From NCBI GenBank assembly GCA_965199825.1, contig OZ241329.1, positions 1,408,001 through 1,472,000 on the forward strand: a stretch of 64,000 nt of DNA, written 5' to 3'. The stretch is from Bdellovibrionales bacterium (lineage in GTDB: Bacteria > Bdellovibrionota > Bdellovibrionia > Bdellovibrionales > UBA1609). The position numbers were made by a program, and so were the translations under genes. Below the pieces are notes generated by a model. It was not told the origin of the DNA, did no database searches, and was given only the letters and a program-made list of their open reading frames with translations. Of this stretch, positions 1 through 64,000 are shown piece by piece; within the stretch, counting starts at the first letter, position 1, and each line of letters opens with the position of its first letter.

Positions 1-81
1 AAGTTCAACGACTTCTGACAAAAATACATTTACCAAATTCACCAAGTTTGTAGCAACTCATGCGTGGTATAAATCTGGCAG

Positions 82-1908
82 ATGAAATATTTTTTTCTAT
101 TTATTTTGAGTCTGAATGTTTATGCAAGCCCACCGGCATGTGAATCAGCACTTGCTCTCCAATTTCCTCACGCTTGGCGCATAGATCAAAATGCAGTTGA
201 TCAATACCTAAGAGCAAATCCCCAAGATCAAGTGACATTACAAAATTATTCTCGACTTGCTCATTTTATTGAAGACCCAAGAAATACAGAAATGTTTGAA
301 TGGCTAGGCAGTCAGTATTTTTTGAGTGTAATGGATCGAGCTCTTCCGTTTTCCGCCGAGCGAATTGAACAGGTATTGGAAAAAACACAGAATTTGTATC
401 GGTCTATAGGAAAAGAAATTGATAAAGAACAGCTAAGCTTGTCGATAAAAAATATAAGGGAGCTACAGACCGAAGAATTTGAACAGGCCGGGCTTTTTGG
501 ATTAAAATATTTTACCGAGGGTGAGGGAAGACATCTACTTTCAGATTTAAGTCTTAATGCGAATCATTTTTCGCAGCAAGAGCACATCCCAAAAAATTCG
601 CTGAGAGCCTTTCTCACTATTTTCCAGTTAATTTATTCCCGCCAACCCGAAATCCATAATTCAATGGAACAGCTTGATGGAAGCTACGAGCTCTTTTTTT
701 CGCTACTCGATCCAGCTGAATTTGAATCTTCTCACTCTAATCCGAAAGTCACTCCTTATTTCGATCCTACAATCCTGACAAAAATCAAATCTATACTTAA
801 ATCTTTAGGACAACCTGTCCCAACTTTGGGTCAAATGATTTCCCATAGTGAGGCCGCCCGTACGTACGTGATGAAAGGACTTACACAAAAATCAAAACAA
901 GAAATAACTCCACTAGAGTTTGAAATGATACTTGAACTAACGAATCAAATATTATTAAAAAAAAATCCTGAAATACCACCGCGTTTTTTGAATCTCATTG
1001 GGATCTTAAAAAACCAAGTTGACGATGAGGATACGATTTTCAATCTTTTGACCAATCCAAAATACAATCAAAAACAACAAAAAGAATTTAGAGAGAACTT
1101 CACTCTCCTCACTTTTCAAAATATACTGGCGATCCGCGCGGCTAGACTGGTGCTGTCTGACGGGGACAGGCACTCTTCACAATTTTTTGCGGTTATGTTG
1201 TCTACTTTAAGTCAGTCAGACATCACGATTGATCAAGGGTTTGAGCCCGTACTTCAAAAAATCCTAACTGAAGTTTTTTTAAAGAAGCGTGTGCTTTCAT
1301 CGCAAGAATATTACAACCTTTTAAAGAGTCGGCTAAAACAAAAAATTGCCTCCACTCTCAAGCAATTTCCTCAACGTCCAGAAAAACTGATTTTATTCTC
1401 AAAGCCGTCGATTCAACCTCCATTGCTTTCGACAAGACAAGAACGAATCGATGGATATGTAAAAACTGAATTGCGAGTCGACCTAAAGCCTATCGAACGT
1501 GAGGTTGTCCAACAAACTCCTTCGTTGATAGAGCAAGATCTTTTCTCAAAGTTGCTGGATACGCCCAGCGATCTCACAGATGCGCGCAAGAGACTGCTCG
1601 ACTTGGTTAAATCAGATGAGAGTGTCACAATCACGACCAAACGATTTGGATTTAAATATCGAGTCGATTTTTCTGCCGATGCTTTACACGAGCTCACCAA
1701 CCCAAAACAGGGATGGCCCCAGGATTTTCGCCCGTGGCTTGAAGCGATGCGGAAGGGACCTGCTCGAGCTCAGGCCCAAAATGGTTGGATCAGAATGAGC
1801 AGCTACGAATGGAAAATAAAGCTGATCACTTCGCCTTACCGACTGTATGGCTATCGCGATGGGGAAGGTCTATTTCATTTTACCCATTTTGAACTTGAGC
1901 ATAGGTAA
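82..1908 (+). CDS. Secreted hypothetical protein with putative C-terminal RelE/ParE-like domain
   Basis: 608-aa ORF; Sec-type signal MKYFFLFILSLNVYA; last ~84 aa (YRVDFSADALHEL...WKIKL..PYRLYG...HFELEHR) follow the RelE pattern. Confidence 0.6.
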   Translation: MKYFFLFILSLNVYASPPACESALALQFPHAWRIDQNAVDQYLRANPQDQVTLQNYSRLAHFIEDPRNTEMFEWLGSQYFLSVMDRALPFSAERIEQVLEKTQNLYRSIGKEIDKEQLSLSIKNIRELQTEEFEQAGLFGLKYFTEGEGRHLLSDLSLNANHFSQQEHIPKNSLRAFLTIFQLIYSRQPEIHNSMEQLDGSYELFFSLLDPAEFESSHSNPKVTPYFDPTILTKIKSILKSLGQPVPTLGQMISHSEAARTYVMKGLTQKSKQEITPLEFEMILELTNQILLKKNPEIPPRFLNLIGILKNQVDDEDTIFNLLTNPKYNQKQQKEFRENFTLLTFQNILAIRAARLVLSDGDRHSSQFFAVMLSTLSQSDITIDQGFEPVLQKILTEVFLKKRVLSSQEYYNLLKSRLKQKIASTLKQFPQRPEKLILFSKPSIQPPLLSTRQERIDGYVKTELRVDLKPIEREVVQQTPSLIEQDLFSKLLDTPSDLTDARKRLLDLVKSDESVTITTKRFGFKYRVDFSADALHELTNPKQGWPQDFRPWLEAMRKGPARAQAQNGWIRMSSYEWKIKLITSPYRLYGYRDGEGLFHFTHFELEHR

Positions 1909-2027
1909 GCTTGTGCAGTTGAGTTGATTCGTGTGATCTTGCTTAATCTGTTACAGAACAAGGTTCAAATCTATCTGAAATAGACAAGCATAAACTGAAT
2001 CAGTTGAGTTCGCGAGGAGCGCAAAAA

Positions 2028-3029
2028 ATGAAAACACTTTCGAACACCGAAATCTCGGTTCTAGATTTAGCCAGAGTCTCGCCAAATCAGACTCTTGCTC
2101 AAACTTTTAAACATTTGCGAACAACCGCTCAACACATTGAGCAGTTGGGCTACAAGCGCTATTGGCTAGCCGAGCATCATAGTCTTGAAGGCATTGCGAG
2201 TGCGGCGACCTCGATTTTAATCGGCCATATTGCTGAGCACACAAACACAATTCGAGTGGGTTCAGGCGGCATTATGCTTCCGAATCATGCGCCATTAATT
2301 ATTGCCGAGCAGTTTGGAACTTTAGCCACATTGTTTCCCAATAGAATTGATTTAGGATTGGGACGCGCTCCGGGATCAGATCAACAAACGATGCGTGCCC
2401 TTCGCAGGGATCATCCTCAATCAGAAAATGATTTTGGCGATCTGATCGAAGAGTTGCTTTATTTTTTTTCACCCGCAGCGCCTGGCCAAAAAGTAAAAGC
2501 CATTCCGGGTGAAGGGATCAATGTTCCCATTATTATTTTGGGTTCGAGTCTTTACAGTGCCCACTTGGCGGCTCGCATGGGAAGGCCCTATGCTTTTGCA
2601 GGACATTTTGCTCCGGCTGCGATGATGGAAGCTTTCGAGATTTACCGCAGAGAGTTTCAGCCGTCAGAAGTTTTAAAAGAGCCTTACCTCATGGCTGGCA
2701 TTCCGGTGATTGCTGCAGAGACCGATGAGCACGCCCACTTTCTTGCAACCAGCATTCAACAAACTTACCTTGCGTTGATCCGAGGTGAACGAACATTTTC
2801 AAAACCACCAGTCGAAGATATCAATACGGTTTGGAATCCACGTGAAAAAGCGGCAGTCGAATCGATGTTGGCTTTGCTCGTTACAGGTTCGCCAATAATG
2901 GTGCGCGAGGGTCTTGATTATTTTATTAAAGCCACCGGTGTCGATGAGCTGGTTATCACTTCGGATACTTTTAATTCTGAAGATCGGTTGAAATCTTTTG
3001 AGCTTATTGCTCAGGCGAAGGCGTTGTAG
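2028..3029 (+). CDS. LLM-class flavin-dependent oxidoreductase (luciferase-like monooxygenase)
   Basis: Motifs [44 protein letters not shown] at 2014-2019 before ATG 2028. Confidence 0.93.
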
Positions 3030-3181
3030 TTGACCTCACCTCATAATTTGCACGCCGCGAAATAAATTCGCAGATCCCGCCTCAGCCAAAGTCCAGCTCA
3101 AAAAAATTATGAGATCCACTTGACGGTTTTTATGGCGACCTCAATTTGCTTATATAAACAATTAACCAATGGAGGTCTTCA

Positions 3182-3709
3182 ATGAGAAGTTTAGTTTCAA
3201 GCAATTGGTCCTCACCACGCCGCACTTTACCTTCGAACATATTTGCAGATGTTTTTGGTGATTTTGATCGTATTGCCAATGCTTTGTACCAATCAACGTT
3301 AACCGCGCCACTCAATTTTCAGCCGAGCTGCGATGTGCATGAGGCCGACGATCACTACATGATCAGCTTTGATGTGCCAGGGATTAAAAAAGAAGATATC
3401 AAAATTGATGTTCAGGGCAATCAATTGACGGTGACAGGTGAGCGTCAGCAAGTCGCCAAAAACAATGGCGAGTATTCGATCCATCACGAACGCGTCTATG
3501 GAAAATTTGAAAGAACATTTATACTGCCCAATTCGGTAAATCCTGAAAAGATTGAAGCCCATTATGAAGATGGTGTTTTAAATGTGGCGCTTCCCAAATC
3601 TGAAAGTTCAAAACCGCGCACCATCGAAGTGCAATCCGGCCACGACAGAAAATTTCTGGGTGGCAAAAAAGATTCTTCAAAAGATATGAAGGAGATTGGG
3701 GTTTCTTAA
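3182..3709 (+). CDS. Hsp20/alpha-crystallin small heat-shock protein
   Basis: DVPGIKKEDI, ERVYGKFERTFILP, AHYEDGVLNVALPK; GGAGG RBS upstream. Confidence 0.95.
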   Translation: MRSLVSSNWSSPRRTLPSNIFADVFGDFDRIANALYQSTLTAPLNFQPSCDVHEADDHYMISFDVPGIKKEDIKIDVQGNQLTVTGERQQVAKNNGEYSIHHERVYGKFERTFILPNSVNPEKIEAHYEDGVLNVALPKSESSKPRTIEVQSGHDRKFLGGKKDSSKDMKEIGVS

Positions 3710-3723
3710 CGTAGCTTTGATTG

Positions 3724-3757
3724 TCGGGTGTTGCTTTGGGTGACACCCGATTTTATT
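3724..3757 (+). terminator. Rho-independent terminator after hsp20
   Basis: TCGGGTGTTGC...GTGACACCCGA stem (two G-U pairs) followed by TTTTATT. Confidence 0.75.
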
Positions 3758-4052
3758 GAGTTGTGCCACTCAAAAAGCTCACTTCCTCAATTTGCCAAAT
3801 AGTTTATTTTAAAGTCGGTGGATGCATCTTCTTAAACCGCGTGCGCAAGAACTCAAATAACTTCTTTGCTTAGCGTTGAGTTCGCGACCCACAGTGGACA
3901 CCGCAAAAATGGATGTGGGTTTATCGAGTCGTTTGTAATAGAGCAGTCGGTGCCTCCTCAGATTAGATCGAACTTTGAATAAAGAGTTTGAATTTTGTTG
4001 ATCAAGCTTGGTGGAGTGCGGACGCGAATGGCTTTGTGAATCCTTATGATTA

Positions 4053-4256
4053 TTGCCTCCGCTGTTTGCTGATTTTGCGAGTGAACGCTCTTTGGTTAGT
4101 GGAGACGGAACGCAGTTGAAGGATGGTGGTGCGGCAATGACGGCCTATGCGCGAATGAAATTTTCGGATATCCCAGATCAGGAGCTCGGTGCATTGGGTA
4201 AAGCGCTGCTTAAGTATTATGAATTGGATATGCTTGCTATGGTTATGATTTATTAG
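4053..4256 (+). pseudogene. C-terminal fragment of a DUF2779-type protein
   Basis: DGGAAMTAYARM...ALLKYYELDMLAMVMIY resembles the conserved C-terminus (LKYCELDTLAMV) of that family; no upstream part present. Confidence 0.65.
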
Positions 4257-4387
4257 TGCTTTTGTGAGGCAGTTAAGCTGCGACATTTAATAAACAATTA
4301 ATTTTTTAAAAGTGATGTTTGTACAGCTAAAAAGTTAGAAATAGAATAGATAATCTTAAAAGTTTTAAAAGCTTATAAAGAGATCTT

Positions 4388-5386
4388 ATGAACATTAAAT
4401 ACGCTTATCTGATATTTGATTTATCACATCCTTTTCCAAGTATCGAGCATCCTTTTTATTTTGATGAAACAACATATATCCAGACTGCATCACTTTCGAA
4501 TGATTTTAAATCGGAACAATCAATACATTGGGTGGGTTGGTTGGGGACTATAGTTTGGGATAGTTTATCTCATCCTCAACATATTATTAAAACTTGGAAA
4601 ACAACCGTCACTCCAGGAATTTTTGATGAGGATAATTTAAATTTGAAATCGAAAGTAACGGAAATTTTTAATTCGATTAAATTGGTAGGCCCGCTAAAGG
4701 CGCCTTCAAGAGCCTGCATACTCACTGGTGACGGAATTTTAAAAGATGGACTTCTGGTTGCGAGTACAATCAAAGAGTTTACTGAGATGAAAACTTGGAT
4801 CAGTGCTTTTTTCTTTCAAAATTGGGATGACGACATTATAAATTGGACGAAGGGTCAGGTAGGCGGTACCCACGTCTTAGATGTGTGGAAAAGATGTTGG
4901 AATAAATTAGTTAATCTTTTGAAAAATCAGACAGATTATCAGCAACTTGTTGAGGCCCATCGTTCGTTTGAGGAAGCACTATCGAATTCACAATTGGAAT
5001 TTAAGATTCCTAATTTGGTGCGAGCATTAGAATGTATTGTCGATTGCTGGGGCAATCTACAATTTGCTGAAAGAGTGATGTATCTTTTGGGCCACCCTGA
5101 TACTTCATTGCCTTTTGAAATTTCGGAAAATACCGATGTTCTGCTTCAAGACCTTTATCAACTTCGAAACGATTGTTCGCACGGCAAAATCTTCGCCTAT
5201 TCAATGGAACAAAAACTTCATAGAATGCCTAGCGATAGGGAAATTGGAAGATATGAGTTTTTATCGGAGTGGGCAGTCAGAAAATTACTAAATGATTCTT
5301 TACAGAATCCAATTATGCTCCAGATTTCAAAAAATAGGGCCACTGTGGAATCTGCTTGGAAAAACCAATTAATTTTACCGTTGTGA
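4388..5386 (+). CDS. HEPN-domain protein (ApeA/MAE_28990-like), putative defence RNase
   Basis: LVRALECIV helix followed by LYQLRNDCSHG (RxxxxH motif at 5165-5182); AT-rich. Confidence 0.7.
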   Translation: MNIKYAYLIFDLSHPFPSIEHPFYFDETTYIQTASLSNDFKSEQSIHWVGWLGTIVWDSLSHPQHIIKTWKTTVTPGIFDEDNLNLKSKVTEIFNSIKLVGPLKAPSRACILTGDGILKDGLLVASTIKEFTEMKTWISAFFFQNWDDDIINWTKGQVGGTHVLDVWKRCWNKLVNLLKNQTDYQQLVEAHRSFEEALSNSQLEFKIPNLVRALECIVDCWGNLQFAERVMYLLGHPDTSLPFEISENTDVLLQDLYQLRNDCSHGKIFAYSMEQKLHRMPSDREIGRYEFLSEWAVRKLLNDSLQNPIMLQISKNRATVESAWKNQLILPL

Positions 5387-6037
5387 AAGTAGAACTTAGG
5401 CGTTGGTTCTTAAATTTTTTGACATATATATTCACGCAAAATATCTTCAGAATACAAAGTAAGGGTGTGGTGCATTAATTGTTTGATGAAGTTTAAATTT
5501 TTTATTATTCAGATTTACTATTTAAGAAGTCTATGCACAATTATACCTGGCACTAACTTAAAATTATAGTCTAAAAATGCTTCTTTCCGTATACGTGGCA
5601 ACGATGGTTTAAGATCGCATCACGCCTATGCTCTTACAAACCACAATGCTTCTTCAAGACACTGGTATAAACAAAATTATATATATGAGCGAAACCCTAA
5701 TACGATTTAAAAACAAAGTCCTATAGTCACTAGTGCAGTCCCATCTTTACTGTCTCATTTTTGTCCGCTACTGACTTAGCATGTAAAGCTCTTCTGGTTT
5801 GCAACCATCATATCAGAATTTTTTTACCGTCTGCACCGGACAATATTTTAGTCTTCTCCACGCACTTTGTTAGGCGTGGAAAAAGTCTTAAAATACAATA
5901 ATAGCCAAAATTTACCGTTCAATTTCGAGACATCTAAACTTATTTACCACTAATATAGTAAAAATAATTTTTTTTTGCCTGCGCTAAAGCGCTAATCTTG
6001 CCGAAGGGATAAGGAATCATTATCGGGAGAATTCGAA

Positions 6038-6952
6038 ATGGCAAAAGAAACCAAACAAGATCGCGTTGCACGACTCATTCTAGATCAGGTGACTGAACAT
6101 ATGCACGAGCTGAAAAGTCTCGAGAGCATGTCGAACGCAAAAGAAAGCGACGTAGAGAAGTGGGCCCAAAGTTTCTTGAAAAGCTGTTTGGGATACGTTT
6201 CGTCTGCTGGATATTCTATTCGCTCTCAGGAATCGAAAGGTAAAATGCGGCCGGATCTAATTGTTTTAAAGGACGACAAACCAATTTTCGTCGTTGAAAT
6301 CAAACGCTTTGGTTTCGATTTAAAAAAATCAGACTTAAGATCTGGCAAACTGCAACTCAACGAGTACCTACAACAAATTGGTAACGTCCGCTGGGGAGTT
6401 TTAACAAATGGAATTGAGTGGAAGCTTTTTGATTTCGCACAACCACAGTATAACGGTATAGAAGTAGCTGCTTTTGATCTCAAAGCAGATCATGATACGA
6501 TTGATCTTACAAAAAAAGTAATCGAAGAGCAATGCTATGATTTGCTTGATTTTCATGAAACGGCCTACGCCGCATCAGCATGGTCTGATCTCTCTAAGGA
6601 GGCCACTGCTTTTTCGCCTGAGTCATTGGCAAAAGCGATTCTCAGTGCTGACACCGTCAAGTATGTTGCTCGCATGATTAAAGGCGAGCATGAATTCAAA
6701 GCGAATCATGATGTGCTTACTGACCGGATTTATTGGCTGCTCGAGCATGGGCTCAAGGAAGTTGTTTCTGGTTGGAATGAATCTCGCGCAACCGAATTAC
6801 ATAAATTTATCAAGGCGCAAAAGCGAGCAGCGCGTAAAGTCAAATCGGTTCGGAAATCTCATCAGAGCGAGCATGTCGAGCTTGGAACTACTCGGTCGTT
6901 AGATGATGAATCAACGGTCTTAATAGTTAGCGATGAAAAAAAATCAGCGTAA
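6038..6952 (+). CDS. Stand-alone type I restriction HsdR N-terminal-like PD-(D/E)xK nuclease domain protein
   Basis: RPDLIV...VEIKR, QLNEYL (QxxxY), WGVLTNGIEWKLF; no helicase or methylase domain. Confidence 0.8.
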   Translation: MAKETKQDRVARLILDQVTEHMHELKSLESMSNAKESDVEKWAQSFLKSCLGYVSSAGYSIRSQESKGKMRPDLIVLKDDKPIFVVEIKRFGFDLKKSDLRSGKLQLNEYLQQIGNVRWGVLTNGIEWKLFDFAQPQYNGIEVAAFDLKADHDTIDLTKKVIEEQCYDLLDFHETAYAASAWSDLSKEATAFSPESLAKAILSADTVKYVARMIKGEHEFKANHDVLTDRIYWLLEHGLKEVVSGWNESRATELHKFIKAQKRAARKVKSVRKSHQSEHVELGTTRSLDDESTVLIVSDEKKSA

Positions 6953-7094
6953 ACGAAATAATTTGATCGCAATAATTTTGCAGTATGCGCCAAGCGCTCG
7001 AGAATTCTAGAGAACTAATAGTTTTCTGGAAGAATTAATTGATCTGCAAACGCAAGCATGCCCAGCAGTTCAATGAAATACATTACGAGACCGG

Positions 7095-7270
7095 ATATGA
7101 ATTGGCATTCACAACGACGAGATTATGCAGACCGAAAATGTTTTGAGTGGCAGCAATTTAAAAACACAGCTGGATGCGGTTGCGACCAATTTGATCGGAC
7201 CGATGGTTTTGACTCAAGCCCTCCTGCCACATCTCTTAAAACAAAAAACAGCGACCAACCTGACACTAAT
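7095..7270 (+). pseudogene. Degraded short-chain dehydrogenase (DltE-like) fragment
   Basis: IHNDEIMQTENVL...VATNLIGPMVLTQALLPHLLKQKTAT matches the SDR NNAG-to-helix E segment; flanks not coding; limits approximate. Confidence 0.6.
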
Positions 7271-7399
7271 GATAACCGTAAATATAAAAATTTTATCAGA
7301 TTCATTATAAATAAATAATTTTTATTAAGTAAAGTTAAAATAATTAAAAGATATGGGTCATAACATTTAGAAGCCTAATAGGTAAATTCATTAAAAATC

Positions 7400-7726
7400 T
7401 TAGGGAAGCAGGGCTTTAGTGAGAGTGAGATTGATTAGAAGTCCAACGACAAAACTTGCTCCGATCAACATTTCAATGATATTTAGATTTTTCTTAGAGT
7501 CTAATTTGATTACTCCAAGAAACATTAATGATGCTCGACACAAGATGAAGGCAATAAAATAGAACAACCAAATCAATCCGATTACAGCCAAATCCTCATG
7601 ACGGAACAAAATTTTAATAAGAGAACCGTTGTACAACGAATAGATTGAGCCGAAAAATAGAAGTCTACCGAAAAAACTTTGAGGATATATCAAAAATTTA
7701 AGTTGATAAAAATTTAACTTTTTCAT
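7400..7726 (-). CDS. Small hypothetical membrane protein
   Basis: About three hydrophobic segments; likely start MKKLNF at 7726. Confidence 0.55.
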   Translation of the reverse strand: MKKLNFYQLKFLIYPQSFFGRLLFFGSIYSLYNGSLIKILFRHEDLAVIGLIWLFYFIAFILCRASLMFLGVIKLDSKKNLNIIEMLIGASFVVGLLINLTLTKALLP

Positions 7727-8536
7727 TCTTAAGAGGTAGCATCTACCGTGCCATGACAATAGAATTCTGAATGTTTTGGGTGCACGCGGTGTACAAGTTT
7801 TTAAGAGTTGAAACACTTTTATACAAAAATTTAAATTCGTTACGATGTCTACATCTATGAGGTCAAAATATATGAATAATGATAGTCAAAATCTCATTTT
7901 GATGCAGATTTGCCTTTTGATATTATGTTTTTTATTCGTATTCCTTAGAAATTTGACGACTAAACTTAAAACTTGTTTATTAAAATTATATAATTCAGAG
8001 CACTGATCCTTAAAATTAAATACAGCCTACACATTTTGTTGTTTCGACCATTTCATTGAAAAATGACTTCAACTCTACTCAATTGCGTTAACTCAAGGCC
8101 GTATCATTCTGAATTCTATATTTTTACCCGTTAAAAACTATCCCCTAGATTAGTTATTTCATAATCTCAAAGTACATTATGAGAGCGGTGAAAAATGGCG
8201 CGATACAAAAAGTTGAATAAGTTAATAGCAAAAATGTTCCTGCTTTTGATACCCGTGTTTAAGGTTTTGAATGTTGAGAATTCTCAAATTAAATTTTTGC
8301 TCTTAATTCTGAATAAAAATATATTTGTTTATATATAAATAAGATAAATCTTTGGAAGGTATGATCTACTTTTCGAAATTTGGTAACGAAATTTCTCTTA
8401 GTTATCATTATAGTTTAATGTTAGTTGAGTTTTTTTTGCATATCTACATTCATTATTGAGATAGTCTCGATAACACATAGCTTTTTACAAGTTAATCAAA
8501 TGGATCTTAAAAACAAATATAAACAAAAAGGATCTC

Positions 8537-9331
8537 ATGCCCGACTCCCTAAACAGATTCAAAGACAAAGTAGTTATAGTCACCGGCGCAGGCTCGGGTA
8601 TCGGAGCAGCCACAGCTCGCCGCTTTCTCAGTGAAGGCGCCTCGGTCGCCCTCAACGGACGAAGAAAAGAAAAACTAACAGAGACCACCACCGACTTTGA
8701 TCCCAACAAATTATTAATTCAACCAGGAGACATCTCGCAAGAAGATGATGTGCGTAGTCTCATCGACGCAACCGTAAAAAAATTCGGTAAGCTCGATGTC
8801 CTAGTAAACAACGCAGGTTTTGCCAACTTCGGCCCGTTCGACACGGTGACCACCGATGATTGGCGAAAGACAATGGCCACCGATTTAGACGGTGTGTTTT
8901 TTGGCTGTCGCGAAGCGCTTCCACATTTGCTTAAAACAAAAGGCTCGATCATCAATCTGTCTTCGACGTCGGGACTCGGCGGCGACTGGGGGATGAGCTC
9001 CTACAATGCCGCAAAAGGTGCGGTCACAAATTTCACACGTGCACTGGCCCTCGAATATGGCTCACGCGGTGTCCGCATCAATGCCGTAGCCCCAAGCTTC
9101 ACTTCAACCGAAGCAACCAGTGAGCTCGAAAAAAATGAAGATGTGCTCGCAGCCTTTCGTGATCGCATGCCGGTTGGCCGTGTTGCGACGCCCGATGACG
9201 TTGCGAGTGTGATTGCATTTCTTGCTAGTGAAGATGCGGTGTTCGTCAACGGCGTGATCTTGCCTGTAGACGGAGGACTCAGCGCCTCAAACGGGCAACC
9301 CAATTTTTTAAAAATATTTAATCAAGATTGA
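8537..9331 (+). CDS. Classical SDR family NAD(P)-dependent oxidoreductase
   Basis: TGAGSGIG, NNAG, YNAAK, VDGG motifs. Confidence 0.95.
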   Translation: MPDSLNRFKDKVVIVTGAGSGIGAATARRFLSEGASVALNGRRKEKLTETTTDFDPNKLLIQPGDISQEDDVRSLIDATVKKFGKLDVLVNNAGFANFGPFDTVTTDDWRKTMATDLDGVFFGCREALPHLLKTKGSIINLSSTSGLGGDWGMSSYNAAKGAVTNFTRALALEYGSRGVRINAVAPSFTSTEATSELEKNEDVLAAFRDRMPVGRVATPDDVASVIAFLASEDAVFVNGVILPVDGGLSASNGQPNFLKIFNQD

Positions 9332-9440
9332 GCTTCTGGCTTCAGCGCGGATTATTTAGAGAAATGAGTGAGCGGTGATAAACTTATTGTCCAATAAGTT
9401 AGTTGTTTCTTTTGCCAATTCAGAATGCGAGCTCAGGCCC

Positions 9441-9578
9441 ATGAAGTATTTAAATAAAATCTCTATAGCCTCCATTGCCATGATAGCTTCACTCGCTTTT
9501 GGAAACACTCTTCCTCAAGAGTCAAAACCCAAAAATAAATGTGAAACGATCGTGAGCAGCAATCCAAAAAATTACTGA
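9441..9578 (+). pseudogene. Truncated secreted-protein gene (signal peptide plus short stub)
   Basis: MKYLNKISIASIAMIASLAFG signal followed by a stop after ~45 aa. Confidence 0.35.
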
Positions 9579-9706
9579 TCAACGAGGTCCTTCATACCTA
9601 TGGCGCTGGAGAAGTCAGATATCTCAACGGGCGGGCAGTCTGAACGCACGCGTCTCGACATCACTCCCGCTCGCAAAAATTCAGGAGGCACTCGACCTTT
9701 CAGAGA

Positions 9707-10904
9707 ATGGAAGGACGCATGGGTTCCTACGGATTAGCAAAAAGACGAGACTCCAAATTTAAAAAAACTGTAGGAGCGGTCGCTTATGAAGTAAAATTAC
9801 TCAAGCGGAGGAATTTTCTTTTGAACAGTCATCCTATTTTGATCATCGCTTTATTTATTTTTTTTAGCCCCGTAGTCTTGGCAGAGCCACGCTGCTCGAC
9901 ATACTCACTGTCAAATATACTGTCCAACTCGAAAGTTGAGTTTGATAAGTTATTTGGATGCTTAGAGTGTAAGGCAGTCAAACCGATTTGCGAACTTTCA
10001 AAAAAACATTTGCCTAAATTGATACTCATTGGTGAGGACGATCATAATGCGGATACAACAATTGAAATTCGTAAGGGTTTGATGAAAGCTGCACTTGACG
10101 GCAAATACCCTCTCGCCTCAGAGATTGGCTCTGATATCAGTTTACTTCCGTGGATGGCTTCAGACGCTGCAACAACGCTTGGTCGCCAATCAACAGGCAA
10201 ACTATATGGCATCGAAGATTCCATGGCGTATTCAGTCCAAGCGTCATATTTAGTGCAAGACAGTCAGCTCTACCATTACGTGTCTCCCGCCGGTGCTCTT
10301 GAATGGGCAGCCGTTCGAGTACTCGCGTTAACCCATCGACAGGTATGCGTTTGAGAGAATGGTTAAAAGCGATTCCAAAGACCTTGAATCAAAAGTCATG
10401 AGTCGAATGAAAGAGGCCGTCGCAAGTTTTGACCAGAACCATGATGAGGCCCATTACCAAGAAATCATACAAACAGCATTGGCAGGCGACTACACTGCGG
10501 ATGAAATTTCTCAATTTTTAACAGCTCTTCATAAGCAAATATTGACCGTGGTAAACCAAAAGTATCCACGATATTTCGACGGCAAGCTGCTCAAATCTCT
10601 GTTAACAAAAGAAGATGGCAAGCGCCTCGGACTTGTTAACCAAAAAACTCCAGATCATACCACGATGAGAAATATCTATAACTTAAGAGATCAAACCTTC
10701 GCCAAAAACTTAGGCGACCTCTTATGCTACTACAGTGACAAGTCCGAATTCGTCGTGAGCAATATGGGAGTTTTTCATTTAGATGGAGTCGAAAAAATTT
10801 TAAGCAACTTGTCCAATAAACAATTAAAAATTGAACGCCTTATAAATTCAAAAGATGGCGACAGATTAAGAATTGAGGAGTTGCTCGGCGCTCATGAGCA
10901 GTAA
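9707..10904 (+). pseudogene. Hypothetical exported protein split into two ORFs (9707-10354 and 10359-10904) by a probable frameshift
   Basis: Second frame is open from 10332 (PIDRYAFERMVK) and overlaps the end of the first; LILIGEDDH in part 1 and MGVFHLDGV in part 2 resemble the two ends of one TraB/ChaN-like fold. Confidence 0.5.
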
Positions 10905-11060
10905 CCATTTGCTTCTGTAAAACTCCGTCACAAAGAATCTTTTTATAAGCCATTCCAAACCGCACATACGCTTGCAAGTTTTGCTAACTTTGGCGCTGAC
11001 TTTGTCAGCTCCGTATCAGGCATGATAATTGAACTTTGTCGGTATCTAAGGGAGCCACCT

Positions 11061-12027
11061 ATGCACAAAATTCTATTCGTGATTTTAGTTCTAGTGAACT
11101 CGAGTGCCGTTGCGATGGCAGATCCTGCCAGCCCCCTTGAAACCTTCACTGCGATACTCAACACACAAAAAGATCATCCTCTCAGGCTCGAAGTCAAAAA
11201 GCTCGAGACCAGCGTTGTAACTCATCAAAGCGAATTGCAACTTCTAAAGCAGCAAGCCGAAGCTTTCCAAACAGAAGTCTCAAGCATGAAAGCAGAGATC
11301 GGTTTTCGAGAAAAATATCTTTGGTCATGGGTCGCGGAGATAGTGGGGGGGCGACACACAAAAATTTTTAACTTATAAATCCAATCATGCGACCCTTCAG
11401 GACGTCATCACACAGCTCGACGTAGCTAAACAAAAATTATCCCAGTCGGACAAAAGTGTTGTTACTGCAATTGAGAATTGGCTCGCTGCAAACGATGAAT
11501 CATTTAAAGATCTGCAGGATGAAAGTAAAATCTTTTTTGACGTTGTTTGTGCAGGAGACCGCTGTCTGAATGCAGTCAATAAAGCAATTGCCGATGTTGA
11601 TAAAGCAAAATCAGAGGATCTGATTGCAGGGGCTACCGACAGTAAGTTTTTTGAATTGATCGCTGTTATGGACACAAAAAAAGCCAACGAATCGGTAAAA
11701 AACTTTAGTCAAATTGTAAAAGCCTATCGCGATGCTCTTGATCTTCTAAAAAATGAACTTACAGAGAATCATGGGATCAAAGACGCAGACCACATAAAAA
11801 GTGTGAACTGGGTGTTGCAGTTTGCCGTGGATTTTAATTCAGGAACGAGCTTTATGGATTTTGTAAACGTACTTGCACTTTCAAATGTAAAGGATCAATT
11901 GAATCAATTGAAAATAAAAATAAATGCCACTCACTCACAAATTCAACAAGCCCACAAAAAATTGGCTGCTAAACTAACTGCTATAATTTGTGAGGCCCGT
12001 CAGCTTTGCTCAATAGAGATTCCTTAA
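11061..12027 (+). pseudogene. Secreted coiled-coil protein interrupted by a frameshift at a G7 tract
   Basis: Signal peptide MHKILFVILVLVNSSAVA; downstream frame open from 11344 to 12027; G7 at 11345-11351. Confidence 0.7.
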
Positions 12028-12050
12028 TCGTGTTTACAAATATGAAATAC

Positions 12051-12485
12051 TTAAACCTGTCTCGAATCAAATTCGATCATCCATTCAATTCCATACTTGT
12101 CTCTCAACATAGCGAAGTAAGATCCCCATGGAGATTGCCCAATCGGCATTTCAATTTTTCCGCCAGCAGATAGGCCGTGATATAATTTATCGGCTTCGTT
12201 TTTACTTTCTGCGCTGACTGAAATTTTACTTCGATTTTCATTTTCATTCACTTGGCCCATAAACTTTGGAACGTCGTTGGCCATCAGCATATTGTTTTTG
12301 CCGATCGGTAAAGCAATGTGCATAATTTTGTTCGCCTCATCCTGACCAATATGAGGATGTGGTCCGCTGGGCATATCTTTGAAGCGAACCACTCTTGCGA
12401 ATTCTCCACCAAAAACAGATTTATAAAAATTGAAAGCCTCTTCTGCGTTGCCATTGAAAGCGATGTAAGGATTTATAATAGCCAT
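12051..12485 (-). CDS. VOC/PhnB-family glyoxalase-like protein
   Basis: NPYIAFNGNAEEAFNFYKSVFGG, IMHIAL, WGSYFAMLRDKYGIEW. Confidence 0.93.
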   Translation of the reverse strand: MAIINPYIAFNGNAEEAFNFYKSVFGGEFARVVRFKDMPSGPHPHIGQDEANKIMHIALPIGKNNMLMANDVPKFMGQVNENENRSKISVSAESKNEADKLYHGLSAGGKIEMPIGQSPWGSYFAMLRDKYGIEWMIEFDSRQV

Positions 12486-12825
12486 GGTTTTCCTCTAGAA
12501 AGCCTAAATGAAGGCTCTTGAAAATGACTTTTTCAATTGAAGTTCGCACATCAACAATTTGAATTTATAATACTTAATTTTTCAACGGGTAGTTTTTTAA
12601 GGCTGAAGCTTGGACACGTTTCGCAAGTCGATAAGAAATATCAAGTAAGTGTAAACATAAAATTGTTCACACTTCCAATTTAAGACAAGGAGAATTCGTT
12701 TGGGCATGATGTACCAACTGGTTTCCAGTCCGGATGAATAAGCAATCACAACTGTATTTTAGTCGAGCCCATTTTCTCAAGTCTGTCTCGAAATAAGCCG
12801 ATAGGCGTTTGTAGGGAGCAAGAGG

Positions 12826-14783
12826 GTGGCACTGCGAGTTCTAAAATTGACAACAGGTTTTGCGATATTCGCACTTACTTTTACCCCGCTGTCAGCTTTT
12901 GCTATTCAAGGGCGAGGAAATTCCAAAGTACTCTGCCAAAGTCCGCACGTTGATGCCGAATCTCAAGGCCAAAATTTTTCGGTATTTCTCTGTCAAGCTG
13001 AGCTTGTCGAACTCAGATGCGATGAGTTTTTTAAAACCGATGAAGAGCTTGATGAATTCAAACGGCAATGTCCTCCATCAAAAAAAGAACGGCAGATCAA
13101 CGGCGGAGATTTAGGTGCCGTTTGCCTAGGGCAAATGTTGAATCCCACAATCGCCAGCATTAAAGCTGTCGCGGCATTTATCGCAGCCGGCATGAAAGAA
13201 TCTGCAGAAAATCAGCAACAATTTATAGCGGACTGCAAAGCTTCGCCAGATTTCAAAGCAAAAATTCTTTCGACCATTCGGGATCTCGCAACTTTAAGCA
13301 AAGAACAATCCGCGCAATATTCATGCGAACAACTCGCGGGCGATTTTCAAAATAATCAAAATGATTATCAAGTAAACGATAGAGCCGAAGCTGCTTACAA
13401 AAAATATATAGGTACACCGCACAACGATAGCGAAGCGGTAATAGGAAAAAATCCAATTTCTGCATTCCTCGAATACGATAGCGACAGATGGAGATGCCTA
13501 AATCAGGCAGGACATTATGCAATTCGATGTTCAGAGTTTTTTTCGATCATTGATCCAACACTGCTTATTGGCGGGGCGGGGGCTATATCCAAAGGTCTAA
13601 AACTTGCCAAACTTTTTAAAAAAGCGACTGTTGGAAAAAGCATTGGTAAATTAGCTCACCTCGACTCTGTGCCTCCGATCCCTCGGAGTATTGCGACTCC
13701 CGTTGTAAAACCGAATTTGCGCTCTCTCAGTCCTGACGTTATGAAAAATCTAGAACTAGCGGATTCAGAGCGACTGGCTCAACTCATATCTTTGACTGAC
13801 GGGAATGAGCCTGCATCTCAGGCTCTTATGAAGGCGCATGCATCTGATCCCGCGTCAGGAAATTTAGGTTTTATTGGATCAAAGAAAAAACTCGACTTGG
13901 CAATAGCGGAGCTAGAAAAGTTGGCATCCCTCGAGCTCAAGCAAAAAAATTAGCGGCTGATTGTATCCGCAAAGGTTTATGCGGATCGGCTGAGACTAAA
14001 AGCGTGGCGATAGCTGAGTCTGCCGCCAAACCTGCAGAAATGTCGGCTCATGAACAATATATTCTTCAACATGCAATAGCAAATCAGCGCTACCCCCAAA
14101 CTCAAGGCGGAATTTCCACACAAACACTCGCATACCTTTATCAACAGGATCCTACAAAATACGTTGAAATTCTTGGCCCCGTTACTGACAGTGACGTCAA
14201 GACTCTAGCGACCGCAATGAATCGCGCGCACAAGGCAATGAATATTAAGCATGAGCACGCGCCGGCCATGACAGAAGACATGGTAAGAAAATCAATAAGT
14301 TTGGTAACAAATGACCGGTTAAAAGGCGGATTCGGCGTGATTAAGGGGGCAAATATCTATTCTATCGTGAGGGTCTTCAAAGTTTTTGATCCAGCCTTTG
14401 CAATTAGAGATGCTGATCTATTTCGCAAAACCTTTCCGCATGATGGGACAACATATCTTCAAGTTTATGCGCAATCTCATCCAGAGGTGACTATCAAAGT
14501 TCAAGAACTTGGAAAAGCCTACTCGCGAGCTTTAAATGATCCGGATGTTGCGGAGGCAGCAAAAATTTCTCGAATCCAGTTAAAGAAGGAAATAGATGCT
14601 CCACCTCGCCGTCAAATTTTAACCCGAGCCGGTCCTACCAGCGAAAGCACACCAGAAGAAATCGCCTCGCAACTCAAATTTTCACAGGCCCTCAAGCGAG
14701 CTATTGACCGTGAAGTGGCCAACAGTTTTCCTGAGCTGTCTGCTGCAGATCTTGCCAAACTCGCTCAACTTTATGGGTTATAA
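12826..14783 (+). pseudogene. Cys-rich secreted hypothetical protein split by a probable frameshift (ORFs 12826-13953 and 14004-14783)
   Basis: Signal peptide; second frame is open through the overlap; adding one A to A4 at 13916-13919 gives ELEKVGIPRAQAKKLAADCIRKGLCGS. Confidence 0.6.
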
Positions 14784-14910
14784 ATACAATTTGTTTTTAT
14801 TTGAGTTTGTGCTCTTTGTAGAGGAGTTCGGACGTGATCTTTTAAAGATAACAAATAATATGTTGGTGGGAATGTGAATTGAAAACGTCACCGGGCTTCG
14901 AAAAATAACT

Positions 14911-14994
14911 GCGAGCCAGCCTGAGACGTCATGCTGCCCGCATGCCGCTTCGAACAAAAACTTGAGCTCTGGCGTCCTTTTGTTCGAAGTAAAT
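14911..14994. repeat. Partial copy 1 of ssrA-associated structured repeat
   Basis: GACGTCATGCTGCCCGCATGCCGCTTCGAACAAAAA shared with copies 2 and 3; perfect 12-bp stem 14948-14959/14978-14989. Confidence 0.85.
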
Positions 14995-15016
14995 ATTTTC
15001 TATTTGATACTTTTAA

Positions 15017-15274
15017 CTAACCAGATTTCTTCACATTGAGCTTGGCTTCGAGTCTCTCGACTCTTTCGATAAGACTGACTTCTTGACTCATTGTCTGTTT
15101 TAGCAATGAGTTCATAAGAGTTTGATAGGGAATGCCGCGTCGTTTACCTTCTTTAACAAGCCACTCAAAAACGTCTTCATCGAGACGAAAGGTCTTTTGG
15201 ATTTTATTACCTTTGTTCGTTACAATTGGTCCTTTATGAACTTTGGCTTTAGTAAAATCATATTCTTTCTTCAT
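15017..15274 (-). CDS. brnA: BrnA-family antitoxin
   Basis: MKKEYDF, TFRLDEDVFEWL, GIPYQTLMNSLL; overlaps the upstream brnT. Confidence 0.92.
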   Translation of the reverse strand: MKKEYDFTKAKVHKGPIVTNKGNKIQKTFRLDEDVFEWLVKEGKRRGIPYQTLMNSLLKQTMSQEVSLIERVERLEAKLNVKKSG

Positions 15275-15530
15275 AGAGCTTCCTTTCTTTTTTGGTAGCT
15301 TTCCTGGCCGATATAATTCTGATTGTATCTTGCGTGCGGTAACAATAAACGACAGTCAGCAAATTTAAGTTTTTAGAAAAACCAAGGGCAATAAACCGAT
15401 CCTCCTCATGATCTTTGTCCTCAAGTATCAGTTGCCGCTCAGACTCGAGCACAGTTTGAGCCTCCTCAAAAGAAACCGAATGTTTTTTGAGGTTGGCTTC
15501 AGCCATATTTGGATCCCATATTACAATCAT
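15258..15530 (-). CDS. brnT: BrnT-family ribonuclease toxin
   Basis: WDPNMAEANLKKHSVSFEEA, EDRFIALG, IRIISARKATKKERKLYE. Confidence 0.93.
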   Translation of the reverse strand: MIVIWDPNMAEANLKKHSVSFEEAQTVLESERQLILEDKDHEEDRFIALGFSKNLNLLTVVYCYRTQDTIRIISARKATKKERKLYEERI

Positions 15531-15562
15531 AACTACAATGTAGTGTAAACTACGTTGTAGTT
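15531..15562. promoter_or_regulatory. Inverted repeat, probable BrnTA autoregulatory operator
   Basis: AACTACAATGTAGT-GTAA-ACTACGTTGTAGTT (13 of 14 positions paired) directly upstream of brnT. Confidence 0.65.
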
Positions 15563-15653
15563 ACATACAAAACTGTTTCTAATAATTAAACATGAAAATA
15601 AGATTAAGTTTTACTAGCTATTTTAATGAGACGGCCAGACTACGAAACTTCTT

Positions 15654-15837
15654 CCGCTAGTCAGCCGGTGAACGCCGTCATGCTACCTGCATGCCGCTTC
15701 AAACAAAAACTTAGCCACTGGTGCTTTTTGTGCTCGAAGTAAATCATTCCTGTTCAATTCCCACCGCCACACCAATCGTACAAAAAACAAAAGCCGCGAT
15801 TACTTGAAGCCTTCGAAGATATACAAATTTGTGGAGG
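15654..15837. repeat. Copy 2 of ssrA-associated structured repeat
   Basis: Colinear with 16329-16511; ends in GTGGAGG, matching the ssrA 3' end. Confidence 0.9.
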
Positions 15838-15879
15838 TCTTAAGAATGCACGGTAACCTTTAATTCTAGATCTAAAACA

Positions 15880-16227
15880 CTATTTTTTTTCAATACATTC
15901 GACTGAGTCGACAACTATAAATTTAGAATTTATCTTCGTAAGAATTCCTGGTTTATTTCCAAATATATTTTCTTTGTGTATAGTCGTATAATCAGAAGTC
16001 ACAGCTTTAATAGCTGCATCTACTTCACTTACACCGTCTGAATCGACCTGAATTGAAGTTCTCAAAAAACTCATAAAGCCAGATTGATAAAGCTCGCGGC
16101 CGACAACCTTACAAGAATACTTAACAGATACGTTAGGCAAACTCCTCGCGATCACTTCGCCAGAGATTGCAGCCACTGCCGCGTGACCCATACCCAAACA
16201 CGTCAAAATTAATAAAATTTTATTCAC
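15880..16227 (-). CDS. Small secreted hypothetical protein (cassette between repeat copies 2 and 3)
   Basis: 115 aa, signal MNKILLILTCLGMGHAAVA, two mature Cys. Confidence 0.7.
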   Translation of the reverse strand: MNKILLILTCLGMGHAAVAAISGEVIARSLPNVSVKYSCKVVGRELYQSGFMSFLRTSIQVDSDGVSEVDAAIKAVTSDYTTIHKENIFGNKPGILTKINSKFIVVDSVECIEKK

Positions 16228-16328
16228 TATGAAACTCCAAACCCTTGTGTAGATGCTTTAATTTTTAATATAAACTAATCATATGTACCGTTAGCATTTT
16301 CTGGGCCACTAAAACTCTCAATGCCCTA

Positions 16329-16511
16329 CCGCTAGCCAGCCGGTGAACGACGTCATGCTACCCGCATGCCGCTTCAAACAAAAAGGCGCCACTGGCGCCT
16401 TTTTGCTTGAAGTTAATCGTTCCCGTTCGCTTCCCACCGCCACACCAATCCTACAAAAAACAAAAGCCTCGATTTCTCGAAGCTTTCGTAGGTAAACAAA
16501 ATTGGTGGAGG
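16329..16511. repeat. Copy 3 of ssrA-associated structured repeat, overlapping the tmRNA 3' end
   Basis: Hairpin CTTCAAACAAAAAGGCGCCA-C-TGGCGCCTTTTTGCTTGAAG; inverted tmRNA-end copy at 16425-16449. Confidence 0.9.
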
Positions 16512-16869
16512 CGGTGGGAATCGAACCCACGTCCGCGAGCGATTCACGTTCAGGCGGGCTACACGCTTAGTTTGTGCTTTGGTATGGTCTCAACTCAACT
16601 TCCACAAACACAATTTGCGAAGAGACCTTCTTCAGATTTTTTAAACAACCACCCCTGACGAAAACAAGTGGCCATCGAGATCGCTAAAGTTGCGCCTCAT
16701 CTGCAACACAATCAGATGCAGAATCGACGGCTGAGCTACTAACTAAAAGTTAGGCTGCAGCAAGCATTTGGTTTTCGCCAAATGAAATTTTGCACATTTT
16801 TAAGAGGACCTTGTGCGCCTCTGCATGCTCCTGAAGCTTCACTGCCCACGTCGAAGCCATGTCGCCCCC
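16503..16869 (-). ncRNA. ssrA: tmRNA (transfer-messenger RNA)
   Basis: 5' GGGGGCG pairs with 3' CGCCTCC-ACCA including G3-U; T-arm GTGGG-TTCGATT-CCCAC; internal tag ORF 16779-16750 GENQMLAAA*. Confidence 0.97.
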
Positions 16870-17149
16870 AATATCACTTACCAACCTAGCACGGCCTCAC
16901 TGCCCCGTACAAGGTGCTCTCTTAGTATGGTGTGCCCAGTTCTCGCATCAAGGGTCTGAGCCAATGACTCAAAGGACAGAGCAACACCAAGCCACCCGCA
17001 AGAGAAGATCTTGAACTTGGGGTCGCGCCGCTTGGATGGCGTGATAAAGCGTTTGGAATTCTTTTTTCAAAACCACTCTTTTCTTTGCCTGATCATCCGA
17101 AGACTCTTCTTTTATCGAGATTTCTATAGCAATTTTGCCCAGTTAAATA

Positions 17150-17191
17150 TTTACTAGGTATACCTAGTAAAAGTACTAGATGAATCTAGTA
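17150..17191. promoter_or_regulatory. Two tandem palindromic operator-like sites TACTAG-N6-CTAGTA
   Basis: Perfect 22-bp palindrome at 17150-17171 and TACTAGATGAATCTAGTA at 17174-17191, ending 20 bp upstream of the ATPase start. Confidence 0.6.
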
Positions 17192-17210
17192 AAAAAGGTA
17201 TACTGGTTTT

Positions 17211-18362
17211 ATGGATCAAAAAATAGAAGTCTCATTCATCAAAAATCTTCGTCAGAACCTCAAGGAAGATGACCAATTTGTTCAAGTCATTCTTGGTCCA
17301 AGGCAGGTTGGAAAGACGACGGGAATATTAGCTTTTCTCGAAGCACATAAAAAACCATCGCTTTATTTTACCTCGGACGAGCAGTTGGCACCGACAGGAG
17401 CTTGGATAATTTCTATTTGGCAAGAGGCGGTATTAAAAGATTCACAATGTTTGCTTGTGATAGATGAAATCCAAAAAGTCCCTGATTGGTCTAGTACAAT
17501 TAAGGCGCTTTTTGATAAACAAAAAAGAGTCAAGCAATCCAACATCCAACTTATCCTTCTTGGCTCAAGCTCACTTCATATTCATCAAGGTCTCACAGAA
17601 AGTTTAGCAGGTCGTTTTCAACTCATCCGCGCACATCATTGGGATTATCCAAAAAGTAAACAGTTGGTGTCTCTGGATGTTGAAAAGTTTGTTCGTTACG
17701 GTGGATATCCCGGGTCGTATCCTCTTCTGGACAATTTAGAAATGTGGCAAAGTTATATACATGATTCGATTATTGAAGCTGTGATCGGAAAAGATATTCT
17801 CCAAATTGCACGTGTCTCAAAACCAGCGCTTTTTCGTCAAGCTTTCAAAATTTTAATGTCCTATCCTGCCCAGGACATTAGCTATACCAAATTGCTTGGA
17901 CAACTTCAGGACAAAGGAAATACCGATTTAATAAAATATTACATCGAACTCTATAGAGGTGCTTTCCTTATCGAACCGATACATAAATTCTCAGGCAAAG
18001 CTGTGCTGACTCGCACGTCATCTCCCAAACTGATCCCAATGTGCGGTGCTCTTATTGATCGAAGTGTTATAGACACACAAAGTGGTTTTGGAAGAGCAGT
18101 TGAGGCAGCAGTGGGAGCAGTCCTTATACAAAATGGGTTTACAGTTGAGTACTGGCGAGACGGAGATCAAGAGGTCGACTACGTTACAACAAACAATAAA
18201 ATTGTTTATGCGATTGAGGTCAAATCAGGCAGATCACGATCGTCAAAGGGCATGGACACATTTCTCAAGCTGAATCCAAGGGTAAGGCCGGTTTACATTT
18301 CTGAATCCACACTTGAATTGTTTTTAATTGATCCCAAAAAATACTTGGCCAAGATAAATTAG
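17211..18362 (+). CDS. AAA+ ATPase (AAA_14) with C-terminal DUF4143 PD-(D/E)xK-like domain
   Basis: GPRQVGKTT, IDEIQK, LGSSS, ESLAGRF, YGGYP, YWRDGDQEVDYV, IEVKSG. Confidence 0.92.
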   Translation: MDQKIEVSFIKNLRQNLKEDDQFVQVILGPRQVGKTTGILAFLEAHKKPSLYFTSDEQLAPTGAWIISIWQEAVLKDSQCLLVIDEIQKVPDWSSTIKALFDKQKRVKQSNIQLILLGSSSLHIHQGLTESLAGRFQLIRAHHWDYPKSKQLVSLDVEKFVRYGGYPGSYPLLDNLEMWQSYIHDSIIEAVIGKDILQIARVSKPALFRQAFKILMSYPAQDISYTKLLGQLQDKGNTDLIKYYIELYRGAFLIEPIHKFSGKAVLTRTSSPKLIPMCGALIDRSVIDTQSGFGRAVEAAVGAVLIQNGFTVEYWRDGDQEVDYVTTNNKIVYAIEVKSGRSRSSKGMDTFLKLNPRVRPVYISESTLELFLIDPKKYLAKIN

Positions 18363-18589
18363 GGGCGCCATTCAATTCACTTGTGACTGGGGAACCATCT
18401 GCCGAATGAACTGGAGCTTTTCACACGCCGTTAAATGAGTAAGAGTTTGAGGTGCTGCTCACAAGAGGCTTGAGCAACCAAAATTCTAAACAAAAATTTA
18501 CTTTCCGTACACACCCGCAAAGAGTATTTTGACTGCCAACTTCGGATTTTAACTTGTTAAATCAGAGATAGGATTTAAAAAATTTAAAA

Positions 18590-19264
18590 TTACGATACCG
18601 GTACCTCGAGCGGGACTAGGTAGGTCTTCATCACTCCGCCCCCTTCACATTTCTCGTGGCTGTCAGATTCGACCTCGACAAAGTCCTCACCTGTGCTCTC
18701 TTCATGAATCAAACGGTACTCGTTGGTATTTGCTTGGATCCTCGATGGGCCCAGCGATGAGGCTGGCCTAAAATTACGAAATCTGGCCCTGGGTTCCTGC
18801 TGCTGCACTTCTTCTCTAAGAGTGCGCCCCATCTCCCACATGTTTTTGATGGTGCCGCCAACCGATCTCAGGCTTTCACCTGACTCATCAAAGGTTACCG
18901 TCGCAAAAACATCGTCGGCGCCAGAAAGATTCATAGTTTTTTGTTGAGTACTACTCAACGGTCTTTGGCCACACAAAAAAACCAGCAACCATCTATGCTG
19001 GTGCAAAAGACTTAGAAACTCTGGCACCTCAACAGGTGGATCTGGATCTGAAAATTGAAATTTTTCGGGGCAAGTTGGATGTCGAATGAGGTGAGAGTCG
19101 CGAGGGATTACACATTCGGCAAGCGTATCACCTAACTTTATTTGCTTTTCTGAATCAACAAAAGTAGCTAGGCGATAGAAGACATTTATAGGGCTTGAAT
19201 GAATGTTACAGTTTGCCAAACCGGCAAACGCTTTTAAGTGCAATAAAAATAGAATTGCTAGCAT
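18590..19264 (-). CDS. Secreted hypothetical protein
   Basis: 224-aa ORF with signal peptide ending AFA; several Cys. Confidence 0.6.
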   Translation of the reverse strand: MLAILFLLHLKAFAGLANCNIHSSPINVFYRLATFVDSEKQIKLGDTLAECVIPRDSHLIRHPTCPEKFQFSDPDPPVEVPEFLSLLHQHRWLLVFLCGQRPLSSTQQKTMNLSGADDVFATVTFDESGESLRSVGGTIKNMWEMGRTLREEVQQQEPRARFRNFRPASSLGPSRIQANTNEYRLIHEESTGEDFVEVESDSHEKCEGGGVMKTYLVPLEVPVS

Positions 19265-19376
19265 AACTTATTTTATATTCTAAAGAGCACAAGACAAGTC
19301 CATATCACTTCCTACGCCACCTTTTAAGACGCTGCTCACCTCAAGTATGAGCAGCAAAACTCGATTGAATCTCAAA

Positions 19377-22300
19377 CTACTCCTGATTCACACCCGCAAT
19401 TTTAGTAAGCTTCGACTTACTCCACACCCGGTAGCGATCGATATACGAAAATACCGCAGGCACAACAAGCAAAGTCAAAACTGTGGCCGAGACCAGCCCG
19501 CCGATGATTGCAATCCCCATAGATGTTTTTTGTTTAGCTGCTTGTGTGAGCCCAATCGCCACGGGCAAAGTCCCCGCAATCAGCGCAAACGAAGTCATTA
19601 AGATCGGCCTTAAGCGCGTGACACCCGCAGCAATAATCGCCTCGTTACGGGTAAGTCCGCGAGCGATCTCTTGCCGTGCAAAATCGACCAGTAAGATCGA
19701 ATTTTTGCCGGCCACACCAATCAGCAAAAAGATTCCTAAAATGGCAAAGATGCTGAATGTCTCATTAAACAAATAAAGACCTACAAATGCTCCCGAGAGA
19801 GCCAGCGGAAAGGCCACAAGAATCGTAATGGGTGTCACAAACGATCCGTAGAGACTGGCCAAGATCAGATAAATAAACAAAATTCCAAATCCAATTGCTG
19901 ACACAAAAGATTTTTGCAAATCTTGGAGATCTTCGGTTTGGCCGGCCACACTAAAGCGCATGCCTTCGGGCATCTTGTCGACCTCGGTCATAAATTTTGT
20001 ACTGCCATCAAGTACCGCTCCTAAACCCACGCCAGGTGCTAGATTTGCCGACACTCTCACATAGCGACCACGATTTTGACGGTTGATACTTGCGGCACCT
20101 AAGTTTTTGATTTCGTCGGCCACCGCATCCAACTTAATGAGTTTATTATTTACGTTGGGAATAAAAACTTGATGATAGTCACGATCCAGATTGCGTTGAT
20201 CGGGCTCAAGTCTCACGCGCACATCGTACTCTCTTCCTTCTTCGCGAAATTTCGCGGGCGTATAACCTTGAATCTGAGCCCTCAGCTCTTCGCCCATCGT
20301 TCTGGTATTGACTCCATATATTTTTGCAGCGCCCGGTTTTAATTTAAATTGCAACTCGGGCCGACCGGGGCGAGACGTGGAGTCCACATCTTTAAGCATC
20401 GGATTTTTCTTTAGGTACTCCACAAATTTTTGGGCATACGTATCGAGCTGGGCTTGATCGTTCGAAATCAAATCGATCAAAAAAGGCGACTCGGTATTTC
20501 CCGATGGATCATAATCCGACACAATCGGATTTGCGAAAGCATAGGGATGAAGGGCCGAGCGCACCTTTTCTTTAAATGCGGTGGTCGTTCCTAAACGCTC
20601 TTTGCCTTTTTTGAGTTCCACATAAAATTCGGCTTTGTTCGATTCGCCGTTGATATTGCCAACCGTTAAAGTGGTAAGAGCCACATTTTTGTAGCTTCGC
20701 AAAATTTCATCGATCTTTGCTCCGGTCTCATAGGTTCCATCAAGACTTGTGCCCGAGGGCAAATCCAATTTTACAACAACTTGACCATTGTCGCCGTCTG
20801 GTAAAAATCCAGCAGAGACCCGTGTGGCACTTGCAATACATAAAGCAAACGCCACCATCGTCATTCCCAAAACCGCGAGAGGATGAAGCACGGTGAATTC
20901 CAAAATCTTTCGGTATTTGTTTTCGAGCCAAGTTTGAAACATATCAAACTGCCTCACACCAATGGGCAGACGTTTTCTTTCACCAGTATGGTGAGGGGTT
21001 GCAAAATAAGCCGAGAGCATCGGAATCAAAGTGAGTGCGACCACAAAACTCACCATCATCGAAATCGCGATGGTCAAACCAAACTGTTTTAAAAACTGAC
21101 CGACCACTCCGCTCATAAATCCAACGGGCAAAAAGATCGAGACTACAACCAGCGTGATGGCTAAAACAGAAATCTGAATTTCTGCGGTTCCTTCATTCGC
21201 CGCAACAAAAGGTTTATCGCCAAGCTCAATGCGCCGAAAAATATTTTCGATAATCACAATGGCATCATCCACCAAGAGACCCACCGCCAGAGTCATCGCC
21301 AAAAGTGAAATCACATTGATCGAAAAGTTGAGCAGATACATAAAAATAAATGTGCCTACCAACGAAATCGGAAGCGAAATACTGGTAATCAAAGTGGCTT
21401 TGCCGCTACCAAGAAAAAAGTAAACCGTAACAATCGTGAGAAGGATGGCTAAAACAATTGTTTCGTAAACATCATCCACATTTTCTTCAATCTGAAGACT
21501 GGCATCGCGAACGATGGTGAGTGAGGCCTTACCAGGCTGCGCAGAAAGCTCTGGTTTTAATTTCTCCAAAACTTTTTTAACACCTTCGGTCACATTCAAA
21601 GTGTTCGATCCCGATTGGCGGTAGACATCCAAGAACAATGCTTTTTTACCATTCACAAAAGCCCGGCTCTGTTCATCTTCTAGAGTATCAAAAACTTTTC
21701 CAACGTCAGACACGCGAGTGGGAACTTCATTACCAAAAAGACTGACCAAAGTGTCTTTGATTTCTGAAACACTTTTAAATTCGCCAAGACTTCGAAACAC
21801 ACTTTCTACTCGGCCCACATTCACTTTTCCGCTCGGCACATTTTCACCAGAGGCACCCACACGTGCAGCAACCGCACTGACCGAGAGTTCACGATGTTTT
21901 AAGGCTTCACGATCAAGAGTCACATGCACTTCGCGTTTTCGTCCGCCAATGATATTGATCGAACCCACGTTGTTGACTTGTTCTAAGCGCGGTTTCAAAA
22001 ACTGATCGGCAATATCAAAAAGTTGTGCATCGCCCACTTTGTCTTCGGTGAAGAGTGAAATGGTCATCACCGGTGCATCCGAAGGATCTGTTTTTTTAAT
22101 CAAAGGCTCTTTGGCATCGGTGGGAAGTTTGACTTTCGCGATACTCACTTTGTCGCGCACCTGTTGCTCGGCATATTTAATATCTGTGCCGTTACGAAAT
22201 TCGGCAATCACGATGCTGGTGCCTTCAAGATTGCGCGAGGATAAGCGCTTCATTCCAGAAATGGCCGACACCTCATCTTCAATCGGTTTTGAAACCAAAG

Positions 22301-22481
22301 TTTCGATTTCGGCAGGCCCCGCTCCAGGATAAACTGTGGTGACCGAAACAATCGGCAGCGACACTTCGGGAAAAAGCTCAACACCTAAAAGTTTAAATGA
22401 GGCGATGCCCACCGCACAGACCGCGATCGCACAGCAAAGAATAAGAGTGGGTTGTTGAATTGATATTTTTGATAAATTCAT
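19377..22481 (-). CDS. RND efflux transporter permease (AcrB/AcrD/AcrF family)
   Basis: 1034 aa; GLLVDDAIVIIENI, KNSILLVDF, RLRPILMTS. Confidence 0.97.
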   Translation of the reverse strand: MNLSKISIQQPTLILCCAIAVCAVGIASFKLLGVELFPEVSLPIVSVTTVYPGAGPAEIETLVSKPIEDEVSAISGMKRLSSRNLEGTSIVIAEFRNGTDIKYAEQQVRDKVSIAKVKLPTDAKEPLIKKTDPSDAPVMTISLFTEDKVGDAQLFDIADQFLKPRLEQVNNVGSINIIGGRKREVHVTLDREALKHRELSVSAVAARVGASGENVPSGKVNVGRVESVFRSLGEFKSVSEIKDTLVSLFGNEVPTRVSDVGKVFDTLEDEQSRAFVNGKKALFLDVYRQSGSNTLNVTEGVKKVLEKLKPELSAQPGKASLTIVRDASLQIEENVDDVYETIVLAILLTIVTVYFFLGSGKATLITSISLPISLVGTFIFMYLLNFSINVISLLAMTLAVGLLVDDAIVIIENIFRRIELGDKPFVAANEGTAEIQISVLAITLVVVSIFLPVGFMSGVVGQFLKQFGLTIAISMMVSFVVALTLIPMLSAYFATPHHTGERKRLPIGVRQFDMFQTWLENKYRKILEFTVLHPLAVLGMTMVAFALCIASATRVSAGFLPDGDNGQVVVKLDLPSGTSLDGTYETGAKIDEILRSYKNVALTTLTVGNINGESNKAEFYVELKKGKERLGTTTAFKEKVRSALHPYAFANPIVSDYDPSGNTESPFLIDLISNDQAQLDTYAQKFVEYLKKNPMLKDVDSTSRPGRPELQFKLKPGAAKIYGVNTRTMGEELRAQIQGYTPAKFREEGREYDVRVRLEPDQRNLDRDYHQVFIPNVNNKLIKLDAVADEIKNLGAASINRQNRGRYVRVSANLAPGVGLGAVLDGSTKFMTEVDKMPEGMRFSVAGQTEDLQDLQKSFVSAIGFGILFIYLILASLYGSFVTPITILVAFPLALSGAFVGLYLFNETFSIFAILGIFLLIGVAGKNSILLVDFARQEIARGLTRNEAIIAAGVTRLRPILMTSFALIAGTLPVAIGLTQAAKQKTSMGIAIIGGLVSATVLTLLVVPAVFSYIDRYRVWSKSKLTKIAGVNQE

Positions 22482-23866
22482 TTTTGATACGCTTTCATTT
22501 GTGAGCGAAATGCCAGGACTTGGGCGGCATTGCGCACACGGCTCAGTTGGGCTGCTAAAAGATCCTGCTCAAAAAGTAAAACCTGATAGGTCGTGGTGCG
22601 ACCCTGTTTTAAACGATTTTTTTCGATCGCTAATTTTTTTGTCTGAATCACTTCGAGATCACTGGCCAACTTGAGGTTACTCTCAGTCTCACCAATTTTT
22701 CTGACAAGATCCGACCAATCCTTGTCTTGATTAAATAAAGCCCGTTGATATCCGGTAAGGGCTGCTTCTTCGCGAAGCCGCGCGCCATGAAGAGCATCGC
22801 CTTGAGCCGAGCGATCGAGCGGCATCGAAAAGCGCAACCCAACAATACTTGTGGGTCGCCCTGCTTTGGTGATGTTGTCTGTTGCCGAGTCGGCCGCATT
22901 ATCGCGACCATTGAGAGCATAAGTTCCATAAAGATCAAGAGTGGGTCGGTTGCGCTCCCCATTCACGCGCGCATCGGCGGCTTGTAAGCGCGACAACGCT
23001 TCGGCTGCCAAAACATCCAAACGACTTCCAGGACGAGTTGTTGGAACAGGAAGTTGAGCAACTGTATCGGCAACAATCGGATCAAGGGCATCTGGAACGC
23101 CACTCGAATTCTGAAATCTCAACGCATTAAAATCTTGGGCTGCAGACTTCACATCATTTTTTGATTGCTCCAGTTGCAGATTGCGCGCCTCAACCAGTGC
23201 TGAGGCTTGCACCACATCCGACTCTTCGCCCAAGTTCATTTCTGATTTATGAGAAACGTAATCCTTTACACCTTGTGCCGATTTTAAAGCCTGCATCTGC
23301 ACATCAACCGCTTGTTTTGCAGAGGCCAATTGCCAGTAGGCCACTTCGGCTTGAATAGTGAGTGCTAAACTTTGCGCACTACTTTTAAATCCATTCGATT
23401 CGGCCTGCGCTCGAATCAAATCTCTTTGTGCACGCACCGCGCGCCCAAACCCGTTTTGCAAAAGCGGCATCTTTAATTCAAGAACCGGCCGCGCATCCCA
23501 AAAATGAAGCGGAATATTCACACCCGGAATCGCCGCATTCACGTAATCGGTATGAGTCAGTTGATAAGATAATTTTGTTTGAAGACCGAATGCAAATTGC
23601 TCAGTCAACCCAAGCGAATATTTTTCGGATTTGTAGGCATCGTAATTCAGAAGTGGAGGATTGGGCAGCGCCTGATCTTTGCTGAGTTCAGCATTTAAAA
23701 AAAGCGAAGGCCTAAAGCTCAAATCAGCTTCACGTCCCTCAAGAGCCGAAGCTTCTTGTTGCTGCCTTGCCTCTTTGACATCAAGTCCCTGTGATTGAAC
23801 TTGGGCTAAATATTCGTTGAGAGTGAGACTGTTTGCGTTGAGCGCAAACAAAAATAAAAACATCAT
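22478..23866 (-). CDS. TolC-family outer membrane protein
   Basis: Signal peptide, two OEP-like repeats (VAYWQLASA; QGRTTTYQVL); ATGA overlap with the RND gene. Confidence 0.88.
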   Translation of the reverse strand: MMFLFLFALNANSLTLNEYLAQVQSQGLDVKEARQQQEASALEGREADLSFRPSLFLNAELSKDQALPNPPLLNYDAYKSEKYSLGLTEQFAFGLQTKLSYQLTHTDYVNAAIPGVNIPLHFWDARPVLELKMPLLQNGFGRAVRAQRDLIRAQAESNGFKSSAQSLALTIQAEVAYWQLASAKQAVDVQMQALKSAQGVKDYVSHKSEMNLGEESDVVQASALVEARNLQLEQSKNDVKSAAQDFNALRFQNSSGVPDALDPIVADTVAQLPVPTTRPGSRLDVLAAEALSRLQAADARVNGERNRPTLDLYGTYALNGRDNAADSATDNITKAGRPTSIVGLRFSMPLDRSAQGDALHGARLREEAALTGYQRALFNQDKDWSDLVRKIGETESNLKLASDLEVIQTKKLAIEKNRLKQGRTTTYQVLLFEQDLLAAQLSRVRNAAQVLAFRSQMKAYQK

Positions 23867-23916
23867 AGACTACACCACATTCTTGTTGAAGTGCGTATAG
23901 TCTATGTGAGGTCGAA

Positions 23917-24201
23917 CTAAAGTGTAAAGCAGGCCTTGCGAATATCGAATTCAATTTCTGTTGCTGTGGTGTTTAAATTGGGTTTGTTGAATGATGTCGC
24001 AAGGTAGTGAACCAATTCTTTATCGGCAAGATCATCGCATTGTTGTTTCATGCGGGACAAAGCATCATCCTGATCAAGCCCATGACCTCTCACGGTTGCA
24101 GTAATACTTTTTGCGCCGTAGATGCAAGTGGCCATGCATGTCGAAGGATTCGCATGCGCAAAAGATGTAACCAAAAAACCCAACATAATAAATGCGCGCA
24201 T
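23917..24201 (-). CDS. Small secreted Cys-containing protein
   Basis: Start MRAFIMLGFLVTSFAHA after a GGAG RBS; four Cys. Confidence 0.65.
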   Translation of the reverse strand: MRAFIMLGFLVTSFAHANPSTCMATCIYGAKSITATVRGHGLDQDDALSRMKQQCDDLADKELVHYLATSFNKPNLNTTATEIEFDIRKACFTL

Positions 24202-24289
24202 AAATTCTCCTTGGTGTGATGTTTGCGATCTCAGTGCCACACCTTTGCCTTCATAAATCGAAGCTAGCAGCTTGCGATGACAATTTTTG

Positions 24290-25114
24290 TCAATTTGATG
24301 TGCGATGATGGGCACGATGATGTCCCGCGCACAACAAAGTCAAATTGGCTTCGTTATCGGTCCCACCACATGCTTTTGGAACAATGTGATGAATATCAAG
24401 ATGGCGACGTTGCATGCAGCGCTCGCCGTTATGATCGAAATGCGTGCATTGGCTATTATGGACGTGATGCACTTTTCTTTTAAGAGTCACCGTCAGTTTT
24501 GTCGTGCCCGCTGTGTCTTTGCGAAAAGGTTTTTTAAGTAGATCCAATTTCTGATTGAGCTCATGGATGGCGGCAACATGTGTTTCGCCAATGTTCGCGG
24601 GACGTTTTAATTTTTGGCTCAAAAGATCTCTGGTTCTTTCAAACACTGCGTACTCCTCTTGAGTGACCGAGAATGAAATCGAAACCCTAAGGGTATCACC
24701 AGCTTTTTGATATCGTGCCCGCTCAGGAATCGCTTTTTCGGGCTGGACCTTTGCAATTTCTTTTTCAAGATTGCGTTTTGTGCCTTTGGCAAGATCCATC
24801 CAGTGGTGAACATTGTCTTTGGTAACCACCGATGTGATGCGATTCACTTTTGAAAGAGAAAGCTCTCCCGTTTGCATTCCCAATTTCAGTTCAGGCAGTT
24901 CAGTAAATTTCTTAGCTATTTTGTTCACGATACTTGCCATCTCTTCAGAAAGCTTAAGTTGCTTGGTGGAATATTCAAACAAAGAGTGACATCCAAACTG
25001 ATAATAAGTTTTATTTTTCCAGACAATTTCTAAGGCGTTAAGTAATTCCATTTCAGATTTTCTGTGAGCATCGGCTGCTTTGACTGCCTGAGCATGAATT
25101 TTTAAATGATTCAT
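24290..25114 (-). CDS. HNH endonuclease with helical N-terminal (DUF222-like) region
   Basis: C-terminal QCTH...RC...LDIHHIVPKACGGTDNEANLTLLCAGHH; N-terminal GCHSLFEYSTKQLKLSE, GELSLSKV; AGGAG RBS. Confidence 0.9.
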   Translation of the reverse strand: MNHLKIHAQAVKAADAHRKSEMELLNALEIVWKNKTYYQFGCHSLFEYSTKQLKLSEEMASIVNKIAKKFTELPELKLGMQTGELSLSKVNRITSVVTKDNVHHWMDLAKGTKRNLEKEIAKVQPEKAIPERARYQKAGDTLRVSISFSVTQEEYAVFERTRDLLSQKLKRPANIGETHVAAIHELNQKLDLLKKPFRKDTAGTTKLTVTLKRKVHHVHNSQCTHFDHNGERCMQRRHLDIHHIVPKACGGTDNEANLTLLCAGHHRAHHRTSN

Positions 25115-25135
25115 AAATATCTCCTGTTTAGGAAG

Positions 25136-25144
25136 AGTGTATCA
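25136..25144 (-). promoter_or_regulatory. Putative extended -10 element for the HNH gene
   Basis: TG-A-TACACT on the minus strand, about 21 nt upstream of the ATG. Confidence 0.4.
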
Positions 25145-25339
25145 TGGGTTTTTGAAGTTGAGATTTTGACTCTTGCCGGATAGATAATTGTTATCTGATT
25201 TCTGAATGGTTTTTTGGCTTACAACGCGTCTCAACTCATCGGCGCAGAAACAAAAACCCTTTACACTTTGGAAATGTGTCTGTGGCCAAAAAAGTTAATT
25301 AAAAAACTCGTCAACTTAATTATTGTTTATTTACTGATT

Positions 25340-25722
25340 GCGGGCACGAAGATACTTGGTGCGAGCGGGCACTACCACGACTTCATTTCTTCACAGATTG
25401 CGGGCACGACAATAGTAGCACTATTTCACTTTTCAGAAATTGCGTACACGACGAAAAAACCATCGCTACCCAAACAGCGGGCACGATATTATCAGACTCA
25501 CACCTGATCAAATAATTTATATTTATCTAAAACGAGTAAGATACCCCAAAGAGCAAGCGACACACCGTTTTCAAAGGATCGCTTAACAAAATAATTTAAG
25601 TTTAGATAATGAGATCAAAATCAATTATATTTGAATGCGGGCACGACACCTGCAAAACTTCACTCAACAAAATCCAAAGCAGGCACGACCATTCTGATAC
25701 TCGACAGCAAAGCGGGCACGAC
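25340..25722 (+). repeat. Array of eight 11-bp GCGGGCACGAC-like direct repeats with unique spacers
   Basis: Copies start at 25340, 25365, 25400, 25442, 25477, 25637, 25679 and 25712 (0-2 mismatches each). Confidence 0.92.
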
Positions 25723-25761
25723 ACCCCCAAGCAAGCCACATCCCAAACTAGCCCAACCCAC

Positions 25762-26394
25762 TCAACGCCCCACTCCACTCAAAATCAACTGACATCGCCT
25801 GAAAACCCCAACATTCGAATTCAGCTGATCCAAGAAAGACACAAATTGAGCAGAGCCCATCACGCCTTCTTGACGGATGCGTCTGCTCAGTCGAGCAATC
25901 GACACCGACCAATTCGCCCTGCCAATCAATTGCCCGAGATATTCAAAATTCGCAGGATCTTGATACAACAGCACAAGTGCACCCGCCCTTAGCTGTTCGA
26001 CTCGGGTCAAATCGCTAAAATATTTTTCAAAAAGATCATAATAAAATGAGGAATTTCTAAATCCTAAATTAAAAGCGGTGATAGCGATCGTAAAGCCCAT
26101 ACTCCCGCGCAATAAATATTCGGTAGTGGGACTATCGGTCGCAAAAAATTTTAAGCGTGAGGTTGCAAGCATTTCTTTATTTTGATCTGCCAAAGTTTTT
26201 GCCAAGGCCGAGAACTTTCGATACTTGCTTGAGGTATGTCGAATTCTTAAAATCAAAGGCGAAGTGGCGATCGATTGATAATGAACATCCATCAACTCTT
26301 CACGAGTGTGTGCATTCAGAACATCCGGAACTGTCAAAACTCTTGGGCCACCACTGTGAGCAAATAAACCAAAAAACAAAACCCCCCAAACCAT
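25762..26394 (-). CDS. Secreted hypothetical protein
   Basis: 210 aa, short signal peptide, translationally coupled to the upstream gene. Confidence 0.65.
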   Translation of the reverse strand: MVWGVLFFGLFAHSGGPRVLTVPDVLNAHTREELMDVHYQSIATSPLILRIRHTSSKYRKFSALAKTLADQNKEMLATSRLKFFATDSPTTEYLLRGSMGFTIAITAFNLGFRNSSFYYDLFEKYFSDLTRVEQLRAGALVLLYQDPANFEYLGQLIGRANWSVSIARLSRRIRQEGVMGSAQFVSFLDQLNSNVGVFRRCQLILSGVGR

Positions 26395-26999
26395 TACTCA
26401 AGATCCGAAGGGTCAACCGCAGGAGCAGCCGGAGCTGCCTTCGATGTGGGCGTGCGGTAGCGTTCGCGCCAAGGTGTATCGGGCGACTTAAAGGTCAGTG
26501 GGAAACTAATATTTGCCGAAAACATATTGAGGTTTGAGGTGAGGGCTCCACCGGTTTGATTCGTCCCGCTAAATTTTACGGTTTGATATTCGAAATTAAA
26601 CACAATCGATTCGGTAATAAAATATCCCACACCGCCGCGAAATCCAAAGGCCGACAAATTGGAATTCTGAATTTTCGCATTGTTTAAAAGATCTAAACTA
26701 AAAAAAACTCTTAAGGGAAAATAATCGGAATTGAAACCAACACCTAATCCACCGGTGTACATCGAAGAGGCTGTATCGTTTTGCAAAGCCAAGTAACTGA
26801 CTTTAAGATCCAACCCTACAAACACATAATCATAAAAGACGCCGGTTCGCGCACCCAGTGCGGGAGCGGTAAAGCTTTCGCTCTGATTGACCGTGGTGGA
26901 GCTCACATTTGCAGATCCCATTCCCAATCCAAAATTTGGCTCAAAGTAAATATCTGCAAAAGCGGGAGAACTTAAAAAAATCCAAAAAATATATTTCAC
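26394..26999 (-). CDS. Outer-membrane beta-barrel protein (about 8 strands)
   Basis: Signal peptide; alternating Gly/aromatic beta strands (GFRGGVGYFI, FNFEYQ). Confidence 0.75.
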   Translation of the reverse strand: MKYIFWIFLSSPAFADIYFEPNFGLGMGSANVSSTTVNQSESFTAPALGARTGVFYDYVFVGLDLKVSYLALQNDTASSMYTGGLGVGFNSDYFPLRVFFSLDLLNNAKIQNSNLSAFGFRGGVGYFITESIVFNFEYQTVKFSGTNQTGGALTSNLNMFSANISFPLTFKSPDTPWRERYRTPTSKAAPAAPAVDPSDLE

Positions 27000-29059
27000 G
27001 TTTTTTTCACCTCGCGATTATTAGACATTCCTTTTTGCTCGAGGAAAAGCAAAAACGCGATCTCCATCGCATCAAGTTCTAAGCTTTGGTACCGACCGGT
27101 CAGGCCGGAATGCCCGGCCGACATCTCGGTAAACATCAGTTGATGATTGGTATCGGTTTTAAGATCGCGCAGTTTGGCCAAATACTTTGCAGGCTCCCAG
27201 TACTGAACTTGCGAATCATGAAACCCTGTTGTGATCAGCAAGTGGGGATAAGCCTGGGATTTTAAATTGTCATAAGGCGAGTAAGATTTAATATACTTAT
27301 AATATTTAAGTTCATTGGGATTACCCCACTCTTCATATTCCATGGTGGTGAGTGGCAGCGACTCATCGAGCATCGTGGTTAAGGCATCAACAAAGGGCAC
27401 ACCCATCACAATGCCGTTATAGAGATGCGGCTTAAGATTGATGATTGCACCCATCAAGAGCCCTCCAGCACTTTTTCCAACCGCATAGGTGTGTTGAGGT
27501 GAAGACAATTTCTTTTTATGCAAAAATTCGGTGGCGGTAATAAAATCGTTGAATGTATTTTTCTTTTTTAAGAACTTTCCGTTTTCGTACCATGCTCGAC
27601 CCATCTCCGAGCCGCCGCGAATCCCAGCAATTGCATAAATAAACCCACGATCAATCAGGCTGACCATCTCTGAAAAAAAAGAAGGCGAATTGGTGATGCC
27701 ATAAGATCCATACCCTTCGAGTAACAAAGGTCGATTTTTAGCCGGTTTGCCCTTTTTATAAATCAGCGAGATCGGAATTTTTGCGCCGTCGCCCGCAACC
27801 GCAAAAAACCGTTTGGTTTCATAATTCTTTTTGTTAAAGCCGCCCAAAACTTCTTTTTGTTTAAGCAACTTCGACTTTTTAAGGCGCATATTGAATTCAT
27901 AAGTCGAGGGAGGCTGCCGTAACGAAGAATAAGAATAGCGCATCACCTCACTCTCATACTGATTGATCGAATGAAGCGAGGCCACAAAAGTCGGATCAGG
28001 AAACGGAATCATCGTGCTGGTTTTTTTGAGTCTCGACCAAATATGAATTTGGGGTAAACCATTTTTATGTTCTTGGAGCGCAATATAATCTTTGAACAGC
28101 TCAAACCCGTCCAGCAGTACGTCTTTGCGATGAGCAATCAAAGTCTTCCAGCTTTTGATTTCGGTTTTTTCTAACGGGCAGGTCATCACCTTATAATTTT
28201 TGGCTTTGTAGTTGGTATGAATAAAAAATGTACTGCCATCGCAATCAACCGAATACTCAAGCCGCAACTGACGCTTTTGAAAAATCTTAAATTTCCCCAC
28301 CGTTTGGTTTGCTAAAATGTAACGGGATTCCGATGAAGTCTTGCTGTCGCAACTAATAAATATAAACTTCTTTAATTTATCTTGATAAAGTCCAACATCG
28401 AACTTCTCATCTTTTTCTTCAAAAACCAGATGGTGTTTTTTGGGTTGATCCAACGTTGTGCGAAACACTTGGTGTGTTCTCAATGTTTCAGGATCTTGCT
28501 TACAAAAAAACAAGGTTTGATTGTCGGCAGCCCAAAGATGGGACTGGGTGATCATCGGAATGCGAGCGGGATGCATTTTATTTGTTTTTAAATTTTTAAT
28601 TCGCAATTCAAAAAAATTACGACCCACTTCGTCTACCGCATAAGACATCATCGAATGATCAGGACTGATTCGAATCGCCCCCACATTAAAATATTTTTTG
28701 CCGCGAGCTAAGGTGTTCACATCAAGAATAATTTGCTCTTTGGATTTCAGATGTCTGCGGCAGTAAATCGGGTAGTCGCGGTTTTTTTCAAAGCGAGCAT
28801 AATAAAAATAATCATCTTTTTGATCGGGCAGGGTTGTGTCGTCCGGCTTAATCCGCGACTTCATTTCATTAAAAAGTTTTTTACGCAAAGGCTTGGTTTG
28901 ATCTAAAACTTTTTTAAGATAGGCATTTTCTTTTTCAATATATCTAACGACTTCAGGATTTTCCCGTTGGTTGAGCCAGTAGTAATTGTCGATGCGAACA
29001 TCATTGTGTTTTTTTAAACGAACCGGTTTTTTATTTGCTTGTGGTGTCATAATGATCAC
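26996..29059 (-). CDS. ptrB: Oligopeptidase B (S9A peptidase)
   Basis: DNYYWL, GYGSYG, IRGGSEMGRAWYENGK, GKSAGG, DSQVQYWEPAK, AGHSG. Confidence 0.95.
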   Translation of the reverse strand: MIIMTPQANKKPVRLKKHNDVRIDNYYWLNQRENPEVVRYIEKENAYLKKVLDQTKPLRKKLFNEMKSRIKPDDTTLPDQKDDYFYYARFEKNRDYPIYCRRHLKSKEQIILDVNTLARGKKYFNVGAIRISPDHSMMSYAVDEVGRNFFELRIKNLKTNKMHPARIPMITQSHLWAADNQTLFFCKQDPETLRTHQVFRTTLDQPKKHHLVFEEKDEKFDVGLYQDKLKKFIFISCDSKTSSESRYILANQTVGKFKIFQKRQLRLEYSVDCDGSTFFIHTNYKAKNYKVMTCPLEKTEIKSWKTLIAHRKDVLLDGFELFKDYIALQEHKNGLPQIHIWSRLKKTSTMIPFPDPTFVASLHSINQYESEVMRYSYSSLRQPPSTYEFNMRLKKSKLLKQKEVLGGFNKKNYETKRFFAVAGDGAKIPISLIYKKGKPAKNRPLLLEGYGSYGITNSPSFFSEMVSLIDRGFIYAIAGIRGGSEMGRAWYENGKFLKKKNTFNDFITATEFLHKKKLSSPQHTYAVGKSAGGLLMGAIINLKPHLYNGIVMGVPFVDALTTMLDESLPLTTMEYEEWGNPNELKYYKYIKSYSPYDNLKSQAYPHLLITTGFHDSQVQYWEPAKYLAKLRDLKTDTNHQLMFTEMSAGHSGLTGRYQSLELDAMEIAFLLFLEQKGMSNNREVKKT

Positions 29060-29093
29060 GAGTCTACGAGCGAGTGATCAAAAATGCACCACT

Positions 29094-30059
29094 CTATTTT
29101 TCTGGCAGTGACTCGGTTTCTTCTGGAGAATTCAGCATCAAGGTTTCAGGTGGGCGATCAATTGCAAAACCGATTGTTCGCTGCAGTAAGGATTTGCATA
29201 TATCTCGGACTATCGCGGGTTGAATTCCCAAAGGTGCTTTAATTTGAATCGGCTCATTATGAATTTGAATTCGACGTGAGCTCGTTATTTTTCGACGAGG
29301 AAGAGTCTCCATAAAAATTTCTGGCAAAACTTGATCCAAATAGTTTCGATAAACTGTGAGCTCATGTGGCGAAAAAACTTGATACTCCCGCGATCGTTGA
29401 GTCAAAAACTTCAAAGAGTTGGTGATATAAAATTCGTTCTCAAAAACCTGTTCAATATCGAGTCCAAAGTATTTTGCAAATCGAAATTCAAAATCAGTCA
29501 GTTGCTCGGCGGTAGCTTGGCGCAAATCAAGATCAGAAATGGCTCCAACCAACTTTCTATTTTGTTTCCAATACTGCACGCGCCACTCACCCAAGTTTTT
29601 GTAAGAAACAGATGGATAATAGGTCTCCAATTTAAATCCCATATTTACGCCTTCGTCGATCAGCCACACCCGGGTGGAGAGCCAATTCAGAGCAAGCGAA
29701 GGATAAATTCGATCAAGTGCTAAAATAAATTGTTTCTCAAAATCAATCCCAAGAGCGCTGTACCGGGGTGGAGTATTAAAAATATTTGCGTTACGAAGGC
29801 GGTCGATATTTTCGGCAATTTGTTGAGGCGACACCTTATACAATTTCGCAAAAACAACTTCGAGTTTTTCGATAGCTGTTGCCTGCTCCAGGGTTAAATC
29901 TTGGCGGAGCGAATGGTGTTTCCATACCTGTGAAGTTTGGGGCAAACGGAGCTTTGGCAATGCGGCAAGGGCCATTGTTCCAAGGATCGCGGCTCGTCGA
30001 GAGAGCGCAACTTGAGCATCGGACTGAAAACTTAATAAAATTAAAAAAATGCCCAACAT
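29094..30059 (-). CDS. Exported hypothetical protein
   Basis: 321-aa ORF; hydrophobic N-terminus followed by SRRAAILG. Confidence 0.65.
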   Translation of the reverse strand: MLGIFLILLSFQSDAQVALSRRAAILGTMALAALPKLRLPQTSQVWKHHSLRQDLTLEQATAIEKLEVVFAKLYKVSPQQIAENIDRLRNANIFNTPPRYSALGIDFEKQFILALDRIYPSLALNWLSTRVWLIDEGVNMGFKLETYYPSVSYKNLGEWRVQYWKQNRKLVGAISDLDLRQATAEQLTDFEFRFAKYFGLDIEQVFENEFYITNSLKFLTQRSREYQVFSPHELTVYRNYLDQVLPEIFMETLPRRKITSSRRIQIHNEPIQIKAPLGIQPAIVRDICKSLLQRTIGFAIDRPPETLMLNSPEETESLPEK

Positions 30060-30134
30060 ACGAAGGCAATTGTAGGGACAAGAAAGCGTAAACTCTAGGT
30101 CAGTTTGTGTTTTGAAAGAGATTACTGGGATGGC

Positions 30135-30165
30135 AAAAAGTTAGGCCCCACAGATCTGCGGGGCC
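30135..30165 (-). terminator. Terminator after recA
   Basis: GGCCCCGCAG-AT-CTGTGGGGCC followed by TAACTTTTT on the minus strand. Confidence 0.65.
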
Positions 30166-30180
30166 ATACAAAATTCGGAC

Positions 30181-31287
30181 TTATTTTTTTGCAGCTTTGC
30201 GAGACTTTTCGGCCAAAGCTTCGGTCAAATCGGCTTTTTCTTCAGCCATAGGTTTGATCAAAGGTTTAGTGATTCCGTAGGCTTCGAGCAAACGCGCACG
30301 CAATTCTTGAACAATTTCAGGGTGAGCTTTAAAAAATTCTTTGGCTTGATCGCGGCCTTGGCCCAATCGCTCGCCTTTATAAGAAAACCAGGCTCCTGAT
30401 TTATCTACGAATTCTTTTTTAACCCCAAGATCCAAAATATCGCCCTCAGCCGAAATTCCATCGCCAAACATCAGGTCGAACTCCACCTTTTGAAAGGGAG
30501 GCGCCATCTTATTTTTGACAACTTTTACAGCTGTGCGACTGCCGGTCACTTCTTCGCCGCTTTTGATTGATCCAATTCGGCGAATGTCTAAACGGACAGA
30601 AGCATAAAACTTAAGCGCATTCCCACCAGTTGTGGTCTCAGGATTTCCGAACATCACACCAATTTTCATACGGATTTGGTTAATAAAAATAACCAAGGTG
30701 TTGCTGCGACTAATGATTGCAGTCAATTTTCTAAGAGCTTGCGACATCAACCGAGCTTGAAGCCCCATGTGACTGTCGCCCATCTCGCCCTCGATTTCGG
30801 CACGTGGAGTCAGCGCCGCAACCGAATCGACCACCACAACATCAACCGCACCTGATCGCACCAAGGTCTCAACAATTTCTAAGGCTTGCTCGCCCGTATC
30901 GGGTTGAGAGATCAGCATATCCTCAACTTTGACGCCGAGCTTTCGTGCATACCCAACATCAAGCGCATGTTCCGCATCAACGAATGCAACAGTGCCACCC
31001 GCTTTTTGGGCTTGAGCAATTGTGGTTAAAGTCAGTGTGGTTTTTCCAGAGCTCTCTGGTCCAAAGATTTCAACAATACGCCCACGTGGAAGTCCACCCA
31101 CGCCAAGAGCAATATCAAGACTCAATGCACCTGTTGAGTAAACAGGAACATCTTCATTAAAAGATTTTTGACCCTCGCCCAATTTCATAATTGAGCCTTT
31201 GCCAAATTGCTTTTCGATCGTAGAGATGGCGAGTTCTAAGGCTTTGCCCTTATCCCCCGTCGAGGTTTGGTGTCCGATGTTAGCCAT
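30181..31287 (-). CDS. recA: Recombinase RecA
   Basis: [44 protein letters not shown]. Confidence 0.99.
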
Positions 31288-31318
31288 AGTGTTCTCCTTG
31301 TTTCATTGGATTATAAAG

Positions 31319-31822
31319 TCACGATCGTCTAAATTCGTTCAACAAAAAATCGAAAGCAAAAAGCACTGATTGCTGTTGAATATCCTGTCTCAAACCGTGG
31401 CTAAAATGTTGTTCAAATCCTTTTTCAAATTGTGGGCCGGCAATGCCAAAGCATACAAGGCCCACAGGTTTTTCTGCGCTTCCGCCGCCCGGACCCGCAA
31501 TGCCTGTAATCCCGATGGCCCAATCCGATTTTAATTTTTCGCGAGCTCCACGAGCCATCGCAATCGCAACGTCCACATGAACTTCGCCAAGTGTTTCGAG
31601 CAGCGCAGAATCAACGCCCAAAATATTTTTTTTAACTTCACGTGCATAGGAAACAACGCCACCCAAAAAAAAATTTGAAACGCCCGCCTGAGCACTGATG
31701 CACGCCGAAGCAAGACCACCGGTGCAACTTTCGGCAAGCGCAATGGTTTGGCGAGATTCACCAAAAATTTTTGCGAGTTGAAGAACGCGATCGGAGGCTT
31801 TTGTGGAGAAATCAGGAATCAT
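31319..31822 (-). CDS. cinA: CinA C-terminal domain protein (NMN deamidase PncC-like)
   Basis: AESCTGG, GITGIAGPGGGSAEKPVGLV; directly upstream of recA. Confidence 0.92.
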   Translation of the reverse strand: MIPDFSTKASDRVLQLAKIFGESRQTIALAESCTGGLASACISAQAGVSNFFLGGVVSYAREVKKNILGVDSALLETLGEVHVDVAIAMARGAREKLKSDWAIGITGIAGPGGGSAEKPVGLVCFGIAGPQFEKGFEQHFSHGLRQDIQQQSVLFAFDFLLNEFRRS

Positions 31823-31835
31823 AATATTGTTATCC

Positions 31836-32303
31836 TCACAGCTGGACGCCGAGCAGATGTGTGTAAGAATAAGCTGATTGCAAAATAACATTTGTCAAGA
31901 TACCGGCGGCGATATCGTCGGCAACAACACCAACCCCACCTTTTACTTTTTGATCAATCACCGAAATCGGAAAGGGTTTAACAATGTCGATCACACGAAA
32001 CAAAATAAATCCTAAAACATAGCTCTGCCAAGTTTGGGGCAGCCAGGTCATCGACACAAAAAATCCTGCGATCTCATCAATCACAACTTCTTTTGGATCA
32101 TGAGTGCCATTCAGATCTTCGTAACTTTGCGAAATGATCACAGCAAAAATTGTGATCGCCAAAGTGATTGCCATGTAAACAAGAGGACCTGTTTGACTGA
32201 CTAAATAAACTAAAGGAATAGCAACAACAGTCCCATAGGTTCCAGGGCCGCGAGGAAACTTTTTGGCAAAACCAGCTGTAGCAAAAAACTCAATAAAACC
32301 CAT
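31836..32303 (-). CDS. pgpA: Phosphatidylglycerophosphatase A
   Basis: PGTYGT, HDPKEVVIDEIAG, FRVIDIVKPFPI, DDIAAG. Confidence 0.95.
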   Translation of the reverse strand: MGFIEFFATAGFAKKFPRGPGTYGTVVAIPLVYLVSQTGPLVYMAITLAITIFAVIISQSYEDLNGTHDPKEVVIDEIAGFFVSMTWLPQTWQSYVLGFILFRVIDIVKPFPISVIDQKVKGGVGVVADDIAAGILTNVILQSAYSYTHLLGVQL

Positions 32304-32401
32304 GCCCTAAATGAGTGATTTGAGCAGGTGAAGTCAAGACGATAGACGAGATGAAAAGAAATGGACTCTTAACCATTTTGATTGACCGATATAGTAAACA
32401 A

Positions 32402-33589
32402 ATGACCCTCGAAGAACTACTGAGATTAGCCATGAGTAAGATGGCAAGTGATGTCCATCTCAAGGTCGGGCTTATGCCAGTGATTCGTCGTCATGGGATC
32501 TTAAGGCCCCTTGCCGCAAACCTATCACCGATCACTACCGAACAACTCGACGAGATGCTGTTTGGGATCATGGACGCTAAACAAAAAGAACACTTCGAAG
32601 AATTTAAAGAAATTGATTTGGGCTATGGGCTTACGGGTCTCGGGCGATTTCGGATCAATGCCTTTAAGCAACGTGGAAGCTTAAGACTTGTGATCAGAAA
32701 TATTCCTCACGATGTGCCAACCATTGAGCAACTGCAGTTGCCAGAGGTTGTTCGAAAAATTGCTCATCTTGAAAGGGGTTTAGTGCTTGTCACCGGAGTG
32801 ACCGGATCAGGCAAATCCTCGACTCTTGCGGCAATGATCGATGAGGTCAACCGCACTATGAATAAGCACATCATCACAATTGAAGACCCCATCGAATTTT
32901 TGATTCGCGATCGCAAAAGTATTTTGTCACAACGAGAGCTCGGAGTGGATTCGACCACGTACGCACGAGCCCTTCGTGCAGCTTTAAGACAAGACCCGGA
33001 TGTGATTTTAATCGGTGAGATGCGTGATCGCGAAACTATCGAGACTGCACTTTTAGCTGCCGAAACAGGTCATCTTGTTCTCTCAACTCTACACACGATG
33101 GATGCCACCGAAACCATCAACCGGGTTGTTGGAGCGTTTGAACTTCATCAACAAGTCCAGGTGCGCCTGCAGTTGGGATCGGTTTTAAAAGCGGTCATCA
33201 GTCAGCGGCTAGCCCGCTGTGCCGACAAGTCGGGCTACATTCCCGCGGTCGAAGTGATGGTGGTCAATCCGCGTGTCCGAGAGATGATCGAAGATCGGGT
33301 CAGAACCAAAGAAATAATCCAAGCAATCGAAGAAGGACAGGTGGCGTGGGGCATGCAATCCTTTGATCAAAGCTTGATGTCTTTGCTTGCCCAAGGGCAT
33401 ATTACTGAGCCGGAAGCCTTGTCGCTTTCGACCAGCCCCGAAGATTTTAAAATTAGATATAACGGCATCACCGCAATGGATGGAAAAAAATGGGCCAATG
33501 CCAAAAAGACCGAGAACATGATTCCCGACTCGGAACTCCAGATCGAGTCGATCGAGGATCCCAAGGACAAGCGGAAGAAATCAAGTTAG
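32402..33589 (+). CDS. pilT: PilT/PilU-family type IV pilus retraction ATPase
   Basis: ASDVHL, GVTGSGKS, TIEDPIE, RQDPDVILIGEMRD, STLH, GMQSFDQSL. Confidence 0.92.
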   Translation: MTLEELLRLAMSKMASDVHLKVGLMPVIRRHGILRPLAANLSPITTEQLDEMLFGIMDAKQKEHFEEFKEIDLGYGLTGLGRFRINAFKQRGSLRLVIRNIPHDVPTIEQLQLPEVVRKIAHLERGLVLVTGVTGSGKSSTLAAMIDEVNRTMNKHIITIEDPIEFLIRDRKSILSQRELGVDSTTYARALRAALRQDPDVILIGEMRDRETIETALLAAETGHLVLSTLHTMDATETINRVVGAFELHQQVQVRLQLGSVLKAVISQRLARCADKSGYIPAVEVMVVNPRVREMIEDRVRTKEIIQAIEEGQVAWGMQSFDQSLMSLLAQGHITEPEALSLSTSPEDFKIRYNGITAMDGKKWANAKKTENMIPDSELQIESIEDPKDKRKKSS

Positions 33590-34005
33590 TCGCAGCCGCG
33601 TTGAATCACATCGGGATCTACGTCGCCAATCGTGATCATTCTGAAAAAGAACTCCGGTTTAAATTAAAAAAAAATTATCCATCACAAATTATTGATCAAG
33701 CCCTAGAGCAAGCAAGAGAACAAAGACTTTTGCGTGATCCAAGTTTGATTGCCGAGGCTGTGTGCCAAGCTTTGTTACGTAAAAAAAAGAGTTATTCCTA
33801 CATCCGCTCTTATTTAAGCAAAAAAGGTTTACCAACAAACATCACTGCTGACGAAGATATCGAAAAGGATTTGGCAAAAAGAATTGTCGAGAGCCAATTT
33901 GGCGAATCAAAAGATATGACACAAGACCAAAAGCGTAAGGCCGCCTCACGATTAAAATCGCGAGGGTTTTCAATGTCGAGCATTAAATCAGTTTTATTTA
34001 GTTAG
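33490..34005 (+). CDS. recX: Regulatory protein RecX
   Basis: RDHSEKELRFKL, IRSYLSKKGL, RLKSRGF; start uncertain, overlaps the pilT 3' end. Confidence 0.85.
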   Translation: MGQCQKDREHDSRLGTPDRVDRGSQGQAEEIKLVAAALNHIGIYVANRDHSEKELRFKLKKNYPSQIIDQALEQAREQRLLRDPSLIAEAVCQALLRKKKSYSYIRSYLSKKGLPTNITADEDIEKDLAKRIVESQFGESKDMTQDQKRKAASRLKSRGFSMSSIKSVLFS

Positions 34006-34954
34006 TGATATCGGCTGCAGATGGAAGGTCTGAACCATCATTTGACGGTGTGCTGTCGTCATCATCTCTTTCGGGCAACTTCATATATTTTTGCTGAGGG
34101 GCTGACGGACTGTTCCAATCCACTTGATGTGCATCTTGCAAAAGATTTTTCAAAAAGGAATTGGAGTGATTATACGCATCGTAAAGCGGATCTTCCACAG
34201 AGGAATCAATACGCGAATTTGGCGGACGATTAAAATAATAAAGCAGACGCCAGAAATTATATAATTTCTGTTTAGGAATCGAACTATTAATAGAATGTTT
34301 ATTTTGTGCAAATTTCTGCAGAAACTCTAATTCTGAAGGCAAAATAGTGAGGAGTTCTATTCGCAGTTTTAAACGCTCCATCAGAAATTTTCGATTAACA
34401 ACACCCTCTTCTATCGATTGAGCCGCAGAAATGGTTTCTTGGTCGCGCTTGATGCTAGTTTCATCCTTTGCATTTAACTGAACGATTCTTATATATCTTT
34501 TAATTCCACGAAGAAAATCGTTATACATAGTGGCCAATTGAGTTAATTCGGCCAATCGACTCGCCACTTCAGCAGGGGGTATGCTTACTTTTGTCATCAT
34601 GACATGTACCGCTCTGTTGTAATCAGCTTCCTCCCAGCGCTTTGACAATTCAGGAATCTGATTGGCTACTTTTGCAAGTTCATCAAAATGAGCAATGCGG
34701 TCAAGCCTAACAACAACCTGATCAAAAAGTGAGTAGTAGGTATTGCCAATCGCATAGAGATCATGGGGCGTAAGCTTACCTACTGAGGTGATCAATTTAT
34801 CAATGTCGGGAATAATCAGGGGTGGATCTTCGCTCACTTCGCTCAGCAACCATTTGCAAGCTTCACTCGGCGAAGCTTCTTGCTCAGCAAACGCAGGAGA
34901 ACCTGACAAAAAATGGGCAGCGAATAAACAAAGTAGGATCATCGTAGTTTTCAA
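33998..34954 (-). CDS. Secreted hypothetical protein
   Basis: 318 aa; signal peptide ending AFA; helical. Confidence 0.7.
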   Translation of the reverse strand: MKTTMILLCLFAAHFLSGSPAFAEQEASPSEACKWLLSEVSEDPPLIIPDIDKLITSVGKLTPHDLYAIGNTYYSLFDQVVVRLDRIAHFDELAKVANQIPELSKRWEEADYNRAVHVMMTKVSIPPAEVASRLAELTQLATMYNDFLRGIKRYIRIVQLNAKDETSIKRDQETISAAQSIEEGVVNRKFLMERLKLRIELLTILPSELEFLQKFAQNKHSINSSIPKQKLYNFWRLLYYFNRPPNSRIDSSVEDPLYDAYNHSNSFLKNLLQDAHQVDWNSPSAPQQKYMKLPERDDDDSTPSNDGSDLPSAADITN

Positions 34955-35115
34955 TCGGCCCCTTTCTTGTGAGCGGCGAAATACTCAGAGCAATTTGCGT
35001 TCCAACCGTTTGATATTCCTAGAGCATCGGCCTAAAAATACAAGGGGCAAAATGTCTAAAATCTGTCGCGCTTTTTGCACAATTTCAGAGTGGGACTTAT
35101 GCGATCGAAATTTTA

Positions 35116-35592
35116 TTAAAAAGAACACGGAATTGGGTTTGAATTAACCTTGCAACGACTGTGTTCGGGGCTGAACTCAAAAGCGGTTGTAGATTTTTTA
35201 TCTAAGATGTATTCGCCTGGCGCTTTTTTGGTTCTTCGTTGGATCACTTCGTCGATTCCAAAGACCACTTTTGAGTTTGAGATGTGTCCAACGATCCAGT
35301 GCAACTCCTCCACAGGAGCCGATTTGGCGTTGAGGTACCACATTTGAAATTGAATAAAATATTCATGTGCTCTCGAAAAGAGTATAACTTCATCCCACTC
35401 CGAAAGTTCTGCAAGATCGGGCATTGAAGCAATATTGCGATAAGTGCCATCGTTTAAAAGAATTTTTTTGGCGGTGATCTGCAACTGCCAACGATCAATT
35501 TTAAGTTCGCAGCTCTTCATTTGACGAGACTGCGGGGGACATGTTGTTTGTGCAAAGGACGTCGACAATAAAAATAACAGCGAGTGTAGCAT
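35116..35592 (-). CDS. Secreted hypothetical protein
   Basis: MLHSLLFLLSTSFA signal; Cys pairs at both ends. Confidence 0.6.
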   Translation of the reverse strand: MLHSLLFLLSTSFAQTTCPPQSRQMKSCELKIDRWQLQITAKKILLNDGTYRNIASMPDLAELSEWDEVILFSRAHEYFIQFQMWYLNAKSAPVEELHWIVGHISNSKVVFGIDEVIQRRTKKAPGEYILDKKSTTAFEFSPEHSRCKVNSNPIPCSF

Positions 35593-35597
35593 CGCCC

Positions 35598-36590
35598 ATG
35601 ATGACAAGTGTGACTAAAGCGGTCAAATTCCAACTCCTCAATTGGTATCAAGAAAACAAGCGACCGCTGCCGTGGCGTAGAAATCGTGATGCCTATCCGG
35701 TTTGGATTTCTGAAACAATGTTGCAGCAAACAACATCTCAAGCGGTGATTCCTTATTTTGAGCGTTTTCTAAAGCGGTTTCCCAAGCTCTCAGATCTTGC
35801 AAACGGGCGAATCGAAGATGTGTATGAAGTATGGGCGGGCCTTGGATATTATTCTCGCGCTCGAAACCTTCACAAAGCCTCACAGATTCTTAACCAAATT
35901 GGATTTCAAAAAAATTATCTCGAACTTATTAAGTTACCCGGCTTTGGCCCTTACACCGCACGTGCAGTGGCCAGCATCGCCTTCGATGAAAGCGTTGGGG
36001 TGATCGATGGCAACACGATTCGTGTGGTGTCGCGTTTAGAGGATCAACCCTTTGAGTGGTGGAAACAAAATGTGCGAAAGCACTTACAACTTATTGTTGA
36101 TTCTTATGTTGCCGATACCCCTTCGCACTTAATGAACCAGGCGTTGATGGAACTCGGCGCAACAATTTGTACGCCAAAATCTCCAGCCTGTTTTTTGTGT
36201 CCAATGCGAGAAGTTTGTGGAGCTTTTAAAAATAATACGGTTTCTGAGCGGCCTTTAAAAAAACCTCGGCGCGAAAGAGAAATATGGGCATGGCAGCCAA
36301 GCCTCGAATTTTTTGATGAGCACATTGGATTTATAACCAATGATTACGCCCCATTTTTGAAAGGACAACTGCTCCTACCAGGTAAGGTAATGAGGCTAGA
36401 CAAAAGACCGGAACGTTTTGATTTTCGCCATTCTATCACCCACCATGACATCTACGTGACGGTCACAAAAAAAATCTCTAAACTAAAAAAGACCTCTAGG
36501 ACGGAGATAAGATGGATAAAAACGGAGAACGTAAAACAGATTGTCCCACTCGCACTCGTGCAAAAAACTATTCGTTTTTCGCAAAAATAA
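35598..36590 (+). CDS. mutY: A/G-specific adenine glycosylase
   Basis: RPLPWR, WISETMLQQT, WAGLGYYSRARNLH, LPGFGPYTA, Fe-S motif CTPKSPACFLCP...C. Confidence 0.95.
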   Translation: MMTSVTKAVKFQLLNWYQENKRPLPWRRNRDAYPVWISETMLQQTTSQAVIPYFERFLKRFPKLSDLANGRIEDVYEVWAGLGYYSRARNLHKASQILNQIGFQKNYLELIKLPGFGPYTARAVASIAFDESVGVIDGNTIRVVSRLEDQPFEWWKQNVRKHLQLIVDSYVADTPSHLMNQALMELGATICTPKSPACFLCPMREVCGAFKNNTVSERPLKKPRREREIWAWQPSLEFFDEHIGFITNDYAPFLKGQLLLPGKVMRLDKRPERFDFRHSITHHDIYVTVTKKISKLKKTSRTEIRWIKTENVKQIVPLALVQKTIRFSQK

Positions 36591-37570
36591 TCATCATACC
36601 ATTTTTGTTTTTAAACACAAATTGTAGGACTTCACCAAAGCCGGTTGTTGCGGATCTCACAGCAAAAATATTGGAGCCTCAAAGTGAGAACTATGATGCC
36701 CATTTTTCGGCAGATGGCACGCGCATCTTATTCGTAAGCAGCGGCAGGCCAAGTCATATGCAACCCCAAATTTACGAAAGAAATTTGAGCACAGGCCGTG
36801 AACGCCGAGTTACTTTTCAAGATGGCGACACCTCTTCACCCCGTTATGCCACTAAAGGCCGCGCATTTTTTTACGCCAGCACTACGGACGAAGTAAAAGA
36901 AAACCCAGTTTTTTTACAGCGCTCTATACAATCAGAACCGGTGCGCTCTGAGACCGAGCTGATGCTGCCTACCGACATTTACTCCTCAGAATTAAATGGC
37001 GATCGTATTCAACGTTTGACCGATGTGCGCGGGTTCGATGGCGACCTTGCGATTCATCCCAAGACCGATCAAATTTATTTTGCCTCAAACAGGCTTGGAC
37101 GTTTGCAAATCTTTACGATGCCCTCTGGTGGCGGCACTCCGCGATTGGTGTCGGTGGATAAAACCCGATCCGAATCCCAACCTGCAATTTCACCAGATGG
37201 AAAACTCATGGCATGGGTGCAGTACGGAGACGATATGAAATCCTCGCAAATTGTGGTGGGAAATATGAAAGGTGAAGTTTTAAACACCCTGACCTCGGGC
37301 GATTTTTTAAATGTGTCGCCCTCATGGGCGCCAAACAGCGATGATATTTTATTTTCTGCCAATCGCACCGGTCCAAATGTCTTTGAGATTTTTATGATTA
37401 AAAAAGATGGTTCGTGTTTAAGGCGAATCACCACCGATCAGGTTCGTAATAGCAGGCCAAGCTTGAGTCCCGATGGAACAAAAATCCTATTTACAAGCAA
37501 CCGCAATGGATTAAATCAGATCTATTTACAGCCATTTCAAGCGCCTGTTTGTGGACCTGAGAAAAGCTGA
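36512..37570 (+). CDS. TolB-like PD40 beta-propeller protein
   Basis: Repeated FSADG/ISPDG/LSPDG and F.SNR motifs; start uncertain. Confidence 0.85.
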   Translation: MDKNGERKTDCPTRTRAKNYSFFAKIIIIPFLFLNTNCRTSPKPVVADLTAKILEPQSENYDAHFSADGTRILFVSSGRPSHMQPQIYERNLSTGRERRVTFQDGDTSSPRYATKGRAFFYASTTDEVKENPVFLQRSIQSEPVRSETELMLPTDIYSSELNGDRIQRLTDVRGFDGDLAIHPKTDQIYFASNRLGRLQIFTMPSGGGTPRLVSVDKTRSESQPAISPDGKLMAWVQYGDDMKSSQIVVGNMKGEVLNTLTSGDFLNVSPSWAPNSDDILFSANRTGPNVFEIFMIKKDGSCLRRITTDQVRNSRPSLSPDGTKILFTSNRNGLNQIYLQPFQAPVCGPEKS

Positions 37571-38076
37571 TGCTCGCATTCCTTATGGTCATTTTAATGT
37601 TTGCAGAGGCCGCACCGATTGCGGCCGTTTTGGTTGACCAAAAATCATTTAAGTCCTCGCTCGGGTTTTCTCTCAGTAATGAAAACACCGATTGGAAAGC
37701 GCTGCCTACACCGACGCCACCAATTTCCTTTTTGTATCGAGGTCCACAAATACATAATGGTGTCCAGCCGGCGCTCACCGTAAGAGCTGACGTTTTGCCC
37801 TCAGTCCAATCACCAAAAACTTACGCCCACCAATGGATGAAGGATTACTACCGTCTAGGATTTGATGTGCTCAATTCAAAACCTGTTAGCGTCAGTGGAA
37901 ATGATGGATTTTTGATCGATGCCATTCATCGGCAAAGTGCGCGAAGACTCAGGCAAATTATTTTTTTAAAAAATAAAGTGGCTGTGGTTTTAACATGTCG
38001 AGATCATGTTGACGGGTTTGAACAAAGTCTTAAAACCTGCAACACCATTGCTCGCAGCTTTCACTGGACGAATTAA
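37570..38076 (+). CDS. Exported hypothetical protein (PsbP/Mog1-like fold possible)
   Basis: Signal peptide; C-terminal VVLTC...IARSFHW pattern. Confidence 0.6.
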   Translation: MLAFLMVILMFAEAAPIAAVLVDQKSFKSSLGFSLSNENTDWKALPTPTPPISFLYRGPQIHNGVQPALTVRADVLPSVQSPKTYAHQWMKDYYRLGFDVLNSKPVSVSGNDGFLIDAIHRQSARRLRQIIFLKNKVAVVLTCRDHVDGFEQSLKTCNTIARSFHWTN

Positions 38077-39740
38077 GAACCAAGAAGTCGTTTAAAAAAT
38101 CCCGAAACTTTTTGGACAATTCCTTGAGGCTGTTTTTTTGTGACATTCAATGGCCGACGCTCAAGCGGTTTTCTGTTTACTCGAGGTGCGTTTTGTTGGC
38201 GTTGAGGCGGAGCCGCGTGTTTGGGATCGCGTCGTTGTTGAGGTCCGCGTTGGGGTTGTTGCTCTTGAGCGGGGCGTGCATTTTGACGATGCCGTCCCAT
38301 TTGTCGATCGCGGTGATGTCCCGAACCGGCTTGCGGTTTTTCCTGTGAATCTGCTGATTGGGGTCGAGCAGGGCGTGGTGGTCGACGATCTTGTTGCCGT
38401 GCAGGAGGGCGTCCTCGGTCTGGACCGCTTCGTTGTTGTGGCTTTTTGCTTCGTGGACCTTGGGATTGTGAATCCACTTCGTATTCATTTGGAAATGCTT
38501 GAAAGTCTTTGAGTAAGTCCGACGACTCAAGCCAACCCGTTTCGACTTTATGTCCAAGGTAAGTTTCAACCCGCGATAAGGCATCCACATCGCGATCGCT
38601 CACCAAACTAAATGCTCGCCCGGTTTGACCCGCGCGGCCAGTACGACCAATACGGTGAACATAATTTTCGGGATCGTCGGGTAAATCATAATTGATGACC
38701 ATATCGACACCCAAAATATCTAAACCTCGAGCGGCGAGATCAGTGGCAATCAAAATATTGCTTTCGTTTTCGGCCTTAAACTGCGCAATCACTCGGGCTC
38801 TTTGGGCCTGAGTGAGCAAACTTGAAATTCCCATTGCAGGCAAATTATTGCGATTTAAAAAGACCGCGATGCGCTCGACATTTCTTTTAAAATTTGAAAA
38901 CACAATAATTTGTCTGGGTTTGTGTTTTTTGATGAGCGACAAAAGATGCATTGGTTTTTCGGATTGGCCCACATGAAAAAGTTCATCTTTCACATTTTCG
39001 GCTTTAGCCTGATCTTTACTAATATTGATTTCGACGGGGTCAGCGCCAAACTCGTAAGCCGTATTTAAAACATCAAAATTCATGGTCGCACTAAAAACTA
39101 AAAACTGACGCTCTCGAGGAATACGCTTTAAAATAAACTTCATGTCATCTTTAAAGCCCATATCGAACATGCGATCGGCTTCATCAAAAACCACACCGCG
39201 AACTTGTCGAAGATCAACCAAATGTTCTTTGAATAAATCAATCAATCGCCCAGGTGTCGCAATCACAAATTCAACACCATCAGCAAATGCTTTTTTTTGT
39301 ACTTCGTAAGAAGTCCCGCCATAAACAGAAACCGCAGACAGTGATGTGCCGTCTAGAAGTTGTTGCGCATTGGTGAACACTTGCTCGGCAAGCTCACGTG
39401 TCGGAACCAAAATCAAAATAAATTGACGCTTTTTCCAATCCGTAAACTGACGCTCTAAACTTTTCGCACCTTCGTGTTCAGGTGCATTGGGCTCACCGGC
39501 TGGGGTGGGTTCCATTCCGCGGAGCACACGATCAATCAATGGCAATAGAAAGGCCGCGGTTTTTCCGGTGCCCGTTTGAGCGAGCCCCGCCACGTCACGT
39601 CCCATTAACAGCGCGGGAATAGCTTGCGACTGTATAGGAGTGCATTCTGAGAAATTCATTTTTGCCAGAGTAGATAAAAGATGGGGATGCAGTTCTAATT
39701 CAGAAAATTTCACTTCAAACCTGGGTGATCGAGTTGACAC
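38073..39740 (-). CDS. DEAD-box RNA helicase (RhlB-like)
   Basis: AQTGTGKT, PTRELA, DEAD, SAT, ARGLD, HRIGRTGR; R/Q-rich tail. Confidence 0.95.
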   Translation of the reverse strand: MSTRSPRFEVKFSELELHPHLLSTLAKMNFSECTPIQSQAIPALLMGRDVAGLAQTGTGKTAAFLLPLIDRVLRGMEPTPAGEPNAPEHEGAKSLERQFTDWKKRQFILILVPTRELAEQVFTNAQQLLDGTSLSAVSVYGGTSYEVQKKAFADGVEFVIATPGRLIDLFKEHLVDLRQVRGVVFDEADRMFDMGFKDDMKFILKRIPRERQFLVFSATMNFDVLNTAYEFGADPVEINISKDQAKAENVKDELFHVGQSEKPMHLLSLIKKHKPRQIIVFSNFKRNVERIAVFLNRNNLPAMGISSLLTQAQRARVIAQFKAENESNILIATDLAARGLDILGVDMVINYDLPDDPENYVHRIGRTGRAGQTGRAFSLVSDRDVDALSRVETYLGHKVETGWLESSDLLKDFQAFPNEYEVDSQSQGPRSKKPQQRSGPDRGRPPARQQDRRPPRPARPQSADSQEKPQAGSGHHRDRQMGRHRQNARPAQEQQPQRGPQQRRDPKHAAPPQRQQNAPRVNRKPLERRPLNVTKKQPQGIVQKVSGFFKRLLGS

Positions 39741-39762
39741 AAATAGTCACGTAGTGGAAACA

Positions 39763-40611
39763 TTAAACTATCCTCTCTTTAAGATCAACGGTTAGAAATT
39801 CTAGAGTCACCTTTTTAAAAAGATCGGGCTGATCAAAGTGGACCCAGTGACCCGAATCGGGGATTTCGACGCCTCTTGAACGTGGGTTACTGTTAAGCAT
39901 TCTGTCAAAATCAGCCCTTGGTAAATCTGGCGAATTTTCGCCACGAATCACGAGTGACGGTATTTTGAGGGATTCCCATTCTTGCCAACGATCGTGTCGA
40001 TTTCCCTCGGCAATGGTTTCAAGAATTCCCTCGAGTGAAAATCGCCAATGAGCCCCGGTTTCAGATTCAACAATATTCATGTAAAAAAAGTTGGCCATCG
40101 CGAGAGCCTGTTTGGCTGTTGAAAAGTTTTTTTGAAACTCGCCAAATAAATAATTTTTGGCGGCCTCGCGATTGGCAAAGGGCACAGGCACACTGCGAAT
40201 CCATTTTTCGATTGTGCCACTACTAGAGGCATTGATTCCGGGGGTGATGTCCTCGATGACTAAGCGCCGAACTTGTTTGGGATAGAGTGATGAAAAAACT
40301 AACGCGACTCGTGCACCCATTGAATGACCGATAATATCGATTTCGGTCCATTTTAATTCATCCAAGATCAATTTTAAATCGCGGGCGTAATTTTCGTAAG
40401 TATAAGGAGAATAAAGGTGGGCGGAGTATCCGTGGCCGCGCTGATCATAGGTTAAGACCTCAAATTGGGGCTCAAAAGCACCCTTAATGCGACTCCAGTT
40501 CATGAGCGATCCCATGATTCCATGAAGAAGCACCAGTTTCTTTCCTTGCGCCTGCCCCGAAATTTGGTAGTTAAATTGGTTTGAAACAATCACCGGGTGT
40601 ATCAACCTCAT
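39763..40611 (-). CDS. Alpha/beta hydrolase (YbfF-like esterase)
   Basis: LLHG, DQRGHG, GHSMG, SGHWVH. Confidence 0.92.
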   Translation of the reverse strand: MRLIHPVIVSNQFNYQISGQAQGKKLVLLHGIMGSLMNWSRIKGAFEPQFEVLTYDQRGHGYSAHLYSPYTYENYARDLKLILDELKWTEIDIIGHSMGARVALVFSSLYPKQVRRLVIEDITPGINASSSGTIEKWIRSVPVPFANREAAKNYLFGEFQKNFSTAKQALAMANFFYMNIVESETGAHWRFSLEGILETIAEGNRHDRWQEWESLKIPSLVIRGENSPDLPRADFDRMLNSNPRSRGVEIPDSGHWVHFDQPDLFKKVTLEFLTVDLKERIV

Positions 40612-41851
40612 GACTCAACAGCTTGAGCTGCCAGCAAAACTTTTAGATTCACATGCAGTTGGCATTGTTAAGGCTCTTCAAAAGGCAGGTCACACGACCT
40701 TCCTCGTAGGCGGATGTGTACGAGATTTACTTGTAGGCCTCAAGCCAAAAGATTTCGACATCGGCACCTCGGCCCAGCCCGAACAAGTACGAAAAATCAT
40801 TTATCGCTCCTATGTTATCGGCAAACGATTTCGGTTGGTGCTGATCAGAAGAGACGATCAGCAGTATGAGGTGGCCACCTTTCGCCGTGAAGTCTCGGCC
40901 GAAGACGTGCGGATTTCTGCGGCCGAAAACTCCGAAATTCCAAAGGGCGATAATTTTTTTGGAACTCCACAAGAGGATGCCTGCCGCAGAGATTTCACTA
41001 TTAATGCTTTGTTTTATGATCCGGTTAAAAAAATTTTGATCGACTACTGTTCTGGAATGGCCGATCTCGATGCCCGATTGATCAGGATCATTGGTGACCC
41101 TGTGACCCGCTTAAAGGAAGATCCCATTCGAATTTTGCGTGGAGTGCGACTAGCGCATAAACTCGGATTTTCGATCGAGTCTCAGTTGCGCTCGGCAATG
41201 ATCGAGACCGCATCGACTTTACAAACCACAGTGCTCCCAAGGCGGCGGGAGGAGATCTTAAAAATCTTACGGCTCGATGATCCGGCGCTTACTTTTTTAG
41301 AGTTGTATGATTTAGGAATTCTCGAATCCATTTTGCCCGGGCTTTCGCCAATATTTGCCGATCCAGAAAAGCAAAAAATCTTTTTGCATTATATGGGGCA
41401 ATTTCATGAACGCTCGCTCGATCTTGCAAGTCCCTTAGAACTTTTTGGAACACTGCTGCTTGCGGTCTTGCGCTCGAGATTTGACGGCAATGACCGCACC
41501 CATTTGAATGATAAAGAAATGATCAAATTGATGCGTGATGAACTTGGAATGTTCAAATACGAACAAGCCCTGTTTGGTAAATCTCTCCAGCTGCAGTCGA
41601 TTATGAAAAAAAAGCGTGACTTCGAAAAACGTGGGCCACGCCGACGTCAGGCGGTTGTTGGAACTGAGGCTTTTAAACTGGCATTGCAATTGGCCGAACG
41701 CGATTATTGGCTCACAGCCGAAGAGTTGCATTTTTGGCGGAACGAAGCCCTCATTGCTCCCGAGGTCGAAGAGGAAGACCAACGGCCAAGACGGCGTCGT
41801 CGAAGACGATTTACAAAATCCTCAACACCTGTACAAAACGATCAAGAATAG
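40610..41851 (+). CDS. pcnB: Poly(A) polymerase I
   Basis: VGGCVRD, KDFD, PAP signature IGKRFRLVLI, RRDFTINA, EDPIRILR. Confidence 0.9.
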   Translation: MTQQLELPAKLLDSHAVGIVKALQKAGHTTFLVGGCVRDLLVGLKPKDFDIGTSAQPEQVRKIIYRSYVIGKRFRLVLIRRDDQQYEVATFRREVSAEDVRISAAENSEIPKGDNFFGTPQEDACRRDFTINALFYDPVKKILIDYCSGMADLDARLIRIIGDPVTRLKEDPIRILRGVRLAHKLGFSIESQLRSAMIETASTLQTTVLPRRREEILKILRLDDPALTFLELYDLGILESILPGLSPIFADPEKQKIFLHYMGQFHERSLDLASPLELFGTLLLAVLRSRFDGNDRTHLNDKEMIKLMRDELGMFKYEQALFGKSLQLQSIMKKKRDFEKRGPRRRQAVVGTEAFKLALQLAERDYWLTAEELHFWRNEALIAPEVEEEDQRPRRRRRRRFTKSSTPVQNDQE

Positions 41852-41878
41852 GTATAGATAGCTTTTTTGGAGGTACTT

Positions 41879-42124
41879 GTGGGCGGCATGTCGATTTGGC
41901 ATTTAATGATTATCGCGTTTATTTTACTTATGATTTTTGGGCCTAACCGCGTGGGCGAAATGGGCGGCTCGTTGGGTAAAGCGATTCGTAATTTCAAAAA
42001 AGGAATTGAGGGAGTCGATGAGATCGACGTGACTCATACCAATCGTAAAGATCAGCTCCCCAATGCGGCTCCGCCACCTCCGGCACAGCCCACACATGAT
42101 TCAACAACTAATAAACAAGTTTAG
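41879..42124 (+). CDS. tatA: Twin-arginine translocase TatA/E subunit
   Basis: TM helix, FG, then LGKAIRNFKKG; GGAGG RBS before GTG 41879. Confidence 0.92.
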   Translation: MGGMSIWHLMIIAFILLMIFGPNRVGEMGGSLGKAIRNFKKGIEGVDEIDVTHTNRKDQLPNAAPPPPAQPTHDSTTNKQV

Positions 42125-44118
42125 AAGAATGAGTTTGCGGCGTTAACAATCGCCTGGGCATCCATTTCGTGAAGCCTATAAAGTTCTGAAGCTTTATAGG
42201 CACTCCGACCAAATTGATCTCGAACTCCCAGTAATTTAAAATTCGAAATTTGAACTCCCGCTTGCAAAAGTTCGGGCACCAAAAAAGCTGCGGCACCCCC
42301 GCGTGATTGATGATCCTCAATTGTGATCAGTCGTCCTTGGCTTTTTTCGAGAGCATTTTTTAATGTTTTAATATCTGGGCGGTTTAAGGCCGAAAGATTA
42401 ATTACGGTTGCACCAATTCCTTGTGACTCAAGTTCTTGTGCCGCTTTGATCGCCTCAGAAGCCAGCGATCCCGCCACAGCCAATGTGATTTTTTTGGGCT
42501 GCTGAGAATCAAATAAAATTTGGGCTCGCCCAAGCTCATAAACAGTTTGTGTATATTGGGGCGGAAAATCCTCTCGACCTAAGAAGAACACAAAAGAGGG
42601 AGGGGTCTTTCCCGCAGCTCGGTCACGATGAAATCGATCAATCGCTTGACCCACCAAAGCTTCGGCCTCTTGACTACATGTTAGGGCAAATACCTCGGTG
42701 TGAGGAATACTTCCAACTTGAGAGAGATAAGACAGCGCTTGATGAGAGGCTCCGTCGGCCGCATCTTGAAATCCAGTATGCGAAAAAATCGCAATAATTG
42801 GCGCTTGCGATAGGGCAGCCATTGTTAACGGAAGAGCTCCCTTGGTCACACCAAATTGGGCAAAGGTGTCGACCACTGGAATAAATCCTTGTTTTGAAAA
42901 TCCAGCCGCAATGCTGACCATATTCGATTCGGCCACACCAACATCAATGACCGCTTCAGAATATTTTTTTTGAAATTCTAAAACACCAGTCGAGCCGGGC
43001 AAATCTGCGGTGATCGAAACTACAGGAAAACCTTTTTTCTTACGCTCGATCATTGCTTTGGCAACGCCCACCTGAATTTTTTCTTTGTGAGGAGCATCGG
43101 TTGGTTTTGGCAATTGAGCCCGACGCTCGCCTTCGGCTTCAAGTTCTTTAAGCCATGGAATGAAAATATCGGGAATGTCGTGAGTGCCATAAATTTCTTG
43201 AACAAAGGCGCGGCACTCTTTGGTGTCTTTTAGCGGAAAACCATGTCCGCCCGATGCAGCTTCTTGACAGGCTTTGATGCCGTAACCCTTAATGGTTTTT
43301 GCGTGAATGGCCACCGGTTTTGAAGGATTTTTTCGTGCAAGCTCAAGTGCGGTTTGAAAAGTCTCGGCGCAACTTTGTAGGCTGTGTCCGTTTGCGAGCG
43401 ACAACACTTCCCAGCCCATCACTTTAAGTGCTTCAAAGGTTGGCTCCATCGAAAATGAATCTTTATCGATGCGGCCGGTAAGCTTGGTGTTGTTGTCTGA
43501 AATAATCATCACAAATGGATTAACTTTTTCGCGTGCGGCTAAGCCCGGAAGTGATGCCAAAGCTTCGCGCGCTTCGCCTTCCATCAAACCACCATCAGAA
43601 ACGGTAATCACGGTCACTCGATCACTGCGGCCCATGCGGTCAGCAAGTGCCAAACCCTCGGCCTGGGGAAGGGTTGATCCCAAAGGACCATTACTTAAGT
43701 AAACGCCCTGAGGAAACAAATGACTTTCACCATGACCGGTCAAACGACTTTGTACCGAGCGAAATGATTTAAGCTCTTTGATTGTCACACCCGCATGACC
43801 ATAAAGGGCTTTAAGCGCATAAATCCCATTTTCACAGTGGCCGGCATCGTTCACCATATGAAACAGCTCGTGCCAGGGCCGCGCTTTTAATTCGGACTCA
43901 TGAAAAACAATTCCCCATGCGGATGCCGAAAGCTCGGCAAAACCGGAAGGACCACCAAAATGTGAAGCCGCACCACCAAGCACCGCTTGCATATCCATCA
44001 ATGCAATCAATGCGCGAATCGCACGTGGATCAGCCACTTCGAGATTTTTGCCAGATTTGAGAACAACAGTCTGGCTCAGCTGCGGCTTATGGGGAGGGTT
44101 GCCTGCAAGTTGTGACAT
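42121..44118 (-). CDS. Transketolase-family TPP enzyme
   Basis: DAGH, LTGHGE, SDGGLMEG...NN, TIKGYG, GVAESNM, DGASHQ. Confidence 0.88.
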   Translation of the reverse strand: MSQLAGNPPHKPQLSQTVVLKSGKNLEVADPRAIRALIALMDMQAVLGGAASHFGGPSGFAELSASAWGIVFHESELKARPWHELFHMVNDAGHCENGIYALKALYGHAGVTIKELKSFRSVQSRLTGHGESHLFPQGVYLSNGPLGSTLPQAEGLALADRMGRSDRVTVITVSDGGLMEGEAREALASLPGLAAREKVNPFVMIISDNNTKLTGRIDKDSFSMEPTFEALKVMGWEVLSLANGHSLQSCAETFQTALELARKNPSKPVAIHAKTIKGYGIKACQEAASGGHGFPLKDTKECRAFVQEIYGTHDIPDIFIPWLKELEAEGERRAQLPKPTDAPHKEKIQVGVAKAMIERKKKGFPVVSITADLPGSTGVLEFQKKYSEAVIDVGVAESNMVSIAAGFSKQGFIPVVDTFAQFGVTKGALPLTMAALSQAPIIAIFSHTGFQDAADGASHQALSYLSQVGSIPHTEVFALTCSQEAEALVGQAIDRFHRDRAAGKTPPSFVFFLGREDFPPQYTQTVYELGRAQILFDSQQPKKITLAVAGSLASEAIKAAQELESQGIGATVINLSALNRPDIKTLKNALEKSQGRLITIEDHQSRGGAAAFLVPELLQAGVQISNFKLLGVRDQFGRSAYKASELYRLHEMDAQAIVNAANSFF

Positions 44119-44184
44119 ATAAAAGGCATCTATCCTTCATTTAGATTTTGCGTCAACCACCTAACATTCTATATGCTTCGCTGC

Positions 44185-45180
44185 ATGAGAGTTGATTTAC
44201 ATCGCCATCTTGAATTGTCGTTGCGCCAAAGTACAATCCGCGAACTTGCCCCTTCTTTTGGGATCCAAATCTCAAATGACAAAGAGTTTGCCGAACGGTT
44301 TTTAATTACCGAACCGATGAAGGATTTAGGCGCGGTCTTAAATAAATTTCTTGATACCCAAAAACTTTTAGCGTCTGAGGAAATTTTAGAACGCATCGCT
44401 TTTGAAGCTTGCGAGGATGCGTTTTTAAAAGAACAGATTCGGATTCTTGAGCTCAGATATTCTCTGACATTTATCAAACAGGGTCATGATCTCAGCTTCG
44501 AACAAATCCAAAAATCAATCGTGCGCGGAGTCCATCGAGCCGAAAATCTTTATCCCATTGCGGTTGGTTTGATCTGCATCATCCAGCGAATTTTGCCGGT
44601 GAAAGAAGCAGAATATGTCACCGACTTTGCAATTGAACATAAGGAAAGTTTTTTAGCACTCGATCTCGCCGACAACGAATTGGGATTTGATTCCAAACCC
44701 TTTTCTAAATTTTTTGTTAAAGCAAAAAAAGCGGGAATGAAAATCACAGTTCATAGCGGCGAAGCAAACGTTGAAGGTGCCGCCCAATATGTGGTTGATG
44801 CCATTGAACACCTCGGTGCTGATCGCATTGGACACGGTGTTCAGGTTTACAAAAATCTTGAAGCAATGAGATTTGTGCGCGACCGAAAAATTCCATTGGA
44901 GCTCTGTATTACGAGCAATGTTTTGACCCAAGCGGTGCCAACATTTGCTGATCATCCATTCAAAAAATTGTCTGATTTTGGAATTATCACAACACTGAAT
45001 ACCGATGATCCCGGAATATTTAACACGGATCTCAATCGAGAAATTGAGGTTGCAAAAAAGTACCTCAATGTGACAGACGACGAGATAAGAAAAAGTTTTG
45101 ATCGTGGTGCCGAAGTGAGCTTTATTTCCCTCGAGAAACGTCAAAAAGTTTGGCCAAAATCAATTCAATCGAACTCATAG
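44185..45180 (+). CDS. add: Adenosine deaminase
   Basis: DLHRHLE, TVHSGE, RIGHG, ELCITSN, NTDDP. Confidence 0.92.
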   Translation: MRVDLHRHLELSLRQSTIRELAPSFGIQISNDKEFAERFLITEPMKDLGAVLNKFLDTQKLLASEEILERIAFEACEDAFLKEQIRILELRYSLTFIKQGHDLSFEQIQKSIVRGVHRAENLYPIAVGLICIIQRILPVKEAEYVTDFAIEHKESFLALDLADNELGFDSKPFSKFFVKAKKAGMKITVHSGEANVEGAAQYVVDAIEHLGADRIGHGVQVYKNLEAMRFVRDRKIPLELCITSNVLTQAVPTFADHPFKKLSDFGIITTLNTDDPGIFNTDLNREIEVAKKYLNVTDDEIRKSFDRGAEVSFISLEKRQKVWPKSIQSNS

Positions 45181-45384
45181 CAATGATATTTAGTTGTGAT
45201 TTTTTCCACGTCTGCGAATTGAAACTGTGGCCAAAAAGAACCAACTTCTTTTTTCAAGCATTACGCTTCCAGTCCAGAAAGTAATTGTAGATGTTGAAAC
45301 TTTATTAAAATCGCAATAATTCAATATGTGAGGTACAAAAGTCTTAAAAGGTTTTCGAACAGTAAATAATAACAAGGAGTTTCT

Positions 45385-46248
45385 ATGAAACAAATTTCTC
45401 TCGCGATCGCTGCACTCGGCTTTGTTGCTAGTGCGCACGCTGCCCCACTACGCACTCAGTATTTCTTCCAAGCTGATGCTGATAAAAACGTTGCACAAGC
45501 CGCTTTTGGTTATGGCAATTCAAGCTTCAAAGACCCTGTTGGTAACAAAACAGAAGAAGCTGGTTCTTTAAGACTGAACTTGAACTACGAACGTGGCGTG
45601 AATGATAAGATGGCCGTTGGAATTTTGGTTCCTTGGTTAATCAGTGGAAAAATAAAAGTTACAGGTCAACCTGATCGTGATCATAACGGTGTTGGAGATA
45701 TTGTTATATATGCTAAAGGCACAGCCGCTCTAAATGACAATCAAAATTTTCAGTATGGTTTGGGACTCTCATACAGCCTCACAGATCCTACTACGAACTC
45801 AACTCGCGTTGATGCTCAAGACGGTCGTATCTCGTTCATTCCATATATTGGTTATGTTGCAAGCGTAAGCGGCAACCTCAATCTTGGAGCAAAATTGTCG
45901 TACAATGTTGCGGTCAACACTCCTAAAGTTAAAAATGACATGGGAACTTTTGATCATAAAGGCAAAGATGTAACTACTTTTTCAGTATTTGGTGAAGTGC
46001 CATTTATGACTGGTGTTGCAGGATTAGAAATCGCTTACCGTGCGGTGAACTCAACTAAAAACGAAACCGGAACACTGAATGGCGATGGGATCAACTGGCT
46101 TGACCTCAACATTTATGGAACAGTTTTGCTTGATGAATCATGGACTTTGATTCCAACAGTTGGTTATTCCAATGCTCAAAATGGAAGTGCTGCAGTTGAT
46201 AGCGGAACAGACCTGCATGTTGCAGTTGCTGCTCGTTACACTTTCTAA
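45385..46248 (+). CDS. Outer-membrane beta-barrel protein
   Basis: Signal ending AHA; amphipathic strands; C-terminal ARYTF beta-signal. Confidence 0.8.
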   Translation: MKQISLAIAALGFVASAHAAPLRTQYFFQADADKNVAQAAFGYGNSSFKDPVGNKTEEAGSLRLNLNYERGVNDKMAVGILVPWLISGKIKVTGQPDRDHNGVGDIVIYAKGTAALNDNQNFQYGLGLSYSLTDPTTNSTRVDAQDGRISFIPYIGYVASVSGNLNLGAKLSYNVAVNTPKVKNDMGTFDHKGKDVTTFSVFGEVPFMTGVAGLEIAYRAVNSTKNETGTLNGDGINWLDLNIYGTVLLDESWTLIPTVGYSNAQNGSAAVDSGTDLHVAVAARYTF

Positions 46249-46274
46249 ATCTTAAATTAAAATTTAAGTTTGAT

Positions 46275-46305
46275 AAAACGGAAGGGAAACCTTCCGTTTT
46301 TTTTT
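46275..46305. terminator. Bidirectional intrinsic terminator
   Basis: AAAACGGAAGG-GAAA-CCTTCCGTTTTTTTTT between convergent genes. Confidence 0.9.
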
Positions 46306-46933
46306 ATTCTATCACTCGTCCGTTTTTTATTTTTACAACGTGGTCGGCGAGTTGCTTTACGTCTTCCGGATCGTGAGTGACGAAATAAGTCGGAATGTTT
46401 TGCTGTTGCACCACTTGTTTGACCAATAAGCGTGCGCTCACACGCAACTCAGTATCTAGCGATGAAAAGGGCTCATCCATCAGCAGCACTCGAGGCTGAC
46501 CAATTAAGGCGCGGGCAATCGCCACTCGTTGACGTTCACCACCTGATAAAGCTGAACTGCTTTTGTTGAGTAAAGATTGCGACAATTCCAAAGATTCTGA
46601 CAATTTTTTAAGTGGCAATTGATAGGGAATTTTTCGTGCTTCGGCGGCGAACTGGATATTTTCGAGCGCTGTCATATTTGGAAATAGATCATAGCTTTGA
46701 AACACCACTCCTAGTCGACGTTGTGGGGGCGAAAGCTGATTGAGATCCATACCGTTCACTTCCCAAATCATGCCAGGGCAAGAATCCAAGCCCATCAACA
46801 CTCGAAAAAGCGAAGACTTGCCAGAACCGGAAGGACCTAAAAAGGCGGTGATTCCTTGGTCAGCGAGTGCTAGAAAATCGATATTGAGAACGAAATCTCC
46901 GTAATCAACTTTTAAATTTTTTATGAATCCCAT
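46304..46933 (-). CDS. ABC transporter ATP-binding protein (ThiQ-like)
   Basis: GPSGSGKS, LSGGERQRV, LMDEPF, VTHD. Confidence 0.9.
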   Translation of the reverse strand: MGFIKNLKVDYGDFVLNIDFLALADQGITAFLGPSGSGKSSLFRVLMGLDSCPGMIWEVNGMDLNQLSPPQRRLGVVFQSYDLFPNMTALENIQFAAEARKIPYQLPLKKLSESLELSQSLLNKSSSALSGGERQRVAIARALIGQPRVLLMDEPFSSLDTELRVSARLLVKQVVQQQNIPTYFVTHDPEDVKQLADHVVKIKNGRVIE

Positions 46934-48206
46934 ATCCAATTCCCAAAAATAAAAAATAACAACACATCGAAATGGCAATAAGGATCAGCATCAACAGTGT
47001 TGCTAGATCAAGCCGATAAAGTGACAAAAGGTTTTGTATCGCCACGGGAAGAGTCCATTCGCTGTCGCTCAAAATTGCGCTGATCGAAAAATCGCTACAT
47101 CCAAAAAGGCTTGCAAGTCCTGCTGCCCGAAACAAAGAAGGCAAAAGTTGCGGAGCGGTGATTTTTTTAAAAATTTGAATGTTTGAAGCACCAAGTAGCC
47201 GAGCATTTGACCACTGGTTTCTAAGACCAACTCCATGACTAAATACAATCCATTTAAATACAAAAGGTGTCAGCAATAAAATTAGGCCTATTGCAGTTTT
47301 TAAAAAAACATCAAGCTCCAGATTAATCGCCAAAAGTGCAATAAGAGCCGCACTCGGGAAATGAAGGGTGAGAATAAATGTTTGAACTCTTTGGTAGGGT
47401 AAAAAAAGAGCTATCACGCAGCTCAAAAATAGAACTCCACCTCCGGTGACTAGACCGAGCTCAACAGAGCTTCTAACAAACCCAAAAAGTGGAAACTGGT
47501 TAAAGCCTCTCGGTGTAAGAGTAAAGGGAATCAATAAACCAATGATTAAGAATAAAATTGGAATTAAGGCCACAATTGAAAGAAAGGGAAAGCAAAAGAG
47601 TTTGAGGTTCACCGGAATTGTTTTTGCTGTTGAGTAATTCAGTCGGCTGAGAAAGTAGCTTAAAAAAAGAAGTGCAGTGATTTCGATTGCTGCAAAATTC
47701 CACGCGGTAGGGATTGAGATTCTTAATGTTGATGCAATCAACAATTCGAGAGTTTCAAATCCAAAAATTGTGGGAACTGTATAGCTGGTAAAGCTCACCA
47801 AAAAAATCAGAGCCCAAAGATAGGTAAGATCTTTTTTAAAGACCAAAAAGATTGTTTTTAAAAGTTGCTTGGAGGTTGCACCTTCAAGGAACGCCAGCTC
47901 AAGGCTTTGGCCAAGATGGGTGGAAATTAAATTTTTGATCGCTACTGCAACAAATCCTAAATTCATAAAACTATGCATCACAACCACCGCACCTAATCCC
48001 TGAAGTGGATAAAAATTGAGGCCTGCCGAAACCAGATATAAGGGAGGTAAAAATGCCGGCAGGATAAGAATGGGTTCGATCCATTTTGGATATTGCCGAA
48101 AGCTCATCAATCCTATAGTTGCAAGGCCGGCTAACAAAAGTGTCAGTGTCGCGCTGAATAGGGATTGCGCAAAAGTATTGACGATCACGCCAAGCGTGCT
48201 CGTCAT
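46905..48206 (-). CDS. ABC transporter permease (ThiP-like, two TM domains)
   Basis: Highly hydrophobic; two EAA-like loops (ELAFLEGA, NARLLGAS). Confidence 0.8.
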   Translation of the reverse strand: MTSTLGVIVNTFAQSLFSATLTLLLAGLATIGLMSFRQYPKWIEPILILPAFLPPLYLVSAGLNFYPLQGLGAVVVMHSFMNLGFVAVAIKNLISTHLGQSLELAFLEGATSKQLLKTIFLVFKKDLTYLWALIFLVSFTSYTVPTIFGFETLELLIASTLRISIPTAWNFAAIEITALLFLSYFLSRLNYSTAKTIPVNLKLFCFPFLSIVALIPILFLIIGLLIPFTLTPRGFNQFPLFGFVRSSVELGLVTGGGVLFLSCVIALFLPYQRVQTFILTLHFPSAALIALLAINLELDVFLKTAIGLILLLTPFVFKWIVFSHGVGLRNQWSNARLLGASNIQIFKKITAPQLLPSLFRAAGLASLFGCSDFSISAILSDSEWTLPVAIQNLLSLYRLDLATLLMLILIAISMCCYFLFLGIGYGIHKKFKS

Positions 48207-49234
48207 TTTAAGGCTTGAACTAATTCTTCGGCTAAAGCGGTGCTGTTGCTGATGTCTTTTTGCATTTCACTCCAGGGGAGGAGTCGAAGCTGTGGCAGAT
48301 TTTGAAATTCGCTTCCAGCTATCACCGAGTTGATAACAGGAAACATATAATTCTTGGTCATCAAGGTGTGCTGACCTTCTGGGCTTGTGAGCAGATGAAT
48401 AAAGTCTTGGGCCAAATCACAGTTGCGGCAATTTTCTGGAATTGATGCAAACTCGGCTTGATAGGCATGGGCATTTTCAAAAACTGCTGTTTGATAAGAT
48501 CGGTTTTTTTCCTCATTCCAATGATAAACAACCGATGTTTGATAAGTGTAGACCAATTTGGCTTGGCCTCTTTTAAAAGTGCTATATGACAAAGCCCATG
48601 TGGGAGCGAGAGTGGCCACCGAATTTTTAAGCTGTTTTAAAAATTGTGAGTATTCGCTGTCGAGCGAGTGGTGAAGCCACAACGCAAGCTGAAGACCTGG
48701 AGTGCTAAGGCGTGGATCTTGAAGAGCCAAAGTATTTTTAAAACGTTCATCCAAAAGATCTTGAATTGAATGGGGTGGTTCGATCTCGCCCGCGCGATAA
48801 ACAAAAGTCATGGGGGACCAGTCAAAAGGCACAAAGTCTTCGTCTTCTAATTCTTTTAGTTCTGGTAAAAGTTGTGGCCGCTCGGTCAAAGGCTTCCACT
48901 TCATAATTTTTTTGGCTTCGTTTATTGTTAGTGGATCAAGGCCCAAAACCAGATCGGTTGGATTATTTTTGGCCGCCAATTTCTTTAACATCAACACCGA
49001 ATCGCCGGCGTTGTTGACTTCAACTTCGCAATTACATTTTGCTTTAAACCGAGCGATCAGTTCATTGGCCGGCCCAAACTGACTCGCAAAAGTGGAGTAG
49101 GTCATAATGCTTAATTTTTTTTGGACCGAACCGTTATTTCTGAGGGTAACCCCTTTTTCATAACCTTGAAACATCATCGATCCAAGAAGACCTGCAACGA
49201 TGGCAGTGCCTGCTAAAAATATCCAAATTCTCAT
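48203..49234 (-). CDS. thiB: Thiamine ABC transporter substrate-binding protein
   Basis: TYSTF...GP, DLVLGLD, QDPRLSTPGL, W..SY..F..G, NYMFPV. Confidence 0.85.
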   Translation of the reverse strand: MRIWIFLAGTAIVAGLLGSMMFQGYEKGVTLRNNGSVQKKLSIMTYSTFASQFGPANELIARFKAKCNCEVEVNNAGDSVLMLKKLAAKNNPTDLVLGLDPLTINEAKKIMKWKPLTERPQLLPELKELEDEDFVPFDWSPMTFVYRAGEIEPPHSIQDLLDERFKNTLALQDPRLSTPGLQLALWLHHSLDSEYSQFLKQLKNSVATLAPTWALSYSTFKRGQAKLVYTYQTSVVYHWNEEKNRSYQTAVFENAHAYQAEFASIPENCRNCDLAQDFIHLLTSPEGQHTLMTKNYMFPVINSVIAGSEFQNLPQLRLLPWSEMQKDISNSTALAEELVQALK

Positions 49235-49239
49235 AGAGT

Positions 49240-49722
49240 TTACCAGAGCAATCCGCGTTTACGCTTGTAAAAGAAATAGTCAAGTCCAAGGCATCTTCCT
49301 GCTCCTGCCCATAAGATGACAAGTAAAATTACAAACACCAATCGTTGAGTTTCAAGGGCATGAGGTGAGGCGCTATAAAGAAGATTCAGTGTCAGGAACA
49401 GTGCGAGCAGGGCAGCAGGGCGAACCAAAAATCCAATCAAAAAACTAAGGCCTACCAAAAATTCGATATAGGTCATGGTGTAAGCAAAGATCTGCCAATT
49501 GGGCACAACGTAAATTTCAAGCAGGGATTTATACCATTCAGGAGCCGTACTCTTGGTGAGATTTTCCATGATCGAGGACGCTAGCCGCGGGTAAATTAAA
49601 TAATCACCATGAAACCGCTCAAAGGCGCGACTCAAAAAATAATAGCCAAGATAAATCCGCATAAAGCTGATCGGAACAAAATGGCCAACATATTTAATAC
49701 TTTCAAAAAATGCGACAAGCAT
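49240..49722 (-). CDS. DoxX-family membrane protein
   Basis: RIYLG, EFLVGLSFLIGFLVR, AGRCLGLD. Confidence 0.85.
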   Translation of the reverse strand: MLVAFFESIKYVGHFVPISFMRIYLGYYFLSRAFERFHGDYLIYPRLASSIMENLTKSTAPEWYKSLLEIYVVPNWQIFAYTMTYIEFLVGLSFLIGFLVRPAALLALFLTLNLLYSASPHALETQRLVFVILLVILWAGAGRCLGLDYFFYKRKRGLLW

Positions 49723-49747
49723 AGCTGATAGTGTCTCCTTCGGCTTA

Positions 49748-50419
49748 TTACATCAACCAGTTATACATCGCAAAAGCAGTCGACCCAAGGATGGCGCATC
49801 CCATGAGTTGAAGTCGTTTGGACATGCGGCCACGGCCATGAGCAATTTGAAAATTCACATAGTCCTGACGCGAGGTTCGTGGAGCTATCAAAATTGACCG
49901 GGCCAATTGTCGATCGGCTTCATAGGCCAAGGCTGGAATCAGAGATTGAAGTTCTTGATCCAAATACTCCTGTGGCATGAATCTAAGGATCTCCCATTTA
50001 CGTGCAAGACGCAATTGGCGCAAATAAGGCAAAAACAAATTAGGCAGAGTGGATTTTTTCAAGAAATCGAAAAGTCTTTGCTCCTGCATATTCGCAAGCA
50101 GAACCATTCCCAAAACACTGCCCTCAAACGTCCGTGGTAGCTTGATCCGATTGGGTTGAACCAAGAGAATTTGGCTCCCGTATTCGGTACTTAACAAAGT
50201 CATATAGTTTTGAGCTGCCTGACGATGGGGTTCATTTACCATTCTTCGAGGCAAATAGATTTGGTCATAGTAATACTTGATTTGTTGAGCCTTGGTTTTT
50301 GACTGATCCGAAAAAACTTGGGCCGCTTTTTTTTGATCGTGATCATCGAGAATTACCGAATCATTCAGAGCGACAGCTCCGTGGGACCAGACAAACCACA
50401 TGAGGATTATTGTCTTCAT
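49748..50419 (-). CDS. Secreted or membrane-anchored hypothetical protein
   Basis: Signal peptide and hydrophobic C-terminus. Confidence 0.6.
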   Translation of the reverse strand: MKTIILMWFVWSHGAVALNDSVILDDHDQKKAAQVFSDQSKTKAQQIKYYYDQIYLPRRMVNEPHRQAAQNYMTLLSTEYGSQILLVQPNRIKLPRTFEGSVLGMVLLANMQEQRLFDFLKKSTLPNLFLPYLRQLRLARKWEILRFMPQEYLDQELQSLIPALAYEADRQLARSILIAPRTSRQDYVNFQIAHGRGRMSKRLQLMGCAILGSTAFAMYNWLM

Positions 50420-50450
50420 TTGGTCTAAACTAATCGATCAGGTTATTTAA

Positions 50451-51098
50451 TCAAACCGTTTTTGGCACCACCCCTTTTTGGGGGCAGTACGGGTTGAGAA
50501 AGCACTCCGAACACAGCGGCTTTCTGGCTTTACAGATTTTTCGGCCATGGTCGATCAGCCAGTGTGAGAAATTGACCCAATCTTTTTGTGGCACAAATTT
50601 GATCAGATCCTTTTCGATCTGTATGGGATTGTCCGATCGAGTAAGACCGAGCCTGTAACTCAATCGCCCCACGTGGGTATCGACCGCAATGCCGGTCATC
50701 AGGCCGTACGCATTTCCAAGAACAACATTGGCGGTTTTTCTACCCACGCCGCGGAGTTGACAGCACGCCACCATATCCCTAGGAACTTTCCCACCAAATT
50801 TTTCGACAAGTTCTTTGCTCGTGTGAATTAGACTTTTGGCTTTTGCCCGAAAAAAGCCGGTGGACCGAATGACCTCTTCAAGTTCAGCGGGTTCGGCCAA
50901 CGCCATCGCAAAAGCATCGGGATATTTTTTAAACAACGATTTGGTCACGATATTGACACGCTCATCGGTACATTGAGCAGATAAGATGGTCGCGAATAGC
51001 AGTTCCTCTGGCGTGTTGAAATCTAAAGCGCTCTTAGAGTACGGATAATTTTTTGGCAGAAATTCTAAAATTGCCTGAATGCGTTCGTTTTTTTTCAT
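50451..51098 (-). CDS. nth: Endonuclease III
   Basis: LSAQCTDERVN, GVGRKTANVV, AVDTHV, C-x6-C-x2-C-x5-C. Confidence 0.97.
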   Translation of the reverse strand: MKKNERIQAILEFLPKNYPYSKSALDFNTPEELLFATILSAQCTDERVNIVTKSLFKKYPDAFAMALAEPAELEEVIRSTGFFRAKAKSLIHTSKELVEKFGGKVPRDMVACCQLRGVGRKTANVVLGNAYGLMTGIAVDTHVGRLSYRLGLTRSDNPIQIEKDLIKFVPQKDWVNFSHWLIDHGRKICKARKPLCSECFLNPYCPQKGVVPKTV

Positions 51099-51166
51099 CA
51101 GCCTGTCGTTGGTCGGGATTTACAAAGAAACTTATTAAAATTCTCAATGCCCTTCTACAATAAATT

Positions 51167-52261
51167 ATGGATGGACCTCGCGCTCCTCAAGAAACCGAAT
51201 GGCCCCGAGTTGTTGACTTTCTTAATTCATCTTTAAGAAAGGGACTTTCGTGGTCGATTACCGATGAATATCCATTGGCCCTTCACCCATCAAATTTATT
51301 TAATGTCCGCATCATTACCGATGATCAAAAAATACTCTCGCATGCGGTGCTTAAATATATTTTGATTAAAACACCCATCGGTTTTTTTAAGGTGGCAGCC
51401 ATTGGCAGTGTTGTCACCTCGGAAGCCCACCGTGGGCAAGGTTTATCTCAAGCCATTTTGGATGATTGTATAAAGGCCGCAACCACTGCGGGTTGTGACT
51501 TTGCGGTGTTATGGACAGATCTGTTTGAATTTTATCGAAAGCTTGGATTTGAACTTGCGGGTCGAGAGGTCAGTCTTGTTCTTGATAAAAGTTTAAATTT
51601 ACCAAACAAGCCAGCTTTAAAAATTTTAGAATCTACTCAAGTTTCGGTCGATGCATTGATGCGTCTTTATGCCCAACACACAGTGGGCAGCATTCGCACA
51701 GCTGAGGATCTAAAAAAAAATCTGACAATACCTGGTTCGCGACTATTTACTGCCTGGGACGAAAATAATATTTTGCAGGCCTATGCTGTAGAGGGCAAAG
51801 GCGTGGATCTAAAAAATTACATTCACGAGTGGGGTGGTGGAGTCTCAAAACTTTTACCGCTGTTTGAACATATTCGGCAATTGCTCGGTGGTAAAATCAC
51901 AATCCTTGCTCCGGCCCATGCTACAAATTTGCTCAACAAAATGAAGGAGCAAAATGTTTTTAGGCATGATGGTTATTTGGGAATGCTTAAAATTCTGCAC
52001 CAGGATAATCTGATCGCAAAAGTAAAGCGCTATGCGCGCTCAAAGGGATTTGAAGATTTGGTTCTTGAGATTACTGATAAGGGATTAAAATTGGGCAGTA
52101 AAACATCAACCATGTTGCTACCAAATTGTCGCGACTGGACCAGGCTTTATTTTGGTCCCTTTGATACAAAAGATGTCGCTGGTCTTGATGCGGTCACATT
52201 AAATATTTTGGCTCAGATTTTTCCAATTCCTATGTGGATTTGGGGTTGGGATTCCGTTTGA
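51167..52261 (+). CDS. GNAT N-acetyltransferase (Eis-like)
   Basis: IGSVVTSEAHRGQG, FYRKLGF. Confidence 0.85.
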   Translation: MDGPRAPQETEWPRVVDFLNSSLRKGLSWSITDEYPLALHPSNLFNVRIITDDQKILSHAVLKYILIKTPIGFFKVAAIGSVVTSEAHRGQGLSQAILDDCIKAATTAGCDFAVLWTDLFEFYRKLGFELAGREVSLVLDKSLNLPNKPALKILESTQVSVDALMRLYAQHTVGSIRTAEDLKKNLTIPGSRLFTAWDENNILQAYAVEGKGVDLKNYIHEWGGGVSKLLPLFEHIRQLLGGKITILAPAHATNLLNKMKEQNVFRHDGYLGMLKILHQDNLIAKVKRYARSKGFEDLVLEITDKGLKLGSKTSTMLLPNCRDWTRLYFGPFDTKDVAGLDAVTLNILAQIFPIPMWIWGWDSV

Positions 52262-52854
52262 AGTGGCTGGTGTTTTTAAGTGTATTTATTTGTGCATGCG
52301 GCAGTGGTCGAGCACCCAAGTTGAATACTCAGCAAAGATCTTTGCTTGGTCCGGCTGTAAGAGCCCAAGAAATTGAAGTGCCCATTGAGTATCATGTGGG
52401 AGATGTTGCAAAGTTTGAAATCACCAAACAGGTTGAAGGCCAACCTGAAGAAAGTATCGAAAAACGAACCATCGAAATTTTGAGTGTGAGTAAAGACCAA
52501 CTTGTTGTGCATCTCTTGATAACCAAAGAACGGATGATCCGAGGACAGCTCGATGTCTTAAGCTTTGAGACCAAAAAAATTAGAATGAGCACAGAGCAAA
52601 GGACTTATCACAATTTAAATCGAACCGAAATTACTTCGGACATGGATGTGTGTCGAGGTTGCTCAGCTGTAGAGATGCACTACACCACGGCTAAATGGTT
52701 TGATCACGAAAGTTACGAAAAGAGTGATTGGCACGTGATAGTCGCCAATGAACTTCCTTCGTTCGCAAGACAGCTTTTGAGTTGTCAAACTCGTGAGATT
52801 GATTCGAAGCCCACGAGGCAATGCCAAAAGCTGATCAGCTTTCACGCGGCTTAA
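52234..52854 (+). CDS. Hypothetical lipoprotein
   Basis: Lipobox-like FICAC; start uncertain. Confidence 0.6.
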   Translation: MDLGLGFRLKWLVFLSVFICACGSGRAPKLNTQQRSLLGPAVRAQEIEVPIEYHVGDVAKFEITKQVEGQPEESIEKRTIEILSVSKDQLVVHLLITKERMIRGQLDVLSFETKKIRMSTEQRTYHNLNRTEITSDMDVCRGCSAVEMHYTTAKWFDHESYEKSDWHVIVANELPSFARQLLSCQTREIDSKPTRQCQKLISFHAA

Positions 52855-53500
52855 ATAATTTTTTTTTGTGTTCAGGATTAAACCAGAGTTTTTTAAATAG
52901 GTTTTTTTCCTGGTCTATTGTGTTGAGCCGAGCGGTTGTTGGATGTTGTTCAAGCCAAGAGCAAGCGCGATCAGAAATAACATTCTCTGGTAAAATCTGA
53001 TCCACAAGTCCGATATGTTGAGCTTCATAAGCATCAAAAGTTCGCGCCGAGGAAAGAAGCTCGATCGTTTTCACATTTGTTAATCGTTCAGTAAGCCTTT
53101 GCCCTCCACCCCAACCAGGCGAGAGTCCCACGCGCCGTTGCCAAAGACCAAAAAAGGCATGAGGCACACTGTAGATTTGATCAAAACAACTGATCAATTC
53201 GATGCCTCCACCAAAGCAGTCGCCGGTGATCACACAAACTTTTGGTTTATTTAAATTTTTAAGCTGTTTTAGTATTTTTGCGATTTCAGCATTGAGCAAA
53301 AGACCTTGGCTTTTTGTTTTTAAAGACGAATAGGCTTTAAGATCGCCACCGGCGCAAAATGTTTTTTGTCCAATTTCTCCGCTCAATAACAAACCTGAAT
53401 AGTTTTTTTGATGGATTGATTTCAACAAAAAACGAGCATCTTCAATACCAAAACTTGAGCCTCGTTCTGGATTGGAGAATTTAAAATGCAAAACACTCAC
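52835..53500 (-). CDS. Enoyl-CoA hydratase/isomerase family protein
   Basis: FCAGGDL, GDCFGGGIEL, PGWGGGQRL, EAQHIGLVD. Confidence 0.9.
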   Translation of the reverse strand: MSVLHFKFSNPERGSSFGIEDARFLLKSIHQKNYSGLLLSGEIGQKTFCAGGDLKAYSSLKTKSQGLLLNAEIAKILKQLKNLNKPKVCVITGDCFGGGIELISCFDQIYSVPHAFFGLWQRRVGLSPGWGGGQRLTERLTNVKTIELLSSARTFDAYEAQHIGLVDQILPENVISDRACSWLEQHPTTARLNTIDQEKNLFKKLWFNPEHKKKLFKPRES

Positions 53501-54183
53501 AGTTTTTCCATCAATTGGCGATAGATGTCTGAGCTTTTAACAAACTTCATTCCCACACCTGGGCCACCGGAATACATTCCTTTTCGGGTGACCCAGATGA
53601 CTCGAGCATTGAGCGAGTAGGTTCGACCATTTTTCATATCCAGCTGAAGGCGAACAAGATCGCCAATTCCCATTCCGGCAGGTTTTTCTTTAAATTCAAA
53701 ATATGCTCCGCCCTTTGAGAGGTTAAACATTTTTGATGTAAAGGTTGTGCCTAGAGACAGGTCTTCAATCTCGGCCTCTTGCACAGTATCGAATCTTCTA
53801 AATTGCTGCTGATGGAGTGAGCGTTGAACCACAATTTTTCGTGTTATCCCGCAAAGTCCGTTTTCGGTAAATGGTTTTTCGAGCAGATGCATTTTGTGCT
53901 TTTCGATCTGTTCGCGAAAAGGCTCAAGCTGTTCGGGTTGGCTTAAGATCAACATCGGTACCGAAAATCCGACACCACGGAGTTCTCTTAAAAATTGAAT
54001 GTCATCTAGGGAAAATTGATCGACGTCATAAATAAGGGCATGAATGGATCTTGAACTTAACAGATCTTCGGTGTCTCGAGCAGTAAACGAAATCAGAACC
54101 TCGTAGGGCAGTGATTTTTCCAGTTGTGTTTTGATTTGAGACGAAAACTCTACCGATTTGGAATGAAGAACAACTTTTAACAT
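53497..54183 (-). CDS. Atypical receiver domain plus PilZ domain protein
   Basis: LIYD, ILS, EKPF (receiver); RRF, NLSKGG, ARVIW, GVGMKF (PilZ). Confidence 0.8.
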   Translation of the reverse strand: MLKVVLHSKSVEFSSQIKTQLEKSLPYEVLISFTARDTEDLLSSRSIHALIYDVDQFSLDDIQFLRELRGVGFSVPMLILSQPEQLEPFREQIEKHKMHLLEKPFTENGLCGITRKIVVQRSLHQQQFRRFDTVQEAEIEDLSLGTTFTSKMFNLSKGGAYFEFKEKPAGMGIGDLVRLQLDMKNGRTYSLNARVIWVTRKGMYSGGPGVGMKFVKSSDIYRQLMEKL

Positions 54184-54232
54184 AACCTTCCCCCGATAAG
54201 ACTTATCGGAGGAAAGTCCTGAAATATTGATG

Positions 54233-55366
54233 CTATTTTTTGGCGTAAGTGAGGCCGGATTTTCCAACCCATTTGCCACGTGGGCGATAAATACGATTGT
54301 TTTGCCATTGCTCAAAAATATGGGCAAGCCAACCGCTCACTCTTGAGACAGCAAAAATAGGAGTAAAAAGATCGATTGGAATTCCCATGCTGTAATAAAC
54401 GGTGGCCGAATAAAAATCGACATTTGGAAGCAGGCCTTTTTCACTTTGAACCACGTCGTCGATCATTTTTGACATTTGATACCAATGGGCCATTCCGGTT
54501 TTGGCTGTCAGCTGCTCGCTCATTTGGCTTAAGATCTTGGCTCGAGGATCACCGTTTTTGTAAACACGATGTCCAAAGCCCATCACTTTTTTCTTGTTAT
54601 CAAGAGCGTCTTTAATAAATTTTTTGCAGTTTTCGATATTGCCAATATCAAGCAGCATCAACATCACTTGCTCGTTTGCACCACCATGAAGTGGGCCTTT
54701 AAGAGCACTGATTGCCGACACGACCGAGGAGTAAACATCGCTCAATGAAGATGCGGTCACTCGTGCGGCAAAGGCTGAACAATTCAATTCATGATCGGCA
54801 TGAAGAATCAAAGCGGTGTCCATCACCTTTACAAAGTCTGAATCAGGCTCTTTACCAAACAGGGTCCATAAAAAATTATAAGCGATGCTCTGTCCAGATT
54901 TTGGCGAGATAAGGGGTTGGCCTTTGCGTGTGCGCTCAAAGACGCTGACTAAAGTCCCCATCTGCGCGGTCAATCGAATAGCCACACGTTTTTTAGCATC
55001 GGCATCATCAGACTGTGCTTCTGAATCAAAATGCGCGAGTGCCGAAACCGCAGTCCGCATCCAAGCCATGGGATGAACATCTTTTGTAGGGAGTGCTTGC
55101 AAAACTTTAACAGCAGCAGCTGGCAAAGTGATCGACTCACTCAAGGTTGTTTTAAATGTTTGAAGTTCTGTGCTCGAAGGTAGGCGGTCGTTCCACAACA
55201 AATAAATCACTTCTTCAAATGTTGCATGAGCAGCTAAGTCTTCGATGGTGTAACCGCGATAACACAATGTTGTGTCCATGATTGATGAGATGCCTGTCGA
55301 ACATGCGACGACCCCTTCTAATCCTTTATCAATTGCGCCAAAATATTCTGGAATTGCTTCTGCCAT
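54233..55366 (-). CDS. Citrate synthase / 2-methylcitrate synthase
   Basis: KGLEGV, HADHELN, GPLHGGANE, MGFGHRVYK..DPR, PNVDFYS. Confidence 0.95.
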   Translation of the reverse strand: MAEAIPEYFGAIDKGLEGVVACSTGISSIMDTTLCYRGYTIEDLAAHATFEEVIYLLWNDRLPSSTELQTFKTTLSESITLPAAAVKVLQALPTKDVHPMAWMRTAVSALAHFDSEAQSDDADAKKRVAIRLTAQMGTLVSVFERTRKGQPLISPKSGQSIAYNFLWTLFGKEPDSDFVKVMDTALILHADHELNCSAFAARVTASSLSDVYSSVVSAISALKGPLHGGANEQVMLMLLDIGNIENCKKFIKDALDNKKKVMGFGHRVYKNGDPRAKILSQMSEQLTAKTGMAHWYQMSKMIDDVVQSEKGLLPNVDFYSATVYYSMGIPIDLFTPIFAVSRVSGWLAHIFEQWQNNRIYRPRGKWVGKSGLTYAKK

Positions 55367-55451
55367 GGGTGTTCCTTTTTGATGGTGATTTCAAAATCAT
55401 AACACCGGCTCAATCGCTGCGCAATCCATCCAGACTGAACTCGAATCGAGT

Positions 55452-56345
55452 TTATTTTTTTGCGAGTTTTATCACTCGATCTTTGACTTCAAGTACGACC
55501 AACGTCAGGTCACGCTTGAGCTCTTGGTTGCCACCATACTTTTGTGCTGTGAAGACAATATGGTTTCTGAGTTGATGTACGCCATCACGTGGCCCACGCA
55601 GCACTGTTTTTACCAAACGTTCGATACCAAATGATTCACCTTTTGCATTGGTAATGTCGGTTAATCCCGTTGTACAAAAAATCAAACGGTCGCGAGGATT
55701 AAGTGAGACAATTTGCGATTGAAGCTTTGCTTGAAAGTTTGCGGTGAACTTAGGGGTTTGACCTTCGAGAGTTCGCACAACTCCTGTTTGGGCGTCTTGA
55801 TGAAGTGCAATCACATCACCTGTCCGACAAATTGCCATGTCATATCGCCGACGATCCATAACCGCATAAAGAACACTTGCTGCCGCATCACCCTCAATAT
55901 TTGGGACAAGTTCTTGAGCAAATTTTGAAAGGACCACATGAGGCTCTGCACCTTTTCGTGCTTCCATTTGGCCAGTTAATTTTAGTAACACCGACAAAAA
56001 TAAAGCCGACATCGCGTGACCAGAACTGCTCGCCACAACAATTCCGAATCGCAATCGATCATCGTGTTCGAAAATATCAAAGTAATCCCCGCCGGAGATC
56101 ATTGATGGAATAAATTGAGTGCTAAATTCAAACCCAGGAATATTTGAAAACTCTGTGGGTAATAAAAGTTTCTGAATAAGGTGCGCGGATTTAAGCTCTT
56201 GCGAAATTTGATCGATCAAACGTTCAAGTTTAGCATTCGCTTTGGTGAGTTCGGTTCGGTATTGAGCCAAGTCACTTTCGCGTTCGGACAATTCGATTTC
56301 TAATTCTTCAATGCGGGCGCGCATGCGGATGGGATCGTCTTCCAT
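55452..56345 (-). CDS. Coiled-coil plus SpoIIE/PP2C-like domain protein (degenerate active site)
   Basis: ELKSAHLIQKLLLP, GGDYFD, GESFGIERL. Confidence 0.85.
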   Translation of the reverse strand: MEDDPIRMRARIEELEIELSERESDLAQYRTELTKANAKLERLIDQISQELKSAHLIQKLLLPTEFSNIPGFEFSTQFIPSMISGGDYFDIFEHDDRLRFGIVVASSSGHAMSALFLSVLLKLTGQMEARKGAEPHVVLSKFAQELVPNIEGDAAASVLYAVMDRRRYDMAICRTGDVIALHQDAQTGVVRTLEGQTPKFTANFQAKLQSQIVSLNPRDRLIFCTTGLTDITNAKGESFGIERLVKTVLRGPRDGVHQLRNHIVFTAQKYGGNQELKRDLTLVVLEVKDRVIKLAKK

Positions 56346-56412
56346 AGCGGCGATGATAGCTGCTGCGCATTGCAATAGATAGTTGAAATAATTACACGTA
56401 TAGTCTAACTCT

Positions 56413-57276
56413 TTGATTATGCATCTAGAAAGCCGAATGACCTGGGAAAAACTGGCCATCGAGCTTGAGCTCATGACGAAAGAAGATCCGATCAGTTTGG
56501 TTCCTGTTTTGATCGGTCTGAATTCGTTATTGGAAACTCAAGATTGCCAGGACTGGTGTGTTCGCCAAGTCAATTTTATGAGTTTCGAATTGCAATCGCG
56601 AGCGGTCACCTTAAGCGAATTCGAGCGATTTGAATTGCTCAACCAATATCTGTTTCGCGAAAAAGCTTTTCAAATTGTGGACGGTTTTACCCACCAAGAT
56701 GATTTACTGGTTAAAAGTGTTTTGGATAATAAAAAAGGTTCGGCGGTCATCATCGCTCTCCTTTACTTGCATTTCGCAACCGAACTCGATTTGCCAGTTC
56801 ATCTGCTGCAAATCAACCAGCACTTTATGTTAAAGTGGGTTCGCGGAGGTCGAGCAAGTTTTGTTGATCTTGGCAATCAAGGCGCTTTACTGGGCGAAAG
56901 CGAAATGCTTGGATTACTCAATCGCTCGCATGCCGCAGATCCTCGTTTAGAACTTTTAGAATCGTGGAAATCCCATGAAGTGGTTCGGAGTTATGTGCAA
57001 GAGTTGATAAAGATGTTTGAAAAGGAGAGGTTTATTAAAGGAATCCACACCTGTCTCAATGTGCTGATACAGCTTGAACCTACCAATTTGCATTTTTTGA
57101 GTCGGCGAGCATTGCTCAGACAAAAAATGGGAATGATTAAAGAAGCGATGTCAGACCTTAAACGGTTTTTTTCATTTGTAGAGCAATCACGAGCGCCGCA
57201 TGAAATTCAGGTGGCTTTTTTTGAGTTGCAAGCTTTGCTCGACGAAACACCTTCACTGAGCGACACTGTTCATTAA
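56413..57276 (+). CDS. SirB1/transglutaminase-like protein with C-terminal TPR
   Basis: LNQYLF, SVLDNKKG, LYLHFA, HFMLK, TPR-like AMSDLKRF. Confidence 0.8.
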   Translation: MIMHLESRMTWEKLAIELELMTKEDPISLVPVLIGLNSLLETQDCQDWCVRQVNFMSFELQSRAVTLSEFERFELLNQYLFREKAFQIVDGFTHQDDLLVKSVLDNKKGSAVIIALLYLHFATELDLPVHLLQINQHFMLKWVRGGRASFVDLGNQGALLGESEMLGLLNRSHAADPRLELLESWKSHEVVRSYVQELIKMFEKERFIKGIHTCLNVLIQLEPTNLHFLSRRALLRQKMGMIKEAMSDLKRFFSFVEQSRAPHEIQVAFFELQALLDETPSLSDTVH

Positions 57277-57614
57277 TGAAACTCCTATTTGTTTTTTTAT
57301 TTGTTGCACAGGTTTGTCAGGCGGTTCCCCGCGAGACCGCAAAAAACTCTCTAGACCAACGCTTTCAACCCATTATTATGGGCGCACTTGGCGGCACGGT
57401 TGTGGGCTTAAGCACTTTGCCTTTTTATGGTAGGCCCCAAGAGCGTTTAGGCAATGTGTTTTATGGTCTCGCCCTCGGCTTATTTATCGGCACAGGGTAT
57501 TCCATCGTTCACGCTGCCCAACGCGATTTTAATAAATATGGAGAGCAAGAAGTTCCAGAGCGTGATGCCTATGACAAAGGCCTCCAGATATTTTCATACA
57601 ATTTTAGTTTTTAA
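57276..57614 (+). CDS. Hypothetical membrane protein
   Basis: Signal peptide and Gly-rich TM segments. Confidence 0.65.
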   Translation: MKLLFVFLFVAQVCQAVPRETAKNSLDQRFQPIIMGALGGTVVGLSTLPFYGRPQERLGNVFYGLALGLFIGTGYSIVHAAQRDFNKYGEQEVPERDAYDKGLQIFSYNFSF

Positions 57615-58209
57615 TAAAAACATCGTAGCGTACCAGAGATCCGTAAACGGTATGTCGAGGCGGCCATGAAAGCTCCGGGCTTGATCTTGGTCTTTTGACC
57701 ACCACCTTTTTGATTTCACTTTTGAGAGCAAGCTCGATCAATTCGTCACCAGTGTTTTTGGGAACCAGGCGTTGCAGCAACTGAATTTCTTTTGAAGACA
57801 AAGCGGTTTTTTTTAAATCTGGAAACATAGGATCAAGATAAACCGCATCGAATGTGGGATCGAAGTAGTCTCTGGCATTGCCACACAAAACCTGTACCGA
57901 ACCTTTAAGACTAAGCAGTTGAGAATTAAAAAATCTGCGAAAGCCGTCATGGGTTAATTCAAAAATAATTTCTGATTTTTCAATCCCAGTTACCTCTGCA
58001 CCAAGGCCAGCTAAATAAAAACAGTCTTTTCCCCAGCCCAAAGTTGCGTCTAAGATTTTGTTACTTTTTTGAAAGGCCCGGGCCAATGGATCTTGCTTGG
58101 AAAATCCGCGTTTAAAGCGATACAAATTTTTTGAACTTAAAAAATCCACATTAAATGAGTTATCACCCTCATACAATTCCAACCGATCATCAACAAATCG
58201 CAGTTTCAA
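57604..58209 (-). CDS. rsmJ: 16S rRNA m2G1516 methyltransferase RsmJ-like
   Basis: LDATLGWGKD, VYLDPMFP, VVVKRP, RYDVF. Confidence 0.85.
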   Translation of the reverse strand: MKLRFVDDRLELYEGDNSFNVDFLSSKNLYRFKRGFSKQDPLARAFQKSNKILDATLGWGKDCFYLAGLGAEVTGIEKSEIIFELTHDGFRRFFNSQLLSLKGSVQVLCGNARDYFDPTFDAVYLDPMFPDLKKTALSSKEIQLLQRLVPKNTGDELIELALKSEIKKVVVKRPRSSPELSWPPRHTVYGSLVRYDVFIKN

Positions 58210-59286
58210 TCAAGTATCCAAATAAAGTGTGAGAACAAAAGCAGGTAAGCCCAGAGTAAGCCAAAATAAAAAATGGCGGGCAAGCCCAATACGGTTTGAA
58301 GACAGAGGCGAGCGCATGCGCCAAATCCGCTGACCAACCAAAAATGAAAATCCAATCAAGACAGTCACAGGAGCAAGCCAAAGAATCGGTTTTTGAAACC
58401 AATACGCAAACGAAATCCAAACCAAACAAAATGAGATAAGCTGAAATATCAAAAATGATTTTGCCTGATCAAAACCCAGTCGCGACAAAAAGGTGCCCGA
58501 GCGAACAAGGCCATCGGCAAATAAATTTTCAAAACTTTTAAATTGAAAAACCACCACCGCAAGCCATCCCCACAAAATTCCGAGATGAAAAACCTCGGGA
58601 GGTGCAGTGCCCGCAATGGCTAATGAAAAGGTTGAGGTCAACAAAGGGCCAAAACAGATAAAAATCAAAAAATCGCCTACGCCGTGATACTTCAATCCAA
58701 AATAGCGGTGGCAAAACCCGAGTATAGAAAGCGGAGCAAGGGGCGCCAACACCCAAACATAAAATGTTGAGGCCATAACAAGCGGGATACCCACCAAAAA
58801 TCCGGTTACAATCATCAAAGTCCCAAAGCTTTTTGCAAACTGAGCGGTAATAAAACCTTTTTCGATAATCTGACTGCCACGACGTGCGGAGACCGCATCA
58901 ATCCCGCGCAAATGATCTGAATAATCATTCAAAAAAAACACCGCAGAATGAAAAAACAAGATGGCAAAAATAGCATAGCCCACTTTTAGAAAAGAAAATC
59001 CTTGGTCATGAAAACTCAAAACAAAACAGGTGGAGATAATTGGATTGAGGCAAAGCGGCAAAAGATCGAGACGCGCCCCTTTTACAAAAATCTTTAAAAA
59101 TGAGGGCGTTTGTATTTTTAGTTTTTCGGTAAGCTCAAAGGTGAGTGTGGGATGGCCGCCTTCGCCGCGTGATAGTTCGGCTTGTCTTAAGGAAGGTACA
59201 AGGCGTGCACGAAGATTTAAATCAAAGGTACCCAAAAGATAAGACTCAAGCCGAGGATCATCTTTGTTTAATGTGATGTATTTCAT
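58210..59286 (-). CDS. menA: UbiA-family prenyltransferase (MenA-like)
   Basis: NDYSDHLRGID, LKYHGVGD, multiple TM helices. Confidence 0.8.
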   Translation of the reverse strand: MKYITLNKDDPRLESYLLGTFDLNLRARLVPSLRQAELSRGEGGHPTLTFELTEKLKIQTPSFLKIFVKGARLDLLPLCLNPIISTCFVLSFHDQGFSFLKVGYAIFAILFFHSAVFFLNDYSDHLRGIDAVSARRGSQIIEKGFITAQFAKSFGTLMIVTGFLVGIPLVMASTFYVWVLAPLAPLSILGFCHRYFGLKYHGVGDFLIFICFGPLLTSTFSLAIAGTAPPEVFHLGILWGWLAVVVFQFKSFENLFADGLVRSGTFLSRLGFDQAKSFLIFQLISFCLVWISFAYWFQKPILWLAPVTVLIGFSFLVGQRIWRMRSPLSSNRIGLARHFLFWLTLGLPAFVLTLYLDT

Positions 59287-60227
59287 TTTCGCCAATACAG
59301 CGGTGTAGGAAGCTGACTTAAATCTTTAATCAATGACTTTTGTTTATCTGGCAAAAGTAATTTTAAGTTTTCTAGATAATGAAAATAAAGATCAATCTGA
59401 TTTTGATTCATTTGATCAAACTCTTTGAGGTCTTTATCAAATTGCTCCTTGGTGAAAAATTCCAGAACCTCAGGGAGCGTGGTCAAAGTTCTAAATTTTT
59501 CGCGTTCAACAGGAGTGAGGTTTCTTGCCAAAAATGCGGCAAATGAATTGAGATATCCTGATTTTAAATCACCAAGAACCGCTTTTTTTTCAGAGTTTCG
59601 AATATCAAAATCAAGGAGATCATCTGAGCGCTGAAACAGGAGGCCAAGAATTCCGCCGAGCTCATCAAGCAAGCGGTAAAGTTCAGATTGAGATTGATCA
59701 AGACATAAAAACGGAGCCTTCAAGCACCACTTAAACAATGAAGCAGTTTTCAAATTGTGAACTTGATCCAACGTCTCAAGGCCAACTTCCCAATCATTGA
59801 TTAATGAGTCTTGAATCCATTCGCCTTCTAACAAATCAGAAATTATTTCGGCAGTGTATTGAATGAGTTTAAGATTTCCAAACCGCGAAAGATTCACCAT
59901 CACGCGCGCAAGCAAATAATCTCCTGCAAGCACAGCGTACTCGGGAGAGTATTTAAGCCAAGCCGCGGGCTTACTGCGCCTCAAAGGGGAGCGATCAACC
60001 AAATCATCATGGAGCAAAGAAGCATTATGGATAAATTCAATGGTTTGGCAAAGAAGTTGGGCTTGTGACGAAGTCAGATGAAGATGCCCACCCACCATTT
60101 GGATCAACTTTGACCGAAAGCCCTTACCCGATGAGAACAGATCATCATAAAGAGCGTTGAGCTTTGGAAGATAAGCCGGAAAGTCATCCTTACTGAAAAT
60201 TTTGAGTTCTTTGTACTTTTTCATCAA
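59283..60227 (-). CDS. Polyprenyl diphosphate synthase
   Basis: EFIHNASLLHDDLVD...RR, LAGDYL, KTASLF, FQRSDDLLD. Confidence 0.93.
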   Translation of the reverse strand: MMKKYKELKIFSKDDFPAYLPKLNALYDDLFSSGKGFRSKLIQMVGGHLHLTSSQAQLLCQTIEFIHNASLLHDDLVDRSPLRRSKPAAWLKYSPEYAVLAGDYLLARVMVNLSRFGNLKLIQYTAEIISDLLEGEWIQDSLINDWEVGLETLDQVHNLKTASLFKWCLKAPFLCLDQSQSELYRLLDELGGILGLLFQRSDDLLDFDIRNSEKKAVLGDLKSGYLNSFAAFLARNLTPVEREKFRTLTTLPEVLEFFTKEQFDKDLKEFDQMNQNQIDLYFHYLENLKLLLPDKQKSLIKDLSQLPTPLYWRK

Positions 60228-60248
60228 AGTTCAGTAACCTATCAAAGT

Positions 60249-60668
60249 ATGTTTAAGACCACAATCTTTGCCCATTTTGATCGCTGTGATCCCGCAGGAA
60301 TTTTATTCTACGGAAATTATGCAATCCTCGGTCATCAGGTTCTCGAACAATACATTCCGGCGCTAGGAATTTCTTGGTCTGAGTGGTTTGAGAATAAGAA
60401 TTTTGGTGTTCCGATCCGTAAACTTGATGTCGACTACTTGAGGTCCATTTTCGCTGGACGGCAATATGTGGCACTAGCCCAAGTTGGTACCGTTAAAAAT
60501 TCTTCGGTGGAATTTGTGGTAGAGTTTGCTGAGCCTGGCGGCGAAATTTGCGCGCGTATCAATTCGATCCATGTTTTTGTAGATCTCACCACAGCCAAAA
60601 AAATGATGATTCCTCCGCTCATTAAAGAGCTGTTACAAAAAGGCGTGCACGAAGGTAGTAAAGCTTAG
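60249..60668 (+). CDS. Hot-dog fold acyl-CoA thioesterase (4HBT-like)
   Basis: FDRCDPAGILFYGNY. Confidence 0.88.
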   Translation: MFKTTIFAHFDRCDPAGILFYGNYAILGHQVLEQYIPALGISWSEWFENKNFGVPIRKLDVDYLRSIFAGRQYVALAQVGTVKNSSVEFVVEFAEPGGEICARINSIHVFVDLTTAKKMMIPPLIKELLQKGVHEGSKA

Positions 60669-60778
60669 TCTCAATTTGATAAAGTGTGCTGATTTTTAAT
60701 AAGTGTCACAATCCTCTACATCTTAAGCTCCTTTAAAACTCCTGGCGGCTGGAATGTGCTTTGCGCTGTGAGTAGCAT

Positions 60779-61999
60779 ATGAAAACACTTAAACTCGTCA
60801 GCATGATCCCAAAACTCACAATCTCCTTTACCGCGGTCTTCGCTTTAGCAGGTTGTGGAGCCAATCACTTTTCATCAGTTGCCAAAGGCAATACAGGTTC
60901 CAACACTCAGACGGGTATACCCGACACACCTAGTACTGGTGGAAACCCAACTAACGGTGGCAATCCCACAAATGGTGGCAATCCAACGAATGGTGGCAAC
61001 CCCACAAACGGTGGCAATCCCACGAATGGTGGTAACCCCACAAACGGTGGCGATCCCACGAATGGTGGTAACCCTACAAACGGTGGCAATCCAACAAATG
61101 GCGGCAATCCCACCGGTGATCCTGGCGCGCCGCCAGTGGTTCAAAATCCAGATCCAACGCCTTCGTGTCAGCCAGTGACTTCGGTGACCGAGCCTCTCAA
61201 AATTTTAATCGCGATTGATAATACTGGGTCAAACGGCAGCAATCAGTACGCAGCAGAACTTCCTCCAAGCGGATTATTTTTGGGTTCTGATAATGACGAA
61301 CAATATCGTCAGAGTGCTACCCGCCAGCTTGTAAGCTCGCTTAAAGATTCTTCAAACGTCAGTTACAATTTAAGTTATTTTCAAGATTTGTTTACTGTGA
61401 GATGGCGTCCACACAACGAGCGCTATGCTCCAAATGCCCAATCCCTTTTAAACGATTCGACTACAGGTTCGCCAGGTTTCGGAAATTCACAAGCAATGCT
61501 CAGTGCACTTGATCAATTTCAAACTTTACAAGCTGATGGTCCAACCGAATATTTTACGGTTTTGAATCTGGCCCAACAAACAATTTTGGATGACCCACAA
61601 TTCAAAAACGGAAATCAGAACTATGCTTTTGTGATGATCACAGATGGTGAGCCCACAGAAAGAATTATTGGATCAAACTCTGATGGCAGCCCCATGGTCA
61701 GAACCTGGAATGGTGCAGCTGACGAAGCTGATTTGATTGCAGCAATAAAAAGTTTGATTGCCCTTTCGCCCGGACACATCACGGTCAATGCAGTTTTTTA
61801 TAACTCTCTCACAGAGAGCCAGCGCCAACAAATTTCATCGGCTAATTACGATGCGGTTGATCCAGATGCTCCACGACTTTTGCAAGAAATTGCGACTGCA
61901 GGTGGCGGCCAGTTTGCCAATCAGCATACAGCCGGTAGCGATCAGATTCATTTGACCGATGTTATCACCGTGCCTTCGGCCATTTGTTCACAAAAATAA
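60779..61999 (+). CDS. Lipoprotein with GGNPTN repeats and vWA domain
   Basis: Lipobox LAGC; MIDAS-like DNTGS, ITDGEP, LQEIATAGGG. Confidence 0.85.
   Translation: MKTLKLVSMIPKLTISFTAVFALAGCGANHFSSVAKGNTGSNTQTGIPDTPSTGGNPTNGGNPTNGGNPTNGGNPTNGGNPTNGGNPTNGGDPTNGGNPTNGGNPTNGGNPTGDPGAPPVVQNPDPTPSCQPVTSVTEPLKILIAIDNTGSNGSNQYAAELPPSGLFLGSDNDEQYRQSATRQLVSSLKDSSNVSYNLSYFQDLFTVRWRPHNERYAPNAQSLLNDSTTGSPGFGNSQAMLSALDQFQTLQADGPTEYFTVLNLAQQTILDDPQFKNGNQNYAFVMITDGEPTERIIGSNSDGSPMVRTWNGAADEADLIAAIKSLIALSPGHITVNAVFYNSLTESQRQQISSANYDAVDPDAPRLLQEIATAGGGQFANQHTAGSDQIHLTDVITVPSAICSQK
60938..61114 (+). repeat. About ten 18-bp coding tandem repeats (GGNPTN)
   Basis: GGT GGC AAT CCC ACA AAT-like units with synonymous variation; unit 7 encodes GGDPTN. 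Confidence 0.95.
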
Positions 62000-62146
62000 C
62001 TGAGACGAGAGGTGTTTTAAGATGCACCTCTCAAGCTCACTTTTTTTCAAACCTGTTTAGACATTGATGTACAAACTAAATCCAATCATCAAACAAAAAG
62101 GACCTAATGCAAATTCAGCTGGTCCTCATTTTGCTCTAACTCAAGA

Positions 62147-62596
62147 ATGAAAATCATTTTTATTTATTTAGTGCTGTCGGCTCAAGCTGTAATCGCATCC
62201 CCACTTCAATGCGTCCAAAAAGCTTTTGTTGATCAAAAAAATGAACTCAACCTTGATCAGCTTGTTCTCTTGTTTAGTGAAGCAGGCCCAGATTGCTCAA
62301 TCCAGACCGATTGCTATAAAAAAGCCGAAAAAGCCTTTAAAACATGTGACGCTAAAAGGCCGAACGACCTCAGAGCCTATTTGTGTTCTGGAACTACAAA
62401 TACCGACAAAACTATCGAATGTTTCCAAAACGCCAGCTCAATGAATGTTTCATTTAATTGTTCGCAACGAGCGATGCTTTGCCACAAAGCGCACAACATG
62501 GCGCCACTGCGCTGTGTGAAAGACACCCTAGCTGACAAAGTCATCACCGCAATCACCAACGAAAATATTGCGATACTTTGCACCGGGGCAAATTAA
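62147..62596 (+). CDS. Cys-rich secreted hypothetical protein
   Basis: Signal peptide; repeated C...LC units. Confidence 0.7.
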   Translation: MKIIFIYLVLSAQAVIASPLQCVQKAFVDQKNELNLDQLVLLFSEAGPDCSIQTDCYKKAEKAFKTCDAKRPNDLRAYLCSGTTNTDKTIECFQNASSMNVSFNCSQRAMLCHKAHNMAPLRCVKDTLADKVITAITNENIAILCTGAN

Positions 62597-62597
62597 T

Positions 62598-63557
62598 TTA
62601 TTTCTTTGCGAGTCGCAGACATGCGACTTTGAGTCCTCGAAGAATAAAATGAACAATGCTCTCGTCCTCATGCCGTTCTATGGATGAGGGAGCTTGATTT
62701 TTACCGTCTTTAGTCAAAACCATCTTTGCTCCGAGATTCATTAAAAAAGCCTCAAGTGGACTTCGATCACCTGTCTTTAATAATTTGATTCCTAATTTTT
62801 GATAGTTTCCACTCACATTCGCGCTGATCTGCTTGTCATTAATTTGAACCAAGCCGCGAGCGAAGTTCACCTTCCCCTCTAGCAAAACTCCATCGTCGAT
62901 TTTTAAAAATGGTGTGAGTTCTGAAAGATCAAAGTGCTCAAGTTTCATATTGAGTTCGCCACGAAAAGGACTTCGAAAAAAATTTCCTGCTCCTCTTAAT
63001 TCGATTTTTCCTGATTTTTCGATTAATGCGCGCAGATTGGCAGAATGAAGATTATCAATCGACCCCGATATCTTTGATACTTTGATTTCGCCCATCGCCC
63101 CTTGGGTCACCGAGCGATAAAAAAATTGTCCTTCACTGAGTTGTATCAAATCAATCGGGGGAAGGTCGGGCGAGTCTGTGGACTCCTTTTTTGCTTTGGG
63201 AGCATCGGTATCGGTCAAAACAATTTGAGGACGTCTAAACACTAAACTGTTGATGTGCAAATGACCGTAGAGAAGAGATTTTAAGGAAACATCAAGATCG
63301 ATGCGGTCTACTTCAACTTCGATTTGCGAGGTCTTACCCGATTGGTGTGACGCTTTAATATTTTTAAATGCCATTTTGCCGGGATGAAGAAGTGAGAGAT
63401 CGATCGGATCTAACCGAATTTTCCCGCTTTGATCGAATCCATTCATGCGACTCTCGATCCAGAGGCGGAGCGAGTAAGCGGCAATAACTTGAGTAGATAA
63501 AACAACCAACAAACCCATAACGATCACCAAAAGTGTTATCGTTATTGGTTTTTTCAT
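62598..63557 (-). CDS. DUF748/AsmA-like protein
   Basis: N-terminal TM anchor followed by a beta-rich region (SLKSLLYG.LHI, FDLSELTPF). Confidence 0.7.
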   Translation of the reverse strand: MKKPITITLLVIVMGLLVVLSTQVIAAYSLRLWIESRMNGFDQSGKIRLDPIDLSLLHPGKMAFKNIKASHQSGKTSQIEVEVDRIDLDVSLKSLLYGHLHINSLVFRRPQIVLTDTDAPKAKKESTDSPDLPPIDLIQLSEGQFFYRSVTQGAMGEIKVSKISGSIDNLHSANLRALIEKSGKIELRGAGNFFRSPFRGELNMKLEHFDLSELTPFLKIDDGVLLEGKVNFARGLVQINDKQISANVSGNYQKLGIKLLKTGDRSPLEAFLMNLGAKMVLTKDGKNQAPSSIERHEDESIVHFILRGLKVACLRLAKK

Positions 63558-63573
63558 CAGGTTTTATCTCCGA

Positions 63574-64000
63574 TTAATTTTGCCCTACCGCCATCTCGCA
63601 GTCTGGATCGATCAAGCAAAGTTGGGCCTCTGCAATTTTTTGGTCCATATCTTGTTCTTGATCTGGCTCTTCAGAGCCTTGCATGTCTTTAAGACCCTTA
63701 GCAACCTCATCTTGAAGCTCTTGCTTGGTTTTTGCCGCGACCATTTCCTTAGTCAATTTCACTCGACGGAATTCGTTGACGTAGACAATACCCTGACGTG
63801 AATTTTCATCAAGACCAGGATGGAGGATAAACATGCGATTTGTTTTCGCATCCAATTTCCAATTCGAAAGAAAGTAAGTTCCAAGCTTTACGCCCATCTC
63901 TGTCGCCAAAGCCACATACTTCATTCTTTTGTAATCTAACGCGGTTAACAACACAGTCGATTCAGCAAGATATCCATAAAATATCGCCATCCACTGAGCA
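63574..64000 (-). CDS. Hypothetical protein, 5' end outside the window
   Basis: Frame remains open to the window edge. Confidence 0.55.
   Translation of the reverse strand, partial: AQWMAIFYGYLAESTVLLTALDYKRMKYVALATEMGVKLGTYFLSNWKLDAKTNRMFILHPGLDENSRQGIVYVNEFRRVKLTKEMVAAKTKQELQDEVAKGLKDMQGSEEPDQEQDMDQKIAEAQLCLIDPDCEMAVGQN

What the first reader, a model, noticed from the sequence alone, without database searches (positions are those of the whole stretch)
24290..25722. HNH endonuclease paired with an interspaced 11-bp repeat array whose motif also occurs, inverted, inside the gene
Seen: eight GCGGGCACGAC-like copies on the + strand (25340, 25365, 25400, 25442, 25477, 25637, 25679, 25712), separated by unrelated spacers of 14, 24, 31, 24, 149, 31 and 22 nt, lying 225-610 bp upstream of the minus-strand HNH gene. 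The reverse complement occurs twice in the gene. One copy is at 24501-24511 (exact; encodes AGTT in the linker just before the HNH domain). The other is at 24712-24722 (one mismatch, in a different reading frame). I noticed the motif nowhere else in the window. Known: the repeats are too short and irregular for CRISPR, there are no cas genes, and the protein shows no RuvC/IscB or Nop/Tas features. Inference: this is an uncharacterised nuclease-plus-array module. The motif could be a binding or cut site, the scar of repeated cut-and-insert events, or the scaffold of small guide or antisense RNAs able to pair with the HNH mRNA.
Basis: partly seen in the sequence, partly recalled or inferred. Interest (0 to 1): 0.85.

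Follow-up and report, generated by a model that had tools for sequence, protein, structure and literature searches.

The report
Mobile nuclease gene with own sites
This small DNA-cutting gene has copied itself to 27 places in a predatory-type bacterium, and the short repeat in and beside it is most likely a DNA site that the gene's own protein binds, not a CRISPR-like guide array.

Summary
The repeats are real but not unique. The genome holds 27 paralogous HNH genes (49-90% identical). All 27 have the motif core upstream, and 151 of 152 copies point away from the gene. Eight gene-less tandem arrays also exist. In-gene copies are held at DNA level, in both orientations. The protein has a ParB-type helix-turn-helix domain (hhalign 91%), a ribbon-helix-helix-like part and an HNH domain. 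Related genes elsewhere carry their own 14-18 bp palindromes resembling parS/NBS, in the linker and often upstream; this genome's motif is a half-site. Two cassettes split ddl-ftsQ and deoC-deoA, which abut in relatives, and no target duplication was found. A TTGAC sits about 150 bp too far from an extended -10 in 80 of 112 loci. No spacer match or conserved RNA fold was found. Best reading (0.5): a selfish DUF222/REP13E12-like cassette whose protein binds its own sites, represses itself and nicks nearby, so host repair copies the cassette and expands arrays. Binding and cutting are untested. Earlier scan notes report mobile DUF222-HNH genes on other DNA; those shown did not mention ParB-type sites.

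The parts
24290..25114 (-). 274-aa DUF222-like HNH gene, one of 27 paralogs in the genome
24740..25069 (-). ParB/KorB/Spo0J-type helix-turn-helix DNA-binding domain (residues about 16-125); proposed reader of the motif
24539..24694 (-). ribbon-helix-helix-like segment (residues about 141-192); probable dimerisation part (inferred)
24299..24502 (-). HNH nuclease domain with zinc ligands and H243, N257, H266, H270
   Evidence: Pfam HNH over cut-off; invariant columns; pattern intact in 23 of 24 full-length paralogs
24712..24722 (-). in-gene motif copy 1 (codons E-R-A-R), held at synonymous positions
24501..24511 (-). in-gene motif copy 2 in the linker (A-G-T-T); another clade has it inverted at a nearby position (K-S-C-P)
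24310..24318 (+). third in-gene motif core (H-R-A-H codons), a direct repeat of the upstream copies, close to the right edge of the copied unit
25121..25125 (-). ribosome-binding site AGGAG
   Evidence: sequence; conserved in paralogs
25136..25144 (-). extended -10-like element TG-A-TACACT
25145..25309 (-). length-conserved, sequence-variable leader, T-rich then A-rich, no conserved RNA fold
25310..25314 (-). TTGAC (-35-like), 173 nt before the -10 hexamer
   Evidence: at -198 to -204 in 25 of 27 paralogs
25340..25722 (+). array of eight motif half-sites (25340, 25365, 25400, 25442, 25477, 25637, 25679, 25712) pointing away from the gene; a decayed run of short duplications (inferred)
   Evidence: (table 5c)

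Best explanation
A selfish cassette of about 1.05 kb (motif - TTGAC - about 150 bp - extended -10 - gene - motif) of the DUF222/REP13E12-type HNH class. SHOWN: it is multicopy and has inserted into conserved operons; the motif is tied to it and conserved as DNA; the N-terminal domain is homologous to the ParB DNA-binding domain; related subfamilies carry their own parS/NBS-like palindromes. INFERRED: (1) the helix-turn-helix domain binds the motif in double-stranded DNA, here as half-sites (about 0.75). (2) Binding upstream and inside the gene keeps the nuclease gene repressed. (3) When expressed, the tethered HNH domain nicks near bound sites, and host recombination or repair then copies the cassette with breakpoints at or near motif copies and produces the 16-20 bp tandem expansions. 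Gene-less arrays would be leftovers or landing and titration sites.
For: 27 of 27 paralogs have the core within 1200 nt upstream, 151 copies pointing away and 1 toward; 105 of 184 exact copies lie near an HNH start, 69 in 8 gene-less arrays, 10 elsewhere. The four most codon-invariant of 64 degenerate columns are the motif codons (24/24, 23/24, 21/23, 18/20; median 0.50). ParB-type domain. Family motifs such as TGTGCCCGGGCACA, ATTGCCCGGGCAAT, TGTTCACAAGAACA and CTCACCCGGGTGAG resemble parS TGTTTCAC-GTGAAACA and NBS TATTTCCC-GGGAAATA (PMC7383237). ParB can bind one arm of its palindrome (PMC5961200). ddl and the next ORF abut in 19 of 19 relative loci but are 2.0 kb apart in G000; the deoC-deoA gap is 12-81 nt in 16 of 19 loci and 1326 nt in G000. 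Homology between close paralogs ends at or within about 15 nt of motif copies in several pairs, and copy 799110 is truncated exactly at the linker copy. One contig of a related strain has a shorter array.
Confidence: 0.5

Rival explanations
1. Operator only: the protein binds the motif to repress itself, but the cassette is moved by something else, such as the genome's Y1 (IS200/REP-type) HUH transposases or plain homologous recombination. Arrays grow by replication slippage.
For: The genome has 17 Y1_Tnp paralogs. One gene-less array lies upstream of a Y1 gene. The nearest motif copy usually lies just upstream of TTGAC, like an operator. Gene-conversion tracts exist between paralogs (876415/904299 are 100% identical over the 3' half).
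Against: The Y1 family has its own motif upstream (14 of 16 checked), and it occurs at 0 of 27 HNH loci. The HNH active site is kept in 23 of 24 full-length copies. Arrays of 11-39 copies far from any HNH gene are not needed for an operator.
Confidence: 0.25
2. A host dispersed repeat (REP-like) into which HNH cassettes happen to land; the protein does not read it.
For: Eight large gene-less arrays. Other dispersed motifs are interleaved with them.
Against: The motif is conserved inside the gene at synonymous sites. Different HNH subfamilies in one genome carry different motifs (G015a vs G015b, G030a vs G030b). The paired motif is found once in 300 other genomes of the order.
Confidence: 0.08
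3. A domesticated host function: a damage-induced or defensive nuclease, or a nucleoid protein loaded at arrays, with copy number as a side effect.
For: Mycobacterial 13E12 HNH genes are described as LexA targets (PMC4181829, one passage). ParB half-site binding acts like a nucleoid protein in Pseudomonas.
Against: The family is patchy (16 of 31 genomes searched), expands within single lineages, breaks conserved operons and leaves broken copies. PADLOC hits cover only the HNH stretch or are weak.
Confidence: 0.1
4. RNA-guided or antisense system: the array is transcribed into small RNAs that guide the HNH or pair with its mRNA.
For: The upstream copies are antisense to two of the three in-gene copies. 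NCBIfam IscB matches the HNH stretch only (25.5 bits against a cut-off of 175). Two sigma-70-like sites lie on + in the array region, at chance level.
Against: No Rfam family at gathering score. Fold z 0.22 and -0.79. No conserved leader fold. In-gene copies in both orientations. Spacers are tandem duplicates elsewhere. The model has no room for RuvC and instead has two DNA-binding folds.
Confidence: 0.05

Closest known systems
REP13E12 / 13E12 repeat family (DUF222 PF02720 + HNH) of mycobacteria
   Same: Multicopy chromosomal HNH genes of unknown function. DUF222 scores weakly on 3 of 113 relatives and on 14% of one neighbouring Atlas cluster. Listed as a repetitive element in PMC10589994 (passages).
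   Different: This protein has no DUF222 hit and is shorter (274 aa). The passages I read mention no ParB-type domain, family-specific DNA sites or arrays.
ParB/Noc/KorB DNA-binding domain with parS/NBS sites
   Same: Homologous helix-turn-helix domain; 14-18 bp palindromes of the same build in relatives; half-site binding has a precedent.
   Different: No ParB N-terminal CTPase domain; fused to HNH; sites lie in and beside the gene, not at the origin. The host has its own ParB (C1:962701-963000) and parS-like sites at 964 kb.
REP-associated / IS200-type Y1 transposases with their repeats (REPtrons; description recalled)
   Same: Works alike at genome scale: a small multicopy gene flanked by its own short motif, which also forms gene-less arrays. 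The same genome has such a Y1 family with motif ATGACATTGCCCC.
   Different: The enzyme here is HNH, not HUH. The motif is not a hairpin in this genome and also sits inside the gene.
Free-standing HNH homing endonucleases (recalled)
   Same: A selfish nuclease gene whose spread would rely on host repair.
   Different: Homing enzymes cut empty sites and lack the target in their own locus. Here the site is kept inside and beside the gene, and the 27 insertion sites are unrelated.
IscB/HEARO (OMEGA), CRISPR and TIGR-Tas arrays
   Same: HNH domain; a conserved-length region upstream of the gene; interspaced repeats.
   Different: No RuvC-like part, no structured RNA, no constant spacer length, no foreign spacers (OMEGA features from PMC13565253 passages; TIGR-Tas recalled).

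Membership tests
DUF222-HNH (REP13E12) | Pfam DUF222 domain | tested here: inconclusive
   No hit on this protein; weak hits on 3 of 113 relatives, best E 5.8e-5. A remote branch at most.
DUF222-HNH (REP13E12) | C-terminal HNH domain | tested here: met
   Pfam HNH 23.6 bits over cut-off 21.4; 113 of 113 relatives
DUF222-HNH (REP13E12) | multicopy, dispersed in the chromosome | tested here: met
   27 paralogs plus one fragment
DUF222-HNH (REP13E12) | DNA-damage (LexA) control | not tested
   No LexA box known to me for this host; no RNA data
ParB/Noc family | ParB-type helix-turn-helix DNA-binding domain | tested here: met
ParB/Noc family | N-terminal CTPase (ParBc) domain | tested here: not met
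   The helix-turn-helix match starts at residue 14-16 of 274, leaving no room; no ParBc Pfam hit
ParB/Noc family | binds a 16-bp palindrome or its half-site | not testable with these tools
   Sequence resemblance only
IscB / HEARO (OMEGA) | full-length IscB with split RuvC | tested here: not met
   NF040563 25.5 bits against a cut-off of 175, HNH stretch only; the 274 residues are accounted for by HTH, RHH-like and HNH parts
IscB / HEARO (OMEGA) | structured omega RNA upstream | tested here: not met
   No Rfam hit at gathering score; no consensus fold in 23 aligned leaders, mean single-sequence z -0.08
CRISPR or TIGR-type guide array | regular repeat-spacer period with unique spacers | tested here: not met
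   Spacers 14-149 nt here; 16-20 bp tandem duplicates at other loci
CRISPR or TIGR-type guide array | spacers match foreign DNA | tested here: inconclusive
   Best E 1 in phages and 0.4 in plasmids; the spacers are short and the collections hold few elements of this host group
Classical IS element | DDE, HUH or serine transposase | tested here: not met
   No such domain in Pfam, NCBIfam or fold searches
Classical IS element | target-site duplication | tested here: not met
   No flank duplication above the cross-locus background at 26 of 26 loci tested; old insertions could have lost it
Mobile element (any kind) | filled versus empty site | tested here: met
   ddl-ftsQ and deoC-deoA adjacent in relatives, split by the cassette in G000; the relatives are other genera, so base-level junctions could not be read

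The most novel reading that the evidence does not exclude
A transposase-free class of mobile element, found in Bdellovibrionota and in records labelled Cloacimonadota, Myxococcota, Eisenbacteria and Krumholzibacteriota. A ParB-derived reader fused to an HNH nickase co-evolves with its own parS-like site, marks its ends with that site, spreads and writes tandem arrays by site-directed nicking, and is switched by a promoter whose -35 and -10 lie about 150 bp too far apart and would work only when the DNA between them is looped or wrapped.
Probability: 0.3. Interest if true: 0.88.

Novelty: new variant of a known kind. Interest (0 to 1): 0.7.

Why it matters
DUF222/HNH-type genes form a very large family (6533 clusters at E <= 0.001 for this query) with no known substrate or mode of spread. 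The loci point to a candidate substrate: each subfamily appears to carry its own recognition site in and beside its gene. That makes binding, cutting and mobility directly testable, and offers many natural pairs of ParB-type domain and site for studying how DNA specificity evolves. If confirmed, it also gives compact (about 270 aa) site-specific nucleases with 14-18 bp targets, and a mechanism for lineage-specific minisatellites in bacteria.

Full report
Observation. A third in-gene core lies at 24310-24318 over the last HNH histidines. The window is C1:1408001-1472000 of a 2.84-Mb genome. I infer a Bdellovibrionota host from the nearest protein clusters and from named genomes that hold relatives.

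The locus is one of many. tblastn and an HMM find 27 paralogs of 49-90% identity and one fragment; 24 are full length. The 11-mer has 184 exact and 439 near copies, against 0.8 and 27.8 on average for 20 letter-shuffled motifs. Of the exact copies, 105 lie within 1.3 kb of an HNH start, 69 in eight gene-less intergenic arrays of 11-39 copies, and 10 elsewhere. All 27 paralogs have the core GGGCACGA upstream (25 of 27 at the stricter 11-mer with one mismatch). 151 copies point away from the gene and 1 toward it, and the nearest copy lies 219-265 nt from the start in 19 of 27. Some upstream arrays are near-perfect tandem repeats of 16-20 bp units, others are decayed like the one in the window. 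One contig from another run replaces 25349-25432 with 23 letters, that is, a shorter array. This is a single contig at depth 4.8 and weak evidence. The paired motif occurs once in 300 other genomes of the order.

The in-gene copies are kept as DNA. Among 64 conserved columns with four or more synonymous codons in 24 paralogs, the four most invariant are the motif codons R267 (24/24), A268 (23/24), R134 (21/23) and R132 (18/20); the median is 0.50. The linker copy reads sense in one clade (AGTT) and antisense in the others (KSCP), and paralog 1203249 has both. Orientation does not matter there, which fits a double-stranded DNA site and not pairing with the mRNA.

Relatives carry their own sites. 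The family is in 16 of 31 genomes searched, often multicopy. G029b loci have 2-4 upstream copies of CCGCGCCAGCGCGG plus in-gene copies (4 of 4 with an upstream flank). A Cloacimonadota-labelled genome has ATCTGTCAC about 218 nt upstream in 8 of 8 loci with that flank, plus 1-3 copies in the linker. L094 has a 29-bp tandem array of a CCCGGG-centred site upstream and one in the linker. L093, L005, L008, L034, L042, L137 and L148 have the same palindrome upstream and in the gene. G015a has one upstream and one just after the stop in 3 of 3 loci. Against generality: most G015b, G028 and G030a loci have the palindrome in the gene only, and none was found for several G026, G005, G017, G002, G001 and G024 loci. 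Perfect 14-mer palindromes are about three times denser in these genes than in their distal flanks (0.22 vs 0.075 per kb; 17 of 92 genes). The motifs are built like parS (TGTTTCAC-GTGAAACA) and NBS (TATTTCCC-GGGAAATA), which ParB and Noc read with this same domain (PMC7383237, passages seen). The G000 motif equals one arm of a CCCGGG-centred palindrome; ParB binding to one arm is documented (PMC5961200, passages seen). The closest named relative keeps both arms apart in its linker.

Mobility. The 27 copies have unrelated neighbours. One splits the cell-division operon: ddl and the next ORF overlap or abut (-23 to +81 nt) in 19 of 19 loci examined (the best 19 ddl hits of 30 family genomes; ftsQ confirmed by tblastn in 18), but are about 2.0 kb apart in G000. 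Another separates deoC and deoA: 12-81 nt in 16 of 19 loci (3 lack deoC nearby) against 1326 nt. These gene names are my own reading of the sequences, not a family scan. In close pairs the shared sequence runs from the first upstream motif to about 12 nt past the 3' motif (37218/639324, 1170848/2539304, 535332/576436 on the left side), and 799110 shares sequence with 805042 exactly from the upstream motif to the linker motif. Four other pairs stop short of the upstream motif. No target-site duplication was found at 26 loci.

The leader. TTGAC lies at -198 to -204 in 25 of 27 paralogs, and an extended -10 at about -30. Over 112 loci from all sources, 80 have such a pair, at 169-174, 178-179 or 187-192 nt; a normal promoter has about 23 (own knowledge). 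The last T of the -10 hexamer (89%) and a T-tract after TTGAC were not in the search pattern. Among 1428 long ORFs of G000, 30 have a pair at 120-230 nt, and 19 of those are at 172-173 nt, the distance of the paralogs themselves, which were not removed from the control. The sequence between drifts (46% identity) and has no conserved fold. I cannot tell whether TTGAC is a looped -35, a second promoter or an element end.

Mechanism. The best reading is a selfish cassette whose ParB-type domain binds its own site (about 0.75), represses its gene, and positions the HNH domain to nick, with host repair copying the cassette and duplicating the site (0.5 for the whole). Rivals: operator only with a helper mover (0.25), host function (0.1), host repeat (0.08), RNA guide (0.05). 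The genome's 17 Y1 transposase genes show a parallel pattern with another motif (14 of 16 checked), which is absent from all 27 HNH loci.

Known systems and novelty. The nearest known family is REP13E12/DUF222-HNH, a multicopy family without a known substrate (PMC10589994, PMC3592412, PMC4181829: passages only). Membership is remote and inconclusive. It is not IscB/OMEGA (PMC13565253 passages), not a CRISPR-type array and not a classical IS. Ten literature searches listed no description of ParB-type HNH genes with their own parS-like sites; I saw listings and abstract starts for most hits, no supplements, and subscription papers are mostly outside the library. Earlier scan notes describe mobile or damage-regulated DUF222-HNH genes on other DNA. 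Four other look-ups returned nothing and one only unrelated fibre genes. I rate it a new variant of a known kind, with a 0.3 chance of being a new class of mobile element.

Noticed in passing
G000:C1:247000 and 16 paralogs (L171:1101-1637): A family of 17 Y1 (IS200/REP-type) transposase genes; 14 of 16 checked have direct copies of ATGACATTGCCCC upstream. Shares the TGCCC end with the HNH motif.
   Followed up: partly
G000 genome-wide, e.g. C1:953713 flank, C1:1576469 flank: The most over-represented dispersed motif is TACC(T/A)TCGTTCAC (GAACGAAGGT 106 copies at 98 places, expected about 6; 80 of 106 inside ORFs; no strand bias). Unexplained.
   Followed up: partly
G000:C1:246439, 512617, 1575865, 2565798 and others: A hairpin-like motif of the type ACACC..CGGCGGTGT is interleaved with the HNH motif in several arrays and leaders (35 copies of CCGRMGGTGT).
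   Followed up: no
G000:C1:246214-246857: A nested array: three tandem blocks separated by two near-identical copies of a 137-nt segment, upstream of a Y1 gene.
   Followed up: no
G000:C1:964355 and 964918; ParB at C1:962701-963000: Two parS-like palindromes TGTTCCACGTGGAACA beside the host parB gene at the GC-skew minimum (origin).
   Followed up: partly
G000:C1:1290428, 1921305, 2083741, 2255210, 2323858, 2351008: A third multicopy family of six 308-aa genes with a zinc-ribbon-like start and DDE-like motif (transposase-like by eye).
   Followed up: no
G000:C1:484398-484723 and 484847-490650: A gene-less array directly upstream of mraY, followed by a cluster of paralogous secreted protease-like genes where the cell-division operon would continue.
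   Followed up: no
L032, L033, L038 (G030) and L054, L056, L058, L060 (G015), flanks of HNH genes: REP-like inverted repeats with a CATGGATG core lie next to HNH genes in these genomes.
   Followed up: no
G000:C1:534400-534535 and 575400-575640: Two paralogs have runs of the motif core downstream of the gene instead of strong upstream arrays.
   Followed up: partly
window:16318-16658: Sequence that looks like a tmRNA gene (by eye, from the ORF translations); not scanned.
   Followed up: no
window:19377-23866 and 26996-31287: Ordinary neighbours: RND efflux pump and TolC-like gene, outer-membrane barrel, oligopeptidase B-like gene, recA.
   Followed up: no
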